From an uncultured virus (IMG/VR IMGVR_UViG_2636415832_000002) (taxonomy: Duplodnaviria > Heunggongvirae > Uroviricota > Caudoviricetes), in IMG/VR virus record IMGVR_UViG_2636415832_000002: a stretch of 64,000 nucleotides of DNA. The stretch is one strand, 5' to 3'. A program made the position numbers and the translations under genes. The number at the start of each line of letters is the position of its first letter. Within the stretch, counting starts at the first letter, position 1. Positions 1-64,000 of the stretch are shown here, piece by piece. The notes below the pieces were generated by a model, which was given only the letters and a program-made list of their open reading frames with translations, was not told the DNA's origin and made no database searches.

Positions 1-210
1 TTATTTAACTCTAATTATTTCCATGATATCTGAGATATCACAATCTAAAGCAGTACAAATTCTGAGTAAAACGTCAGTAGTTATGTTCTCACCTTTACCT
101 AATTTAGCTATAGAAGCTGAGCTAACCCCACTAATTTTTTTTAAATCCTGTTTATTCATATTCTTGTCAATTAACATTTTCCAGAGTTTATTGTAGCTTA
201 TTCGTAACAT
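1..210 (-). CDS. Xre/Cro-C1 family HTH transcriptional regulator
   Basis: 69 aa, ISYNKLWKMLIDKNMNKQDL...SIAKLGKGENITTDVLLRICTALDCDISDIME typical of small Cro/C1 HTH; GGAGG RBS upstream. Confidence 0.9.
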   Translation of the reverse strand: MLRISYNKLWKMLIDKNMNKQDLKKISGVSSASIAKLGKGENITTDVLLRICTALDCDISDIMEIIRVK

Positions 211-244
211 TTTGCTACCTCCGTTTTACAAATTACTTTTTCGG

Positions 245-2074
245 TTATTTATATAAATCGTGTAAAAATCCATAACGACTTTCTTTATATTTACTTTTAT
301 ATTTATTATGAGTAAATTCAATCACTTTAGCACCAGCAGACTCATATTCTAAGTCTGGTAAATCTTTTGTATTTTCAATAACTATTATTTGTCCTTTAGA
401 TTGACTGTCAATAAAATATTGGAAAAGGGCTGTTCTCATACTTGTAGGAGCATTATCATTAACTCCCTGATCTAAACCAAGTAGAGGTGTATCTACTACA
501 AAAATGCTAGGCTTATAGACAGCATCTTCTTGCAAATATTGTCTAAAAGTTAAACCTAATACGGTGTTTATAAATGCCCAGTAACCTTTACCATGACTTA
601 CTTCTTTAGCTAAGCCATTTACTTCTAAATCAAAAGTCCCCATATTGAAATGAGCAGTATTCAAATTCTCATAATTGCATTCAGTTAGTATCGAATATGC
701 TATTTTATCTATACGGGAATTAAAATCTACTGGATAATGTTCCTTTGGTTTAAATTTGGGTTTTTCTAAATCCTCGTTTTGCTCCTGCTTTTGTAATTCC
801 GTAATCCAATCCTGTGAAACATTGTGTAGAACTGTTGATTCTTGTTGTAATTGTATATAAGTACGATATTGCTGAATTACATTTCTTAATTTATCTGCTT
901 GAGGAACAAGCTCAATTTCAATCCATTTTTCAATCTCGGCTCTTCGGCTTTCTAAATAGTTAATCTTTTTTTGAAGTTCATTTAAAGTTGAAACGATGTC
1001 ATTTTCGCTTTCTGTTAAACCTTGTAATTGTGCGATGATACGATTCAACTCAGCTCTCGATGCTTCAATAAAGGACTTTCTTTCTGAAGGTTTAATATTT
1101 CCATCACAAAAAGGACATTTATGGTTTGTATCTATAGTGTGTAAATGTACTTCTCCATCTACGATAAAGGTAAGTCTCTTTATATCAGCTGTATATTGGC
1201 TTTTCAGTGATTGAAAGTGCGAATGAGTTACCTTAGTTTCAGCTTCTTTTTCTTTAAAAATTAGTAAAGTACTAAGTAAATCTTTGCTTTCCTCTGTGGC
1301 AGCTACAAGGGTCTGTTCAGTTTCAGAAAGATTATCGATTAACTTTTGCATTTCTTCTTCAATATCTAAATTGCTATATTCAAATAGTGAATTTTGAAGT
1401 TCTTCTCTTTTTGTAGACAATTGAGCAATTCTACCATTTACAAATTGACGAACAGCATCCCTTTTCGCTTTGCTGATTTCATCCTTATCTTGTTCTTCCA
1501 TATTTGGATAATTATCACCTGTGAGAAGATATAGTAAGGATGAAAAAAAGTAAGGATATTGCGTAGGTGATGAAGGCAAAAGTACAGACTTTGGATTTTC
1601 GATATCCTGTTCTCTTAACCAAAAGAGCCTAGTAAGTGTATTCCATTTTAAACGTTGTCTAGCAAAATCTTGATTACTTATTATCATTGGCAGCTCATTA
1701 ATACCAATTAATTTAAGACATAGTTCATTTAAAACAGGGCGCTTATTCCCATTAGTCTTATAATCAACATCATAGTCACCACTCTCAATTGAGTTGATTT
1801 CGGTGACTACGTTTACTATATTTTTCCCAAGCTTTCGAGAAAGATGAATCGGTCCTTCTGAAGTCATAAGGTCAAGACTGACACTATTATATCCTGTTTG
1901 ATTATGTTCAAAAGGTTTATTGATAACCCCCATAGCAAATTGAATACACTTTAATACACAGGTTTTTCCGGAATCTGAAACCCCACAAATAATATTTAAT
2001 CCTTTATTGAATGTTACAGTGGAAGGAGTTTTCCCGGTGCCAGTTGCTGTAACCTTAGTTATATAAAATGTCAT
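245..2074 (-). CDS. SMC/Rad50-like ABC ATPase of an ABC-three-component (Lamassu-like) system
   Basis: Walker A GVSDSGKT, long coiled coils with central CPFC zinc-hook-like motif, Walker B-like IFVVDTP. Confidence 0.8.
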   Translation of the reverse strand: MTFYITKVTATGTGKTPSTVTFNKGLNIICGVSDSGKTCVLKCIQFAMGVINKPFEHNQTGYNSVSLDLMTSEGPIHLSRKLGKNIVNVVTEINSIESGDYDVDYKTNGNKRPVLNELCLKLIGINELPMIISNQDFARQRLKWNTLTRLFWLREQDIENPKSVLLPSSPTQYPYFFSSLLYLLTGDNYPNMEEQDKDEISKAKRDAVRQFVNGRIAQLSTKREELQNSLFEYSNLDIEEEMQKLIDNLSETEQTLVAATEESKDLLSTLLIFKEKEAETKVTHSHFQSLKSQYTADIKRLTFIVDGEVHLHTIDTNHKCPFCDGNIKPSERKSFIEASRAELNRIIAQLQGLTESENDIVSTLNELQKKINYLESRRAEIEKWIEIELVPQADKLRNVIQQYRTYIQLQQESTVLHNVSQDWITELQKQEQNEDLEKPKFKPKEHYPVDFNSRIDKIAYSILTECNYENLNTAHFNMGTFDLEVNGLAKEVSHGKGYWAFINTVLGLTFRQYLQEDAVYKPSIFVVDTPLLGLDQGVNDNAPTSMRTALFQYFIDSQSKGQIIVIENTKDLPDLEYESAGAKVIEFTHNKYKSKYKESRYGFLHDLYK

Positions 2075-2080
2075 TTGGGA

Positions 2081-2533
2081 TTACTCCTTCCATAGTGATT
2101 TAGATGCTGCTTGTCCGAATAAGTTGAGAAGTTCTTTGTCGTTTTTAGAATCCATATATGTGAGGGCTTTCTTGGCATATATTCTATATTCAGTTGCGTA
2201 ATCTGAAGTTAGGGAACTACATAATGTTTGACCACGGTTCGAAATAAAGTATTGAAAGCCGTCTTTTGAGTATGAAACTTTTATCATATTTTCAAGGACT
2301 AGATTCTTTATAGCGCCTTGTGCTAATAATCTCCTGGCGGAAAATTCAGAAAAGCTAAATTCATTATCTCCGTGAAGATTACTGTCCGATAGTCCAATTT
2401 CCTTTGAATAATTTGAAATGAAATCTGCTGTAACAAGGTCATCTAATGTACGGTTTTTATTTTTGGATAAAGATAGGACAAGTAATAACCTCAACGACAT
2501 TTCAAATTCAGTGTTAAAAATTTTATTATTCAT
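2081..2533 (-). CDS. ABC-three-component system middle component
   Basis: 150 aa, FNTEFEMSLRLLLVL...DFISNY...NLHGDN pattern; lies between CTD protein and ABC ATPase. Confidence 0.7.
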   Translation of the reverse strand: MNNKIFNTEFEMSLRLLLVLSLSKNKNRTLDDLVTADFISNYSKEIGLSDSNLHGDNEFSFSEFSARRLLAQGAIKNLVLENMIKVSYSKDGFQYFISNRGQTLCSSLTSDYATEYRIYAKKALTYMDSKNDKELLNLFGQAASKSLWKE

Positions 2534-3527
2534 CTTCGTCTACCCAGCGAACACTACCGTCATTTGCCAATAAGTGACAGGTTCCTTTCTTTTCTTTTGG
2601 TCCTACGAGATTTTGTATGTTGCTTACAATTGATGTAGTGGAGCAATCTACTACTTTTTTCATCACTGTTACTAATCTCTTGTAACCATTATCATAGTCA
2701 TCCCATAGAGTGTCTTTAATATAATCGAACGTTTCGGATTTCCACTTTTCTGCATGTACTTCTCCTTTTTCAAAAGACTCACGAAGAAAACGATCAATGC
2801 GTACAGCACTATAATAGTTGATTCGTTGGTCAGAGAAATTCCTCTTATATTTTTGTGGAAGAGAATCCAAATCGGATTTTGTGAGTTCCTTACAATTCAC
2901 GGCATCTGCATAGGCAGCTAGAAGTTCACTGACGTAAATTTCTTCTTCTGGAGCAATATCTTGTGGTGGCTCTAGTTCTTTCGGAATAGAAATCTCTATG
3001 TTTCCAATATGTAATTTTCCGTCCGATTCATCGTAGTAGATAGTTTGTACAGGAAAGAATGTTAATTTTTGAGTGGGACTCAAGTTATTAGAAACTATAG
3101 CACTAGATGTTTCTCTACCCTCATAAATATCATTTAAAATTTGAAGAAATAAATCAGCGCAAGCATAACCTAAATTATCAATGGAGTTGAAATCTGGAAT
3201 CATTGTTTTGATTTCATCTTCAATTGCCATTTGATTATGCCCATTAAATCCGTTTATATATTTTGCAAATTTATCCGTATCTTTACGGCTTATAACTTTA
3301 CGTACCTTCTTCTGATTTAAAGGGTTTGTTCCTTTAAATAGCCTGTTCAACGAATCTGGAACAAGGGTGCTAAAAGGGTTATATTTATCGTTTTCAGATA
3401 GCATTATTTCTTCAGGGGATTGTGGATTTCTCATAATATTGTCGAAAAGTGACAGAAAAAATTCATGTGACTTATATGAATTGTCACTATGTTTAAATAG
3501 TATATTCGCAAATTCACTAAAGAGCAT
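2526..3527 (-). CDS. ABC-three-component system effector/CTD protein with HTH-like N-terminal domain
   Basis: First gene of the operon; C-terminal helical domain (EEEIYVSELLAAY...QRINYYSA...KKGTCHLLANDG.VRWV) resembles ABC-3C CTDs; overlaps the next gene. Confidence 0.65.
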   Translation of the reverse strand: MLFSEFANILFKHSDNSYKSHEFFLSLFDNIMRNPQSPEEIMLSENDKYNPFSTLVPDSLNRLFKGTNPLNQKKVRKVISRKDTDKFAKYINGFNGHNQMAIEDEIKTMIPDFNSIDNLGYACADLFLQILNDIYEGRETSSAIVSNNLSPTQKLTFFPVQTIYYDESDGKLHIGNIEISIPKELEPPQDIAPEEEIYVSELLAAYADAVNCKELTKSDLDSLPQKYKRNFSDQRINYYSAVRIDRFLRESFEKGEVHAEKWKSETFDYIKDTLWDDYDNGYKRLVTVMKKVVDCSTTSIVSNIQNLVGPKEKKGTCHLLANDGSVRWVDEDE

Positions 3528-3549
3528 AATCTGTCACCTCTAACCATGT

Positions 3550-3585
3550 TTCCGAATCGTTCCAAACTTTTCCGAGTCCTTCCGA
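3550..3585. repeat. Four TTCCRA hexamers at exact 10-bp spacing
   Basis: TTCCGA 3550, TTCCAA 3560, TTCCGA 3570, TTCCGA 3580. Confidence 0.8.
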
Positions 3586-3760
3586 AATGGAAGGATTTTT
3601 TTTTATACAATTTTTTTAGATATTGAGTGATATGAAAAATTCAAGAGTAAATTAGTCTATTTAAATTATATCACGTAAATTGACACTTAACTAGAAGTGA
3701 AAATTTATGAATGCAGAGATTTTAATAGCGTTCAATGAGTTTTTCTTTTAAAAAATATCA

Positions 3761-3952
3761 AATGCCTGATTTGCAATAAGGGCAAAGGATACATATTGCT
3801 ACGTTTCAGTCCGTTTAGGATTGTTATGCGTTGCAATAGAAGTACCTTACCTTGTTGCGCTCATTTTCAGGACAAAGGGTCTGTGTACTTCGAGGCACAG
3901 ACCTATTTTTGTATCCTTTGCCGCCAATGCAGTCCGGCGGAAAGGATGCAAA
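3761..3952 (+). promoter_or_regulatory. Structured 5' leader with alternative pairings over the RBS of the sigma-like gene
   Basis: GGCAAAGGATACA (3781-3793) is the exact reverse complement of TGTATCCTTTGCC (3910-3922), which can alternatively pair with GGCGGAAAGGATGCAAAA (3936-3953) containing the RBS. Confidence 0.6.
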
Positions 3953-4486
3953 ATGAAAATTAGAATTATGTACGACAACAAACCTACCTATTTGGAGGTA
4001 CCAGACGAGGACTTTACCTTAATGATTGATGCAGATTACGAGGACAGGCTATCCTGTGCCGAAGATAAGGAAACGGTAACTCGCCGTTCGCCACAGGAGA
4101 TTATGGACGAGCGTTTTAACAAGCCCGACTACAATAACTGGCACAAGTTTGATAGAAACAGAGGGATGCCGAAAAAACCATTCCGTAAGGACAACGAATC
4201 AGAGGATGCAACGGATCATATGGACTATCTTCCAGATAACACCCATGAAGTGGCTCGGAATAAAAAGGAAGATTATGAATATTACTGTGAGATTATTCGT
4301 TCTATTCTTAAGCCGAAACATTCAGAACCTTTTATTGCTGTATATCTTGATGGCATGACAATGACCGAGTATGCAGAGCGTGAAGGTGTCAGTAAAAGTG
4401 CCATATCACATCGCTTGGCTACCGCTAAGAAGAATTTAAAAAAAGTTTTTCCTGAATCCTCAACTTTCCCCTCTTGCCACGGCTAA
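3953..4486 (+). CDS. Sigma-70 region-4-like DNA-binding regulator (phage sigma-like factor)
   Basis: C-terminal DGMTMTEYAEREGVSKSAISHRLATAKKNLKK; ATG 3953 preceded by AAAGGA, preferred over TTG 3821. Confidence 0.8.
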   Translation: MKIRIMYDNKPTYLEVPDEDFTLMIDADYEDRLSCAEDKETVTRRSPQEIMDERFNKPDYNNWHKFDRNRGMPKKPFRKDNESEDATDHMDYLPDNTHEVARNKKEDYEYYCEIIRSILKPKHSEPFIAVYLDGMTMTEYAEREGVSKSAISHRLATAKKNLKKVFPESSTFPSCHG

Positions 4487-4497
4487 TAGATAGAGGG
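4455..4497 (+). promoter_or_regulatory. Bipartite motif copy 1 (AATCCTCAAC-N16-GGCTAATAGATAGAGGG)
   Basis: Same motif and spacing at 10918 and 43816; upstream of replication operon. Confidence 0.7.
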
Positions 4498-4532
4498 CAG
4501 TACATAAACGCTCTCGGAAAGAGGTGAAGAAC

Positions 4533-4751
4533 ATGAAACACAACTTGAAAATCAGTGTTTCAAAAACTCCACAGTCTGGCGGGATTGTAACTTGCCGTAA
4601 TGTCACCATAAGGGAGCGCTTCCTTCGTTTCTTACTTGGTGATAAGCAGAAGCTGACTATTCTTGTTCCGGGTGACACCGTACAGGAACTCGCCATCAGT
4701 GAGATTAAGGAGGGGGGATTAAACCATGAGCAAAATCAAACTACTTCTTGA
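4533..4751 (+). CDS. Conserved phage hypothetical protein
   Basis: ORF with GAGGTG RBS, overlapping next gene. Confidence 0.7.
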   Translation: MKHNLKISVSKTPQSGGIVTCRNVTIRERFLRFLLGDKQKLTILVPGDTVQELAISEIKEGGLNHEQNQTTS

Positions 4752-5049
4752 TGTGGTTTCTGATATGCGCTCTTTGGCAGACAGCATACAAGCGGTTGCT
4801 GATGCAATGGCGGGTAGTGAGCCTGTCGAAGCAAAAGAACCGACCACAACTGTAAAAGAGCCAGAACCAAAGAAAAAGGAAATCACTCTAGAGGAAGTCA
4901 GAGCAAAACTCGCTGAGAAGAGTCAAGCTGGTCTTACTGACCAAGTGAGAGAAATCATCCAAAAATACGGTGGCTCTAAATTAAGCGAAGTTGACCCGAA
5001 ACATTATGCAGATATGTTGAAAGATGCGGAGGTACTAGGTAATGAGTGA
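4726..5049 (+). CDS. Phage protein typically preceding DUF2800
   Basis: C-terminal ITLEEVRAKLAEKSQAG...KYGGSKLSEVDPKHY pattern; strong RBS. Confidence 0.75.
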   Translation: MSKIKLLLDVVSDMRSLADSIQAVADAMAGSEPVEAKEPTTTVKEPEPKKKEITLEEVRAKLAEKSQAGLTDQVREIIQKYGGSKLSEVDPKHYADMLKDAEVLGNE

Positions 5050-6178
5050 TCACGCAGTACTTTCCGCATCGGGGTCCCATAGGTGGCTTAATTGCCTTCC
5101 TTCTGCAAGATTGGAACTGGAATTTGAAAATAGTGAATCCAATGCAGCCGCTGAAGGTACCGCCGCTCATGCTCTCTGTGAACATAAACTTAAAAAAGCA
5201 CTTCACATGAGAAGTAAACGGCCAGTCTCGGTGTATAACTCTGATGAAATGGAAGAACACAGCGATGCCTATGTGGAATTTGTAATGGAGCAGCTGGGAC
5301 TGGCAAGGCAAAGCTGTACGGACCCGTTAATACTTATTGAACAACGTCTTGATTTTTCTTGCTATGTACCCCAGGGGTTCGGAACTGGTGATTGCATCAT
5401 TATTGGCGATAAAAAGCTTCATATTATCGATTTTAAGTATGGCATGGGAGTGTTAGTAGATGCAGTGGAAAACCCGCAGATGAAATTGTATGCCCTTGGT
5501 GCTTTAGAAATCTACGATAGCTTGTACGATATCGAGGAGGTTTCCATGACCATCTTCCAACCCCGCAGGGAAAATGTCAGCACATGGACAATCCCGGTAA
5601 AGGAATTAAAGGACTGGGCAGAAAATGAACTGAAACCAAAGGCGAAAAAGGCCTATGACGGTGAAGGTGAATATCTGACCGGTGAGTGGTGTACTTTCTG
5701 CCGAGCGGCTGTTAAATGCCGTGCAAGGGCTGAAGAAAAGCTGAAATTAGCACAGATGGAGTTTAAACTGCCACCCCTACTTCTGGACTCCGAAATTGAA
5801 GAAGTTCTTTCTAAACTGTCTGACCTTACAAAGTGGGCAAATGAAATCATTGCTTATGCCACGGATGCTGCTGTTAATCACGGGAAAGAGTGGCACGGTT
5901 TTAAGGTAGTCGAGGGCAGGTCTATCCGTAAATATAAAGACGAAGAGGCTGTGGCTGAAGTAGCCAAGGCAAATGGCTATAAGGATATCTATCGTCAGAG
6001 TCTCATTACCCTTACGGAAATGCAGAAGCTGATGGGTAAAAAGAAATTTGAGCAAATTCTCGGTGGTCTTATACATAAACCACCGGGCAAGCCAACGCTG
6101 GTTCCAAATTCGGATAAGCGACCAGCTATGAATATATCAAATGTAAAAAACGAATTTAATGAAATTACGGAGGGATAG
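5042..6178 (+). CDS. DUF2800 family PD-(D/E)XK/Cas4-like nuclease
   Basis: HAVLSASGSHRWLNC, GTAAH, FGTGDCII, IIDFKYG, CTFCRAAVKC. Confidence 0.85.
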   Translation: MSDHAVLSASGSHRWLNCLPSARLELEFENSESNAAAEGTAAHALCEHKLKKALHMRSKRPVSVYNSDEMEEHSDAYVEFVMEQLGLARQSCTDPLILIEQRLDFSCYVPQGFGTGDCIIIGDKKLHIIDFKYGMGVLVDAVENPQMKLYALGALEIYDSLYDIEEVSMTIFQPRRENVSTWTIPVKELKDWAENELKPKAKKAYDGEGEYLTGEWCTFCRAAVKCRARAEEKLKLAQMEFKLPPLLLDSEIEEVLSKLSDLTKWANEIIAYATDAAVNHGKEWHGFKVVEGRSIRKYKDEEAVAEVAKANGYKDIYRQSLITLTEMQKLMGKKKFEQILGGLIHKPPGKPTLVPNSDKRPAMNISNVKNEFNEITEG

Positions 6179-6182
6179 GAAT

Positions 6183-6731
6183 ATGAATAATCAAAATAAA
6201 ACTAAGGTTGTTACAAGCGTTAACACACGACTCAGCTACTTTCATGGCTGGGAGCCCGTATCCATCAATGGCGGGGCGGAAAAATACAGCGTATCCGTAT
6301 TGATTCCAAAAACAGATAAGGAAACCATCAATGCTATCAATGCAGCCGTAGATGCAGCCATTGAAGAGGGCATTGCAAAGTTTGGTGGTAAAAAGCCGAA
6401 TAAGGCGGCTATCAAACTGCCACTTCGTGATGGTGATGTAGAACGTGATGATGAGGCTTATAAAGGGCATTATTTTGTAAATGCCAACAGCAAGACTCCA
6501 CCCCAAATAGTAGATAAAGCAGTCAGACCTATCTTGGAACGCAACGAGGTGTACAGTGGTTGTTATGCAAGAGTATCCCTAAATTTCTACGCTTTTAACT
6601 CTAATGGCAATAAGGGTGTAGCTTGTGGTCTTGGCAACATCCAAAAGATAAGAGATGGGGAGCCTTTAGGTGGAAGAACCAATGCAGCTGATGATTTCAC
6701 AACGATTGAAGATGATGATTTTCTAGCATAA
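6183..6731 (+). CDS. DUF2815 family ssDNA-binding protein
   Basis: RLSY...KYSVSVLIPK...PLRDGD...YSGCYAR...GLGNIQKIRDGEPLGG and acidic tail DDDFLA. Confidence 0.85.
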   Translation: MNNQNKTKVVTSVNTRLSYFHGWEPVSINGGAEKYSVSVLIPKTDKETINAINAAVDAAIEEGIAKFGGKKPNKAAIKLPLRDGDVERDDEAYKGHYFVNANSKTPPQIVDKAVRPILERNEVYSGCYARVSLNFYAFNSNGNKGVACGLGNIQKIRDGEPLGGRTNAADDFTTIEDDDFLA

Positions 6732-6744
6732 GGAATAAATACAG

Positions 6745-6781
6745 ATGAGGTGGTGGAGGTTGTTCTTCTGCCACCTCGTTT
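6745..6781 (+). terminator. Stem-loop between SSB and DNA polymerase genes
   Basis: GAGGTGGTGGAG pairs with TTCTGCCACCTC. Confidence 0.45.
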
Positions 6782-6803
6782 GCATTGGAAAGGGTGGTAA
6801 TAC

Positions 6804-8738
6804 ATGAACTCTATTTCTATTGACATTGAAACATTTAGTGGCGCCAATCTTCAAAAATCTGGAGTTTACCGTTATGCCGAGAGTGATGACTTTGAAATTC
6901 TACTATTTGGCTACTCGGTGGATGGCGGTGAAGTACAGGTGGTTGACCTTGCTTGCGGGGAGGAAATCCCCGATGAAATTATAAACGCACTTTTGGATGA
7001 TTCCGTTACCAAATGGGCTTTTAATGCAATGTTTGAGCGTGTGTGTCTATCAAAATGGCTTAACCTTACAGAATATCTTGACCCCGCATCCTGGAAATGC
7101 TCCATGATATGGTCGGCATATATGGGGTTACCACTTTCTTTGGAGGGAGTTGGGGCGGTTCTAGGTTTGGAGAAACAAAAGCTAACAGAGGGTAAAGACC
7201 TCATCAAATATTTCTGTACACCTTGCTCCCCTACTAAATCAAATGGTGGTCGAGTTCGTAATCTGCCAGAACATGACATGGATAAATGGGAGCGGTTTAA
7301 AGCCTATAATCTTCGGGATGTGGAAGCTGAGATGTCAATACAACAGAGATTTTCTAAGTTTCTGGTGCCGGAAAATATCTGGGAGGAATATCATCTCGAC
7401 CAGGAAATCAATGATCGCGGCATTGCCATTGACATGACTTTCGTAAAACAGGCTGTTGTGATGGATGAACATTCCCGTGAAAAGTTAATGGCTTTAATGC
7501 AAGATATAACCAATTTAGAGAATCCAAACTCTGTACAACAAATGAAAGACTGGCTTGCCGATAATGGGCTAGAAACAGATACCCTTGGTAAAAAAGCAGT
7601 TGCTGAGATGCTAAAGACGGCTCCTGAACCACTAGGAACTGTTTTAGAACTCCGTCAGCAACTTGCAAAATCCTCGGTGAAAAAATACACGGCAATGGAG
7701 AATGCGGTATGTAATGATGGTCGGGCAAGAGGAATGTTTCAGTTTTATGGTGCCAACAGAACTGGTAGGTTTTCGGGCAGGCTTATTCAACTGCAAAATC
7801 TCCCTCAAAACCATATGCCCGATTTGGAACAGGCTCGTGCTTTAGTTCGTAGCGGAAACTTTGATGCTCTTACCTTACTTTATGATTCAATCCCAGAGGT
7901 ACTGTCGGAACTTATCCGTACCGCTTTTATACCACGAGAAGGTATGAAGTTCATTGTGGCAGATTTTTCAGCGATTGAGGCTCGTGTCATTGCCTGGCTA
8001 GCAGGCGAAAAATGGAGAATAGACGTTTTCCAAAACGGCGGAGACATCTACTGTGCCAGTGCTTCTCAAATGTTTAATGTACCTGTTGAAAAGCATGGTG
8101 TGAATGGCCATCTTCGTCAGAAAGGAAAAATTGCTGAACTAGCCCTAGGTTACGGAGGATCTGTTGGAGCGTTGAAATCAATGGGTGCTTTGGAGATGGG
8201 AATTGAAGAAGAGGAACTTCAACCTCTTGTAATGGCTTGGAGACAATCCAATCCCAATATTACAAAATTATGGTGGGATGTTGACCGCGCTGTAAAAACC
8301 TGTGTTAAGCAGAAAACTCCTACAGAAACACACGGTATTAAATTTATATATCAAAGCGGAATGCTCTTTATTGTCCTTCCTTCCGGCAGGCGGCTTTCCT
8401 ATGTGAAACCTCGTATGGGAGAGAATATGTTTGGCGGTGAGTCGGTTACTTATGAAGGGGTCGGTGGGACGAAAAAATGGGATAGAATCGAAAGCTATGG
8501 ACCCAAATTTGTAGAGAATATTGTTCAGGCAATCAGTCGTGACATCTTGTGTCATGCCATGCAGACATTAAAGAATTGTTCCATTGTGGCTCATGTACAC
8601 GATGAAATTATCATCGAGGCAGATATGGGGACGTCACTTTCCGCTATCTGTGAACAGATGGCTAAGATACCAACATGGGCAAATGGCCTGTTGCTTAGTG
8701 CTGATGGTTATGAGTGTCAGTTTTATCAAAAAGATTAA
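6804..8738 (+). CDS. Phage family A DNA polymerase
   Basis: Exonuclease DIET; motifs DFSAIEARV, RQKGKIAELALGYGG, HVHDEII. Confidence 0.92.
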   Translation: MNSISIDIETFSGANLQKSGVYRYAESDDFEILLFGYSVDGGEVQVVDLACGEEIPDEIINALLDDSVTKWAFNAMFERVCLSKWLNLTEYLDPASWKCSMIWSAYMGLPLSLEGVGAVLGLEKQKLTEGKDLIKYFCTPCSPTKSNGGRVRNLPEHDMDKWERFKAYNLRDVEAEMSIQQRFSKFLVPENIWEEYHLDQEINDRGIAIDMTFVKQAVVMDEHSREKLMALMQDITNLENPNSVQQMKDWLADNGLETDTLGKKAVAEMLKTAPEPLGTVLELRQQLAKSSVKKYTAMENAVCNDGRARGMFQFYGANRTGRFSGRLIQLQNLPQNHMPDLEQARALVRSGNFDALTLLYDSIPEVLSELIRTAFIPREGMKFIVADFSAIEARVIAWLAGEKWRIDVFQNGGDIYCASASQMFNVPVEKHGVNGHLRQKGKIAELALGYGGSVGALKSMGALEMGIEEEELQPLVMAWRQSNPNITKLWWDVDRAVKTCVKQKTPTETHGIKFIYQSGMLFIVLPSGRRLSYVKPRMGENMFGGESVTYEGVGGTKKWDRIESYGPKFVENIVQAISRDILCHAMQTLKNCSIVAHVHDEIIIEADMGTSLSAICEQMAKIPTWANGLLLSADGYECQFYQKD

Positions 8739-9022
8739 ATTAATTGGTAATCGGATAATCGTGTGGGAGGAGGTTAAAAGACCTTCAATTTTTAAATAAT
8801 GAAAACAGGATAGCACTTATTTTATGACCGGTACGTGCTATCTTGTTTGTTTAATAAACGCTCCATTTTTGTGGAATAAAGGGTTAAAATTCGAATCTTG
8901 AAGAAATATAGTGAAAGAACCGATTTTGACTCCTCTCTCTATAAAGTTAATAATAAATCAAGGGGTAAGACTAAATCTATTAAAAACAAATGGGACAATA
9001 ATTGATACATCGACCGATTAGC

Positions 9023-9622
9023 TTAATTGATTTTATTGCAGAGTGTCTCTAAATGATAACGAATAACTTCCTTCACCTTTTCTGGAGAGTATACATCAGG
9101 TCTTAATAAAGCATGAATCGACAATCCCTCTATTAATGCCGTTAACCTACTCTTTTCTAATTCTGCATTCATTGAATCTGATAATACGCCTTTTAGAGCT
9201 AAGATTTCAATCATTGAATTTGCTAATTCATATGTACCGTCCGTCATTTCATCTTTTTTGTCCCTTATTGTATCACTTGTAAGTGAACGTAATGCAAGAA
9301 TCCACCAAACACTCGTTTCAATTTTCTTTTCTTCATCTATTGGTACTAGCTCTAATAAAACTTCTTCTACTGCCTGCACTGGGTTTTCTGACCATTCTTT
9401 ATTTTGAGAACGCTTTTTCCCTTCTTCTAAGTAGTAATTCATAATAAATAATAACATTTCATCTTGAGTTGAAAAATAATGTCTTAACGCACCAGAAGAT
9501 ATCCCTGCCTCAGCTGCAACTCTTCGTATAGACGCTTTCTCAACCCCTTCTTTCCTAATAATATTCCATGCAGCCTCAGCAATTTGTTTGCGCTTTTCAT
9601 CATGATCAACAATTTTTGGCAT
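9023..9622 (-). CDS. TetR/AcrR family regulator (BetI-like)
   Basis: MPKIVDHDEKRKQIAEAAW...SIRRVAAEAGISSGALRHYF. Confidence 0.9.
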   Translation of the reverse strand: MPKIVDHDEKRKQIAEAAWNIIRKEGVEKASIRRVAAEAGISSGALRHYFSTQDEMLLFIMNYYLEEGKKRSQNKEWSENPVQAVEEVLLELVPIDEEKKIETSVWWILALRSLTSDTIRDKKDEMTDGTYELANSMIEILALKGVLSDSMNAELEKSRLTALIEGLSIHALLRPDVYSPEKVKEVIRYHLETLCNKIN

Positions 9623-9644
9623 TATAAAAATCACTTCCTTTATT

Positions 9645-9685
9645 TAGCACAGTGTGTTATTATCTTTTTATAGCACGATGTGTTA
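9645..9685. promoter_or_regulatory. Two imperfect palindromes, probable TetR operators
   Basis: TAGCAC-AGT-GTGTTA (9645-9659) and TAGCAC-GAT-GTGTTA (9671-9685) between divergent genes. Confidence 0.7.
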
Positions 9686-9725
9686 AATAGATAATACCAC
9701 AACATTTAAAGGAGGACTAGTTTGT

Positions 9726-10439
9726 TTGATCGAAACTATTGAAGCATTGATGCCTTCTTCATCATTAGACATTTCTTCAGCATTAATGATTATTTCTTTG
9801 TGTGCTTTAATTGATATTTTAAGTCCCGGTGTACTGACTGTAACAGCCTATTTATTACTGACACAACCGAATCAGTTACCTTCTCGTTTATTTGTGTTTT
9901 TATTCATCACGCAGTTAGGCTATTTCATCACGGGTTTATTACTCTACTTTGGTGGAAATTCATTATTGAAGAGAATAGAACAATTGTCTCAGTTTGACTT
10001 TATCAATTGGTTTTATATCCTACTTGGAGCAGTTCTTGTTCTAATAAGCTTCAGTAAACCAAAAGAGACTACAAAAAAACGTTTAATTTCATTTATCCCC
10101 AAAAATACAACAATTAAAGGGATGATTATATTAGGAATCATTGTTTTCCTAATTGAATTTGTAACGGCATTGCCTTACTTTTATTCAATCTTTTTAATGA
10201 ATCATCAAACAATTGATGCTACACCTGCTATCTTAATAATAATTGGATACAATCTAGTAATGGTGCTTCCTTCTCTGTTACTGTTAGGGGTTAATATTAT
10301 ATTTAAAGAAAAATTGCAACAATTTCTTGTTAAAATCAGGTCAAAATTAAATGAAGCTCCAATCTCTTCACTCTTGGTAGCGACAGGAGTCATAGGTGCA
10401 GTTTTTTTTAATATCGGTCTTAGGGGCATATTAAATTAG
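9726..10439 (+). CDS. GAP/Sap (LysE-superfamily) membrane protein
   Basis: About six hydrophobic segments; ALIDILSPG and EFVTALPYF motifs. Confidence 0.7.
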   Translation: MIETIEALMPSSSLDISSALMIISLCALIDILSPGVLTVTAYLLLTQPNQLPSRLFVFLFITQLGYFITGLLLYFGGNSLLKRIEQLSQFDFINWFYILLGAVLVLISFSKPKETTKKRLISFIPKNTTIKGMIILGIIVFLIEFVTALPYFYSIFLMNHQTIDATPAILIIIGYNLVMVLPSLLLLGVNIIFKEKLQQFLVKIRSKLNEAPISSLLVATGVIGAVFFNIGLRGILN

Positions 10440-10464
10440 AAAAAATATTAAAGAGGTGTTCATC

Positions 10465-10683
10465 ATGAAAGAAATTATCAGTGGACTCAGTCTACTTTTT
10501 ATTATTCAGGGAGTAGGCGGATTAATCAATCATTTGACTAATGGAGGAAAAAGTTGGTTTTTAGTAAATTATATTGATGCGTTTCAAGGGTTGGAAATCG
10601 TTTTGGACATTGTATTTATTGTAGTTGGTGGGATCATAGCTTTAGCCACTCGTAAAATAACATCTAGTAAAAACGATAAGTGA
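10465..10683 (+). CDS. Small two-TM membrane protein
   Basis: Hydrophobic ORF with GAGGTG RBS. Confidence 0.6.
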   Translation: MKEIISGLSLLFIIQGVGGLINHLTNGGKSWFLVNYIDAFQGLEIVLDIVFIVVGGIIALATRKITSSKNDK

Positions 10684-10694
10684 ATGATGTAAAT

Positions 10695-10733
10695 AAAAAA
10701 TACAGAGTGAGAATTTCTCGCTCTGTATTTTTT
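10695..10733 (+). terminator. Intrinsic (probably bidirectional) terminator
   Basis: AAAAAATACAGAG...CTCTGTATTTTTT. Confidence 0.75.
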
Positions 10734-10917
10734 ATTTTAATTGATTCTCCTCGAGGCTCTACCAACCTTACTCATCCAGGTCATAGATCAAAGATGATGC
10801 CCAAAATGACTGTTTTTCTCTTTTCTTAAAGTAGAAAATTACTGAATCAACCATTTAAATCTATTTTACATATACAAATTTCGAACAACAATCCGGATGT
10901 CTAATTTATTTTTTCAA

Positions 10918-10960
10918 AATCCTCAACAATCATTACCTCCTGTGGCTATTAGGTAGAGGG
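10918..10960 (+). promoter_or_regulatory. Bipartite motif copy 2 (AATCCTCAAC-N16-GGCTATTAGGTAGAGGG)
   Basis: Matches copies at 4455 and 43816; upstream of antirepressor. Confidence 0.7.
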
Positions 10961-10996
10961 GTTTCCTCTCTGACTATATTGCAGGAGGTAATTCGT

Positions 10997-11749
10997 ATGG
11001 ACGAATTAGTAAAAATCAACTATGAAAATCAACGACCCACCGTACTCGGTCGTGATTTACATGAAGCCTTGGAAGTAAAGACCGCTTATAAAGACTGGTT
11101 TCCAAGAATGTGTGAGTACGGATTTGAGGAAGGGTCAGACTTTAGCTCATTTTTGAGCGAAAGTACTGGAGGCAGACCAAGCATAGACCATCAGTTAACA
11201 ATTGACATGGCAAAAGAGCTATGCATGATACAGCGTACTCCAAAAGGGAAAGAGTGCCGCGGGTACTTTCTTGAAATAGAAAGAAGATGGAATTCCCCAG
11301 AAGCAATCATGGCAAGGGCACTTCAGATTGCCAATCAACAGCTAACACAAGTAAGGAAACAAAATAAAGTGCTTGAAGGTACAGTTGCTGTTCAGAATCA
11401 GCAAATTGCAGAAATGAAACCGAAAGTCTCTTATTACGATGTGGTTTTAAATTGCAAAGACCTCATTTCCACATCAGCAATTGCCAAAGATTACGGCAAG
11501 TCAGCTATTTGGATGAACCGCTATCTTAATAAAAAGGGCATCCAGTTTAAACAAGGCGGCATTTGGCTTTTATATCAGAAGCATGCGGAAAAAGGCTACA
11601 CCAGCACTAAGACACATAGCTACCTAGGCAGTAACGGGCAGCAGCATACAAAGGTCCATACATATTGGACTCAAAAAGGCAGACTCTTCATTTACGAACT
11701 GATGAAGGCGGACGGTATTTTGCCTCAGATAGAAATGGAGGGTGTGTAA
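10997..11749 (+). CDS. Phage antirepressor (AntA/AntB N-terminal + KilAC/ANT C-terminal)
   Basis: GRDLHEALEVKTAYKDWFPRM, DMAKELCMIQR, KPKVSYYD, WTQKGRLFIY. Confidence 0.88.
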   Translation: MDELVKINYENQRPTVLGRDLHEALEVKTAYKDWFPRMCEYGFEEGSDFSSFLSESTGGRPSIDHQLTIDMAKELCMIQRTPKGKECRGYFLEIERRWNSPEAIMARALQIANQQLTQVRKQNKVLEGTVAVQNQQIAEMKPKVSYYDVVLNCKDLISTSAIAKDYGKSAIWMNRYLNKKGIQFKQGGIWLLYQKHAEKGYTSTKTHSYLGSNGQQHTKVHTYWTQKGRLFIYELMKADGILPQIEMEGV

Positions 11750-12183
11750 TGGGAATCAACAAATTTAACCATGAAGGATACCATGACCCAACTCCCCATG
11801 AAGCACTGACTAACATAATAAGAAAGGAAAAGGCAGAGAAAAAATCTGCCTTTAAGCCGCTTGTATATATCTGTTCTCCCTATTCCGGTGATGTAGAAGG
11901 AAACATTAAAAAGGCTCGCAGTTTTTGCAGGTTTGCCTTAGACCAAAACTGTATCCCAATTGCTCCCCACCTTATGTTTCCGCAGTTTATGGATGATGAA
12001 AACCCAGAGGAACGAGAACGTGCCATATTTATGGACATTGTGCTTATGGGTAAATGCTCCGAGGTGTGGGTGCTGGGCAATACCATCTCAAGCGGTATGG
12101 CGAGGAAAATTGAAGTAGCCAAGAAACGCAGACAAACGGTCAGGTATTTTAATCCGGAGCATGAGGAGGTTGAAAGCTTATGA
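11749..12183 (+). CDS. DUF4406-like (nucleoside deoxyribosyltransferase-fold) phage protein
   Basis: VYICSPYSGD...PIAPHL...CSEVWVLG..ISSGM. Confidence 0.7.
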   Translation: MGINKFNHEGYHDPTPHEALTNIIRKEKAEKKSAFKPLVYICSPYSGDVEGNIKKARSFCRFALDQNCIPIAPHLMFPQFMDDENPEERERAIFMDIVLMGKCSEVWVLGNTISSGMARKIEVAKKRRQTVRYFNPEHEEVESL

Positions 12184-14546
12184 AAATTGCAGTGGGCAAT
12201 AGCCGGATGGATAGGAAATGGAAAAACAAAGATATCTCCTGGGAGGATTTTTGCTCCCGTGTAAAGACAACCCAACGTACTACAGAAACGGTAGAAGAAT
12301 ATCGGAAACTTAAAAAAGGCCAGCAAGATGATATCAAGGATGTGGGCGGCTTTGTCGGAGGACATTTAAAAGAAGGAAGGCGAAAGAAGGGCAATGTTCT
12401 GTGTCGTTCTTTGCTTACCCTCGATATGGATTACGGTAGACCAGATATTTGGGAACAAATCTCAATACTTTTCGATTTCAAATGTTGTGTTTACTCCACC
12501 CATAAGCACACACCGGAAAATCCGAGACTCAGACTTATCGTTCCTCTTGCTCGTGAGATCAGTGAAGAAGAATATGCAGCCGTTGGACGTATGGTGGCAA
12601 AAGAAATCGGTATTGACCTTTTCGATGATACGACATATGAAGCACATCGCCTTATGTATTGGCCATCCACTTCCTCTAATGGTGAATTTGTCTATGAAGA
12701 GCAGGATGGAGCATTACTTGACCCGAATATTTATCTTTCAAAATATGAAAACTGGCACGATACATCAACTTGGCCCGTATCAAGTAGGCAGTCTGAGGTT
12801 ATTAATCGTAGTCTTAAAGAACAAGCCGATCCGCTTTTAAAAGAAGGTGTGGTAGGAACTTTCTGTCGTGCTTACTCCGTTCATGAAGCAATTGAGAAAT
12901 TCTTAGGTTCCGTTTATGCACCATCTGCTATGGAAGGGCGCTATGACTATATTCCAGCTGACAGTAGTGCGGGTGTGATTATCTATGATGATAAATTTGC
13001 ATACAGCCACCATGCCACCGACCCAGCAAGCGGCCTGCTCCTTAATGCTTTTGACCTTGTTCGTATTCATAAATTCGGCTCTTTAGATGATAGAGCTTCC
13101 ACGACTACGGCTCCTGGTAGGATGCCGTCTTTTGTGGCAATGTGCGAGTTTTCTATAAAAGATGAAGCGGTAAAAGCTGAGTTCGCAAAGGAAAGGCAGG
13201 CTCAGGCTGAAGAGGAGTTTAGTGCTGAGGATTGGCAGACAGGTTTGGAACTAGATAAGCAAGGTCGGATAAAAGACACACTGGATAACATCGTTCTGAT
13301 TATTCGGCATGATGAAGATTTACAGCATATCGCTTTCAACTGCCATCGTGATGGTATTGATGCCAAAGGTGGTCTGCCTTGGGACCAGATTAAGGCGGGT
13401 TGGAATGATTCGGATAACGCACTTCTTAAGGTGTACTTAAGCAGCAAATACGGGGTCTATTCTCCTACCAAGACCAAGGATGCTGTGGTAGCGGTAGCAT
13501 CAGAACGAGCCTACCATCCTGTTAAGGAGTACCTAGACTCCCTGCCAAAATGGGATGGTATTAGCCGAGTAGAAAATCTACTCATTGATTATTTCGGTGC
13601 AACAGATAATTCCTACACAAAGGCAATTATTCGCAAAACGATGGTTGCGGCGGTAGCCCGTATTTATAGACCAGGCACAAAGTTTGATAGTGTTCTTATC
13701 TTAAATGGTCCTCAAGGCATCGGTAAGTCAACCTTCTTTGCTAAGCTTGCCGGAGATTGGTTTTCAGACAGTTTGACCATTACGGACATGAAAGATAAAT
13801 CAGGTGCTGAAAAACTTCAAGGATATTGGTTGTTGGAACTCGGTGAGCTTGCTGGAATGCGTAAGACGGATGTGGAGATTGTGAAGTCCTTTATTTCAAG
13901 GGCGGATGATAAATACCGTGCCAGTTATGGGGTCAACGTCGAAAGCCATCCCCGTCAGTGTGTAATTGTAGGTTCAACGAATGCAGAAAGTGGATTTCTT
14001 CGAGATATCACGGGCAACCGCAGATTTTGGCCAGTCCGCATTAACGGTAACGGTAAAAAGAAAGCTTGGCAGATGACCAAAGAGGAAGTACAGCAGATTT
14101 GGGCAGAAGCACTAGTGCTTTATGAGAAGGGCGAAAAACTCTACCTTGAAGGTGATGATGTATCCATGGCGACGAGTGAACAGGCGGATGCGATGGAAAC
14201 AGATGAACGAGAAGGACTGGTTCGTACCTATCTAGATACGCTCTTGCCGGATGATTGGGACACGATGTCTTTGTACGAGCGTAGAAATTTCCTTGGCGGT
14301 AGCGAATTTGGCGGCGGCACCCGTGTTGGAACAGTAAAAAGGACCCTTGTTTGTAATATGGAAATTTGGTGTGAGTGTTTCGGTAAAGAGGCATCATTGC
14401 TAAAGCCTTCAGATTCCTATGCCATCGGTGCCATTATGAGAAAGATCAGTGAGTGGAACAAGTACACTGGGAACAAGAATGGTGTTGTAACGTTTCCTGT
14501 CTACGGAAAGCAACGAGCTTATTCCCGAGTCGAGGAACAACGCTAA
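12180..14546 (+). CDS. VirE/VapE-family primase-helicase
   Basis: N-terminal primase-like LDMD, YSTHKH..PRLR; C-terminal GPQGIGKST, ELGEL, DITGNRRFWPV. Confidence 0.88.
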   Translation: MKIAVGNSRMDRKWKNKDISWEDFCSRVKTTQRTTETVEEYRKLKKGQQDDIKDVGGFVGGHLKEGRRKKGNVLCRSLLTLDMDYGRPDIWEQISILFDFKCCVYSTHKHTPENPRLRLIVPLAREISEEEYAAVGRMVAKEIGIDLFDDTTYEAHRLMYWPSTSSNGEFVYEEQDGALLDPNIYLSKYENWHDTSTWPVSSRQSEVINRSLKEQADPLLKEGVVGTFCRAYSVHEAIEKFLGSVYAPSAMEGRYDYIPADSSAGVIIYDDKFAYSHHATDPASGLLLNAFDLVRIHKFGSLDDRASTTTAPGRMPSFVAMCEFSIKDEAVKAEFAKERQAQAEEEFSAEDWQTGLELDKQGRIKDTLDNIVLIIRHDEDLQHIAFNCHRDGIDAKGGLPWDQIKAGWNDSDNALLKVYLSSKYGVYSPTKTKDAVVAVASERAYHPVKEYLDSLPKWDGISRVENLLIDYFGATDNSYTKAIIRKTMVAAVARIYRPGTKFDSVLILNGPQGIGKSTFFAKLAGDWFSDSLTITDMKDKSGAEKLQGYWLLELGELAGMRKTDVEIVKSFISRADDKYRASYGVNVESHPRQCVIVGSTNAESGFLRDITGNRRFWPVRINGNGKKKAWQMTKEEVQQIWAEALVLYEKGEKLYLEGDDVSMATSEQADAMETDEREGLVRTYLDTLLPDDWDTMSLYERRNFLGGSEFGGGTRVGTVKRTLVCNMEIWCECFGKEASLLKPSDSYAIGAIMRKISEWNKYTGNKNGVVTFPVYGKQRAYSRVEEQR

Positions 14547-14740
14547 GTTGTATCTTACCTTGTTCCCATACTTGTTATTTCCCTAAAGTTAGTAATGAAA
14601 AGGAAAATCAACGGTTCGGAACAAGTGGAACAAGAAGTAACCTATTTATTTATAAATAATAAAAAGAAGTAATAGTAGCCTGTGCATACACGCATACACG
14701 CGCGTATAGGAAAATTGGGTCAAAGTTGTTTTCTTGTTCC
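14455..14740. repeat. GGAACAAG iteron cluster, candidate replication origin
   Basis: GGAACAAG at 14455, 14470, 14618, 14627; reverse CTTGTTCC at 14559, 14733; near copy 14534; AT-rich tract 14640-14672. Confidence 0.6.
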
Positions 14741-14765
14741 GAGCCTTTTTACATGGGAGGTATTT

Positions 14766-15047
14766 ATGCTTGAAAAATATATCGAAAAGAAACTGGTGAC
14801 TGAGGTAAAAAAGATGGGAGGCATTGCTGCGAAGTTTGTTAGCCCAGGTTTAGATGGGATGCCAGATCGCCTGGTGCTTTTACCACATGGGAAGATGGCA
14901 TTTGTGGAATTAAAGGCTCCCGGGAAGAAACCTCGACTGTTACAGATTAGAAGAATAAAGCAATTACAGAAGTTAGGCTTTGCCTGCTATGTCATTGATG
15001 ATGTTAAGCAGATTGGAGGGATACTCGGTGAAATACAATCCTCATAA
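14766..15047 (+). CDS. VRR-NUC domain nuclease
   Basis: EKYIEKKL...GMPDRLVL...FVELKAPG. Confidence 0.88.
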   Translation: MLEKYIEKKLVTEVKKMGGIAAKFVSPGLDGMPDRLVLLPHGKMAFVELKAPGKKPRLLQIRRIKQLQKLGFACYVIDDVKQIGGILGEIQSS

Positions 15048-16389
15048 ATATCAGACCTATGCAACGAACTTCATTCTAGAGCATCCCATTGCTGCGGTGT
15101 TTTTAGAAATGGGTCTTGGCAAAAGCGTCATTACTCTAACTGCTATATTCGACCTGTGTCTTGATCGTTTTGAAATTGGAAAGGTTCTGGTCATTGCCCC
15201 ACTTCGAGTAGCTAGGGATACTTGGCCAGCTGAGATAAATAAGTGGGAGCATTTAAAAGGGCTAGAGTTTTCGGTAGCCATCGGCACAGAACAGGAGCGA
15301 TTGGCGGCTCTTAGGAAACCTGCAAGTGTCTATCTTATAAACAGAGAAAATGTTGATTGGTTGGTAAACAAAAGTGGTATCCCTTTTAATTTCGATATGA
15401 TGGTCATTGATGAACTATCATCCTTTAAGTCCTATGGTGCAAAAAGATTTAAAAGTTTACTAAAAGTAAGGCCGAGGGCAAAACGAATTGTGGGTCTTAC
15501 GGGTACACCTTCCAGTAATGGGTTAATGGATTTGTGGGCAGAGTTTCGTATCCTTGACATGGGTAAAAGACTCGGCAGGTACATCACTCACTACCGCAAT
15601 TCCTTCTTTACACCGGATAAACGTAATCAGCAGATTGTATTTTCATATAAACCATTGCCAGGTGCTGAAGATGCCATATATCGGCTCATTTCGGATATCA
15701 CCATTTCCATGAAATCAGTGGATTTTCTGAAAATGCCAGAATGCATGATCAATGAAGTGCCTGTGTATCTAAATGACAAAGAACAATCAGTATATGATCA
15801 CTTTCGTGAAGAGATGGTTCTTGAATTTGCTGATAAGGAGATTGATGCCATGAACGCAGCCGTCCTTTCAGGGAAACTCCTGCAAATGGCAAATGGTGCA
15901 ATCTACGATGATGATAAAAATCCTCATATTATTCACGACCGCAAGCTAGATGCTATTGAGGATCTAATTGAAGGTGCAAACGGCAAACCTGTGCTTATTG
16001 CCTATTGGTATAATCACGATTTAAAGCGTATTAAAGCAAAATACAATGTCAAAGAAATTAAAACTTCCAAAGACATCATGGATTGGAATAATGGTGATAT
16101 TTCTGTGGCAGTTATCCATCCAGCATCGGCTGGACACGGTTTGAATTTACAAAGTGGAGGTTCAACGCTTATCTGGTTTGGACTTACTTGGAGTCTGGAA
16201 CTCTATCAGCAAACCAATGCGAGACTTTGGAGACAAGGACAAAATGAGACCGTGGTAATCCACCACATTATTACTAAAGGCACGATTGATGAAGATGTGA
16301 TGAGAGCCTTGAAACAAAAGGAAAAGACACAATCCGATCTTATCAATGCAGTCAAAGCAAATCTTGGGAAAGCGAGGGAAGTTGTATGA
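15028..16389 (+). CDS. SNF2-family helicase
   Basis: MGLGKS, VIDELS, LTGTP, GHGLNLQ, QTNARLWRQGQ; GTG start with GGAGG RBS. Confidence 0.9.
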   Translation: MKYNPHKYQTYATNFILEHPIAAVFLEMGLGKSVITLTAIFDLCLDRFEIGKVLVIAPLRVARDTWPAEINKWEHLKGLEFSVAIGTEQERLAALRKPASVYLINRENVDWLVNKSGIPFNFDMMVIDELSSFKSYGAKRFKSLLKVRPRAKRIVGLTGTPSSNGLMDLWAEFRILDMGKRLGRYITHYRNSFFTPDKRNQQIVFSYKPLPGAEDAIYRLISDITISMKSVDFLKMPECMINEVPVYLNDKEQSVYDHFREEMVLEFADKEIDAMNAAVLSGKLLQMANGAIYDDDKNPHIIHDRKLDAIEDLIEGANGKPVLIAYWYNHDLKRIKAKYNVKEIKTSKDIMDWNNGDISVAVIHPASAGHGLNLQSGGSTLIWFGLTWSLELYQQTNARLWRQGQNETVVIHHIITKGTIDEDVMRALKQKEKTQSDLINAVKANLGKAREVV

Positions 16390-16607
16390 TGGACGCTTTT
16401 GAAAAACTGGCAAATGCCATTATTCTACAGGCAGTCAAGGATTATCGTTTTGCACTGAAAAGATTAGCAAAACACCCTCGCAATGATTCTGCTTTATATA
16501 CAAAACGTGAGGTTGAGCGCTTCTTTCATTCTGGATTGTTCAATGTTCTCACCTCCCTAAACCCTGACATGTTAATTCAACAGCTACAAGAGGAGGTGGT
16601 GCGATGA
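16386..16607 (+). CDS. Conserved phage hypothetical protein
   Basis: LANAIILQAVKDYR pattern, translationally coupled. Confidence 0.7.
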   Translation: MMDAFEKLANAIILQAVKDYRFALKRLAKHPRNDSALYTKREVERFFHSGLFNVLTSLNPDMLIQQLQEEVVR

Positions 16608-17017
16608 TGACAGCTAAGGAATTCTTAAAGCAGGCTTATCGCCTGAATGAATTGATTAATTCCGACCTTGAAGAGTTGCAAAACTTAAGAAATCTATCAA
16701 GAAGTATTTCATCCCCCATTCTTGAGGAAAAAGTCAGTCGAACCAAGAGTACTGACCCACCCTTTGAAAAATATGTGATTAGAATAATAGATTTGGAGCA
16801 ACAAATACAGCAAGAAGTTGAACGATTAGTAAAGCTGAAATCAGATATCCGTGAAGCGATTAACCAGATGGAAAACGTGGATGAGAAGCTACTTCTTCGC
16901 TACCGATACATTAACTTTCTTAACTGGGAAGAAATCTGTGTCAACCTTAATGTTTCTATGAGAACCGTACACAGACTCCACTCATCCGCTTTGCAACATT
17001 TAAAGGTTCCAAAATAA
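16604..17017 (+). CDS. DUF1492/ArpU-RinA-like late transcriptional activator
   Basis: MTAKEFLKQ...LLRYRYINFLNWEEICVNLNVSMRTVHRLHSSAL; last early gene. Confidence 0.78.
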   Translation: MMTAKEFLKQAYRLNELINSDLEELQNLRNLSRSISSPILEEKVSRTKSTDPPFEKYVIRIIDLEQQIQQEVERLVKLKSDIREAINQMENVDEKLLLRYRYINFLNWEEICVNLNVSMRTVHRLHSSALQHLKVPK

Positions 17018-17208
17018 AAAGGAGTAACCGGAAAATAGTGCAGGAAGAGGGTTAAAAGGCCCTCTTCACCATTACCTTAGTCATTGTATGAAAATTACAG
17101 TGATTTAAATAATTAGTTTCTCCTTTTTAATGATTATTAAATTAAAATGAGCTGTCAAAACAACAACTCATTGCTTACCCACTTTGAATACCGACCTAAT
17201 GCATGATC

Positions 17209-17784
17209 TCAGTATAAACTTTTACAGTTTTCTGGTAGTTTGAAAGGATTTTCTTTATTGATACGCTCATAAAACATAATTCCATTTAGGTGATCTATTT
17301 CATGTTGAATAACAATAGAGGAATAGCCATTGAGTTTTAATATTATTTCTTCTCCTTCTAAATTAAACCCTTTCACTTTAATTCTCTCATATCTTGGTAC
17401 GAACCCATTTATATCTCGATCAACAGATAGGCACCCTTCACTTGGTGGTAAGTAAATCATAGAAACGGAATGGCTAATAATTTTTGGATTAATAAGGGTA
17501 TATTCATGTTCTTTCCCCATCTCGTCAGTGAAATACGCTACAAACATTCGCTTATTCAAGCCAATCTGATTCGCGGATAATCCAACTCCTCCACGTAATT
17601 TATATTTTTTGGATAGAATGGGGTCTTGACTATTTTTTAAGAAATTCATCATACTAGTTAATGTTTCCTTATCTTCCTCAGGGGGAGGTACCATCACTTC
17701 CAGTGTTGGTCGATGTAAGATATCATTACCTTCCCTTACAATATCTTTCATTGTTATTATATAATTTGAATGAAATTTATTCAT
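17209..17784 (-). CDS. def: Peptide deformylase (moron cargo)
   Basis: GVGLSANQIG, EGCLS, QHEIDHLNG; start placed at MNKFH overlapping the HTH stop. Confidence 0.92.
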   Translation of the reverse strand: MNKFHSNYIITMKDIVREGNDILHRPTLEVMVPPPEEDKETLTSMMNFLKNSQDPILSKKYKLRGGVGLSANQIGLNKRMFVAYFTDEMGKEHEYTLINPKIISHSVSMIYLPPSEGCLSVDRDINGFVPRYERIKVKGFNLEGEEIILKLNGYSSIVIQHEIDHLNGIMFYERINKENPFKLPENCKSLY

Positions 17785-17814
17785 AAATAAACAATTCATC
17801 TACCTTTATACTTT

Positions 17815-19275
17815 GGTACTGTCAATATTTTTGTGTAAATGACGATTCACCCGTTCAAGGGAACTCATCACCTGTGTATTCAATTGTACTTGTTCGAAGT
17901 GTTGATTTGAGTGTGTAGGAAAGGGCTAGCCCTTTCCTACACACTCAAATTTCGCGCTGGCGCGTCCCGGTCTAGTTTGCCGGTTCGTGCAGCTGCTCAA
18001 ACATTTCTTCTAGCTTTGCACGGGCCTGATTGAAGCCGATGTGGCAGCGTGTGGCGAAACGTTGATTATAGTCTTCGAACTGCGTCACTAAAAAGCGCTC
18101 CAACGATTCTTCGTTCGGGAACTGTTCCTTGCGCTTTGTATATTTTTTGATTTGCTTATTGAACGACTCGATTAAATTCGTCGAGTAGATGCTTCGCCAA
18201 ATCGCCTTGGGAAAGCCGTAAAACGTCAGTAAATACGGGTTTTCGAGTAAGCCTTGTGCGACTTTTTTATACGATTTGCCCCATTTTTCGCAGAACGTCT
18301 CGAGCGCTTTTTTCGCTGCTTCAGCGTTCTTTGCCTGGTGAATCGTTTTAAAATCCTCGCACACTTCCTTGCGATCTTCTACTCGGACTTTATGCATGAT
18401 ATTGCGTGCCACATGGACAAGGCACACCTGATATTTTGCCTTTGGAAACACATTAAACACAGCGTCTGCCATGCCTTTTAAGCCGTCTGATACGAATAAA
18501 AGTACGTCTTCTACACCACGGTCTTTGAGCTCTTGTAGTAGCTCCTGCCAGTTGTAGGCCGATTCTGTTGGGGCAATCGTATAGCCAAGCACTTCTTTAG
18601 AGCCGTCTTCACGAATACCAACTGCAATATAGACGGCCTCTTTTGACACCGTATCACGACGCACGGCAATATACGTCGCGTCTAAATACACGCATACGTA
18701 ACGATTGTGCAAAGGACGGTTATTAAAGGCTTCTACCGTTTCTGAAACAGCCTTTGTCATATTCGAAATCGTTTGCGGCGTATAGTGATGCCCATACATT
18801 TTCTCAATTAATTGCGCAATTTCCGCCATCGTAATGCCTTTTTTGAACAAGTGAATGACCGTTTCTTCCAGCGTATCGTTCGAGCGCTTATATGGTACCA
18901 CTGTCTGTTGTTTAAACTCACCGTTGCGATCCCGCGGGATTTGAAGCGTTAAATCGCCGTACTCCGTGTGAAGTGTACGCGAATAAGACCCATTGCGAGA
19001 ATTGCCTGAGTTGAACCCGATACGATCGTATTTTTCGTAATCCAAAAATTCCGTCAGCTCTGTCGCCAGTAGCGAGTTGATCGCCATTTCCAAGTGCGAA
19101 CGAAAAACCTCGGTAATATCTTGTTTTTTGACTAGTGCATCGACAATTTCTGTTGTAAACTGATTCATAGGGAAGACCTCTTTTCTAGGATTGGTTGTGG
19201 TGACTTAATTCTACCAAGAAAGGGTCTTCCTTTTTCTATGGAATTTTCTATTTACACAAAATATTTTATACTCTC
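17815..19275 (-). mobile_element. IS256-family element copy 1 (1461 bp)
   Basis: Imperfect terminal IRs GGTACTGTCAATATTTTTGTGTAAAT / ATTTACACAAAATATTTTATACTCTC; same length and transposase as 53351-54811. Confidence 0.93.
17972..19168 (-). CDS. IS256-family transposase
   Basis: RNGSY.R, PRDRNGEF, YLDATY, SDGLKG, QVCLVH, STNLIESFN. Confidence 0.95.
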   Translation of the reverse strand: MNQFTTEIVDALVKKQDITEVFRSHLEMAINSLLATELTEFLDYEKYDRIGFNSGNSRNGSYSRTLHTEYGDLTLQIPRDRNGEFKQQTVVPYKRSNDTLEETVIHLFKKGITMAEIAQLIEKMYGHHYTPQTISNMTKAVSETVEAFNNRPLHNRYVCVYLDATYIAVRRDTVSKEAVYIAVGIREDGSKEVLGYTIAPTESAYNWQELLQELKDRGVEDVLLFVSDGLKGMADAVFNVFPKAKYQVCLVHVARNIMHKVRVEDRKEVCEDFKTIHQAKNAEAAKKALETFCEKWGKSYKKVAQGLLENPYLLTFYGFPKAIWRSIYSTNLIESFNKQIKKYTKRKEQFPNEESLERFLVTQFEDYNQRFATRCHIGFNQARAKLEEMFEQLHEPAN

Positions 19276-19572
19276 TTTTTTTTTAACGTTTTTGATAATT
19301 TGAAAGCCAGTTCCAGTGTGGGATCATATTTATCATTCTCTATACAATTTATTGTTTGTCTAACAACTCCACACTTCTTAGCAAGTTGCTCTTGTGTTAT
19401 CCCCAATTTGTTCCGTATTGCTTTAATTTTATTTTTCAACAGTATCACCTATGTCAAAGATATTGGACATTGTTATTATAACAATTACAATAAACATGTC
19501 AATAACTTTGGATATTTTTGAAAATATCTATTGGTGGTTTTTGTACGCAGTAATCTGAATGCTCGCAAAAGG

Positions 19573-19637
19573 TTGGCACACTTTGGCACAGTTTGGCATA
19601 CGATGACACTGTTTGTCTGTAGTGAAAGTTATATAAT
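19573..19637 (+). promoter_or_regulatory. Late promoter: 10-bp-phased TTGGCAYA repeats followed by TATAAT
   Basis: TTGGCACA 19573, TTGGCACA 19583, TTGGCATA 19593, ATGACACT 19603; TATAAT 19632-19637; no consensus -35. Confidence 0.65.
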
Positions 19638-19723
19638 GGTAGTATGGAATATTAATAAACAGAAGCCTTCACGGGAGAACCACTCCTGCGAGGGCTTTTT
19701 CTATGGGCAAAAGGAGGTGCAGT

Positions 19724-20083
19724 ATGCCAAAGAAACCTAAGCGACCGTGCTCTTACCCTGGTTGCCCAGAACTAACCGACAAGCGCTTTTGTGAAGAGCA
19801 TAGTAAGAAGGAAGCTGCACGGTATGAAAAGTATGATCGTGACCCATCAACCCGTAAGCGTTATGGTCGTGCTTGGAAAAGGATACGTGACCGTTACATT
19901 GCAGCTCATCCTCTTTGTGAGGAATGTAAACGACAAGGAAAGCTGACCCCAGCAACCGAAGTGCATCATATTCTCCCTCTTGCAAGAGGAGGGACTCACG
20001 ATAGAAGTAATCTGATGGCTCTTTGTACTCCTTGCCACTCTGCAATCACGGCAAGAGATGGAGACCGTTGGGGAACCCGATAG
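19724..20083 (+). CDS. Phage HNH endonuclease (packaging-associated)
   Basis: CEEC...EVHHILPLARGGTHDRSNLMALCTPCH, directly upstream of terS. Confidence 0.9.
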   Translation: MPKKPKRPCSYPGCPELTDKRFCEEHSKKEAARYEKYDRDPSTRKRYGRAWKRIRDRYIAAHPLCEECKRQGKLTPATEVHHILPLARGGTHDRSNLMALCTPCHSAITARDGDRWGTR

Positions 20084-20194
20084 GGGGAGTCAAATCTCCA
20101 CAGCTTTTCATTTGTGTAACGGGCGTGGGGTAACGCGTGAAAATTCGCGGTTTCAAACGGGGTAATAGGCCCATCGACGAAAAGAGGTGAGTGA

Positions 20195-20746
20195 ATGGCC
20201 AAAGATGGAACAAATCGTGGCGGCGCCCGTATAGGCTCCGGTCAAAAGAAGAAACCACTTGCTGACAAAATTGCAGAGGGAAACCCTGGTAAAAGAAAGC
20301 TTGAAGTCGTTGAGTTCCAAAATACTGCTGACCTGAAGGGGCAGGAAATGCCAAAGCCAATGGCCATGCTCTCCGCAGTGCAAAAGGATGGAAAAACCCT
20401 AGTAGCGAGTGAAATCTATGAAATTACATGGAAATGGCTTGAGGAACGTGGCTGTGCCCATTTGGTACTTCCACAGCTTCTAGAGCGATATGCCATGAGT
20501 GCGGCCAGATGGATACAGTGTGAGGAAGCAGTAACCGAGTTTGGCTTTCTAGCCAAGCACCCAACCACCGGCAATGCTATTCAAAGTCCTTATGTAGCGA
20601 TGAGTCAGAACTTTATGAGTCAGACAAACAGGCTATGGATGGAGATATATCAAATCGTTAGAGAGAACTGTGCTACAGAGTATTCTGGTTTAAACCCACA
20701 GGACGATGTGATGGAGCGACTGCTATCTGCCCGCAGAGGAAAATAA
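20195..20746 (+). CDS. Terminase small subunit (P27 family)
   Basis: RGGARIGSGQKKK, GNPGKR, position after HNH. Confidence 0.8.
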   Translation: MAKDGTNRGGARIGSGQKKKPLADKIAEGNPGKRKLEVVEFQNTADLKGQEMPKPMAMLSAVQKDGKTLVASEIYEITWKWLEERGCAHLVLPQLLERYAMSAARWIQCEEAVTEFGFLAKHPTTGNAIQSPYVAMSQNFMSQTNRLWMEIYQIVRENCATEYSGLNPQDDVMERLLSARRGK

Positions 20747-20766
20747 AAATGAGGAGATATGATGTA

Positions 20767-21942
20767 ATGAGTAAAAGATATTTAACAGCAGAAAGTGTAT
20801 GTGCTGGACATCCTGACAAACTATGCGACATCATAGCAGATAGCATTTTGGAAGCTTGCTTACGTAAAGATAGGGCATCAAGGGTGGCTTGCGAGGTTAT
20901 GGCGACTAAAGGAAAAATTATCGTGGCGGGCGAGATCTCCTGCAGCGAGAAAGTGAATATTAGAGACATTGTAAATACTGTACTGAAAGATGTGGGATAC
21001 AACCCTTTAAAATTTTTGATTTATGTATATGTACATAATCAAAGTGTAGATATTGCGGCTGGTGTGAATACCGCGCTAGAAGCACGAAATGGAATAAATG
21101 AACAGTACGGTTCCATAGGTGCCGGAGACCAGGGAACAATGTATGGCTATGCTACAAAGGAAACAAGGGAAATGCTTCCCCTACCCCTTGTACTTTCTCA
21201 CAGAATCGTAAAGAGACTGGATGATTGTCGTAAAGGAAAGCTGATAAAAGGGATTCTTCCCGATGGTAAAGCACAAGTAACGGTAGAATATGAAGCTGAC
21301 ACTCCAGTGAGAATAAAGACGATTGTGATATCGGTACAGCACGATAAAAATAAAACACAGGAAGAACTTAAGGCAGATATCCTTAACAATGTCTTATGGC
21401 AGTGCTTTGAAGACTTCCCTTTTGATGATGAAACAGAAATTCTCATCAATCCATCAGGTCAGTTCGTACTTGGTGGTCCCGCTGCCGATACGGGTTTGAC
21501 CGGAAGAAAAATCATGGTCGACACCTATGGAGGGCTTGCATCTCATGGAGGTGGTGCTTTTTGTGGTAAAGACCCAACCAAAGTTGACCGAAGCGGTGCT
21601 TACATGGCTCGGTATATTGCCAAGCATATTGTTTGGTGTGGTTATGCAAAGAAGTGTGAAGTGAGTATTTCCTATGCCATTGGTAAGGCAAACCCAGTAG
21701 CCTTTACTATAAATTCCCTGGGTACTGGCACTATTTCTGATGAAATATTAACTCTTGCTGCCCAGGAAACTTTCAACTTAAGACCTGCGGCCATCATTGA
21801 AAAACTGCGTCTTAGAAATGTGATTTACTCTGACACCGCGGCTTATGGTCACTTTAACAGTTGTCTGTTCCCGTGGGAGGATGTAAATAAATACAGTGAA
21901 TTTAGAAAGGCGGTGGAAAAGTATGTTGATAGAGAAGATTAA
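20767..21942 (+). CDS. metK: S-adenosylmethionine synthetase
   Basis: ESVCAGHPDKLCD, GAGDQG, DTGLTGRKI, GGGAFCGKDPTKVDRSGAY. Confidence 0.95.
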   Translation: MSKRYLTAESVCAGHPDKLCDIIADSILEACLRKDRASRVACEVMATKGKIIVAGEISCSEKVNIRDIVNTVLKDVGYNPLKFLIYVYVHNQSVDIAAGVNTALEARNGINEQYGSIGAGDQGTMYGYATKETREMLPLPLVLSHRIVKRLDDCRKGKLIKGILPDGKAQVTVEYEADTPVRIKTIVISVQHDKNKTQEELKADILNNVLWQCFEDFPFDDETEILINPSGQFVLGGPAADTGLTGRKIMVDTYGGLASHGGGAFCGKDPTKVDRSGAYMARYIAKHIVWCGYAKKCEVSISYAIGKANPVAFTINSLGTGTISDEILTLAAQETFNLRPAAIIEKLRLRNVIYSDTAAYGHFNSCLFPWEDVNKYSEFRKAVEKYVDRED

Positions 21943-23164
21943 AACGAAACAACTCATCCCCGCTGAATATAACCCAAGGAAAGATTTAAAACCGGGTGAT
22001 TCGGAATATGAGAAACTTAAACGCTCCCTTGAGGAGTTTGGTTATGTAGAACCCGTTATATGGAATAAGACTACAGGCAGAGTTATCGGAGGTCATCAGC
22101 GTTTAAAAGTCCTGCTTAGTATGGGTATAGATGAGATAGAATGCGTAGTAGTTGAAATGGATGAGCAAAAGGAGAAGGCGCTGAACATTGCACTAAATAA
22201 AATTAGTGGTGATTGGGATAAAGACAAATTAGCACTTCTCATCACGGACCTAAATGCTTCAGACTTTGATGTGTCTTTGACAGGTTTTGACCCGGGAGAG
22301 TTGGACGATCTTTTCAAGGATTCCCTTAAGGATAATATAAAAGAAGATGATTTTGATGTAGACAGTGAGCTGAAAAAGCCCGCTGTTTCGCATTTAGGGG
22401 ATGTTTGGCTACTTGGACAGCATCGATTAGTCTGTGGAGACAGTACAAAGAAAGACACCTTTGATGTCTTGATGGATGGGAAAGCTGCCAATCTGGTAGT
22501 TACGGACCCTCCATATAACGTCAACTATGAAGGCACTGCTGGAAAAATCAAAAATGACAATATGGCTAATGAAGCGTTCTATGATTTTCTGCTTGCGGCA
22601 TTTCAAAACACCGAAGCAGCGATGGCAAAGGACGCTTCTATTTATGTATTCCATGCTGATACGGAAGGACTCAATTTCAGAAGAGCATTCTCCGATGCGG
22701 GATTTTATCTATCCGGTACTTGTATATGGAAAAAGCAGTCCCTTGTTCTTGGACGCTCCCCATACCAGTGGCAACATGAACCGGTTCTTTTCGGTTGGAA
22801 AAAGAAAGGCAAGCATCTTTGGTATTCAGACCGTAAGCAGACCACTATCTGGGAGTTTGAGAAACCAAAGAAGAACGGCGACCATCCAACCATGAAACCA
22901 GTGGCACTTGTGGCATATCCCATTATGAACTCAAGCCTTAGTAACTGCATTGTGCTTGATCCCTTCGGTGGTTCAGGAAGCACACTGATTGCCTGTGAGC
23001 AGACCGATAGAATTTGTTACACCATTGAACTTGATGAAAAGTACTGCGATGTCATTGTAAAAAGGTATATTGAGCAAGTGGGAAATTCTGATGGTGTATT
23101 TCTATTAAGAGATGGTTCGAAATTCAGATATTGTGACCTGCCAGAGGTGAATGAGGATGAGTAA
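21923..23164 (+). CDS. ParB-like domain + N4/N6 DNA methyltransferase
   Basis: N-terminal YNPR...GGHQR; DPPYN; HPTMKP; LDPFGGSGST. Confidence 0.9.
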   Translation: MLIEKIKTKQLIPAEYNPRKDLKPGDSEYEKLKRSLEEFGYVEPVIWNKTTGRVIGGHQRLKVLLSMGIDEIECVVVEMDEQKEKALNIALNKISGDWDKDKLALLITDLNASDFDVSLTGFDPGELDDLFKDSLKDNIKEDDFDVDSELKKPAVSHLGDVWLLGQHRLVCGDSTKKDTFDVLMDGKAANLVVTDPPYNVNYEGTAGKIKNDNMANEAFYDFLLAAFQNTEAAMAKDASIYVFHADTEGLNFRRAFSDAGFYLSGTCIWKKQSLVLGRSPYQWQHEPVLFGWKKKGKHLWYSDRKQTTIWEFEKPKKNGDHPTMKPVALVAYPIMNSSLSNCIVLDPFGGSGSTLIACEQTDRICYTIELDEKYCDVIVKRYIEQVGNSDGVFLLRDGSKFRYCDLPEVNEDE

Positions 23165-25316
23165 ATTAACACTTGGTTCCCTCTTTGATGGTAGTGGTGG
23201 CTTTCCTCTGGGTGGTTTGCTTTGTGGCATCGAACCTTTATGGGCATCTGAAATTGAGCCGTTTCCTATAAGGGTTACGACTAAACGTATCCCTCAGATG
23301 AAGCATTATGGAGATATAAACAAATTAAATGGTGCGGAGCTTCCGCCTGTAGATATCATAACCTTTGGTTCTCCATGCACGGATATGAGTGTGGCGGGTA
23401 AAAGAGCCGGTCTGGACGGAGAGCAATCCGTCCTTTTTTATGAAGCAATCCGAATTATTAAAGAAATGAGGTGTAAGACCAATGGACAATATCCAAGGTA
23501 CGCAGTCTGGGAAAATGTCCCCGGCGCATTCTCGTCAAATAAAGGAGAGGACTTCAGGGCAGTCCTCGAAACGGTTATCGGTGTCAAAGAACCGAACACC
23601 TCGGTGCCTTTTCCTGAAAAAAGACGATGGCCTTACGCAGACATCTATATGGGAGACGGATGGAGTGTGGCTTACCGAACTATCGATGCGCAATATTTCG
23701 GAGTCCCCCAACGTCGTCGTAGAATCTACCTTGTCGCAGATTTTGCAGACAGATGTGCCGGAGAAATACTATTTGAGTCCGAAGGCATGCCAAGGAATTT
23801 TACGTCGGGCGGCAGCCCGTGGCAAAGAACTGCCGACAATGCTAAAAAATGCACTGGAAAAACAGGCGATAGCATAACTTGCCTAAATGACCAAGGCGGA
23901 AGAGTGATGTCTGTTTCGAAGGATATTACTGCAACACTTCGAGCAGAGGAACATGGACACCAGCCTTGCGTAATGCAGTCAAGCGGATTTTGTACTGAAC
24001 ACAGTGCCAAGAGCAGAAGTGTAGGATTTGAGGAAGAACGCTCCCCTACACTTAGAGCAGGCGTTGTCCCGGGTACAGTCATGTCCTTTGAACCTGGTGC
24101 GGCTTCTCGCATTGGGGGACATACTGACGAAAACTTAAGTGGATCACTTCGTGCAAACATGGGAGATAATCAAACAGCTGTTGTAATAGAAAACCATCCA
24201 ACCGATAGCCGTGTGAAACTCTCGGAGGATAATAAAGTACAGACGCTAACCTCTCGGATGGGAACTGGTGGCGGGAATGTACCCCTTATTATGAACACTC
24301 CTAAAACGTTAAAAATCCGCTCTGGCTGTGAAGGCGGTGGTAAGGGTGCATTGATACAAGATGATAAGTCTGCAACTCTTGGATGCAATAATGATCAAAC
24401 CGTTTTTGTGCCTACCGCATATGGCATATGTTCTGATAAAAGCAATTCCATGCAGTCAAGCAATCCACATAGCGGTATATATGAAGCGGATACTTCTCGA
24501 ACTATTGATGCCAATGGAGGAAATCCGGGGTGTAATCAAGGTGGTATTGCAGTAGTTGCTCTGCAAGGCTCGATGATTGGTAGAGAGGATAAAAACGGTC
24601 CCCAAGGAAGCGGTATAGATGAAGATGTTTCTTTTACGCTTAATACCGCCGATCGTCATGCTGTTGCCTATGCCATGACTACCGGAGCCTATGCACAGGT
24701 TGAAGAAGATAAAGCACCAACGTTATTGTCGAGAGATTATAAGGATGCTCCTGTTGTGACTCAGCCTTCTTACGGTATTGATCGGGCGGCTTTTAATCAA
24801 GGAAAGAACGCTCTATATAAACCGACTATAGATGAAGAACAGCAACCTACGCTTACAGCTAAAGGTCCTGGAGCAGTGGCGCAACCAGCTTCGTTTTATC
24901 CTCAGATGAAAGCTGAAAGTCAATGCTACAGACAGGATGGTACATCAAATACGATTATCAATGGCACCAATCCAGGTTATCAAAATGGCTTGGTTGAACC
25001 GGACTATATTGTTCGAAGGCTTACACCAACGGAATGTGCAAGATTGCAAGGCTTCCCCGATGATTGGTGTGTTGACCTTGGTACGGAAAATCCTATAGAA
25101 GATGAAATTTCATTCTGGACGGAGGTTTGGGAAACTCACCGCAAAATTATAGGTAAAAGCAAAAAGCCAAAAACAAGAAATCAGATTATAAAATGGCTTA
25201 ACAATCCTCATTCCGATTCAGCTGAATACAAAATGTGGGGTAATGGTGTAGCACTTCCATGCGTTTGTTTTGTGCTGACTGGCATTGTGTTATCTACACA
25301 AAATACCGCCGATTAA
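23157..25316 (+). CDS. C5-cytosine DNA methyltransferase with greatly expanded variable region
   Basis: SLFDGSGG, GSPCTD, WENVPG, PQRRRRIY, RRLTPTECARLQGFPD, YKMWGNGV. Confidence 0.92.
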   Translation: MSKLTLGSLFDGSGGFPLGGLLCGIEPLWASEIEPFPIRVTTKRIPQMKHYGDINKLNGAELPPVDIITFGSPCTDMSVAGKRAGLDGEQSVLFYEAIRIIKEMRCKTNGQYPRYAVWENVPGAFSSNKGEDFRAVLETVIGVKEPNTSVPFPEKRRWPYADIYMGDGWSVAYRTIDAQYFGVPQRRRRIYLVADFADRCAGEILFESEGMPRNFTSGGSPWQRTADNAKKCTGKTGDSITCLNDQGGRVMSVSKDITATLRAEEHGHQPCVMQSSGFCTEHSAKSRSVGFEEERSPTLRAGVVPGTVMSFEPGAASRIGGHTDENLSGSLRANMGDNQTAVVIENHPTDSRVKLSEDNKVQTLTSRMGTGGGNVPLIMNTPKTLKIRSGCEGGGKGALIQDDKSATLGCNNDQTVFVPTAYGICSDKSNSMQSSNPHSGIYEADTSRTIDANGGNPGCNQGGIAVVALQGSMIGREDKNGPQGSGIDEDVSFTLNTADRHAVAYAMTTGAYAQVEEDKAPTLLSRDYKDAPVVTQPSYGIDRAAFNQGKNALYKPTIDEEQQPTLTAKGPGAVAQPASFYPQMKAESQCYRQDGTSNTIINGTNPGYQNGLVEPDYIVRRLTPTECARLQGFPDDWCVDLGTENPIEDEISFWTEVWETHRKIIGKSKKPKTRNQIIKWLNNPHSDSAEYKMWGNGVALPCVCFVLTGIVLSTQNTAD
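23482..23877 (+). CDS. Out-of-frame gene nested in the C5-methyltransferase (candidate accessory/beta polypeptide)
   Basis: GAGGTG RBS 8 nt before ATG; C-terminal STLSQILQTDVPEKYYLSPKACQGILRRA resembles the post-motif-VIII segment of C5 MTases. Confidence 0.65.
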   Translation: MDNIQGTQSGKMSPAHSRQIKERTSGQSSKRLSVSKNRTPRCLFLKKDDGLTQTSIWETDGVWLTELSMRNISESPNVVVESTLSQILQTDVPEKYYLSPKACQGILRRAAARGKELPTMLKNALEKQAIA

Positions 25317-25410
25317 TGGAACAGTATTTTCTACAGAAAGATGCTCTAAATGACTTGATATTAACAGCTTTTAGAGTGATATATGTACGTACCGAAAGTA
25401 GAAAGGCGGT

Positions 25411-26109
25411 ATGAAAATGCAGATTAACTATAATGTTACAGGACCAAAAAGAAAAGCACTGGTTAACGCAATCAGCCAAGAACTAAATGCCCCTGTAAAA
25501 TATCTCGGGGCACCTACATTTGCATATGAGGTGGCAGACTACAATGTTAACAAAAACGGGGTACTTAGCGGACCAGATAATAAGGAACTGGTCGATGATC
25601 TATTGGGACTTCACGACTTCAAAGCAATTTCAGAAGAATTTGACACACCATCTCCGAAAGTAGAAACCAATGAAACTGAACAATCTATCAATCTGATAAT
25701 TCAAATGCCAAGGGCGGATTTTACCGACACAGCAATCGAGAACCTAAAAGGATTAGTAGAAAGTAAAGCTACTCTTATAAAGAAAGCACTTGATACGGAC
25801 TCCATTCCCATCATTGAAGATGAGGAATATGTCGCCTTCCCTTGGTTTCAAGGTGAGTGCTCCTCAGAAGAGGTTAAGGCATACACCCATTTTGTCACGG
25901 CACTTTGCGAAATGGCGAAAAAACAGACCCGTGTCAACACCACCGAGAAATCAGTAGAAAATGAAAAGTATGCTTTCCGTTGCTTCCTGCTAAGGCTTGG
26001 TTTTATCGGCCCAGAATATAAGATGGAACGAAAGATTCTCCTCTCCAAGCTGTCAGGTAGCTCCGCTTTCAAAAGCGGAACGGCAAAGCAGGAGGTGAGT
26101 GAACAATGA
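25411..26109 (+). CDS. Phage 'virulence-related' conserved protein
   Basis: RKALVNAIS...KYLGAPTFAYEV; ENEKYAFRCFLLRLGFIGPEYK. Confidence 0.7.
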   Translation: MKMQINYNVTGPKRKALVNAISQELNAPVKYLGAPTFAYEVADYNVNKNGVLSGPDNKELVDDLLGLHDFKAISEEFDTPSPKVETNETEQSINLIIQMPRADFTDTAIENLKGLVESKATLIKKALDTDSIPIIEDEEYVAFPWFQGECSSEEVKAYTHFVTALCEMAKKQTRVNTTEKSVENEKYAFRCFLLRLGFIGPEYKMERKILLSKLSGSSAFKSGTAKQEVSEQ

Positions 26110-26333
26110 ATATCATTCACCCAGAAATGTTAAAGCAACTTAGAGGCTATTACACTCCAGGGACACGTGTCATGCTACTTAAAATGAACGACCCCTATAC
26201 CAAACTTCAGCCTGGAGCGAAAGGTACGGTCACTAGTGTTGATGACATAGGAACGATTCACGTCAGTTGGGATTCTGGTGGTTCCCTTGGAGTGGCCTTT
26301 GGTGAGGATTTATGCAAGAGAATCGAAGAGTAA
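26106..26333 (+). CDS. DUF4314 family protein
   Basis: YTPGTRVMLLKMNDPY...GTVTSVDDIGTIHVSWDSGGSLG. Confidence 0.8.
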   Translation: MNIIHPEMLKQLRGYYTPGTRVMLLKMNDPYTKLQPGAKGTVTSVDDIGTIHVSWDSGGSLGVAFGEDLCKRIEE

Positions 26334-26356
26334 ACATGAATCGGAGGAGGTAATAA

Positions 26357-26545
26357 ATGAATGAGATAATCAAAGAACAAATCCTTTCCATCCGAGAAAG
26401 TGGAGTCACAAATATGTTTGATGCAAACCGAGTTCAGTATGAAGCAAATGAACGAGGGTTTTATGAATTGGTAGTCTATTTAATAGACCATAAAACGGAA
26501 TATGCTCATTTCATACTGACGGGGGAAGTGGATGAAAAGAAGTAA
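26357..26545 (+). CDS. DUF5049 family protein
   Basis: IKEQILSIRESGVTNMFD...YAHFILTG. Confidence 0.78.
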   Translation: MNEIIKEQILSIRESGVTNMFDANRVQYEANERGFYELVVYLIDHKTEYAHFILTGEVDEKK

Positions 26546-26566
26546 ATAAAATTTAACTAGGATAAG

Positions 26567-26605
26567 GAGAAGGGCTTCATCTATAGGATTGAGGCTCTTT
26601 TCTTT
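26567..26605 (+). terminator. Intrinsic terminator
   Basis: GAGAAGGGCTTCA...TGAGGCTCTTTTC followed by T-run. Confidence 0.55.
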
Positions 26606-26634
26606 TGTCCTTTTTCATAAAAGGGGCGGTGTTT

Positions 26635-28239
26635 ATGCGGAAACTGAAGAAATATAAGCCGACCGCCTTTATAGCTGATGGGTCATATTACGATAAGGAT
26701 GCTGCTGATTACGCTGTAGCTTTTATCGAAGCACTCTCCCATACGAAAGGTTTATGGGCAGGTAAGCCTTTTGAACTTATCGATTGGCAGGAGCAAATAA
26801 TCCGTGATTTATTCGGAATTTTAAAGCCAGATGGATATCGGCAGTTTAATACTGCTTATGTAGAGATACCTAAAAAGATGGGAAAAAGCGAGCTTGCCGC
26901 AGCAATTGCACTTCTCCTCACTTGCGGTGATGGTGAAGAACGGGCGGAGGTGTATGGTTGTGCCGCCGATCGCCAGCAGGCATCAATTGTATTTGAAGTA
27001 GCAGCCGATATGGTGCGGATGTGTCCGGCACTGAATAAACGAGTAAAGTTGCTGGCTTCAACTAAGCGATTGGTGTACCTGCCGACCAACAGCTTCTATC
27101 AGGTATTGTCGGCTGAAGCCTACTCCAAACACGGCTTCAATATACATGGTGTTGTTTTCGATGAACTTCATACTCAGCCAAACCGGAAACTATTTGATGT
27201 TATGACGAAGGGATCTGGGGATGCAAGGACCCAACCGCTGTATTTTCTTATCACCACAGCGGGAACGGATACTCAAAGTATCTGCTACGAAACACACCAA
27301 AAAGCGGTTGATATTATTGAGGGCAGAAAATACGATCCTACCTTTTACCCCGTAATCTATGGTGCTAAAGAAGAGGATGATTGGACAGATCCAAAAGTGT
27401 GGAAGAAAGCAAATCCAAGCTTAGGAATTACGGTGGGAATTGACAAGGTAAGGGCAGCTTGTGAAAGTGCAAAGCAAAACCCTGCTGAAGAGAACAGCTT
27501 CAGGCAGTTAAGATTGAATCAGTGGGTTAAACAGTCTGTCCGTTGGATGCCAATGGCAAAGTGGGATGCCTGTGCATTTCCAGTTATACCAGAAAGTCTT
27601 GAAGGGCGGGTATGTTATGGGGGTCTTGACCTATCTTCTACAACAGACATTACAGCCTTTGTGTTGGTGTTCCCACCAGAGGATGAAACAGATAAATACA
27701 TTGTTCTTCCGTATTTTTGGATGCCAGAGGACAACATTGACCTCCGAGTCCGAAGAGACCATGTGCAATACGATCTTTGGGAGAAGCAAGGGTATATTCT
27801 AACCACAGAAGGCAATGTAGTGCATTACGGCTACATTGAGCGGTTTATTGAAGAACTGGGCGAAAAGTATAACATTCGAGAAATTGCGTTTGACCGTTGG
27901 GGAGCTGTTCAAATGGTTCAGAACCTTGAAGGATTAGGCTTCACTGTCGTTCCTTTCGGTCAAGGCTTTAAAGATATGTCACCACCAACCAAAGAACTGA
28001 TGAAATTGACATTAGAAGAAAGAATAGCACACGGTGGGCATCCAGTGCTTCGTTGGATGATGGACAACATCTTTATAAAAACTGATCCGGCGGGCAACGT
28101 GAAGCCGGATAAAGAAAAAAGTACAGAAAAAATAGATGGCGCGGTGGCAACTATCATGGCACTTGATCGTGCTATTCGTTGTGGCTCAGGTAATAGTGGA
28201 GATTCGGTGTATGACGAGCGAGGTTTGATTGTCTTTTAA
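26635..28239 (+). CDS. Terminase large subunit
   Basis: PKKMGKSE, VVFDELH, ITTAG, GGLDLSSTTD, KIDGAVA. Confidence 0.95.
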   Translation: MRKLKKYKPTAFIADGSYYDKDAADYAVAFIEALSHTKGLWAGKPFELIDWQEQIIRDLFGILKPDGYRQFNTAYVEIPKKMGKSELAAAIALLLTCGDGEERAEVYGCAADRQQASIVFEVAADMVRMCPALNKRVKLLASTKRLVYLPTNSFYQVLSAEAYSKHGFNIHGVVFDELHTQPNRKLFDVMTKGSGDARTQPLYFLITTAGTDTQSICYETHQKAVDIIEGRKYDPTFYPVIYGAKEEDDWTDPKVWKKANPSLGITVGIDKVRAACESAKQNPAEENSFRQLRLNQWVKQSVRWMPMAKWDACAFPVIPESLEGRVCYGGLDLSSTTDITAFVLVFPPEDETDKYIVLPYFWMPEDNIDLRVRRDHVQYDLWEKQGYILTTEGNVVHYGYIERFIEELGEKYNIREIAFDRWGAVQMVQNLEGLGFTVVPFGQGFKDMSPPTKELMKLTLEERIAHGGHPVLRWMMDNIFIKTDPAGNVKPDKEKSTEKIDGAVATIMALDRAIRCGSGNSGDSVYDERGLIVF

Positions 28240-28276
28240 ACCTTAATGGTTAGCACAATGTTTATATTCGGAGGTG

Positions 28277-29527
28277 ATGCCTATGAATCTAATAAAAGGA
28301 CTGTTTCGTTCAAGAGACAAACCGCAAAATCGTGTGGGTAGTGCGTTCTCCTTCCTGTTTGGCGGTACGTCATCTGGCAAAATGGTTAATGAACGTACTG
28401 CAATGCAGGTAACAGCAGTGTATGCCTGCGTAAGGATATTAGCTGAAGCGATTGCCGGACTGCCACTCCATGTATATAGATATCGTTCTGATGGAGGTAA
28501 AGAAAGGATTCCTTTCCACCCGTTGTATTACCTTCTTCATGATGAACCAAATCCAGAGATGACTTCATTCGTGTTTCGAGAAACACTGATGAGTCATCTT
28601 TTGCTTTGGGGCAATGCCTATGCACAGGTGGTCAGAAACGGTCGTGGGCAGGCAGTGGCTCTTTATCCCCTACTCCCTAACAAAATGGAAGTTAGCCGAG
28701 CAACAAATGGTGAGCTGGTCTACACCTATTACCGTGATACTGACGAAAGTGGTCTAAACCCAAAAGGTGGCTATGTCACACTCCGTAAAGATGAAGTTCT
28801 ACACATACCCGGCTTAGGTTTTGATGGACTCATTGGTTATAGCCCAATCGCTATGGCAAAAAATGCAATCGGTATGTCACTTGCTACTGAAGAATACGGT
28901 GCGGCATTCTTTGCCAATGGTGCTAATCCCGGAGGTGTGCTGGAACACCCAGGAGTAATCAAAGATATACAGAGGGTCAAGGATAGTTGGAATAGTGCCT
29001 ACCAAGGCACAGGCAATGCTCACAAAATTGCTGTGTTGGAAGAGGGCATGAAGTTCCAAGCCATTGGTATCCCGCCTGAACAGGCACAATTCCTAGAAAC
29101 ACGGAAATTCCAAATTAATGAGATTGCGAGGATTTTCCGAGTACCGCCCCATATGGTGGGAGATTTAGAGAAATCCAGTTTCTCCAATATTGAGCAGCAG
29201 TCTTTGGAGTTTGTAAAATACACCCTCGATCCTTGGGTCGTGCGATGGGAACAAAGTCTCCAGCAATCGCTTATTTTGCCTTCTGAGAAAACTTCACTGT
29301 TTATCAAGTTCAATTTGGACGGTCTGCTTCGTGGTGATTACCAAAGTCGTATGAATGGCTACGCTACAGGTCGTCAAAATGGCTGGATGTCAGCCAACGA
29401 TATCCGTGAACTGGAGGACATGAACAGAATACCAGCTCAGGAAGGTGGCGATTTATATCTGGTTAACGGAAATATGACAAAACTGGCTGACGCAGGTGCG
29501 TTTGCCAAAACCGAAGGAGGTCAGTAA
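28277..29527 (+). CDS. Portal protein (HK97 family)
   Basis: AVYACVRILAEAIAGLP, GNAYA, GYSPI, QFLETRKF, IARIFRVPP. Confidence 0.95.
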   Translation: MPMNLIKGLFRSRDKPQNRVGSAFSFLFGGTSSGKMVNERTAMQVTAVYACVRILAEAIAGLPLHVYRYRSDGGKERIPFHPLYYLLHDEPNPEMTSFVFRETLMSHLLLWGNAYAQVVRNGRGQAVALYPLLPNKMEVSRATNGELVYTYYRDTDESGLNPKGGYVTLRKDEVLHIPGLGFDGLIGYSPIAMAKNAIGMSLATEEYGAAFFANGANPGGVLEHPGVIKDIQRVKDSWNSAYQGTGNAHKIAVLEEGMKFQAIGIPPEQAQFLETRKFQINEIARIFRVPPHMVGDLEKSSFSNIEQQSLEFVKYTLDPWVVRWEQSLQQSLILPSEKTSLFIKFNLDGLLRGDYQSRMNGYATGRQNGWMSANDIRELEDMNRIPAQEGGDLYLVNGNMTKLADAGAFAKTEGGQ

Positions 29528-30217
29528 ATGAGGAAGTTTTGGAACTGGGTGCGAGATTCTGATGAAGAACGTACCCTCTATTTAAATGGAGTGATATCCG
29601 AAGAAACGTGGTGGGGGGATGAGGTTACACCTAAGATTTTTAAAGATGAATTGCTGGCAGGCATCGGCGATATTACGGTGTGGATTAATTCCCCTGGCGG
29701 TGATGTGTTCGCAGCAGCCCAGATTTATAACATGCTGATGGAGTATACCGGAAAAGTCAATGTAAAGATTGATGGGCTTGCGGCAAGTGCGGCATCCGTT
29801 ATTGCAATGGCAGGTGGAGATGTATATATGTCCCCAGTTTCCATGCTGATGATTCATAACCCGTCAACTATTGCTATCGGTGACAGTGAGGAAATGCTAC
29901 GAGCAAAAGCACTATTAGATGAGGTTAAGGAAAGTATTATTAATGCCTATGAGTTAAAAACGGGTCTTTCCCGAACAAAACTCTCCCATCTGATGGATGC
30001 AGAATCATGGATGAATGCAAATAAAGCAATTGAACTTGGTTTTGCAGACAAGATCATGTTCATGGAAAGTGAAACACCAGATTTGACGGATAGTCTTATC
30101 TTTAGCAGGATGGCGGTTACTAACTCGCTTATCAGCAAATTGCCAAAACAACCAAAACAGAAAACAGGTACACCCATTGAGTCGCTAGATAAGCGGCTTT
30201 CTTTAATTTCGCACTAA
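29528..30217 (+). CDS. ClpP-like prohead protease
   Basis: INSPGGDVF, GLAASAAS, MIHNP, ESWMNA. Confidence 0.92.
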   Translation: MRKFWNWVRDSDEERTLYLNGVISEETWWGDEVTPKIFKDELLAGIGDITVWINSPGGDVFAAAQIYNMLMEYTGKVNVKIDGLAASAASVIAMAGGDVYMSPVSMLMIHNPSTIAIGDSEEMLRAKALLDEVKESIINAYELKTGLSRTKLSHLMDAESWMNANKAIELGFADKIMFMESETPDLTDSLIFSRMAVTNSLISKLPKQPKQKTGTPIESLDKRLSLISH

Positions 30218-30236
30218 TTTAAAGGAGGAAATAACA

Positions 30237-31430
30237 ATGAGTAAAATTCTTGAATTGCGTGAGAAACGCGCTAAAGCATGGGACGCAGCAAAGGCATTCC
30301 TTGATTCAAAACGTGGCGGTGATGGACTGTTATCCGCTGAGGACACGACCACCTATGAAAAAATGGAAGCCGATGTGGTGGCTCTTGGAAAGGAAATTGA
30401 ACGTTTAGAACGCCAAGCATCTATCGACTTGGAACTGTCGAAAGCAACCAGTAACCCAATTACCAACGAACCTACTAGAACTGGAGAGGAAAAGACCGGT
30501 CGTGCAAGTGCTGAATACAAAAAAGCTTTCTGGAATGCGATGCGTGACAATGTTAGCTATGAAGTAAGAAACGCACTAAAGATTGGCACTGATTCTGAAG
30601 GCGGATTTCTTGTACCAGATGAGTTTGAACGTACTCTAGTAGAAGCTCTTGAGGAAGAAAATATTTTCCGTAGATTGGCTAATGTAATCACTACATCTTC
30701 TGGTGACCGTAAGATTCCTGTTGTTGCAAGCAAAGGTACAGCAAGCTGGATAGATGAAGAAGGAGCTATCCCAGAAAGTGATGACAGCTTCGGTCAAGTA
30801 TCCATCGGGGCCTATAAACTAGCGACAATGATTAAAGTCTCTGAGGAGCTACTAAACGATTCTGTGTTTAATCTCGAAAGCTACATCACAAGAGAATTTG
30901 CCCGTCGCATTGGGAACAAGGAGGAGGAAGCCTTCTTTGTAGGTGATGGCACAGGTAAACCAACAGGGATTTTAAATGCCACAGGCGGCGGTCAAGTTGG
31001 TGTTACTGCGGCAAGTGCCACTGCCATTACTTTGGATGAGGTTTTAGATTTATTCTACAGCTTGAAAGCACCTTATCGTAATAAGGCAGTATTCGTAATG
31101 AATGATGCCACTATAAAAGCTATCCGTAAATTAAAAGACGGTAATGGTCAGTACCTATGGCAACCTTCCATCCAAGCGGGAACACCTGATACGATTCTTA
31201 ACCGTCCGCTGTACACGTCATCCTATGTACCTACTATTGAAGCAGGTGCAAAGACTGTGGTATTCGGTGATTTTAGTTATTACTGGGTGGCAGACCGTCA
31301 AGGACGAGTATTCAAACGCTTAAATGAACTCTTTGCTGTCACAGGTCAAGTAGGATTTATTGCGACTCAACGAGTTGATGGAAAGCTTATCTTACCGGAG
31401 GCCGTTAAGGTACTCCAACAGAAAGCCTAA
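30237..31430 (+). CDS. Major capsid protein (HK97 fold)
   Basis: N-terminal coiled-coil delta domain, GGFLVPDEF, LKDGNGQYLWQP, FGDFS, RVDG. Confidence 0.95.
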   Translation: MSKILELREKRAKAWDAAKAFLDSKRGGDGLLSAEDTTTYEKMEADVVALGKEIERLERQASIDLELSKATSNPITNEPTRTGEEKTGRASAEYKKAFWNAMRDNVSYEVRNALKIGTDSEGGFLVPDEFERTLVEALEEENIFRRLANVITTSSGDRKIPVVASKGTASWIDEEGAIPESDDSFGQVSIGAYKLATMIKVSEELLNDSVFNLESYITREFARRIGNKEEEAFFVGDGTGKPTGILNATGGGQVGVTAASATAITLDEVLDLFYSLKAPYRNKAVFVMNDATIKAIRKLKDGNGQYLWQPSIQAGTPDTILNRPLYTSSYVPTIEAGAKTVVFGDFSYYWVADRQGRVFKRLNELFAVTGQVGFIATQRVDGKLILPEAVKVLQQKA

Positions 31431-31442
31431 CGGAGGTACTTT

Positions 31443-31655
31443 ATGAGTTATAACACGAAGAATTATACCGAACAAGGCGGAGAAAAAACTGTCATCGGAG
31501 GTGTTTTAGAAATTAAAGAAGGGGCCTCGGTTATGGGGCTTCCTATTGTAGAAAACCAGGCAGACAGCATAGCCACCGATGTTGCTGGTTTAGTTACGGA
31601 CTTCAATTCCCTGCTTGCCAAACTAAAGGCAGCGGGGCTTATGGAGACTGACTAA
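31443..31655 (+). CDS. Small head decoration/fibre-like protein
   Basis: NYTEQGGEKTVIGG; DFNSLLAKLKAAG; follows capsid. Confidence 0.6.
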   Translation: MSYNTKNYTEQGGEKTVIGGVLEIKEGASVMGLPIVENQADSIATDVAGLVTDFNSLLAKLKAAGLMETD

Positions 31656-31681
31656 GGTGGAATGTAAAGGAGGTTGGTAGT

Positions 31682-32002
31682 ATGGCAGTGGCAGATAATC
31701 TCTTGCCTAAAGTTAAAGCGAACTTAATTTTAACGCATGATCAGGATGATTCCCTCCTTATTGGATTTATCACTGCTGCAGTTTCATATGCACAGAGCTA
31801 TCAGCATGTTCCTGAAAACTATTATGAAACCCATGCCATGCCTCCAACAACAGAACAGGCAGTGATTATGTTGTCGAGTCATTTCTATGAAAGCAGGGAT
31901 GGCTCGACGGCAGGTTTCTCTGCAGATAGTGTACAGGCGGGGCAACAAGTATGGAACACAGTGAACTTACTTTTACGACTTGACCGAGAGTGGGGTGTTT
32001 AG
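31682..32002 (+). CDS. Head-tail connector (gp6-like)
   Basis: VKANL...DDSLL...QAVIMLSSHFYESR. Confidence 0.85.
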   Translation: MAVADNLLPKVKANLILTHDQDDSLLIGFITAAVSYAQSYQHVPENYYETHAMPPTTEQAVIMLSSHFYESRDGSTAGFSADSVQAGQQVWNTVNLLLRLDREWGV

Positions 32003-32003
32003 T

Positions 32004-32339
32004 ATGAGTTTTGGAAAGATGAACACCTTCATCGATATCATCTGTACGGTACCAATAAAGGATGAGGAAGGCTTCGCCACAAAAGGTGACAACATACTCG
32101 CTAGTGTACTTGCTTATAAGGAAGATAGGCATGGCAGTGAACGGTGGACGAATATGGCATCATTTTCATCTGCAACTTCCCTATTCAGGTTCAGGAAAAT
32201 CTTCGGACTTAAGGTGACGAATGAAATGGTCATCGTCTGTGATGATGGAAGATATCAGATTTTAAGTGTTGAGGATGTAAGAAATCGAGGAATGTATGTC
32301 GAGGTTTTAGCTGAAAAGCTAGAACCAACTGTGAGGTGA
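32004..32339 (+). CDS. Head closure / head-tail adaptor
   Basis: GKMNTFIDI...RYQILSVEDV; synteny. Confidence 0.75.
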   Translation: MSFGKMNTFIDIICTVPIKDEEGFATKGDNILASVLAYKEDRHGSERWTNMASFSSATSLFRFRKIFGLKVTNEMVIVCDDGRYQILSVEDVRNRGMYVEVLAEKLEPTVR

Positions 32340-32344
32340 TGGAT

Positions 32345-32776
32345 ATGGCAAAAGCGAATATAAAGATGCCAGAAGAATTCCTTTTAAAGGTATCTCGATT
32401 AGCTGACCAGACCGATGTGATTCTTCCTAAGGTTTTGGAAGTTGGCGGTGAAGTGGTGCTGGATAAAGTTAAAGGAAATCTAAGTAAGGTGGTTGGCAAG
32501 GGCACGAAATATCCATCTAAAAGTACGGGCGAGCTGCTATCTTCATTAGGACTCTCGAGTGCAAAGCAGGATAGAAACGGTAACTTCAATGTAAAAGTTG
32601 GCTTTGCTGAGCCGCGATCTGACGGTGAGAGCAATGCTAAACTTGCCAGCATCATCGAATATGGCAAACATGGTCAGCCTGCAAAACCCTTCCTAAAGCC
32701 TGCGAGGAATACATCCAGGAAACCTTGCATCAACGCAATGGTCGCCAAGCTGGAGGAGGAGATCGAGAAAATATGA
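32345..32776 (+). CDS. HK97 gp10-like tail component
   Basis: STGELLSS, IEYGKHGQPAKPFLKPA. Confidence 0.8.
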   Translation: MAKANIKMPEEFLLKVSRLADQTDVILPKVLEVGGEVVLDKVKGNLSKVVGKGTKYPSKSTGELLSSLGLSSAKQDRNGNFNVKVGFAEPRSDGESNAKLASIIEYGKHGQPAKPFLKPARNTSRKPCINAMVAKLEEEIEKI

Positions 32777-33114
32777 ATATTTTAGAGGAATTGAATACCC
32801 TTGTTTCCACTATACCGCTTCCCGTGGAAACCGGGGTTTTTTCAGGTTTGGCACCAGATGAGTATGTCGTGATTCTCCCTCTTTCGGATATTTTTGAAGT
32901 TCATGCTGATAACCGTCCAGGCTTTGATGTGCAGGAAGCGAGGATATCACTGTTCTCTAAAAATAACTATCTAAGGCGGAAAAGACAGCTCACAACTTCT
33001 TTAATAAATGCAGAGTTTACTGTGACAGAACGAAGATATATCGGTCACGAGGATGATACTGGATATCATCATTACGCCATCGATGTGGCTAAAAACTATA
33101 GATTGGAGGAATAA
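32773..33114 (+). CDS. Tail terminator-like protein
   Basis: Position before major tail gene; HEDDTGYHHYAIDV. Confidence 0.65.
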   Translation: MNILEELNTLVSTIPLPVETGVFSGLAPDEYVVILPLSDIFEVHADNRPGFDVQEARISLFSKNNYLRRKRQLTTSLINAEFTVTERRYIGHEDDTGYHHYAIDVAKNYRLEE

Positions 33115-33117
33115 CAC

Positions 33118-33708
33118 ATGGCAACGATCGGTCTTGATAGACTGTACTATTCAAAAATAACCGAGGACGCTAACGGTGAGGAAACTTATGCCCAACCTTC
33201 TGTACTTGCAAAAGCCATCACTGCTGAACTCTCGGTAGAACTGGTGGAAGCAATTCTGTATGCTGACGATGGCGCAGCTGAGGTTGTGAAAGACTTTAAT
33301 AGCGGTACTCTCACTCTCGGTGTAGACGACATTGGCCCGACAGTCGCAGCGGATTTAACTGGAGCTTCTACTGATGACAACGGGGTATTAATCTCAGCCA
33401 GTGAAAACGTGGGTACACCAGTTGCAGTAGGGTTTCGTGCGCAAAGGGCTAACGGAACATACCGCTATTTTTGGCTGTATCGCGTTAAGTTTGGACTACC
33501 AGCTACCAACTTACAGACAAAGGCTGATTCCATTACCTTTTCAACACCCACCATTGAAGGAACTGTTATGCGTAGGAATAAGCTGGATGGATTGGGCAAG
33601 CACCCATGGAAAGCGGAAGTTACAGAAGGTGATCCGGGTGTTTCATCGACCACCATAACAGGCTGGTTCACTGAGGTCTATGAACCTGTATATACACCTG
33701 AACCATAG
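33118..33708 (+). CDS. Major tail protein (phi13 family)
   Basis: IGLDRLYY, LYADDG, YRYFWLYRVKF, TKADSITF. Confidence 0.88.
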   Translation: MATIGLDRLYYSKITEDANGEETYAQPSVLAKAITAELSVELVEAILYADDGAAEVVKDFNSGTLTLGVDDIGPTVAADLTGASTDDNGVLISASENVGTPVAVGFRAQRANGTYRYFWLYRVKFGLPATNLQTKADSITFSTPTIEGTVMRRNKLDGLGKHPWKAEVTEGDPGVSSTTITGWFTEVYEPVYTPEP

Positions 33709-33719
33709 GAGGAGAAATA

Positions 33720-34106
33720 ATGGATAATGAAAGAAGTGCCTCAATCAACATAGGTGACAAAGAGTATGAACTGGTTTTAACTACACGTGCAACAAAGGCC
33801 ATTGCCGGTCGTTACGGTGGTCTTGAAAACCTTGGAGAAAAACTGATGAAATCAGAAAACTTCGAGATGGCACTGGACGAGATTGTTTGGCTAATCACGC
33901 TGCTTGCAAACCAGTCCATTTTGATTCGCAATCTTAAGAATAAGAACGCACCAGAAGAATTGTTGACAGAGGAAGAAGTGGAGCTTCTTACCTCACCGCT
34001 TGACTTAGCGGCATATAAAACTGCAATTACCGAGGCGATGTTCAAAGGTACAAAGAGAAATGTAGAAAGTGAGGAGGAAACTCCAAAAAACGTGGAAGTC
34101 GGGTAA
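33720..34106 (+). CDS. Tail assembly chaperone (G-like)
   Basis: Between major tail and tape measure genes; ends in slippery A AAA AAC. Confidence 0.78.
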   Translation: MDNERSASINIGDKEYELVLTTRATKAIAGRYGGLENLGEKLMKSENFEMALDEIVWLITLLANQSILIRNLKNKNAPEELLTEEEVELLTSPLDLAAYKTAITEAMFKGTKRNVESEEETPKNVEVG

Positions 34107-34294
34107 CGGACGCTGAGGTCTTTACCCGGCTTCTTTATTATGGAACAGTTCAGATGGGCATGGAGACAGAGGAATTCTGGCTTCTGCCAATTGGGCTGTT
34201 TTTTGATTTATGGACTTGCCACAAGCAATGGCATGGTATTGAAAAACCAAAGAAAACTCGGACCATTGACGATATTATCCCACTAGGCATATAG
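34085..34294 (+). CDS. -1 frameshift extension of tail assembly chaperone (GT-like)
   Basis: Startless open -1 frame KKRGSRVTDAEVFTRLLYYG...IDDIIPLGI* beginning at heptamer 34085-34091. Confidence 0.7.
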   Translation, partial: KKRGSRVTDAEVFTRLLYYGTVQMGMETEEFWLLPIGLFFDLWTCHKQWHGIEKPKKTRTIDDIIPLGI

Positions 34295-34308
34295 GAGGAG
34301 GTGAAGGG

Positions 34309-36729
34309 ATGGCGGACAATTTTGGATTAAAAATAGGTGTCGAGGGTGAGCGAGAATTTAAGAAGGCACTCTCGGAAATTAATCAATCATTTAAGGTACT
34401 AGGTAGTGAAATGGCCCTTGTAACCAGTCAATTTGATAAGAATGATAAATCCATTCAATCGATCACGGCACGAAATGCCGTTTTAAATAAAGAAATTGAC
34501 GCACAGAAAGAAAAGATTTCAACCCTTAAGGCTGCCCTTGACAATGCCTCCTCCTCTTTCGGTGAAAATGACCGCCGCACCCAAAACTGGCAGATCCAAT
34601 TAAATAGGGCTCAGGCAGAACTGAATCTAATGGAGCGTGAACTAGAAGAGTCCACAATTGAAGCGGATAATCTCGGTGAAGAGTTAGAGGATTCTGGTAA
34701 AAGTGCAGAGGATGCTGGTGGCAGGTTTGAAAAGCTTGGGGGTGTACTTAAGGGAATTAGTGTGGCGATGGGTGCGGTTGCCGTTGCCGCTGGAGCCGCG
34801 GCTATTAAGTTAGGTAAAGAGGTAGTTACTCAGTTCGGAGAATTAGAACAAAACCTAGGTGGATCGGAGGCGGTTTTTGGTGCATACGCTGCATCGATTC
34901 AGAAAACGGGTGAGGAAGCTTATAAAAATCTTGGGGTTTCCCAAAGTGAGTATCTTGCGACCGCCAACAAAATGGGTGCGTTGTTCCAAGGTTCTGGTAT
35001 ACAGCAACAGAGAAGTCTTGAGCTAACTGAAAAGGCTATGCAACGTGCGGCAGACATGGCATCTGTTATGGGTATAGATATGTCTTCTGCATTGGAGGCG
35101 GTCACAGGTGCGGCAAAGGGTAACTTTGATATGATGGATAACTTGGGTGTTGCGATGAACGCTACCAATATCGAAGCCTACGCACTTGCAAAAGGTCTGG
35201 ATTTCACTTGGAACACCGCCACACAAGCGGAAAAGGCTGAAGTAGCCATGCAGATGTTTTTTGAGAACACAGAGCAGTATGCAGGCAACTTTGCGAGAGA
35301 GTCAACGGAGACAATCTCCGGTTCTATTGGATTGCTACAGGCCGCACTTGGCTCATTTACAGCCGGACTTGGTAATGCCAATGCTGATATGACGAATCTG
35401 ACTGAGAACCTTGTTGATGCTTTCGAGGCGGTTGTCACTAACATAGTACCGGTTTTAGAAAATATCGTAGCCGCCTTACCAACAGCGACAGGCGCAATAT
35501 TAGCGGCGGTTGCAGACTTGCTACCAATGCTTCTTGAATTAGTTACAAATATATTTGCGCAAGTACTGGAAACAATTTTAAATCTTTTACCAGAACTTAT
35601 CCCAGCAGCAGTAAGTGCTCTAATGACGATTGTTGGAGCGTTAATTGATAACCTTCCGCTACTGATAAATGCAGCAATCGAACTAGTAACAGCACTAGTG
35701 GAGGGGATCGGCATCGCTTTACCACAACTCATCCCTGCGGCAGTTTCTGCTGTTATGCAGATTGTCCAAGGATTGATGGATAACCTACCACTCATTTTGG
35801 ATGCCGCTTTGCAGTTGATTATAGGATTAGCAAAGGGATTGGTAGACGCAATACCTCAGCTTACTTCTGCATTGCCTGTCATCATCAAAGCAATAGTGGA
35901 TTTTATCATTAAATCTATTCCGCAGATTATTGAAGCGGGTATTCAATTATTGTCCTCACTGGTTACAGCTTTGCCTACCATTATTACAGCAGTTGTGGAA
36001 GCAATTCCGCAAATTATCGACAGTATCATCAATGCTGTTATTGGCTCGATTCCTTTGATTATTGATGCAGGTATCCGGCTTCTAGTTTCACTCATTCAGG
36101 CATTGCCGCAGATTATTACTACTGTTGTAGGTGCTATTCCCAAGATTGTTAGCTCGCTGGTCAATGCCGTTATTGGTAACATCGATAAGATTATCTTAGC
36201 GGGTGTACAACTGTTTGTGGCATTGATTGCAAACCTACCAAGGATAATCGTGGAGATTGTTAAAGCAGTACCGCAGATTATCTCTGGACTGATCAAAGCC
36301 TTTACTGGCTATATCGGTCAAATGGCTCAAGTGGGTGGCAATCTGATTAAAGGTCTATGGCAAGGTATTTCAGACGCAGGGGCATGGCTATGGAGTAAAA
36401 TATCTGGATTTTTCGGAAATGTTGTTTCAAGGATTAAAGACTTCTTCGGTATCCGCTCTCCTTCAACCCTATTTGCTGGAATTGGCCGCAACATGGGTGA
36501 AGGTATCGGTGTAGGTTTTGAGGATGCAATGACAGCAGTTTCAAGGGATATGCAAAATGCAGTGCCAACCAGCTTTGACTTTAATTACAGAGGTGTATCT
36601 GGGCAAGGCAATGCCACTGGTGCAAGTATCACTCAAAACATTTCTGTAGTGACACCTAAGGCTCTATCAGAAAAAGAACTAGCACGGGAGTTTAAGAACC
36701 TATCCCGTAAACTGGCACTTGAATTGTAA
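34309..36729 (+). CDS. Tail tape measure protein
   Basis: 806 aa, N-terminal coiled coil, repeated L/I-P-x-I-I units, FFGIRSPS. Confidence 0.9.
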   Translation: MADNFGLKIGVEGEREFKKALSEINQSFKVLGSEMALVTSQFDKNDKSIQSITARNAVLNKEIDAQKEKISTLKAALDNASSSFGENDRRTQNWQIQLNRAQAELNLMERELEESTIEADNLGEELEDSGKSAEDAGGRFEKLGGVLKGISVAMGAVAVAAGAAAIKLGKEVVTQFGELEQNLGGSEAVFGAYAASIQKTGEEAYKNLGVSQSEYLATANKMGALFQGSGIQQQRSLELTEKAMQRAADMASVMGIDMSSALEAVTGAAKGNFDMMDNLGVAMNATNIEAYALAKGLDFTWNTATQAEKAEVAMQMFFENTEQYAGNFARESTETISGSIGLLQAALGSFTAGLGNANADMTNLTENLVDAFEAVVTNIVPVLENIVAALPTATGAILAAVADLLPMLLELVTNIFAQVLETILNLLPELIPAAVSALMTIVGALIDNLPLLINAAIELVTALVEGIGIALPQLIPAAVSAVMQIVQGLMDNLPLILDAALQLIIGLAKGLVDAIPQLTSALPVIIKAIVDFIIKSIPQIIEAGIQLLSSLVTALPTIITAVVEAIPQIIDSIINAVIGSIPLIIDAGIRLLVSLIQALPQIITTVVGAIPKIVSSLVNAVIGNIDKIILAGVQLFVALIANLPRIIVEIVKAVPQIISGLIKAFTGYIGQMAQVGGNLIKGLWQGISDAGAWLWSKISGFFGNVVSRIKDFFGIRSPSTLFAGIGRNMGEGIGVGFEDAMTAVSRDMQNAVPTSFDFNYRGVSGQGNATGASITQNISVVTPKALSEKELAREFKNLSRKLALEL

Positions 36730-36742
36730 AGGAGGTACGGCA

Positions 36743-37594
36743 ATGGAACTAACATATACCAATAGAGATGGAGAGAGTATTACGCTAAAGCAAAGCCGAC
36801 CGTACTTTCTTACGAAGATAGATGGTACTGGCAACATCCGTCAAACTGTTAACACTTTCAAGGCGCCAGACCAAGATGGCGCTTTTTATATTTCCTCCAC
36901 ACTAGATATGCGAAACATAACGATTGAAGGTACGGTTGTTGCTGATACTCCCGATGAAGCTTATAAAAGGAGACAACACTTCCTTCAAATATTCAGCCCA
37001 AAGCTACTAGGAACCCTTCAATACCGTGAGAGACAGATTTCCTGCGTGGTGGAGGAAGCAGGTTTTAGTGTTTCTAATCGGCAACGAATACCAAACTTCT
37101 TTGTCAGTCTGCTCTGCCCATCCCCTTTCTTTGAGACATTAAATGAGGTGCGAGAGGAACTGGCATCATGGATACCGCTATTTGAGTTTGAATTGGAAAT
37201 TCCAATGACTGGGATGGAGTTCGGAATGCGTCAACCTAGCCAAATCATTACGGTGGAAAATATAGGGGATGTATCTTGTGGATGCGAGATAGTGTTTAGG
37301 GCCTTAGGTACTGTGTCGAACCCTGAACTATTAAACATAGACACGGGAGAATATATCCGACTTCTCACTACAATGAGCGCTGGGGATGAACTTCGTGTAT
37401 ATACCCATTTCGCTGGTAAGCGTGTGATCCAAGTTGATGGTTCAACGGTTACAAATGCTTTTTCACTGTTGGATACCAATTCGGTGTTCTTTCAACTGGC
37501 GGCAGGCCTTAATACACTGAGATACGATGCTTCTGTCAATATGGAATTGTTAGAGGTTAGTATTTACTTTCGTCCGCAGTTTCTGGGGGTGTGA
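36743..37594 (+). CDS. Distal tail protein
   Basis: Follows TMP; QDGAFY...RNITIEG, LLCPSPFF, GLNTLRY. Confidence 0.8.
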   Translation: MELTYTNRDGESITLKQSRPYFLTKIDGTGNIRQTVNTFKAPDQDGAFYISSTLDMRNITIEGTVVADTPDEAYKRRQHFLQIFSPKLLGTLQYRERQISCVVEEAGFSVSNRQRIPNFFVSLLCPSPFFETLNEVREELASWIPLFEFELEIPMTGMEFGMRQPSQIITVENIGDVSCGCEIVFRALGTVSNPELLNIDTGEYIRLLTTMSAGDELRVYTHFAGKRVIQVDGSTVTNAFSLLDTNSVFFQLAAGLNTLRYDASVNMELLEVSIYFRPQFLGV

Positions 37595-37596
37595 AA

Positions 37597-39534
37597 ATGG
37601 AACTGTATATCTACAATTCAAACCGGGAGCTTGCAGGCATTGTTGAATCCTTTGAGTACTTACGCTGGACGAGACGCTATTCCCAGTGTGGCTCATTTGA
37701 GTTAAAGGCGATAGCAACTCCAGAGAATACAGAACTCTTAAAGGAAGGGAATATCATCTGGAAAAATGATGATGAGGAAGCCGGGATCATTGAGCATCTG
37801 GAACTTTCTCAAACCGAGCATGAAATTATTACTGCAAGTGGTCGTTTTGCAACTTCCTTCCTCTCCCGCCGCATTGTTTGGCAAACGGAGAAACTGTCTG
37901 GTGACATATCTGTCTGTGTGGAGCAGTTGATAAATAATAATCTTATCAATCCTTCTGATACAGCAAGGAAGATTTCAAACATAACCTTTTCTGCTCCAAA
38001 CTTAAATGTTCCCATCAGCACACAAATATCGTATAGAAATTTGATGGATGCGGTGACAGGACTATGTGTTGCTTCAGATATTGGCATTAAGACCGTGTTC
38101 TCTCCTGCGACAGGGGGATTTACCATATCGTTGTATAGAGGAAAGGAATCACAAGCAGTATTTTCTAAGGAATATGAAAATCTTACTGAACAGATTTATA
38201 CGATAAGTGCAGGAGATTATGCCAACACTGCCCTTGTTGCTGGTGAAGGAGAAGGCACAGAGCGAACCTTTATTTCGATTACAGGTGGCTCAGGTGAGAC
38301 AAGACATGAAATTTTTGTGGATGCTAAGGATTTGCGGGCGGAAGACTTTGGTTCGGATTACATTGATACACTAATCTTTCGAGGTCAAAGTAAGCTTAGT
38401 GAGCAGGCAATACGCTATTCATTTGATACATCAGTCAATCCACACGGCAATTTAACATATAAGATAGACTTCGATCTTGGGCAGACCGTCAAAGTTATTT
38501 CCAAAGCATGGGGTGTATCCATGACGACACGTATCACCGAAGTCGAGGAAACCTATGACGCAGACGGCCAGAGCATCAGTGTAGTGTTTGGAAAAGCGGA
38601 GTTAACGATAGCACAAAAAATCCGCTCTGACTTAAGCGAGGTTAAAACAGCGATATTTGCTCCAACGGGCATATCCGAAATTGCACAGGCTATAGGGACC
38701 GTGGAGGAAACGTTGGGAATTGTGGAGGAAACCTTAGGCGACTTGACGGAGGTAGATTCAAAGATTCAAGGAGACAACGTAGCATCTACTATCAATAATC
38801 TGTATGGAAAACTACCTGCGCTCGAAATCAATGTTGGCGGAGGAACTATATCGATTGGACAATATGCGTTGTATTATATGAAACCTGGAGATGCCTTTTA
38901 TATCACCTCATGGAGTGGCAATAAGTTTAGTGACCAGCCAAGTGACGACGGCCATGTCTTTTTGATAAAACATAGCGGGGACAATACGGGAAATGGATAT
39001 CAGCGGGCAATGGGTTTCTTTATTTCTCGCAATACGCTGACATTCTATGTGATTTCTGTTTTCGTATTTAATAACCCTTCTGGACAAGCAAACTGGCTTA
39101 ATATCAATAATGAACCTGTAACTACTGCAAGAATTGCCAATGGAGCAGTCACTGGCTTGAAAATTGCAGACCGTACAATTACAGCCACTAAACTGGCTTC
39201 TTCCTTTAGCGACTACTCAACTACAGAACAAAACACAGGGCGGTTATGGATAGATGGCAAGACGATTTATCGTAAAGAGATAAATCTCGGTTCGCTTACG
39301 GATACAACACCAAAACATGTACCTCATGGTATAGCAAACCTCAGCACTGTTGTCAGTTTAACCGGTTTTGTCACGAATGGGAGTGTTTTCTTACCACTGC
39401 CCCTTGCTCGTTACAACAACTTTGCATCTCAAATCGGACTCTTCGTGAATATGACCGACATTGTAGTCGAACCAGGCAATGATAGAACTGCATATACAGG
39501 CTATGTGGTTATAGAGTACACAAAAACCGTTTAG
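37597..39534 (+). CDS. Gp37-like baseplate hub/tail protein with C-terminal fibre-like extension
   Basis: LRWTRRYSQCGSFEL, EIFVDAKD, DFDLGQTV; C-terminal VTTARIANGAVTGLKIADRTITATKL repeats and WIDGKTIYRK. Confidence 0.72.
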   Translation: MELYIYNSNRELAGIVESFEYLRWTRRYSQCGSFELKAIATPENTELLKEGNIIWKNDDEEAGIIEHLELSQTEHEIITASGRFATSFLSRRIVWQTEKLSGDISVCVEQLINNNLINPSDTARKISNITFSAPNLNVPISTQISYRNLMDAVTGLCVASDIGIKTVFSPATGGFTISLYRGKESQAVFSKEYENLTEQIYTISAGDYANTALVAGEGEGTERTFISITGGSGETRHEIFVDAKDLRAEDFGSDYIDTLIFRGQSKLSEQAIRYSFDTSVNPHGNLTYKIDFDLGQTVKVISKAWGVSMTTRITEVEETYDADGQSISVVFGKAELTIAQKIRSDLSEVKTAIFAPTGISEIAQAIGTVEETLGIVEETLGDLTEVDSKIQGDNVASTINNLYGKLPALEINVGGGTISIGQYALYYMKPGDAFYITSWSGNKFSDQPSDDGHVFLIKHSGDNTGNGYQRAMGFFISRNTLTFYVISVFVFNNPSGQANWLNINNEPVTTARIANGAVTGLKIADRTITATKLASSFSDYSTTEQNTGRLWIDGKTIYRKEINLGSLTDTTPKHVPHGIANLSTVVSLTGFVTNGSVFLPLPLARYNNFASQIGLFVNMTDIVVEPGNDRTAYTGYVVIEYTKTV

Positions 39535-39551
39535 TAAGGAGGGAATAGTTT

Positions 39552-40055
39552 ATGGAGAAAAGTGGATTTTTCAACTCATCTGATGGAGATAGAATCTATG
39601 ACGCAACAGATTTCGCTGCATATTTTGGAAGCCTTGTCTCGAATGGTGTATTTTATTCTACACCAACAAACCTTCTGGTGTCTCCAGGGATTGGGTTGGC
39701 AGTGAGCATAGCAGCGGGCAGTGCGTGGATTAATGGTTATCGATATGAAAATACGGATGTTTTAAACAAACCACTTTCTACAGCAGACGGAAGCAATCCT
39801 CGCATAGACCGGGTTGTGGTTCGCTTAAGTCAAATTACGAGGAGCATTCAGCTTGCCATTGTCACGGGTACTCCCGCAGCAACACCCATAGCTCCAGAGT
39901 TGACAAGAACAAGCGATGTCTATGAACTTGGCATCGCTGATGTTTTAGTACCTTCGGCTGCCACATCGATTTCAGCAAATAACATTATAGATACCCGATT
40001 GAATACTAGCCTTTGTGGGCTGGTAAACTCGCTAGTTTCGGCTGTTTATGAATAG
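39552..40055 (+). CDS. Phage tail/baseplate structural protein
   Basis: SGFFNS..GDRIYDA, GSAWINGY, PRIDRVVVRL, DTRLNTSLCGLV. Confidence 0.72.
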   Translation: MEKSGFFNSSDGDRIYDATDFAAYFGSLVSNGVFYSTPTNLLVSPGIGLAVSIAAGSAWINGYRYENTDVLNKPLSTADGSNPRIDRVVVRLSQITRSIQLAIVTGTPAATPIAPELTRTSDVYELGIADVLVPSAATSISANNIIDTRLNTSLCGLVNSLVSAVYE

Positions 40056-40071
40056 GAGGAGGTGAATGTAA

Positions 40072-42426
40072 GTGGCGGATATTAATGGCATCACTCTGCA
40101 GGCGGGTTCTAGCCCGACCGTCCATTACACAATTACTTATACCAAAAGCCGTCTAAATAATAGTCAGATGAGATACAACTTCACCATATCCGCTGCGTTG
40201 GGTTCATCAGGTTCCTTTATCCGTAGTGGTTATGCATTGCTTTGCACTATGACTGTAAATGGATCTTCTTCACAGGTACGTATTAAAGCGGCGGATGGAG
40301 ATAACTGGGAAGGGACCACACCAAGGCTCAGATATGTTTCGGTGACCTGCGCTTCTACTACAGGTAATGCAACCCAGCCAGTCACATTCAAAGTGGTATC
40401 TGATGGACGATTGCCATTATCCTCTGGTGTAATTACCAATTCAAGCTATACGGTACTAAGTGCTCCATTGCTTACTACAGCTTGTGGAGCCCCAACATCT
40501 TGTACTGTTTCTCCAACACTTGCGGAAGGGAATGTGACTCTTTCTTGGAGCGGTGCTTCTGGAGGCATCAATAATACGATTTCCAGTTATGAGATTCAAT
40601 ATAGTGATTCCGCCGATAATGTCACATGGGGAGCATGGACTGTTCTGAAAACGGTGACCACCACAGCGACAAGTGGTAGTGTATCCGTTGCTCCGCCTCC
40701 TACCCGAGGTAATTATCGTAGATTTCAGGTACGAACCCGTGGTACAGCAGGTGCTAGTTATTACTCTAGCTGGAAAGTATCCACAAACAGCGTCCGCAGA
40801 AATACGGTGCCAAAGCCAGCGACGACTGCTGTTGCCTCCCCGGCAGCATATAGCGATGAGACTATCACGCTTACTTGGAGCGGAGCATCTAACGGTACCA
40901 GTCCAATTAAGGGATATCAAATTGCCAGTCGCACATCTACGGATAATAGTACTTGGAGTGCGTGGAATGTGTTGACCACGTTGACACTGGCGGCAAGCGG
41001 AGGGAGCTATAACCCAATAGTTTCAAGGACTCCAGGAACATATACTCAATTTGGTATTTGGACAATTGATACATTAGATGTTTATTCAATAGAAAAAGTC
41101 AGCAATAGTATCTATTGTAATGTCACAGCTTGTGCAGCACCGACCCTATGCACGGTAAGTGCAGCATTATCTGAAGGAAATGTCACTCTTTCTTGGAGCG
41201 GAGCATCTGGCGGTGCAGGTAACCCTATTACTTCCTATGAAATACAGTACAGTGATTCACATGATAACATCAATTGGGGTGCCTGGTTGGCATTGGCTAT
41301 AGTCAATACTTCTGCAACAAGCAGTATTTTAAATGTCAGTCCACCTGCTACACGTGGCCATTATCGTCGGTTTCGAATAAGAACTCGTGGTACGGCTGGT
41401 GAGGATTATTACTCAGACTGGACTATTTCCAGCAATACTGTTCGTAAAAACATACTGCCCGTACCACCGACTATTTTTGCCGCAAACCCTCCTATATATG
41501 AAGCTAATACAATAAATCTTTCATGGAGTGGGACGGTACCTGGAACCAGTGCGATTAAGCAGTATGTCATACAACAGTCTACATCGACAGATGGTGTGAA
41601 TTGGTCGGCATACGTAGCACTGACGACTATTATTTCAAGCAATACCTCAGGTAGCCTTCAGGTAAATGCTTCACAAATAGCTGGTCGGTATACCCGTTAT
41701 CGAATCAGTGTTACAGATGCACTTGATGCAGTTTCTGCCTTTGTAGTTAGCAACATGGTAAAGAAAAACAGCCCACCTGCATCACCAGTAGTGGACTGTC
41801 CAATGTCTGGCAATTTTACTTATAACTCTACACCACGTTTTATGATTACAACAGGAATTGAACCAGATGGACAAACACAAATAGTGGAGGTAAGGATTGA
41901 CTCTGGTCCATGGCAAAATAGCGTGGACAATCCTGAGCGGTTTTCTGTAAGCGGCTATCTTGGTAATGGTGTCAAGACGGTTTACCAAGCAGAACCTCTT
42001 TCTGTAGGAAATCATACGGTTACTTTTCGTTGCCTTGACAGTGATATCGAGTCAGCAAGCACAGAAGTTGTACGTACCTTCACGATTTTAGCATTACCTT
42101 TTGAAATCATCACCGCTAATGTGACACATGTAAAGGCAGCGCATATTCAGACGATTCGAACTGCTATAAACAGGGTACGTAGCTATTACAATATGTCCCC
42201 TGCAACTTGGAAAGAGGAGATCATCGCAAGAAAGACCACTGTTAAGAATTGGCTATTCCATATCGTTGAAATGCGTAAAGCTATTGATGCGATTATGATG
42301 ATGATTAATAGTTTTGATTCTTCCCATGCATTCGATATACCATCTGTCACATGGCTACCTATTGGTACAGGAAGACCTAGGGCAGATGTGATGCAACAAA
42401 TTCATGACCTAATAAAAATAATGTAA
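40072..42426 (+). CDS. Fibronectin type III repeat tail/receptor-binding protein
   Basis: Four TLSWSGA-type beta-rich repeats in ABAB arrangement. Confidence 0.7.
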   Translation: MADINGITLQAGSSPTVHYTITYTKSRLNNSQMRYNFTISAALGSSGSFIRSGYALLCTMTVNGSSSQVRIKAADGDNWEGTTPRLRYVSVTCASTTGNATQPVTFKVVSDGRLPLSSGVITNSSYTVLSAPLLTTACGAPTSCTVSPTLAEGNVTLSWSGASGGINNTISSYEIQYSDSADNVTWGAWTVLKTVTTTATSGSVSVAPPPTRGNYRRFQVRTRGTAGASYYSSWKVSTNSVRRNTVPKPATTAVASPAAYSDETITLTWSGASNGTSPIKGYQIASRTSTDNSTWSAWNVLTTLTLAASGGSYNPIVSRTPGTYTQFGIWTIDTLDVYSIEKVSNSIYCNVTACAAPTLCTVSAALSEGNVTLSWSGASGGAGNPITSYEIQYSDSHDNINWGAWLALAIVNTSATSSILNVSPPATRGHYRRFRIRTRGTAGEDYYSDWTISSNTVRKNILPVPPTIFAANPPIYEANTINLSWSGTVPGTSAIKQYVIQQSTSTDGVNWSAYVALTTIISSNTSGSLQVNASQIAGRYTRYRISVTDALDAVSAFVVSNMVKKNSPPASPVVDCPMSGNFTYNSTPRFMITTGIEPDGQTQIVEVRIDSGPWQNSVDNPERFSVSGYLGNGVKTVYQAEPLSVGNHTVTFRCLDSDIESASTEVVRTFTILALPFEIITANVTHVKAAHIQTIRTAINRVRSYYNMSPATWKEEIIARKTTVKNWLFHIVEMRKAIDAIMMMINSFDSSHAFDIPSVTWLPIGTGRPRADVMQQIHDLIKIM

Positions 42427-42437
42427 AAATAAAATTC

Positions 42438-42468
42438 AGCGCTCTTGTCATTTGCAGGGGCGCTTTTC
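42438..42468 (+). terminator. Intrinsic terminator-like hairpin
   Basis: AGCGCTCTTG...CAGGGGCGCT followed by TTTC. Confidence 0.5.
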
Positions 42469-42501
42469 TATATGGAAATACACGAAACGGAGGTGTCTTT
42501 A

Positions 42502-42942
42502 ATGAAAGAAATTTGGAATTGGATACAGCTAGCTATTGCCGCAGTCGGTGGATTTCTTGGGTGGTTTCTCGGCGGTTATGACGGATTTCTCTATGCACTG
42601 GTAGCCTTTGTGATCATTGATTACCTGACAGGTGTCTTTTGTGCAATTGCAAACAAAAAACTGTGTAGCGAAATCGGTGCTAAGGGGATTTTCAAAAAGG
42701 TACTCAACTTTATAATGGTAGGAATCGCTCATATTATCGATACACAAATTTTGGTTAGTATTGGAGAAAATAGTGGCATTTTACGAACAGCAGTAATCTT
42801 TTTCTACCTAAGTAATGAAGGAGTATCCATTTTAGAGAACGCCGGACATATTGGACTGCCTATTCCAGAAAACCTAAAATCGGTTTTACAGCAACTACAT
42901 GGACGTGATGGGGAACCGCCTAAGCCTGGCGGTGGAAGATGA
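42502..42942 (+). CDS. Phage holin (toxin secretion/phage lysis family)
   Basis: GWFLGGYDG, DYLTG, GIFKK, NEGVSILEN...GLPIP. Confidence 0.9.
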   Translation: MKEIWNWIQLAIAAVGGFLGWFLGGYDGFLYALVAFVIIDYLTGVFCAIANKKLCSEIGAKGIFKKVLNFIMVGIAHIIDTQILVSIGENSGILRTAVIFFYLSNEGVSILENAGHIGLPIPENLKSVLQQLHGRDGEPPKPGGGR

Positions 42943-42973
42943 TTGACTTAATATTTGATTAGAGGTGATTTTA

Positions 42974-43675
42974 ATGAAGTTACGCAAACTATTACTTACG
43001 AACAATGCCTGCTATAAAGCGGGTAAAACCATAACGCCAAAGGGTATTATGGTTCACTCGACTGGTGCAAGCAACCCATGGTTGAAGCGCTACGTTGGCC
43101 CAGACGATGGCTTGCTAGGAAAGAACCAGTATAACAACCATTGGAATCAAGACAAACCTGGAGGCCGTCAAGTATGTGTCCATGCCTTTATTGGTAAATT
43201 AGCAGATGGCTCCATTGCAACCTATCAAACATTGCCTTGGAATCACCGAGGTTGGCATGCTGGAGGAGCTGCGAACAATACTCATATTGGATTTGAAATT
43301 TGCGAGGACGGATTGACCGATGCCTCGTATTTTTCTGCTGTTTACAAGGAAGCTGTGGAGCTTTGTGTACATCTTTGCAAACTCTATGGGTTTAGTGAAA
43401 AAGATATCATCTGTCATAGCGAAGGTTATAAACGAGGCATTGCCAGTAATCATGCAGATGTGATGCATTGGTTTCCTAAGCATGGGAAGAGTATGGACAC
43501 CTTTCGAGCGGATGTAAAGAAACTATTAAATGCTGAAAATAAAACAGTTGAGCTGGTGAATAAGAAATATTACCGTGTGCAGATCGGTGCTTATTCTGAC
43601 AAAGCAAATGCTGAGGCACAGCTTGCCAAAGCTAAAAAAGCAGGCTTTACGGATGCATTTATTAAGTATGATTAA
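42974..43675 (+). CDS. Endolysin: N-acetylmuramoyl-L-alanine amidase with SPOR-like binding domain
   Basis: IMVHSTG, WHAG, IGFEICE, HAD; C-terminal YRVQIGAYSDKANAE. Confidence 0.88.
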   Translation: MKLRKLLLTNNACYKAGKTITPKGIMVHSTGASNPWLKRYVGPDDGLLGKNQYNNHWNQDKPGGRQVCVHAFIGKLADGSIATYQTLPWNHRGWHAGGAANNTHIGFEICEDGLTDASYFSAVYKEAVELCVHLCKLYGFSEKDIICHSEGYKRGIASNHADVMHWFPKHGKSMDTFRADVKKLLNAENKTVELVNKKYYRVQIGAYSDKANAEAQLAKAKKAGFTDAFIKYD

Positions 43676-43752
43676 TCAAAAGGGCAAGTTAAAAACGGTG
43701 TTGCTCATTTTCACAAAGTCTCTAAATAAAATATTAAACTATTAATTTATCT

Positions 43753-43789
43753 AGCCTGTTGGGGTTCTTCCCTTGCAGGCTCTTTTTTT
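43753..43789 (+). terminator. Intrinsic terminator after lysis genes
   Basis: AGCCTG...CAGGCT followed by CTTTTTTT. Confidence 0.7.
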
Positions 43790-43815
43790 ATGCCTTGATT
43801 TAATTAAATTCTACA

Positions 43816-43858
43816 AATCCTCAACTTCGACCTGTTCCCACGGCTATTAGGTAGGAGG
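43816..43858 (+). promoter_or_regulatory. Bipartite motif copy 3 (AATCCTCAAC-N16-GGCTATTAGGTAGGAGG)
   Basis: Matches copies at 4455 and 10918; upstream of recombinase module. Confidence 0.7.
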
Positions 43859-43867
43859 TGATTCCTA

Positions 43868-44104
43868 GTGAATCAGCACGAGGATAAAAAGGTTACAAAG
43901 ATTACAGACGAGATTATAGACAAAAGCATTGAATTAAAGAGGGTATCACAGGAACAGCTACAGCGTGAGTTTGATTATATCCAGGCAGAAAAAATGCTTA
44001 GAAAGATGCTCCAAAAAGGTTTAATAACTGAAGCGGAATTCAACAAGATAGATGCACTAAATCGCCAAACATTCTCCCCCTTTTTAGCTGAGATAATGCC
44101 CTGA
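43868..44104 (+). CDS. SHOCT-domain small protein preceding recombinases
   Basis: MLRKMLQKGLITEAEFNKI. Confidence 0.75.
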   Translation: MNQHEDKKVTKITDEIIDKSIELKRVSQEQLQREFDYIQAEKMLRKMLQKGLITEAEFNKIDALNRQTFSPFLAEIMP

Positions 44105-44165
44105 AACCGTTGATATATAAGGGTTTCAGAGGTAATATGTGACCTACCAAGAAGGAGGTGAGAGG

Positions 44166-45731
44166 ATGAAAAAGATAACGAAAATAGAAGGAAATATGAA
44201 CAACTCTTTTATTAAGGCAAAAACACGAGTAGTTGCCTACTGCCGAGTCTCAACAGATAGTAATGAACAGCTAGTCAGCTTGCAAGCGCAAAAGGCTCAT
44301 TATGAGACCTATATAAAGGCGAATCCAGAATGGGAATATGCAGGCTTATATTATGACGAGGGAATCAGTGGCACGAAAAAGGAAAACCGCTCTGACCTGC
44401 TTAGAATGTTATCAGACTGTGAAACTGGGAGAATTGACTTAATCATTACAAAGTCCATCAGCCGATTTGCGAGAAATACTACAGACTGCTTGGAGATGGT
44501 TAGAAAACTGTTAGGCTTTGGGGTTCATATCTATTTTGAGAAAGAAAACATCAATACGGGGTCAATGGAAAGCGAGTTGATGCTCTCTATTTTAAGCGGA
44601 CTCGCAGAAAGTGAGTCAATTTCCATTTCAGAAAATACGAAGTGGGCCATTCAAAGACGGTTTCAAAACGGAACCTTTAAAATTTCCTACCCACCCTATG
44701 GCTATCAAAACATTGATGGTCAAATGATAGTAATCCCTAAGCAGGCTGAAATTGTAAAGTATATTTTTGCAGAAGTATTATCGGGCAAAGGTACACAGAA
44801 AATTGCAGATGATCTTAATCAAAAGGGTATCCCTTCAAAAAGAGGGGGTCGTTGGACATCTACTACCATTCGAGGAATTCTGACCAATGAAAAATATACT
44901 GGTGATGTTATTTTGCAAAAGACTTATACTGACAGCCATTTTAACAGGCATACCAATTATGGTGAGAAAAATATGTATCTAGTAGAAAACCACCATGAGG
45001 CAATTATCAGCCACGAAGATTTTGAAGCTGTGGATGCTGTTCTCAATCAGAGAGCAAAGGAAAAAGGCATCGAAAAGCGCAACAGTAAATATCTAAACCG
45101 ATATTCTTTCTCCAGCAAAATTATCTGCTCGGAATGTGGCAGTACCTTTAAAAGACGGATACATTCATCTGGTTCGAGAAAATACATTGCTTGGTGCTGC
45201 AGTAAGCACATAAGCAATATAACGGAATGTTCCATGCAGTTCATTCGAGATGAAGATATAAAGACTGCATTTGTTACGATGATGAATAAACTCATATTTG
45301 GTCAGAAGTTCATATTAAGACCACTTTGGCAGGGGTTACGTAACCAGAACAATGCAGCGAGTTTTCGTAGAATTGAAGAGTTGGAAACTAAAATTGAAAA
45401 CAACATGGAGCAGAGCCAGGTGCTGACAGGTTTAATGGCCAAAGGGTATCTGGAACCTGCCCTGTTTAATAAAGAAAAGAATTCACTGGAAACAGAAAGA
45501 GAAAGGCTTCTTGCTGAAAAGGATCAACTCACTCGTTCCATCAATGGCAATTTTGCAAAAGTAGACGAGGTTGACCGTCTGCTTAAGTTTGCCACTAAAT
45601 CCAAAATGCTCACAGCCTATGAGGATAAGCTATTTGAAGATTACGTAGAAAAGATTATTGTCTTTTCACGAGAGGAAGTTGGATTTGAATTAAAGTGTGG
45701 AATCACATTGAGGGAAAGGTTGGTGAATTAG
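44166..45731 (+). CDS. Large serine recombinase 1
   Basis: [34 protein letters not shown] zinc ribbon. Confidence 0.93.
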   Translation: MKKITKIEGNMNNSFIKAKTRVVAYCRVSTDSNEQLVSLQAQKAHYETYIKANPEWEYAGLYYDEGISGTKKENRSDLLRMLSDCETGRIDLIITKSISRFARNTTDCLEMVRKLLGFGVHIYFEKENINTGSMESELMLSILSGLAESESISISENTKWAIQRRFQNGTFKISYPPYGYQNIDGQMIVIPKQAEIVKYIFAEVLSGKGTQKIADDLNQKGIPSKRGGRWTSTTIRGILTNEKYTGDVILQKTYTDSHFNRHTNYGEKNMYLVENHHEAIISHEDFEAVDAVLNQRAKEKGIEKRNSKYLNRYSFSSKIICSECGSTFKRRIHSSGSRKYIAWCCSKHISNITECSMQFIRDEDIKTAFVTMMNKLIFGQKFILRPLWQGLRNQNNAASFRRIEELETKIENNMEQSQVLTGLMAKGYLEPALFNKEKNSLETERERLLAEKDQLTRSINGNFAKVDEVDRLLKFATKSKMLTAYEDKLFEDYVEKIIVFSREEVGFELKCGITLRERLVN

Positions 45732-46145
45732 ATGGGTCACACACCCTATGGATATAGAATTGAAGATGGAAAGGCTGTTGTAGATGATATAGCAGCAGAA
45801 CAAGTAAAAGAATTATTTTCAGGATACTTGGCAGGACTTTCTTTGAAGGGTGCTGCTAAAAAAGCTGGGATAGACTGCTATCATGCCACTGCAGGAAAGA
45901 TGTTGCAGAACAAGCAATACCTTGGCGATGACTTCTACCCTCCAATTATTGATGAGGTGACATTTAAAAAGGCTGAGGTGGAAAAACGAAAACGAGCAGA
46001 AAAACTCGGAAGGATATGGGAGCCTAAAGATGAACCGGAAAGGGATTACCCTGTAAAGTTCAAAGCAAAACCTCTGGTGCAAAAATATGAAGATCCATAC
46101 AAGCAGGCGGAATATGCCTACAATTTGATAGAAAGCGAGGTGTAA
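45732..46145 (+). CDS. Short recombinase-domain accessory protein
   Basis: HTPYGYRI...YLGDDFYPPII; no catalytic domain. Confidence 0.75.
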   Translation: MGHTPYGYRIEDGKAVVDDIAAEQVKELFSGYLAGLSLKGAAKKAGIDCYHATAGKMLQNKQYLGDDFYPPIIDEVTFKKAEVEKRKRAEKLGRIWEPKDEPERDYPVKFKAKPLVQKYEDPYKQAEYAYNLIESEV

Positions 46146-46148
46146 CAA

Positions 46149-47720
46149 GTGGCAGTGAGTAGGAATGTAACAGTCATTCCGGCAATTAAACGAGTCGGAA
46201 ATAATAAAAATAGTGAAAGCAAACCCAAAATACGAGTTGCTGCTTACTGCCGTGTTTCAACGGATAGTGAGGAGCAGGCTTCAAGTTATGAAATTCAGAT
46301 AGAGCATTATACAAACTATATTAAGAAGAACAAGGAATGGGAATTGGCAGGTATTTTTGCGGATGACGGCATCACAGGTACAAATACCAAAAAGCGTGAT
46401 GAATTCAACCGCATGATTGAAGAGTGTATGGCAGGCAATATTGACATGATCATTACAAAATCCATCAGCCGATTTGCTAGAAACACGTTGGATTGCCTTA
46501 AATACATCCGTCAGTTAAAGGATAAAAACATTGCTGTGTTCTTCGAGAAAGAGAATATCAACACCATGGATTCCAAGGGTGAAGTCTTGTTGACCATTAT
46601 GGCATCCCTTGCCCAACAGGAAAGCCAATCCTTAAGCCAAAACGTAAAGCTAGGTATTCAGTATCGCTATCAGCAAGGTGAAGTACAGGTCAACCACAAG
46701 CGTTTCCTTGGATATACCAAGGATGAAAATAAACAGCTAGTGATTGATCCAGAGGGTGCTGAGGTTGTTAAACGGATTTACAGGGAGTACCTTGAAGGAG
46801 CCAGCCTTTTACAGATAGCAAGAGGACTAGAAGCAGACAGTATTCTAACAGCGGCAGGCAAAGCCAAATGGAGACCAGAAACATTGAAAAAGATACTGCA
46901 GAACGAAAAATACATTGGTGATGCCCTTCTACAAAAAACATATACGGTTGATTTCCTTTCTAAAAAGCGAGTCAAGAATAACGGCATCGTTCCCCAATAT
47001 TATGTAGAAAACAGTCATGAACCTATCATTCCACGTGAGCTTTTTATGCAGGTTCAAGAAGAGATGGTTCGAAGAGCAAATCTTCGCGGCGGGAAAGGCG
47101 GTAAAAAGCGAGTTTACAGTAGTAAGTATGCTTTATCGAGTATTGTTTACTGCGGACAGTGCGGTGATATTTACCGACGGGTACATTGGAATAACCGAGG
47201 CTACAAGTCTATTGTTTGGAGATGCGTCAGCCGTTTGGAGGAGAAGGACTCTGAATGCACTGCCCCTACCATAAATGAGGAAACATTGCAGACAGCAGTG
47301 GTCAAGGCTATTAACGAACTTTTGGCTAACAAAGAACCATTCATCTCAAGCTTGCAGAAAAACATAGCTACTATATTTAATGAAGAAAATGATCATACCA
47401 CCGATGATATTGATGGCAAATTGGAAGAATTACAACAACAGCTTCTTATACAAGCAAAGTCCAAGAATGACTATGAAGATGTGGCTGATGAAATTTACCG
47501 CCTTCGAGAATTGAAGCAAAATGCACTAGTTAAAAATGCAGAGCGAGAAGGAAAAAGGCAACGAATCGCTGAAATGACTGATTTCTTGAATGAACAATCT
47601 TGCGAGTTGGAGAAATATGATGAGCAATTAGTAAGGCGGCTTATTGAAAAAGTTACGATCCACGATGACAGGATTGAGGTGGAATTTAAGTCAGGCATTA
47701 GTAAAGACATTGAAAATTGA
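46149..47720 (+). CDS. Large serine recombinase 2
   Basis: [29 protein letters not shown]. Confidence 0.93.
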
Positions 47721-47748
47721 ACTGAACAACAAAATATTATTAGGATCT

Positions 47749-47778
47749 AACACCTTGCTGAAATGCAGGGTGTTTTTT
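47749..47778 (+). terminator. Intrinsic terminator
   Basis: AACACCTTGC-TGAAAT-GCAGGGTGTT followed by TTTT. Confidence 0.75.
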
Positions 47779-47782
47779 ATGA

Positions 47783-47840
47783 GTAAATACAAATTAGTTT
47801 ATTAGTATTTACAAAATACAAATTGATGGTATAATTTGTA
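47783..47840 (+). promoter_or_regulatory. SigA-like promoter overlapped by palindromic operator(s)
   Basis: TTTACA (47808) N16 TATAAT (47830); TACAAATT-N8-AATTTGTA (47817-47840); GTAAATAC/GTATTTAC (47783, 47805). Confidence 0.6.
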
Positions 47841-47866
47841 ATAGAGTAAATAGCGAGGTGTAAACG

Positions 47867-48379
47867 ATGAATAAAAGCGTGACCTTTACAGTTGATGCAG
47901 ATGTATATGAGAAATTCTGCATCGCATTGAATTTAACAAATGAAACAAAAGATGCTGCAGTGGAAAGCTGTATGCGCTGGTATATTGCAAAAACCTTTGA
48001 AAAGGCATCACAAGCCTATAACCCAAAAACAGTAGCAAAACAAAATGAAGATACAAACAAGGATTTTTACGGAAAAGCAAATCACCGAATCCCAGTATGG
48101 GCTGTTAAGCCAAATCAATATAACCACAAAATCATCCGTGCTTATTTTAAGGCAGTTGCCGCCACAGGTCGTGCTACCATAGACATGATGGAGCGCTTAT
48201 GCAGTGATGAAAACAACCCAGAACTTTACGTGCCAACATTTAAGAATAATTATTCGCAGATGAAGTTGGATGGGCCTAAGAGCCACGGTAAAGTATTTGA
48301 GGATGACGGTGAAACGGTAACAATCTGGCACGAGGTAGAAGATACACTCATGAAATATAAAGCGAGTTTTTGTAATTAA
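47867..48379 (+). CDS. Hypothetical protein with ribbon-helix-helix-like N-terminus
   Basis: MNKSVTFTVDADVYEKF...VESCMRWYI strand-helix-helix pattern; GAGGTG RBS. Confidence 0.6.
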   Translation: MNKSVTFTVDADVYEKFCIALNLTNETKDAAVESCMRWYIAKTFEKASQAYNPKTVAKQNEDTNKDFYGKANHRIPVWAVKPNQYNHKIIRAYFKAVAATGRATIDMMERLCSDENNPELYVPTFKNNYSQMKLDGPKSHGKVFEDDGETVTIWHEVEDTLMKYKASFCN

Positions 48380-48414
48380 AAGGAGCAAAGAGTAAAGTAA
48401 AGGGGGGTTCGACT

Positions 48415-49392
48415 TTGGATATAAACAAAATGAAAGTTTTATCATATGATGAGCTGCGTTCTTTATACAGAGAATTCTTACATAGCCAGAACATTTCAAA
48501 ACTAACAATCAATACTGCTTACACAGACACCTTCTACCTTTGGAGGAAAGGGAGCAAAGACCTGTTCTGGAATGCAGTGACTGCTACTGATTTCGAGAAT
48601 GAGGCAAAAGATTCATTAATACAGGCTCTTTCTAAGAACTCGACCGGTAATGTTAAATCACTTGTTAATAGTTACTTGTCTCATCTAAGAAGGTTTCGTT
48701 TATTCTTAGCTTCTGATGGAACTGCCGAGCCATTAACCTCTAAGCAGGAGAATGCTGCTAATCGTACATATACTCGTATGAAGAAAAAGGATGTCGATGT
48801 TCCTAATCCATCGATTGAGCAGGTTGAGTTTTATCTAGCTAAGTGGGATCGTCTTGAGAACTACCACCTGCAGGAGGATGCGCTTAATAAACTGTTCTTT
48901 GAGCTATGCCCAAAGAATACTGACATTATCGATGTTCTTTTGAAGTCATCAACGCTTAACGACTTTTATAGTACGAATATTTTCTCAATCTATCCGGTGG
49001 CTAAGCACATATGCGCTCTGGATATTGATTCAAGACTTAAAGCTGGTGATGTTACCCTAGTTCGAGATATTCAGTATATAACTATCGGTGATGCAGAGAA
49101 GAATTTTTACTCTTTTGCCACAAAGTATTGTAGCCATCACAATCCACTCGATTATCCGATTTATGATAGCTATGTCGATGGGGTGCTTCGCTATTTTAGG
49201 AATCGTAATAGATTCTCAGACTTCCAGGATGGCGATTTGAAAGACTATATTAAATTCAAAGGCATACTGATTGATTTCCGTGCCTTTTATGGCTTGGATA
49301 AATATAACCTGAAGCAAATTGACCAGTATGTTTGGCTACTTGGAAAGGATTATTTCCCGAAGAACTACGGAAAGAAAAAAAGAGGAGATTAA
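48415..49392 (+). CDS. Hypothetical protein, putative HhH-type DNA glycosylase-like C-terminal domain
   Basis: SFATKYCSHHNP..YPIYDSYV motif. Confidence 0.5.
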   Translation: MDINKMKVLSYDELRSLYREFLHSQNISKLTINTAYTDTFYLWRKGSKDLFWNAVTATDFENEAKDSLIQALSKNSTGNVKSLVNSYLSHLRRFRLFLASDGTAEPLTSKQENAANRTYTRMKKKDVDVPNPSIEQVEFYLAKWDRLENYHLQEDALNKLFFELCPKNTDIIDVLLKSSTLNDFYSTNIFSIYPVAKHICALDIDSRLKAGDVTLVRDIQYITIGDAEKNFYSFATKYCSHHNPLDYPIYDSYVDGVLRYFRNRNRFSDFQDGDLKDYIKFKGILIDFRAFYGLDKYNLKQIDQYVWLLGKDYFPKNYGKKKRGD

Positions 49393-49510
49393 TAGTATGG
49401 TTGTAAGGTGGTTAATGAAGCTATGGAATTGATTGAGGCAGAATTTAATACGAAAATATGCGGCATAGGCACAGGGGTGTCGGGGTGTCGTTTAGGGTGT
49501 CGGTTTTAAT

Positions 49511-49565
49511 ACGAGTGCAAATTTCAAGGGTCGCCGGTGGCGCGACCTTTGAAATTTGCATTTGT
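49511..49565. other. Long hairpin (19-bp core, up to 24 bp with G-U pairs)
   Basis: TGCAAATTTCAAGGGTCGC / GCGACCTTTGAAATTTGCA. Confidence 0.7.
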
Positions 49566-49684
49566 GATAATATTATTACACTGAGATTGCGATAAATTGA
49601 TAACGACAAATCTTGATTCAAGTGGGATAATATACACTGAAATGAGTGACCAATCAGATGGACGTTCGTATGCGAGGTGGTAAT

Positions 49685-51127
49685 ATGGGTAAAACGATGA
49701 CAAGAAAGGATATTTTTCTTGATTTAAGTATTGATGATGATGGTTTTGGTTTTTCTACATCCATTGCCGATGCTTTGGCACAAGCAGAAGCAGAGCTTGT
49801 TGTTTTAAATGACACAGTCGATTCTATCAAAAAATTGAAACCAAATTGTGATAAGTTAGACTATGCTTTGGCTGCAAGCTCCGGAGCATTATGCGGTGTT
49901 ATCGATATATTTTTAGTTGGAAAGCCCGGCGAGTCTCCTCTTGGCGATATTACCGATAAGTGGTTTGCCAACAGAACAATGGATTTTGCTAAACTTTTCC
50001 ATCCAAAAAAGAAGAATTTTGATAGTCTCGAATCAGCACTACGATTCTTGGAAAATGAATTCAAAGTGCCATATGACCAGACTGGTCTCGGTGATGCAGG
50101 AAGGGCAATATTTGATTTAAATGCAAAAAATCATCATTTTAAATCCCTTGCTCATAATCCAAGCTTGCTTGGTCTGTTCTTTTCGATGCTCGATCAATTC
50201 ACGAATTCTTCTCACTTTGTCACAGATGGGCAACTTGTTTCCTTGCAGAAAGCAGATGAAAAATGGGAATTACGGGGTGGGAATGTTCCCAGCAAATTAT
50301 TTTGTGGATTTACGAACTGGATAGGGCATCTCATTTCGGATGTTGCTGGTTCCCAATCCAGTGCCAGAGCCGGAAATCGTGGAATGGGCATCCCATCACC
50401 GCTCTGGACTTGGACCAATGATATTATTGCTATAAAAGCAAAGTTGGGTCTTAGCGTAACAGAAACAGATAAGGCCATGAATGAGTTGGCTTTAAACATA
50501 TTTGAGAAAGGTTACGATACACGTTTCCAGGTTGCACAAGCTATCCCGGTCTTTTTGAATGATCTGCTTGTTCGACTCATTTATGCAATCCGACGTCTTT
50601 TCAGCTACTTCTCAGAAACACCAAAGGCAGATCGTTCCTTTGCACTTATGTGGAAAAAGTGCGAGCCATTCTCCAATCCAACGGTTAAACGAATGTTAAC
50701 TGTTGCACACGGAACATTCTGTTTAGTTGATATCGGTGATGCGGTGGGTAGAGCTTTTATAGAGGGTGGCGGCTCTTTTAATGCAGTTGAATTTGTTTTG
50801 CGCCTCAACGTCGTAGGAGTCGGTCGATTCACTATATCCTTGTACGGAGAAACAAAGAGAGCTATTTCGTATAGCCGTGCAAAGAGAGAAGCTGATTTTG
50901 CGTCAAAAGAAATCACTATCGTCAATAATTACATAGAGGGTCTGAAAATTCTGTCTCTAAAGTATGATGATGCACACCTTTTGATGTTTATTGATGATTT
51001 TGAAAAAAGCGATGCTTATGCAGAGGCTTTTGGGAAATCATCAGCATTGGCAGAATTACGCAATGTTCCAGCCAACAAAATATTAAAGAGCAAGTCAGAT
51101 ATAGACAAATTTTTTGGAGGAAAATGA
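49685..51127 (+). CDS. Hypothetical protein, probably membrane-associated
   Basis: GAGGTGG RBS; KVPYD...NHHFKSLAHNPSLLGLFFSMLDQFT; several hydrophobic/amphipathic helices. Confidence 0.7.
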   Translation: MGKTMTRKDIFLDLSIDDDGFGFSTSIADALAQAEAELVVLNDTVDSIKKLKPNCDKLDYALAASSGALCGVIDIFLVGKPGESPLGDITDKWFANRTMDFAKLFHPKKKNFDSLESALRFLENEFKVPYDQTGLGDAGRAIFDLNAKNHHFKSLAHNPSLLGLFFSMLDQFTNSSHFVTDGQLVSLQKADEKWELRGGNVPSKLFCGFTNWIGHLISDVAGSQSSARAGNRGMGIPSPLWTWTNDIIAIKAKLGLSVTETDKAMNELALNIFEKGYDTRFQVAQAIPVFLNDLLVRLIYAIRRLFSYFSETPKADRSFALMWKKCEPFSNPTVKRMLTVAHGTFCLVDIGDAVGRAFIEGGGSFNAVEFVLRLNVVGVGRFTISLYGETKRAISYSRAKREADFASKEITIVNNYIEGLKILSLKYDDAHLLMFIDDFEKSDAYAEAFGKSSALAELRNVPANKILKSKSDIDKFFGGK

Positions 51128-51128
51128 T

Positions 51129-52238
51129 ATGGCTAAGAAACTATCAAAACTTCAAATAGCGCAACAGAAAGCAGAGGCCGCTGCTAAAAAGACTAATAAG
51201 AAAATTGAAGAACTGGGTCAACACACCAGTGATTTATATGCTTCTTTAAACATGATACAGTCGCTATTTGATCGTATTCGAAATGTGCCTGAAGAGGATA
51301 AGTTAAAATATGAAGAACTGAAAGCTATCAGGGTAAATTGGAAGCAGCAAGCAGAAAACATAGAAATGGAATATAAGAAGACTAAGGTAAAGGCTGCAGG
51401 TCAGGGAGCTGCTGGCGTAGGTGCAGGTGTCGCTGTTGCTGCCCTTGGTCCTACAGCGGCTATGGGTATTGCGACAACCTTTGGTGTAGCATCTACAGGG
51501 ACCGCCATATCCGCTTTAAGTGGTGCAGCGGCTACGAATGCAGCTTTGGCATGGTTAGGTGGGGGTGCTTTGGTAGCTGGCGGAGGTGGAATGGCAGCAG
51601 GTAATGCATTTTTAGCGCTTGCTGGGCCAGTAGGTTGGACAATCGCAGGTCTTTCCATTGTTGCCAGCGGATTGATGTTTTTCAAGACGAAAAGTGATAA
51701 GGAAAGACTGGAGAACATTTTTACCCTTATTAGCAATAGAGATATTAAATCGTACGAGCTTGCGATTGTGGAGCTGAGTGAGCGTATTAAGAGGATAGTG
51801 GACGAAGCTGGGAAATTAGCAGGGGCCATTATTAAAATTGAAACTTTTGGGGCTGATTACAACAAGATGTCTGAGACTCAACAGTATGAGTTAGGTGCAT
51901 ATGTTAACCTCATGGAAGCTTCCACCATGCTGCTTGTTAACCCGATTTTAGGTCTACAGCCTAAATATACAGAGCAAGATTTTGAAAAGTTGTGTGCCTC
52001 CGAGAGTGTTTCATTCAGAACGTATTTCAAGAATCACAAGAGTATGGTAATCTCTATGGCGAATTTGCTCTACAAAATTAAGCTTGATGATAAAGATAAG
52101 AAGTTGCTTGCCAAGTCACTAAAGAAAAATAAAGAATTTCTGGCATCGGTTGAAATGTCTAAAAAGGAATTTGATGCTGACGATATCTCAATGATTGAGA
52201 GGGCATTGCAACACAGATATAAGAGAAGTACATATTGA
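51129..52238 (+). CDS. Hypothetical coiled-coil protein with long Gly/Ala hydrophobic segment
   Basis: About 90-aa AGVGAGVAVAALG...ASTGTAISALSGAAATNAALAWLGGG...GPVGWTIAG flanked by coiled coils; starts 1 nt after upstream stop. Confidence 0.7.
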   Translation: MAKKLSKLQIAQQKAEAAAKKTNKKIEELGQHTSDLYASLNMIQSLFDRIRNVPEEDKLKYEELKAIRVNWKQQAENIEMEYKKTKVKAAGQGAAGVGAGVAVAALGPTAAMGIATTFGVASTGTAISALSGAAATNAALAWLGGGALVAGGGGMAAGNAFLALAGPVGWTIAGLSIVASGLMFFKTKSDKERLENIFTLISNRDIKSYELAIVELSERIKRIVDEAGKLAGAIIKIETFGADYNKMSETQQYELGAYVNLMEASTMLLVNPILGLQPKYTEQDFEKLCASESVSFRTYFKNHKSMVISMANLLYKIKLDDKDKKLLAKSLKKNKEFLASVEMSKKEFDADDISMIERALQHRYKRSTY

Positions 52239-52313
52239 TACAAGAACAACTCTGTTGTGGTCAAGCTTTTTTGTAACATATTTGTTTGTTTAATTTATAT
52301 GTTTCGTGCCTGA

Positions 52314-52526
52314 AAAGGAAATATTATTGCTGAGTCATCAGACTTTGAGTCTATAGAAATAGATCTAGATAGCTTATTGAATGAACTAAAAGATGTTCGT
52401 AACGCTTTATATGACTGCATTAACGATCTGATTGATTTTAAGAGTGCGGTATCTCAGAAACATCCAGTGAAAGATGACTTGGTGATACCAAACCCATCAA
52501 GTTATGTTAAGGTTATACTTTCTTAG
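52314..52526 (+). pseudogene. Startless gene fragment
   Basis: 70 open codons KGNIIAESSDFESIEIDLDSLLNELKDV...VILS* with an upstream in-frame stop and no clear RBS/start. Confidence 0.3.
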
Positions 52527-52548
52527 TTAAGATTAAGTCATTCATAAT

Positions 52549-52681
52549 GTCGATATGTTCCCGCTAACCGATAGTGCAAAAAACGTAGTGGATATGTTTC
52601 CGAGAACGGGCAAATTCAAATGACATTCATTCTGTCCTCTCGAGCCATGTGGAGTGTTGCGCGTTGCTAAAATTAATATAA
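52549..52681 (+). other. Attachment-site region: rlmD/rumA-like 3' fragments (attR candidate)
   Basis: VDMFPLT (52549), VDMFPRTG (52588) and HVECCALLKLI* (52646-52681) match the VDMFPxTxHVE C-terminal motif of RlmD/TrmA. Confidence 0.7.
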
Positions 52682-52685
52682 AAAA

Positions 52686-52726
52686 AGAAAGCTCGTTTAA
52701 ACTTCTTTATTTAGACGAGCTTTTCT
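52686..52726. terminator. Bidirectional terminator-like hairpin
   Basis: AAAGCTCGTTTAAA...TTTAGACGAGCTTT between convergent rlmD-like end and recombinase. Confidence 0.65.
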
Positions 52727-53350
52727 GATTAAAGTAATTCGTTAGAAAAGCGATAAAAGATTCTTGGAGATCCGTCTTTTTTAATTTCAATTCGATCTAC
52801 TAGACGGTGTAACATTTCAGTTGTTAACTCATTGAATTGAAGGAAATAACTTAGCTCTTTTTTAATTTTAGCTATATCAGTTGCTGTTGTATCCTTTGAT
52901 ACTGAATTTGATTTTTCTAGCTCGTATTTTTCAGTAACTAAGATATTTAATTTATTATCGATATCATCAATAGTTAAGCGGTAGTCTTCTATTTTTATAC
53001 TTGATTGAGCTAGAAGTTTTGTAAGTCTTACTTTGTCATTATTTAAATCTGCAATGTCTTTTTCAATCTTAACCAAACGTTTTTTTGTACTATTGGTTAC
53101 TTTATTAGCTTTCTTTGCGATAAAACCCATTACATCATCCAAGTTTAATTTAGCTGTTATGGATCTAATATCTTCCAGTATTATTTCAGCAAGTTGCTTT
53201 TCCTTAATAAAATGTTCTGAACATGCTTTGATTCCATGTTTATTATAATTACCACATACATAGCCTTTTCGATTCTTTTTAAAGTGCAAACCTCTACCAC
53301 AATCAGCACAGAAAGCTGTATTTGTGAATAAATGAATCTCCTGTTGGGGT

Positions 53351-54811
53351 GGTACTGTCAATATTTTTGTGTAAATGACGATTCACCCGTTCAAGGGAAC
53401 TCATCACCTGTGTATTCAATTGTACTTGTTCGAAGTGTTGATTTGAGTGTGTAGGAAAGGGCTAGCCCTTTCCTACACACTCAAATTTCGCGCTGGCGCG
53501 TCCCGGTCTAGTTTGCCGGTTCGTGCAGCTGCTCAAACATTTCTTCTAGCTTTGCACGGGCCTGATTGAAGCCGATGTGGCAGCGTGTGGCGAAACGTTG
53601 ATTATAGTCTTCGAACTGCGTCACTAAAAAGCGCTCCAACGATTCTTCGTTCGGGAACTGTTCCTTGCGCTTTGTATATTTTTTGATTTGCTTATTGAAC
53701 GACTCGATTAAATTCGTCGAGTAGATGCTTCGCCAAATCGCCTTGGGAAAGCCGTAAAACGTCAGTAAATACGGGTTTTCGAGTAAGCCTTGTGCGACTT
53801 TTTTATACGATTTGCCCCATTTTTCGCAGAACGTCTCGAGCGCTTTTTTCGCTGCTTCAGCGTTCTTTGCCTGGTGAATCGTTTTAAAATCCTCGCACAC
53901 TTCCTTGCGATCTTCTACTCGGACTTTATGCATGATATTGCGTGCCACATGGACAAGGCACACCTGATATTTTGCCTTTGGAAACACATTAAACACAGCG
54001 TCTGCCATGCCTTTTAAGCCGTCTGATACGAATAAAAGTACGTCTTCTACACCACGGTCTTTGAGCTCTTGTAGTAGCTCCTGCCAGTTGTAGGCCGATT
54101 CTGTTGGGGCAATCGTATAGCCAAGCACTTCTTTAGAGCCGTCTTCACGAATACCAACTGCAATATAGACGGCCTCTTTTGACACCGTATCACGACGCAC
54201 GGCAATATACGTCGCGTCTAAATACACGCATACGTAACGATTGTGCAAAGGACGGTTATTAAAGGCTTCTACCGTTTCTGAAACAGCCTTTGTCATATTC
54301 GAAATCGTTTGCGGCGTATAGTGATGCCCATACATTTTCTCAATTAATTGCGCAATTTCCGCCATCGTAATGCCTTTTTTGAACAAGTGAATGACCGTTT
54401 CTTCCAGCGTATCGTTCGAGCGCTTATATGGTACCACTGTCTGTTGTTTAAACTCACCGTTGCGATCCCGCGGGATTTGAAGCGTTAAATCGCCGTACTC
54501 CGTGTGAAGTGTACGCGAATAAGACCCATTGCGAGAATTGCCTGAGTTGAACCCGATACGATCGTATTTTTCGTAATCCAAAAATTCCGTCAGCTCTGTC
54601 GCCAGTAGCGAGTTGATCGCCATTTCCAAGTGCGAACGAAAAACCTCGGTAATATCTTGTTTTTTGACTAGTGCATCGACAATTTCTGTTGTAAACTGAT
54701 TCATAGGGAAGACCTCTTTTCTAGGATTGGTTGTGGTGACTTAATTCTACCAAGAAAGGGTCTTCCTTTTTCTATGGAATTTTCTATTTACACAAAATAT
54801 TTTATACTCTC
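53351..54811 (-). mobile_element. IS256-family element copy 2 (1461 bp) with 8-bp TSD GTTGGGGT
   Basis: TSD at 53343-53350 and 54812-54819; same IRs as copy 1. Confidence 0.95.
53508..54704 (-). CDS. IS256-family transposase
   Basis: Protein identical to 17972-19168. Confidence 0.95.
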   Translation of the reverse strand: MNQFTTEIVDALVKKQDITEVFRSHLEMAINSLLATELTEFLDYEKYDRIGFNSGNSRNGSYSRTLHTEYGDLTLQIPRDRNGEFKQQTVVPYKRSNDTLEETVIHLFKKGITMAEIAQLIEKMYGHHYTPQTISNMTKAVSETVEAFNNRPLHNRYVCVYLDATYIAVRRDTVSKEAVYIAVGIREDGSKEVLGYTIAPTESAYNWQELLQELKDRGVEDVLLFVSDGLKGMADAVFNVFPKAKYQVCLVHVARNIMHKVRVEDRKEVCEDFKTIHQAKNAEAAKKALETFCEKWGKSYKKVAQGLLENPYLLTFYGFPKAIWRSIYSTNLIESFNKQIKKYTKRKEQFPNEESLERFLVTQFEDYNQRFATRCHIGFNQARAKLEEMFEQLHEPAN

Positions 54812-55753
54812 GTTGGGGTCTGATGCGTTGTCTAGAAATAATCATATCTTGAACAGTGTTGAATGTATCTAGAGAAATAATAGCTTCGTGAACATTTTCT
54901 ACTATTACAAATTCAGACACAGGAAGTAATAATCTTGAATCAGTGATAGTAGGCTTAGTATCACGACATTGTACAAGCGCCCCAGTATAGTGAGGGTTCA
55001 TTAGAATTTTCTTAATCGTTGAACCATGCCACTTATCTCCAGCATTAGCCTTTCCACTTATCTGTGAAGGAGTTGGGATTCCTTCGTTATATAAGCCACG
55101 GGCTATACCATCAAACCCTTTACCTTCAATATATTCTTGAAAAATCTTACGAACAATATCAGGAGTATAATCATCTCTAATAAATATCTTTTTATTTTCA
55201 AGATAATAACCGTAGGGTGGTACGGAACCATTAAATTCCCCTTCTTTTGCTTTTGTTCGGAATGTATGTTTAATCCGATTGCTTGTTTTTTGTGATTCTT
55301 GTTCGTAAATCCATGCATACAATCCAAATTTATCTTGGTCTCCATTTAAAGTATCAATTGCCCCATCAAGTGTTTTAAGATGGATTTTATGTTTATTTAA
55401 GATTTCCTTTAATTGATAGGCAAGGGGTACATTTCTTGCTAAACGTGATAATTCTTTTGATAGAATTAAATCGAATTTATTTTCTTTTGCGTCATTGATT
55501 AATTGATTAAGTCCTTTACGGTTACTGTGTGTACCCGATTCAATTTCTTGATAAAAGTCATAAATTTCCCATCCATTCTCCGCGCATACCTGTGTGAATA
55601 AATTTCTTTGATTTTCAAGGGATGACTTTTGTTCTTCTTTATGAGTTGATACACGAACTAGAATAGCAACTTTTAATGGTCTGTTTGCTAAAGTACTATC
55701 AAGTTCTTGCTGTCCAATTTCTTTATATGAATTACTACTTGCCAATGCTAATC

Positions 55754-55903
55754 TCATGATTGACCACTTCCTTCATCATGAGATGTAGTGGTGTTATCTT
55801 TAGCATATAAGCTTTTTAATAGTTGGTCAATTTGGTTATTGATTAGATCAGTTATGATTTTTTCTAATGTTGTTTCACTTTTATAAACACGTTCAATATT
55901 CAT
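55754..55903 (-). CDS. 49-aa protein coupled to the recombinase start
   Basis: GGAGG RBS; MNIERVYKSETTLEKIITDLINNQIDQLLKSLYAKDNTTTSHDEGSGQS*; ATGA overlap with recombinase. Confidence 0.6.
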   Translation of the reverse strand: MNIERVYKSETTLEKIITDLINNQIDQLLKSLYAKDNTTTSHDEGSGQS

Positions 55904-56134
55904 TTTATTAGCCTCCATTATTTTGGTGGCTAGATGTTTCAGCCGGCTTACTGGTCTAGCTGAAATATGATACTTTCGGATTTTTGATATTCTAAGAGCA
56001 AATTCATATAAAAATAAAGTTTAACTATTCTGTTTATTAAATGCTGTTCGAGGTTTATTATGATATCTAGCGATTTGAAGAAAATAGGTGGTAGAAAAGT
56101 TACTAGTGTTTTAGTAATCAAATATAAAAAGAAA

Positions 56135-56185
56135 AATCCGCAGAATTACCAAGTCCATGTTAATGACTAGGAATCTCTGCGGATT
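56135..56185 (-). terminator. Hairpin downstream of resolvase-like gene
   Basis: AATCCGCAGA...TCTGCGGATT with minus-strand T-run. Confidence 0.55.
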
Positions 56186-56213
56186 CTAAAATGGAGTTAC
56201 ACTATTTATTCGA

Positions 56214-56648
56214 TTAGTGGCTGTTTTTTGGAATTTTTTTAGCTGCTCTTATTCTCCGACTCATAGTTTCGAATTCATTTGCACAAAACTTACTATAAAT
56301 AGTTAATTTGCTAATATCATCGCGGAAGGTGTTGATTGTATTATCCGTTGTTACAATATGCACTTTTCCCATTTTAAAAAGATTAATTAGTTCAATTGAT
56401 AATTCAGTTGTTCTAGAAATTCGAGTTAAATCAGTTATTACAATGACATCAAATTTACCTTCTCCACATTCCTCAATTAGTGCTTGAAGACCTCTATTTT
56501 TATGAACTCCAGATCCGACATCACCATAAATAGTATCTAATTGCCAATTATTTTCAGAAATAAAGGCCATGATGATTTCTGTTTGTTTTTCTAAATTTAA
56601 GTCTGCGTGATTTTTACTAGCTGTTCGAACGTAAGCTGCGCATTTCAT
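56214..56648 (-). CDS. Serine resolvase catalytic-domain-only protein
   Basis: AAYVRTAS, YGDVGSG, RGLQALI, DLTRISR, E..SRRIR; no DNA-binding domain. Confidence 0.8.
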   Translation of the reverse strand: MKCAAYVRTASKNHADLNLEKQTEIIMAFISENNWQLDTIYGDVGSGVHKNRGLQALIEECGEGKFDVIVITDLTRISRTTELSIELINLFKMGKVHIVTTDNTINTFRDDISKLTIYSKFCANEFETMSRRIRAAKKIPKNSH

Positions 56649-57010
56649 AGTTTTCTTCTCTCCTTAGTAATTTTAGTTTAAAGTTTTTAGAGGAAATTTA
56701 CTTTTCCTGATGTGTAAAACATTGTATCCATGTTTTTTCCTATTTTAAGAGGTAAAAACAATTTCTATAAAATTTTTTTGAAAAAAATGTCCAAACGTAA
56801 AAACTTTGAATAACCAATGCTCTGAAGCATTATACTTTCGGATTTTCGATATTCTAATAGAAAAATTAAAGTTTTAATTTTCTGGCTTTAAATATTTTAC
56901 ATGAGAATTCTTTAGGAAAGTTTTTTCTTAAACATTTGTTCGCTCCACATCCATATGGGTTCAGACAATAAAAAAATCAATAGTAATTCAGTAAGGAATT
57001 TTAATTTTAA

Positions 57011-57470
57011 TAAAAAGGAATTTAAAATACCCTTTACAAGAATTTATTTAAATGTTATATTAGATACACAGAGGTAATCAACGAAGAAAATACATCACTA
57101 AAAAGGAGGTAGCGGGAAAATGAGTACTGTTCTTATAATTGGTGGGTTTAATCAAAAGGGATATGAAGAAATGGGTAAGAAAAAGGGAAATATGGATATC
57201 TTATTTCATAATGGTATAATAAAAAGACAAAGTACTTCAGTATTTGAAAAGTTGGTTAAGAAAGCTGATTGCGTAGTTTTGATTCAATCTGCTTGTTCAC
57301 ATAAAACCATGTGGGAAGTGAAAAAACTTTCTAAAAAGTACTCAGTTCCTGTTACTTATCCACGAAATCGTGGCCTTTCGGAAGTGATCAATTCTGCAGT
57401 TGAATTACTAAATAATAAAGTCTCTTTTTTTGCCTCATAATTAAAAAGGAATTTAAAATACTTTTACAGG
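57011..57470. repeat. Direct repeats flanking DUF2325 gene
   Basis: TAAAAAGGAATTTAAAATAC identical at 57011 and 57442, each followed by TTTACA. Confidence 0.75.
57120..57440 (+). CDS. DUF2325 family protein
   Basis: VLIIGG...ADCVVL...CSHKTMWEVKK..KKYSVP. Confidence 0.75.
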   Translation: MSTVLIIGGFNQKGYEEMGKKKGNMDILFHNGIIKRQSTSVFEKLVKKADCVVLIQSACSHKTMWEVKKLSKKYSVPVTYPRNRGLSEVINSAVELLNNKVSFFAS

Positions 57471-57489
57471 ATATTAAGGAGGAATAAAA

Positions 57490-59403
57490 ATGGTTGAAAA
57501 TACATTTCAATTTATAAATGAATTAGAGAATCAGTTTAGTAAAAAGCAAATCGATTTTACTTTAATCAGTGAAGTAGGAAAACTACATGCTCTTTATGCA
57601 GCGATGGGGATGGAAAAGTATAAAAATGGACTTTCAAAAGTGGCAACGAGAGAAGACATAAAAAATGCCGGTAGTGCTGTTAAAAAGACACTTCTTGAAC
57701 TTTATTTAGAATTGGAGAAGCTTGAACCATCGTTAGCGAAAGTATTTGTCAGCAACTCATTTTCAATGATAGATGAGAAGAATCTATACAAATTGGTTGT
57801 TTTGTTTGAAAGATATGGTCTATCAAAAGATGAATACCAGAGTAAAGAAATGAATGTTTCATTTTTCAACAGCTTACTGAAAGAATTCATAAATGAAGCA
57901 AAAGGGTTTGAATTTACACCCGATGGATTAATTCAATTAATGGTTGAATCAGTTAAACCTCTAAATGGTTCTGTCTATGACGGCACAGCTGGAATTGCCA
58001 ATTTACTTGTTCAGGCTTATTTGAATGCTGCAAATAAGAACGAAAAAGTAACTGTGTTTGGTCAGGAGTTTAATCAGGAGCTATTTGTACTTGGTAAACT
58101 GAATTTGTTTTTAAATCAAATTCTTCCAGAACGAGGTGATATTTGTGATGGCGATACGATCCGAGAACCAAAGTGGGTAGAAAACGGACGTGTTCAACAA
58201 TTTGACTATGTATTAATGAATTATCCTTTCGGGGTTAGAGACTGGGGTTATGAATTTGCCGTGAATGACCCTTTTGGACGATTTGAATTATATGATGTTC
58301 CATCTAAGGCTCATGGGGACTATGCATTTATTCTTCATGCACTTGCTTCATTAAAAAGTACAGGGAAAGCAGTTCTTGTTGTACCATTTGGAACACTTGT
58401 CAGGGGAGCAGCCGAGAGAAAAATTCGTTCGATTTTGTTAAAAGACGATGTAATCGAAAGTATTATCGCTTTACCTTCTAATTTATTTGTAGGAACTGGG
58501 ATTCAGGTTTCACTTTTCATTTTAAATAAAAATAAGCCGAATGAGAAAAAAGGAAAGGTGCAATTTATCAATGCTGAGGGTGATTATGAACGAACAAGAA
58601 CACAAAAATTCTTAAAGCGAGAACATATCGATAAGATCGTTGATGTATTAGATCGCTTTGAGAATATTGAGCGTTATTCAAGAATAGTTCCAATAGAAGA
58701 AATTGAAGAAAATCAATTTGATTTAAATCCTTCACTATATTTCGTCAATATTGAACTTGAGACCGAATTTGGAAAGGTATTATTTAATCGAAAAAAATAT
58801 GAAACAGAAACGGGAAATTTAGTTCCAATCAAAGAATTTGCAGAGGTAATACGAGGAGTTAATCTGCCAAGTCGTAGACAAATAGAGAGCGCTGAAGGTG
58901 AATTATATCCTGTTATCCAAATTCGAGATGTGGAGGATGGAGAAATTCAATTTGAGAAAATTGATAAATTTCCAATCCAGACTAGAGATATCGAGCGCAT
59001 AACTGCAAAACCGGGAGATATTCTCGTATCCAGTAGAGGTACTCAACAAAAAATTGCCATTGTTCCAGAACATACGGAAAAAGTTCTTGTATCGAGTATG
59101 TTTGTAATTATTCGATTGACATCTGATAAAGTAAATCCGTTATATGTAAAGCGTATATTAGAAAGCCCAGCTGGCCAGTACTTTTTTGAAGTAAATCAAA
59201 GTGGTTCGGTTGTGACAGTTTTAACACCTAATGACATTAAATCAATTGAGATTCCATTGTTATCAATTGAACAACAAACTGAATTTATAAGTGAACTAGA
59301 AAGAGCAGATGATATCATCCGCAAGGCACAGGAAGAAAGAAAGAACCTGTACTTTAATGCTTATCAAAACGTTGGTTTTGGAACGGCTATTCGCAAAAAT
59401 TAG
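57490..59403 (+). CDS. HsdM-like N6-adenine methyltransferase fused to an HsdS-like TRD
   Basis: EFTPDGL, YDGTAG, GQEFN, MNYPFG, E.KIR..L, LPSNLF.GT; C-terminal RGVNL, GDILVS.RGT, IEIPLLSIEQQ. Confidence 0.78.
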   Translation: MVENTFQFINELENQFSKKQIDFTLISEVGKLHALYAAMGMEKYKNGLSKVATREDIKNAGSAVKKTLLELYLELEKLEPSLAKVFVSNSFSMIDEKNLYKLVVLFERYGLSKDEYQSKEMNVSFFNSLLKEFINEAKGFEFTPDGLIQLMVESVKPLNGSVYDGTAGIANLLVQAYLNAANKNEKVTVFGQEFNQELFVLGKLNLFLNQILPERGDICDGDTIREPKWVENGRVQQFDYVLMNYPFGVRDWGYEFAVNDPFGRFELYDVPSKAHGDYAFILHALASLKSTGKAVLVVPFGTLVRGAAERKIRSILLKDDVIESIIALPSNLFVGTGIQVSLFILNKNKPNEKKGKVQFINAEGDYERTRTQKFLKREHIDKIVDVLDRFENIERYSRIVPIEEIEENQFDLNPSLYFVNIELETEFGKVLFNRKKYETETGNLVPIKEFAEVIRGVNLPSRRQIESAEGELYPVIQIRDVEDGEIQFEKIDKFPIQTRDIERITAKPGDILVSSRGTQQKIAIVPEHTEKVLVSSMFVIIRLTSDKVNPLYVKRILESPAGQYFFEVNQSGSVVTVLTPNDIKSIEIPLLSIEQQTEFISELERADDIIRKAQEERKNLYFNAYQNVGFGTAIRKN

Positions 59404-59409
59404 GGGAGG

Positions 59410-60057
59410 ATGACCTTTATGAATAAAAGAAATCTGTTGGAACTAAGAGATAGCATACGCAGAAGAGGCTTTTGGGTTGATTTAGTAGATGGTGAACTTA
59501 TTTTAGATTCATGGTATTCCAAATCTAACTTTAATGAATTAGTACGTTTATTAACTAGACTTCCATTATCTATCGAAATTGGTGAAAAAGGAATTCGAGT
59601 AACCTCGGATTCCTTACCTTCCGGCTTGTTAAATCAAATCGAAACAGCATCAAGAGAGGATGTGGAGTACTCTAAATCGGGAAACCTCATTCCTCCTTTA
59701 TGGAATGATAACGAAGGAAATGATTTGTCTATTTTAGAATTAGATTATGGCATTGCTATCATGGTGTTTTCCTTAAATAAAGTTGGATTTCAAACTTCTA
59801 TGAGTTGTGATGGACATGGAAGAAAAGAAGCGAATATGTGGTTTAATCATCAAGAGTATATGAAAGAAATGAGCAATCTTTTATTCTTAGCTTCAAAAGA
59901 AAACAGCTTTGCTTATGATTGGGAAATTAGAAAGGAAAACGTAGGTTTTGCTTTAACTACCAGAAAAAGATTAGCAAACGAAGCTTGGGATGTGGGGAAA
60001 ATTCAAGATGATGTATTATCTTTATCGAGCTTTATTTTAAAAGAGAAATCAGTTTGA
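59410..60057 (+). CDS. Hypothetical protein
   Basis: GGGGAGG RBS; LDYGIA.MV..LNKVGFQTSMSCDGHG motif. Confidence 0.65.
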   Translation: MTFMNKRNLLELRDSIRRRGFWVDLVDGELILDSWYSKSNFNELVRLLTRLPLSIEIGEKGIRVTSDSLPSGLLNQIETASREDVEYSKSGNLIPPLWNDNEGNDLSILELDYGIAIMVFSLNKVGFQTSMSCDGHGRKEANMWFNHQEYMKEMSNLLFLASKENSFAYDWEIRKENVGFALTTRKRLANEAWDVGKIQDDVLSLSSFILKEKSV

Positions 60058-60155
60058 ATGATAGGAAAATGGAAATAGGTCGTTAATATTATCCATTTAT
60101 TAAGGTTGTAAAAATCTGTATACTTGAAATGAGAGTATTATAGGAGGAATTTTGA

Positions 60156-61616
60156 ATGATAACAGGTGAAATTAAGAGTAAAGTAGATAAGATTTGGGAG
60201 ACGTTTTGGACAGGTGGAATTACGAATCCATTAACGGTTATTGAACAGTTTACTTATTTATTATTTATAAAAGGGTTAGATGAAGTCGAGACAACAAAGG
60301 AAAATGAAGCACTATTACTAGATATCGAGTTTGAAGGTGTTTTTCCAAAAGAGAAACAACATTTACGTTGGCATCGCTTTAAACAGTTAGGGTCACCTGA
60401 AGAAATGTATGAAGTTGTTTCAAAAGAAGTTTTCCCTTTTATTAAAGAATTGCATGGAACAGATGATTCAGCTTATTCAAAATACATGGGCGATGCCATG
60501 TTTATGATTCCAACGGCAAATATGTTAGCTAAAATTGTGGACGGGATTGACAATATCCCGATGAAAGACCGTGATACTCAAGGGGATTTATATGAGTACC
60601 TTCTATCAAAAATCGCAACAGCTGGAACAAATGGTCAGTTCCGTACGCCGAGACACATTATTAACATGATGGTTGAATTAATGAAACCAACTCCTGAAGA
60701 TATTATTATTGACCCAGCTATGGGATCGGCTGGATTCTTAGTTGCAGCCAGCGAATATTTAAGAGATCATCATAACGACTTATTTTTAGTTCAAGGTTTA
60801 AAAGAACATTATCATAAAACAATGTTTTACGGTAATGATATGGATCGCACAATGCTTCGTATCGGTGCTATGAATATGATGCTTCATGGTGTGGATAATC
60901 CGAATATTGATTATCGTGACTCACTTGCTGAGATAAACAAGGATAAAGAACAATATACACTTGTTTTGGCCAACCCACCTTTTAAGGGATCACTTGATTA
61001 TGAAGCCGTTTCAAACGATTTATTAAAAATCGCAAAAACGAAGAAAACTGAACTTTTATTTTTATCATTATTTATTCGAATCTTAAAACCGGGTGGTCGT
61101 GCTGCAGTAATCGTCCCTGATGGTGTATTATTCGGTAGCTCAAATGCACATAAACAAATACGTAAAGAAATTATTGATAATCACAAACTAGAAGCGATTA
61201 TCTCAATGCCGAGTGGTGTATTTAAACCATATGCAGGGGTATCGACTGCTGTCATGATTTTTACCAAAACGGGTGCGGGTGGAACTGATAATGTTTGGTT
61301 CTATGAAATGAAAACAGACGGATTTTCTTTAGATGATAAACGTAGTCCTATTAAAGAAAATGATATTTCGGATATTGTTGAGCGATTCAGTAATTTAGAA
61401 ACTGAAAAGGAACGTAAGCGGACAGAGCAATCATTTTTTGTACCAGTTGAAGAATTGCGAGAAAATGATTATGACTTGTCAATTAATAAATATAAAGAAA
61501 TTGAATATGAAGAAATTAAATACGATGATTCCAAAGAAATATTTAAAAAAATTAATAATGTTGAGATTGAGATTCAAAATGGATTACAAAAGCTTGGAAA
61601 ATTGTTGGGGGAGTAA
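60156..61616 (+). CDS. hsdM: Type I R-M methyltransferase subunit
   Basis: GDLYEYLL, GQFRTPRH, DPAMGSAGFL, ANPPF, VPDGVLF. Confidence 0.95.
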   Translation: MITGEIKSKVDKIWETFWTGGITNPLTVIEQFTYLLFIKGLDEVETTKENEALLLDIEFEGVFPKEKQHLRWHRFKQLGSPEEMYEVVSKEVFPFIKELHGTDDSAYSKYMGDAMFMIPTANMLAKIVDGIDNIPMKDRDTQGDLYEYLLSKIATAGTNGQFRTPRHIINMMVELMKPTPEDIIIDPAMGSAGFLVAASEYLRDHHNDLFLVQGLKEHYHKTMFYGNDMDRTMLRIGAMNMMLHGVDNPNIDYRDSLAEINKDKEQYTLVLANPPFKGSLDYEAVSNDLLKIAKTKKTELLFLSLFIRILKPGGRAAVIVPDGVLFGSSNAHKQIRKEIIDNHKLEAIISMPSGVFKPYAGVSTAVMIFTKTGAGGTDNVWFYEMKTDGFSLDDKRSPIKENDISDIVERFSNLETEKERKRTEQSFFVPVEELRENDYDLSINKYKEIEYEEIKYDDSKEIFKKINNVEIEIQNGLQKLGKLLGE

Positions 61617-61619
61617 GGC

Positions 61620-62843
61620 ATGGAGTTTGTTAGATTGGAAGATGTATGTGAATTTATAAATGGAGATAGAGGTAAAAATTATCCTAAATCAAATGAATTC
61701 ATAGATGCTGGCATACCGTTTATTAATGCAGGGCATATAAACAATTCAAGAGTTAACTTTTCAAAAATGAATTATATTTCAGAAGAAGTTTACGAAAAGT
61801 TAGGTTCAGGAAAAATTCAAAATAAAGATATTATATTTTGTTTAAGAGGTTCATTAGGAAAAAGTGCATTAATTGATTTTGATAAAGGGGCAATTGCTTC
61901 ATCATTAGTAATATTAAGAAATAAAAATGAAAAGAGACTAAATACATCATATCTAATGTATTTATTAAACTCTCAAGTAATATATTCCCAGATAAATAAG
62001 ACAAATACGGGTAGTTCACAACCTAACTTATCTGCAGCTAATGTGAAAAACTTTATTGTTCCATTACCAGATTTAAGAATTCAACACAAGGTTGTTCAAG
62101 TTCTTGATATAGTTCAAGAACTTATCAATAAACGTAAACAACAACTTGAAGCATTAGACCAAGTAATACAAAGTATGTTTTTGGAGATGTTTGGTGATCC
62201 AATTACAAATGTTAGGGGTTGGGAAATATCCCCGTGTAAAGATGTTGCTATTAAAATAGGTTCAGGCGCTACACCTAAAGGTGGTAACGCCAGTTATAAA
62301 GATAGTGGTATCAGTTTGATTCGTAGTATGAATGTTTATAATAATAAATTTAGTTATAAAGATTTAGCTTTTATCGATGAAGAGCAAGCAGAAAAGCTAA
62401 ACAATGTTGAGGTATTCAAAAATGATGTTTTACTTAATATTACCGGGGCATCTGTAGCTAGAAGTTGTATTGTTCCTACTGATATATTACCCGCAAGAGT
62501 CAATCAGCATGTTGCTATTATCAGACCTAAAGAGGAAATGGTTAATTATATCTTTTTAAGCTATTTGTTTACAAATGAAATTTATCAAAGATATTTATGG
62601 CAAATTGCTACAAACGGTGGGGCAACAAGAGAGGCTATAACAAAACAACAAATAGAAAAATTACCTGTAATTTTACCTCCACTTTACTTACAAAATGATT
62701 TCGCAAGTAAAGTAGAACAAATAGAAAAACAAAAGTCATTAATGCAGTCAAGTATTGAAGAACTTGAAAATATGTATAATGCCTTGTTACAAAAAGCTTT
62801 CAATGGAAATTTATTTAACGAGGAAAAGGTCTCTAATCTTTAA
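61620..62843 (+). CDS. hsdS: Type I R-M specificity subunit
   Basis: Two TRDs with conserved VPLPDLRIQ and ILPPLYLQ repeats, LLQKAF.G end. Confidence 0.93.
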   Translation: MEFVRLEDVCEFINGDRGKNYPKSNEFIDAGIPFINAGHINNSRVNFSKMNYISEEVYEKLGSGKIQNKDIIFCLRGSLGKSALIDFDKGAIASSLVILRNKNEKRLNTSYLMYLLNSQVIYSQINKTNTGSSQPNLSAANVKNFIVPLPDLRIQHKVVQVLDIVQELINKRKQQLEALDQVIQSMFLEMFGDPITNVRGWEISPCKDVAIKIGSGATPKGGNASYKDSGISLIRSMNVYNNKFSYKDLAFIDEEQAEKLNNVEVFKNDVLLNITGASVARSCIVPTDILPARVNQHVAIIRPKEEMVNYIFLSYLFTNEIYQRYLWQIATNGGATREAITKQQIEKLPVILPPLYLQNDFASKVEQIEKQKSLMQSSIEELENMYNALLQKAFNGNLFNEEKVSNL

Positions 62844-62861
62844 TCAAAGGGAGGGGTAAAC

Positions 62862-64000
62862 GTGTCAAACTTTAGCTTCTTAAAAGACAAAAAGCAGTAC
62901 AAAAGTTTTACTAATGCTTGTGTAGAAGCGGAAAAGGCTCTAATTGTAAGTCCAGCAGTAAGTGCTATTCAGTCTCGTCGAGCGCTGGAATTAGCAGTTA
63001 AATGGGTATACAGCTTTGATAGTGCAGCAATGATTCCCTACCAAGATAATTTATCTAGCTTAATACATGATTCGAACTTTCTAGCAATTATCGATGAAGA
63101 TTTATTGCCATTAATGAAATATATTGTGAAGTTGGGAAATGTAGCTGTTCATACAAATGCTCCGATTTCTCGTGATGAAGCGGTTTTATCGCTTCATCAC
63201 CTACATCAATTTATTTCGTGGATCGATTACTGCTACTCGGATGAATTTACTGCAGGAGAATTTGATGAATCTTTCCTTCAATTTGGTGAAGAAAAACGAG
63301 TACGTCCTGAAGAACTAAAAGATTTATATGAGCAATTAAGTTCAAAGGATAAAAAACTCGAAGAAGTGATGAAGGAAAATGAACATCTCCGTAAGAGTGT
63401 GACGGAAAAACGGGAACACAATACGAAAGATTACAACTTCCAAGTAGATGAGTTAAAAGAATTTGAAACTCGACTTAAATACATTGATCTCGACCTGAAA
63501 ATTGCCGGGTGGGAGTTTAATAAAGATATCATTCGTGAATATGAAGTTCAAGGAATGCCTAACAATGCAGGAACAGGTTATGTCGATTATGTCTTATTTG
63601 GTGACAACGGCAAGCCACTTGCTGTGGTTGAAGCAAAAAGAACTTCAAAGGATCCAAAAATTGGTCGTCAACAAGCCAAGTTATATGCGGATTGCATTGA
63701 AACGATGACGGGTACACGTCCAGTTATCTTTTATACAAATGGCTTTGAAACATATATTTGGCATGATCCATATCCACCAAGAAAAGTATCAGGTTTCTAT
63801 AATAAAGAAGAATTAAGCCTACTAATGGATCGCCGTGAAATGAAGCGACCTTTAAAAGATATTCAGATCAATGATTCGATAAGTAACCGTTATTATCAAA
63901 AAGAAGCTATTCTAGCAGTTTGCGATGCTTTAACACGTAATCAAAGAAAATCATTATTAGTAATGGCTACTGGCAGTGGTAAAACTAGGACCGCTATATC
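62862..64000 (+). CDS. hsdR: Type I R-M restriction subunit, 5' part (truncated by window end)
   Basis: GTG start with GGAGG; SNFSFL...RRALELAVKW, GYVDYVL, VVEAKR, FYTNG, RYYQKEAI, MATGSGKT. Confidence 0.92.
   Translation, partial: MSNFSFLKDKKQYKSFTNACVEAEKALIVSPAVSAIQSRRALELAVKWVYSFDSAAMIPYQDNLSSLIHDSNFLAIIDEDLLPLMKYIVKLGNVAVHTNAPISRDEAVLSLHHLHQFISWIDYCYSDEFTAGEFDESFLQFGEEKRVRPEELKDLYEQLSSKDKKLEEVMKENEHLRKSVTEKREHNTKDYNFQVDELKEFETRLKYIDLDLKIAGWEFNKDIIREYEVQGMPNNAGTGYVDYVLFGDNGKPLAVVEAKRTSKDPKIGRQQAKLYADCIETMTGTRPVIFYTNGFETYIWHDPYPPRKVSGFYNKEELSLLMDRREMKRPLKDIQINDSISNRYYQKEAILAVCDALTRNQRKSLLVMATGSGKTRTAI

Follow-up and report, generated by a model that had tools for sequence, protein, structure and literature searches.

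Leader and downstream gene

The window (the entire 64,000-nucleotide stretch of viral DNA that was analysed) harbours a co-oriented prophage array of about 48 kb, which runs from early to late genes. Its first gene (3953..4486, plus strand, to which all coordinates given here refer) encodes a 177-aa protein with a C-terminal HTH resembling sigma-70 region 4. The initial annotation had taken this product for a sigma-like master regulator. The likeness to sigma factors was retained in weak form, since the match to Pfam Sigma70_r4_2 lies below the cut-off (E 4e-05, 23.6 bits vs. 25.7 bits), as does that to TIGR02937 (34.1 bits vs. 42.9 bits). A region-2 match is absent, and the protein thus falls outside the sigma-70 family as defined by regions 2 and 4 above their cut-offs. 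For a master role no support was found, the best PHROG (phrog_11138, E 1e-38) being without known function.

The leader of this gene lies between divergent genes, where two modules meet. Leaders of relatives can be aligned from an A-run with a TATC box onwards (AAAAAATATCAAA, 3750..3762), while further upstream at least three unrelated sequence types are found. This box, with which the block shared by these leaders opens, may represent a −10-like element or else flank the RNA on its 5′ side. An inserted ABC-3C cassette supplies the window's sequence before about 3750, and the native promoter context may therefore be altered. A scan of 3300-4600 gave no sigma-70-type promoter; a candidate −10 element (AAATAT, 3753-3758) and a TTGACA (3681-3686) were read by eye only. 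The ATG occupies 3953-3955, and 3955, where the initial annotation had let its feature end, is its last base.

Folding of the leader (3761-3975, 215 nt) yielded an MFE of −84.7 kcal/mol, compared to −52.1 ± 4.95 kcal/mol for dinucleotide shuffles (n = 200). The corresponding z value is −6.58, and none of the 200 shuffles was as stable. The leader is a conserved RNA element, and a chance feature is excluded.

Mutually exclusive pairings within the leader

The MFE fold, designated state A, contains a 5′ domain (3763..3874) that is also represented in a model alignment of 75 rows. This domain is built from the helices P1 (3765-3769/3867-3871, plus 3763-3764/3873-3874), P2 (3772-3781/3850-3859), P3 (3785-3788/3845-3848 and 3790-3792/3842-3844) and P4 (3794-3799/3833-3838, with tip helices 3801-3804/3828-3831 and 3807-3812/3818-3823). 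Its junctions carry the conserved nucleotides GGAT.CAT and GTACC and a U-rich J2/1. P3 is the pairing of segment a (GGCAAAGGATACA, 3781..3793) with segment b (GAAGTACCTT, 3839..3848). Further downstream a terminator scan detected the intrinsic-terminator-like hairpin T (3877-3886/3895-3904, followed by a T-run at 3906-3910), whose upper stem and loop include segment c (GTACTTC, 3885-3891).

The third part of state A is a sequestrator hairpin formed by the anti-Shine-Dalgarno (anti-SD) strand d (TGTATCCTTTGCC, 3910..3922) and strand e. TTTTGTATCCTTT (3907-3919) is paired with AAAGGATGCAAAA (3941-3953) over 13 nt at 92%, and CCGCC (3921-3925) with GGCGG (3936-3940) extends this helix to 18 bp (−27.7 kcal/mol). 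It covers the SD sequence AAAGGA (3941-3946) as far as the A of the ATG, which confirms the burial of the ribosome-binding site that had been proposed for 3907-3925 and 3936-3953.

Strand d is at the same time the perfect 13-nt complement of a (3781-3793 vs. 3910-3922), the anti-anti-SD strand, again as annotated initially. The complementarity reaches 22 nt at 82% (3772-3793/3910-3931), and the 13-mer matches the window without mismatch at just two sites, one on each strand. In the alternative state B, a is paired with d, and b with c through GAAGTAC. All pairings listed in the initial annotation are indeed present in the sequence at its coordinates. They include the hairpins between the two helices at 3794-3803/3829-3838 and at 3878-3885/3896-3903 (the latter 100% paired), and a third pairing, GCAATAAGG/CCTTGTTGC plus CCTGA/TCAGG, that belongs to the MFE fold. 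The pairings a:b and b:c were absent from that annotation; both covary, and they complete a four-strand exchange between the sets a:b plus d:e and a:d plus b:c. The duplex tables contain the b:c haplotypes GAAGTAC/GTACTTC, GAGATAC/GTATCTC and TCGGTAC/GTATCGA. A further one, GAAGATG/CATCTTC, was read by eye only.

Covariation and duplex energies

Counts for state A were taken from the 75-row model alignment, which was fitted to the state A structure. In this alignment 88.2% of the cells are paired, as against 39.6-44.1% when the partners are slid. Both sides have changed in 59 of 66 pairs, and none of 500 shuffles reached any of the five measures. For the single helices of the fitted alignment, paired cells and pairs with changes on both sides amount to 95.1% and 3/5 for P1, 91.8% and 8/10 for P2, 89.2% and 5/7 for P3, and 86.9% and 6/6 for P4 (22/28 pairs for P1-P4 together). 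The values are 94.5% and 10/10 for hairpin T, and 79.4% and 14/14 for the main helix of d:e.

The pairings of state B had been left out of the covariance model. They are formed in 79.8% of the cells vs. 32.9-60.3% with slid partners. The a:d helix (12 pairs) is 82.5% paired with changes on both sides at 9 of the 12 pairs; a 13th pair, counted apart, is 77.8% paired and has no both-side change. No shuffle out of 500 equalled state B in paired percentage, in double-change cells or in covariation score, and two other measures were reached by 11 and 16 of them.

RNAalifold returned no structure for 27 diverse leaders aligned with plain MAFFT; the alignment was out of register, and covariance-model alignments were used instead. 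A first model (R1), built from 14 near-identical leaders, was also discarded. It aligned distant lineages badly, for which reason counts on alignment A6 are weaker than those on A8, and it produced partial minus-strand matches, which arose because the 5′ domain is palindromic. A covariance model R2 is available for the element, as are the seed alignments A7 and A8.

As an alignment-free test, the energies of cognate and non-cognate duplexes were compared for 18 lineage representatives. The cognate a:d duplex was better in all 18 lineages (−22.0 vs. −14.4 kcal/mol), followed by d:e (−17.7 vs. −13.3 kcal/mol, 13/18) and a:b (−12.3 vs. −8.5 kcal/mol, 13/18), and by b:c in 12 of 18 (−8.6 vs. −5.7 kcal/mol; 16/18 with wider windows). 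Four of the six control duplexes (a:e, a:c, b:d, c:e) were not significant, b:e was borderline (p 0.084) and c:d nominally significant (p 0.022), where all p-values of this test are too small as the 18 lineages are phylogenetically non-independent. Thus, a:d is the best-supported helix. The covariation that had been expected across leaders of related genes was found for d:e and a:d, and the proposed sequestrator/anti-sequestrator architecture gains support from distant relatives, in which both exclusive helices are kept with compensatory changes. The proposal that the leader acts as the lysis-lysogeny switch goes beyond this support.

Inverted repeats may also belong to the DNA, as an operator array, a recombination site or an origin that merely resembles RNA helices. 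The divergent intergenic place at a module boundary, with upstream sequences that differ between relatives, would suit such an element. Against it, G-U pairs are frequent and strand-specific, often alternating with A-U or G-C (UG 38/UA 31; GU 40/GC 15/AU 12), the minus strand gives much lower covariance-model scores, and the tips of the hairpins vary in length while their stems covary. We consider a DNA-level element very improbable. The many G-U pairs that alternate with A-U or G-C fit an RNA read from the plus strand.

Distribution of the element

With matches counted at E 1e-4, model R2 placed the element on the plus strand, with its end at the start codon, in 71 of 83 non-redundant loci that had been collected by way of the protein, and in three further loci; one spurious minus-strand match was obtained as well. 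Among the 12 of 83 protein-first sources that were missed, L032, L034 and L038 have an unrelated leader, and the L030 and L042 groups (one representative each) are recognisable variants in the duplex tables. Another missed source, L112, was grouped with L110 by leader identity. Match length differs among lineages (182-214 nt), and the hairpin tips contain indels; on these grounds a conserved leader peptide was set aside.

An RNA-first search, for which 151 genomes of the phylum were sampled, revealed seven places in six of them, the own genome included. At all six places outside the own genome, a protein of 163-219 aa with a region-4-like C-terminal HTH is encoded directly downstream, and four different N-terminal types occur among these proteins. 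Pfam reports a sigma-70 region-4 domain in four of the five that were scanned. Only tblastn matched the protein of L131 (81% identity). In the case of L136, Pfam gives only a sub-cut-off DUF6362, and the protein was likened to L139 by sequence inspection alone. An association with metabolism or transport genes was not found: every downstream gene encodes a small sigma-70 region-4-like HTH protein. The loci belong to Bacillaceae, Clostridia, Lachnospiraceae, Negativicutes and Erysipelotrichaceae, together with an Oscillospiraceae phage filed under Ca. Heliusvirales. The element is a conserved, covarying plus-strand structure with strict placement in front of this gene class.

The Rfam scan that had been suggested along with the initial annotation returned no family. 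Rfam 15 at gathering score gave no match in the whole 64-kb window. At E values up to 10, four matches to eukaryotic snoRNA, lncRNA or miRNA families were obtained for 3000-5000, far below gathering and none inside the leader; that of snoR64a (3693-3765, E 5.2) touches only its 5′ flank. The element was not found in the literature on prophage noncoding RNAs and sigma factors, on Heliusvirales or on riboswitch-controlled lysis-lysogeny, and the parts of PMC5737381, PMC11283538 and PMC11109978 covered here hold no mention of it. The leader looks like an RNA switch that has not been catalogued before.

Terminator-like hairpin and transcripts

The terminator-like character noted initially for the region after the second hairpin was confirmed: the scan calls a G+C-rich hairpin (3877-3904) followed by the U-run ATTTTTGTAT, as is typical for an intrinsic terminator. 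Of the 18 lineage representatives, 12 possess a stable hairpin that is followed by a U-run. Transcription termination cannot be the universal output, because the other 6 of the 18 lineages are without a clear terminator.

The position of the element at the very start of a long co-oriented array, with a terminator-like hairpin directly behind it, is also what would be seen with an RNA for processive antitermination, such as HK022 put or EAR. In that case the 5′ domain would bind RNA polymerase and bring about read-through of T and of later terminators within the 48-kb array. This leaves the covarying SD sequestrator and the a:d swap unexplained, it is at odds with the lineages that have no terminator, and no Rfam family is matched in sequence or structure. 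We therefore regard it as improbable.

An RNA of about 150 nt would result from termination at T. Such a short transcript, or one processed from the leader, might target the complementary strands in trans, in its own phage or in one that enters the cell, like the immunity RNAs of P4 (CI) or P1 (c4), and d does have complementary partners on either side, as in the seqA/seqB/seqC arrangement of P4. Nevertheless, C4 antisense RNA and all other Rfam families were unmatched, and no trans-acting partner was found in the window, where copies of a, d and the P1/P2 strand occur only as weak sites with two mismatches. RNA-library contigs of relatives, which may be DNA, cover the entire leader, extend 47-128 nt further upstream and continue through T into the gene; they are assembled contigs, from which RNA starts, ends, strand and levels are not readable. 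Their reach beyond the 5′ end of the leader does not contradict the proposed switch. An immunity-type RNA appears marginally less probable still than an antitermination RNA.

A four-strand model of translational control

Taken together, a cis-acting leader of about 190 nt (~3760-3955, plus strand) probably gates the first gene of the ~48-kb array by means of two folds. In state A (OFF), the 5′ domain with P1-P4 would clamp a against b through P3, hairpin T would form with its U-run, and d would pair with e and thereby bury the Shine-Dalgarno sequence and the start codon. In state B (ON), a would pair with d in a long-range helix of 13-19 bp stacked on P4, b would pair with c within the loop and upper stem of T, and the ribosome-binding site would stay free. 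Any stabiliser of the 5′ domain would thus make a unavailable and turn the gene off. We infer that the RNA toggles between these states, that the decision is made co-transcriptionally and that it is set by a factor binding to the 5′ domain.

The summed energies of the switching helices are similar (−30.6 vs. −35.8 kcal/mol) and correlated across lineages (Spearman 0.71), a correlation that may derive in part from G+C content. For the own leader the prediction depends on the 3′ end. With an end at 3925 the two folds are 1.4 kcal/mol apart, at 3935 the a:d fold is the MFE structure, and from 3945 on state A wins. The full-length prediction favours state A over the nested a:d fold by 12-14 kcal/mol. 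Should P1 and P2 stay in place, a:d forms a pseudoknot, which is beyond scoring by folding programs. Freeing the SD costs 20.6 kcal/mol, to which blocking of a adds only 2.4 kcal/mol. According to these predictions, the own copy would be almost always OFF at equilibrium unless tertiary contacts, kinetics or a factor intervene.

The strong preference for state A at full length would also be expected if the leader were a static structured 5′ UTR, in which only state A is biological (for mRNA stability, as a processing site or for constitutive damping of translation) and a:d is a by-product of the SD-like nature of a and e; these two strands are 80% alike. Yet the largest cognate advantage, in every lineage compared, is that of a:d, which exceeds the SD-like core and has lineage-specific compensatory changes. 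In several natural variants the anti-sequestrator fold is itself the MFE structure, the sequestrator fold being so in others, and a by-product would not stay at −17 to −30 kcal/mol in every lineage. A static leader is accordingly improbable in our view, although somewhat less so than an antitermination RNA, and the two-fold switch is preferred.

Two features of riboswitches are found in this leader, namely a conserved structured sensor domain with covariation (P1-P4 are 87-95% paired in the fitted alignment) and exclusive pairings which overlap the sensor (a:b vs. a:d, and d:e vs. a:d, all conserved). The 5′ domain might be an orphan riboswitch aptamer. With it, a widespread group of temperate phages of Bacillota, the gut Candidatus Heliusvirales among them, would sense a small molecule of the host. 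Translation of the first early gene, in most lineages transcription too, and thus lytic entry would then be tied to the physiological state of the host. We put this forward as a doubtful extension of the model, though less unlikely than any of the alternatives discussed above.

If the switch is real, an RNA layer is added to early gene control in a large cross-family group of Bacillota prophages; to our knowledge, no regulatory mechanism has been described for most phages that carry the element. It offers a compact and testable four-strand partner-swap model for translation, plus termination in most lineages, and is a candidate for addition to the curated RNA families. The question of which signal these phages sense can be approached through strands a, b, c, d and e.

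Comparison with known systems

The HK022 put and EAR antitermination RNAs are, like the leader, structured RNAs that start a long phage or operon transcript just 5′ of a terminator. They are without an SD-sequestering platform, which the leader possesses, and the Rfam scan shows no similarity to them. With the leader attenuators of Bacillota (T-box, ribosomal-protein and amino-acid leaders) the element shares a U-run hairpin in the 5′ leader and an alternative pairing upstream. It differs in that T-box and other leader families are unmatched, that the conserved output is SD sequestration and that the terminator is missing in one third of the lineages (6/18).

The P4 CI RNA (seqA/seqB/seqC) and the c4 antisense RNA of P1/P7 are phage immunity systems which act in trans after processing and, through termination or occlusion of the RBS, control early genes or those for anti-repressors. 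As in these systems, a phage leader has one strand with complementary sites both upstream and downstream of it. In contrast, all strands of the leader are in cis, Rfam C4 is unmatched, and the hosts are Bacillota and not enterobacteria.

The thiM TPP riboswitch of E. coli represents a translational platform with SD, anti-SD and anti-anti-SD strands. Riboswitches of this type and the leader have in common that a single anti-SD strand is contested by the SD and by an upstream strand, the latter being part of a structured 5′ domain whose conservation includes covariation. Unlike them, the leader matches no Rfam riboswitch and would control a putative phage regulator instead of a metabolic or transport gene, and it has a fourth strand pair (b:c) and a built-in terminator-like hairpin. 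We read the element as a new class of this known kind of device, in which SD, anti-SD and anti-anti-SD strands are combined in one leader.

Locus and gene neighbourhood

The leader is located within a 425-base intergenic gap between an ABC-3C defence cassette on the minus strand (245-3527; Pfam MC2 and CTD6 with an AAA ATPase), which forms the 5′ side of the gap, and the first gene of a long plus-strand run (ATG at 3953, stop at 4486). The sole family signal of the 177-aa product is a C-terminal helix-turn-helix of the sigma-70 region-4 type, which stays under the curated cut-offs of both Sigma70_r4_2 (23.6 bits, cut-off 25.7) and TIGR02937 (34.1 bits, cut-off 42.9). Its top PHROG is 11138, a family without known function. 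The following genes encode a 72-aa ORF, a 107-aa ORF, a DUF2800 nuclease, an Enc34-type SSB and DNA polymerase A, and further on in the array an anti-repressor, a primase-helicase, a SNF2-type helicase, methyltransferases, terminase, portal, protease, major head, tape measure and tail proteins as well as serine integrases. According to this gene content the window is a siphovirus-like prophage, in which the leader heads about 48 kb of co-oriented genes.

Two minus-strand transposase genes (17972-19168 and 53508-54704) have identical PHROG scores and probably belong to two copies of the same insertion sequence. The one at 53508-54704 sits between serine-integrase fragments (52729-53361 and 54747-55757), so that an integrase gene looks to have been split by the insertion. 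The flank up to about 3724 is part of an ABC-3C cassette also found in Streptococcus phage Javan630, where ATPase, MC2 and CTD6 genes on the minus strand and the upstream stretch 3600-3724 recur in the same layout; the non-coding part of this region (245-3724) is 76% identical. The cassette adjoins the leader, which is conserved from about 3750, and relatives carry other sequence in its place. Just upstream of the first gene of the ABC-3C operon, a plus-strand terminator-like hairpin with nine T (3574-3598), at which no plus-strand gene ends, lies beside an 18-nt direct repeat (TTTCCGAATCGTTCCAAA / TTTCCGAGTCCTTCCGAA; 3549-3586).

Structure of the leader

The region 3761-3975 (215 nt) has a minimum free energy (MFE) of -84.7 kcal/mol, compared to -52.1 ± 4.95 for dinucleotide shuffles (z = -6.58); none of 200 shuffles was as stable. 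Its MFE fold has three parts, all on the plus strand: a multi-helix 5′ domain (3763-3874), a 10-bp hairpin followed by TTTTT (hairpin T, 3877-3904), and an 18-bp sequestrator hairpin (3907-3953), in which the AAAGGA Shine-Dalgarno (SD) sequence and the A of the ATG are paired. All pairings proposed in the initial annotation were found at their positions. Its terminator-like hairpin was also called, with the TTTTT, by a terminator scan, and the perfect 13-nt complementarity of 3781-3793 to 3910-3922 is real and reaches 22 nt at 82%.

Five plus-strand segments take part in the alternative pairings. Strand a (3781-3793) lies in the 5′ domain between helices P2 and P4, strand b (3839-3848) in the same domain 3′ of P4, strand c (3885-3891) in the stem top and loop of hairpin T, strand d (3910-3922) overlaps the end of the U-run, and strand e (3936-3953) comprises SD and start codon. 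The four pairings are a partner swap: a:b (helix P3) and d:e in state A, with the SD buried, versus a:d and b:c in state B, with the SD free. The b:c pairing is an addition to those of the initial annotation. Frequent G-U pairs alternating with A-U or G-C, together with far lower model scores on the minus strand, indicate that the leader is an RNA read from the plus strand.

Conservation and distribution

Relatives of the 177-aa protein were collected as 48 loci from viral contigs and, from one genome per species, the best 80 of 116. Hosts named in the records are Bacillaceae, Clostridium and other Clostridia, Lachnospiraceae, Erysipelotrichaceae and Negativicutes. Even at 28-47% protein identity, the 200 nt preceding the gene could still be aligned. 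Without coding sequence, the leader matched two Oscillospiraceae phages of a phage database at 72%, one of them filed under Ca. Heliusvirales in its record. In a locus of the relatives' set (PV036431.1 15255-15416), a hypothetical-protein CDS is annotated wholly inside an Oscillospiraceae phage leader and runs into the beginning of the next gene; this CDS is probably an annotation artefact.

No known Rfam 15 family is matched by the leader: the whole window gave no match at gathering score, and around the site, with E up to 10, only four irrelevant sub-threshold matches were obtained. Two covariance models were constructed: R1, built from 14 close leaders, holds only helices P1, P2 and P4 and hairpin T, and R2, built from 27 diverse leaders, holds the whole state-A structure. 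With R2, the element was found on the plus strand, with its 3′ end at the start codon, in 71 of 83 non-redundant sources collected by protein; three further loci also had it, and one minus-strand match was spurious. The 12 sources missed comprise three with an unrelated leader (L032, L034, L038) and nine from divergent lineages; leader variants are recognisable in the two representatives of these nine that were examined (L030 and L042), and one missed locus, L112, was placed with L110 by identity only. The proteins of L032, L034 and L038 are close homologues (66-92% identity to that of the window) behind an entirely different leader, in which a separate terminator-like hairpin and GGCGGATTT repeats occur; the leader has thus been replaced in these loci.

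Searching by RNA, we found one copy of the element in the genome of the window. R2 matched 7 places in 6 of 151 sampled genomes of the phylum, own genome counted, and R1 matched 5 of the 151. All six places outside the own genome have, directly downstream of the element, a gene whose product is 163-219 aa long and ends in a region-4-like helix-turn-helix; the N-terminal architectures of these products are of four kinds. Pfam named Sigma70_r4_2 for four of the five that were scanned (above cut-off for two); the fifth, from L136, had a sub-cut-off DUF6362 match only, and the L131 protein was matched by tblastn alone. The RNA is thus associated with this class of gene and not with one protein family.

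At locus L135 (1501-2185) the leader is 97% identical to that of the window, and the region-4 helix-turn-helix proteins of L135 to L139 have four unrelated N-terminal parts. In one genome (G091) a single contig carries the element twice. Proteins of L049-L055 are 93-96% identical to that of the window, and their records name different Bacillaceae genera, a Clostridium and a Pelotomaculum MAG, which suggests that this prophage type has a very broad host range or has spread recently, or that MAGs were wrongly binned.

Covariation and duplex energies

In the 75-row R2 alignment, which was fitted to state A and is thus biased in its favour, 88.2% of state-A cells are paired (39.6-44.1% with slid partners), both-side changes occur in 59 of 66 pairs, and none of 500 shuffles matched any measure. 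State B is absent from the R2 model and hence more fairly tested: 79.8% of cells are paired, compared to 32.9-60.3% with slid partners. Its a:d helix is 82.5% paired over 12 pairs, nine with both-side changes; a 13th pair, counted apart, is 77.8% paired without both-side change. For state B, three measures (paired percentage, cells with double change, covariation score) were matched by none of 500 shuffles, and the two pair-type counts by 11 and 16 of 500.

An alignment-free test was chosen against register problems. Clustering of 79 unique leaders at 80% identity gave 18 lineages, and with one representative each the duplex energy of strands from one leader (cognate) was compared to that of strands from different lineages. 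For a:d the cognate duplex was better in 18/18 lineages (-22.0 versus -14.4 kcal/mol, p = 3.8e-6), for d:e in 13/18 (-17.7 versus -13.3, p = 1e-3), for a:b in 13/18 (-12.3 versus -8.5, p = 2e-3) and for b:c in 12/18 (-8.6 versus -5.7, p = 3e-3), or 16/18 with wider windows; these p-values are too small, the lineages being related, which leaves the ranking of pairs unaffected. Four of the six control pairs (a:e, a:c, b:d, c:e) had no cognate effect among the 18 lineages, b:e was borderline (p = 0.084), and c:d, the windows of which overlap, gave p = 0.022. Topping this ranking, the anti-sequestrator a:d, already proposed in the initial annotation, is the best-supported helix. Paired haplotypes of b:c in the computed duplexes include GAAGUAC:GUACUUC, GAGAUAC:GUAUCUC and UCGGUAC:GUAUCGA; GAAGAUG:CAUCUUC, which the segment used for these did not reach, was seen by eye only. 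In lineages without hairpin T, b:c is a helix of 8-12 bp.

Balance of the two states

Natural variants fall on both sides: the window, L018, L084, L102 and others have state A as their MFE fold, and L039, L093, L099, L106 and L110 have the a:d fold. Summed energies of the switching helices are -30.6 (A) versus -35.8 (B) and correlate across lineages (Spearman 0.71), to which G+C content may contribute. Forcing the SD open costs a mean of 9.4 kcal/mol, and 12.4 when strand a is also blocked (p = 9e-4). The full-length leader of the window leans strongly to OFF, its nested a:d fold being 12-14 kcal/mol worse. When the growing transcript was folded, the two folds were 1.4 kcal/mol apart at a 3′ end of 3925, the a:d fold was the MFE at 3935, and state A won from 3945, when e has emerged. 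Such modelled folds follow the pattern that would be expected of a co-transcriptional decision.

Upstream region and RNA-library contigs

A scan of 3300-4600 gave no sigma-70-type promoter. Conservation sets in about 5-10 nt 5′ of P1 with an A-run and TATC box (3750-3759), which could be a -10 element or the 5′ flank of the RNA. Several relatives (e.g. L114, L041, L040, L101) carry lineage-specific G+C-rich perfect palindromes such as AGTGCC-AGA-GGCACT at a fixed position 10-25 nt upstream of this box; the window has none. Each may serve as operator for a repressor of its lineage or form an additional hairpin in the RNA.

In four RNA libraries from three studies, contigs wholly cover leaders of relatives, are continuous with the gene and extend 47-128 nt further upstream; starts are not readable from contigs and DNA carry-over is possible, and the contigs do not contradict transcription of strand a. 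RNA-library contigs of relatives (X15, X16, X2; two studies) break at about 4517-4544, with 11- to 60-fold higher depth downstream than over leader and sigma-like gene, contig depth being a weak measure. The break may reflect strong initiation or processing of transcripts ahead of the 72-aa ORF (4533-4751, phrog_7234).

Proposed mechanism and comparison with known systems

We propose that the leader is a cis-acting switch with an SD / anti-SD / anti-anti-SD logic, whose anti-anti-SD strand lies within a structured sensor domain. The structures, their conservation and covariation, the strand and the gene association are shown by the analysis; that the leader toggles, that the choice is under kinetic control and that an effector exists is inferred. 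If this domain is stabilised, a would be held, d would wait for e, and translation would be off; the terminator would also stay intact in the 12 of 18 lineages that have a hairpin with U-run. If it is opened, a would be released for d and b for c, and with a free as d emerges, a:d would form and the SD would come out unpaired. No metabolic gene association hinting at a ligand was seen among the downstream genes, no trans-acting complement of the leader strands was found within the window, and relatives share no conserved upstream neighbour, their upstream flanks being of several unrelated types. The role as a lysis-lysogeny switch suggested by the initial annotation is hypothetical.

No description of the element was found in the main texts of the openly accessible literature searched. 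The leader would work like a translational riboswitch platform, but it belongs to no curated Rfam family; of the defining features of riboswitches, ligand binding would be hypothetical here and a telling gene association was not seen. In the P4 CI and P1 c4 immunity RNAs one strand is likewise complementary to two sites; in the leader, in contrast, everything lies in cis.
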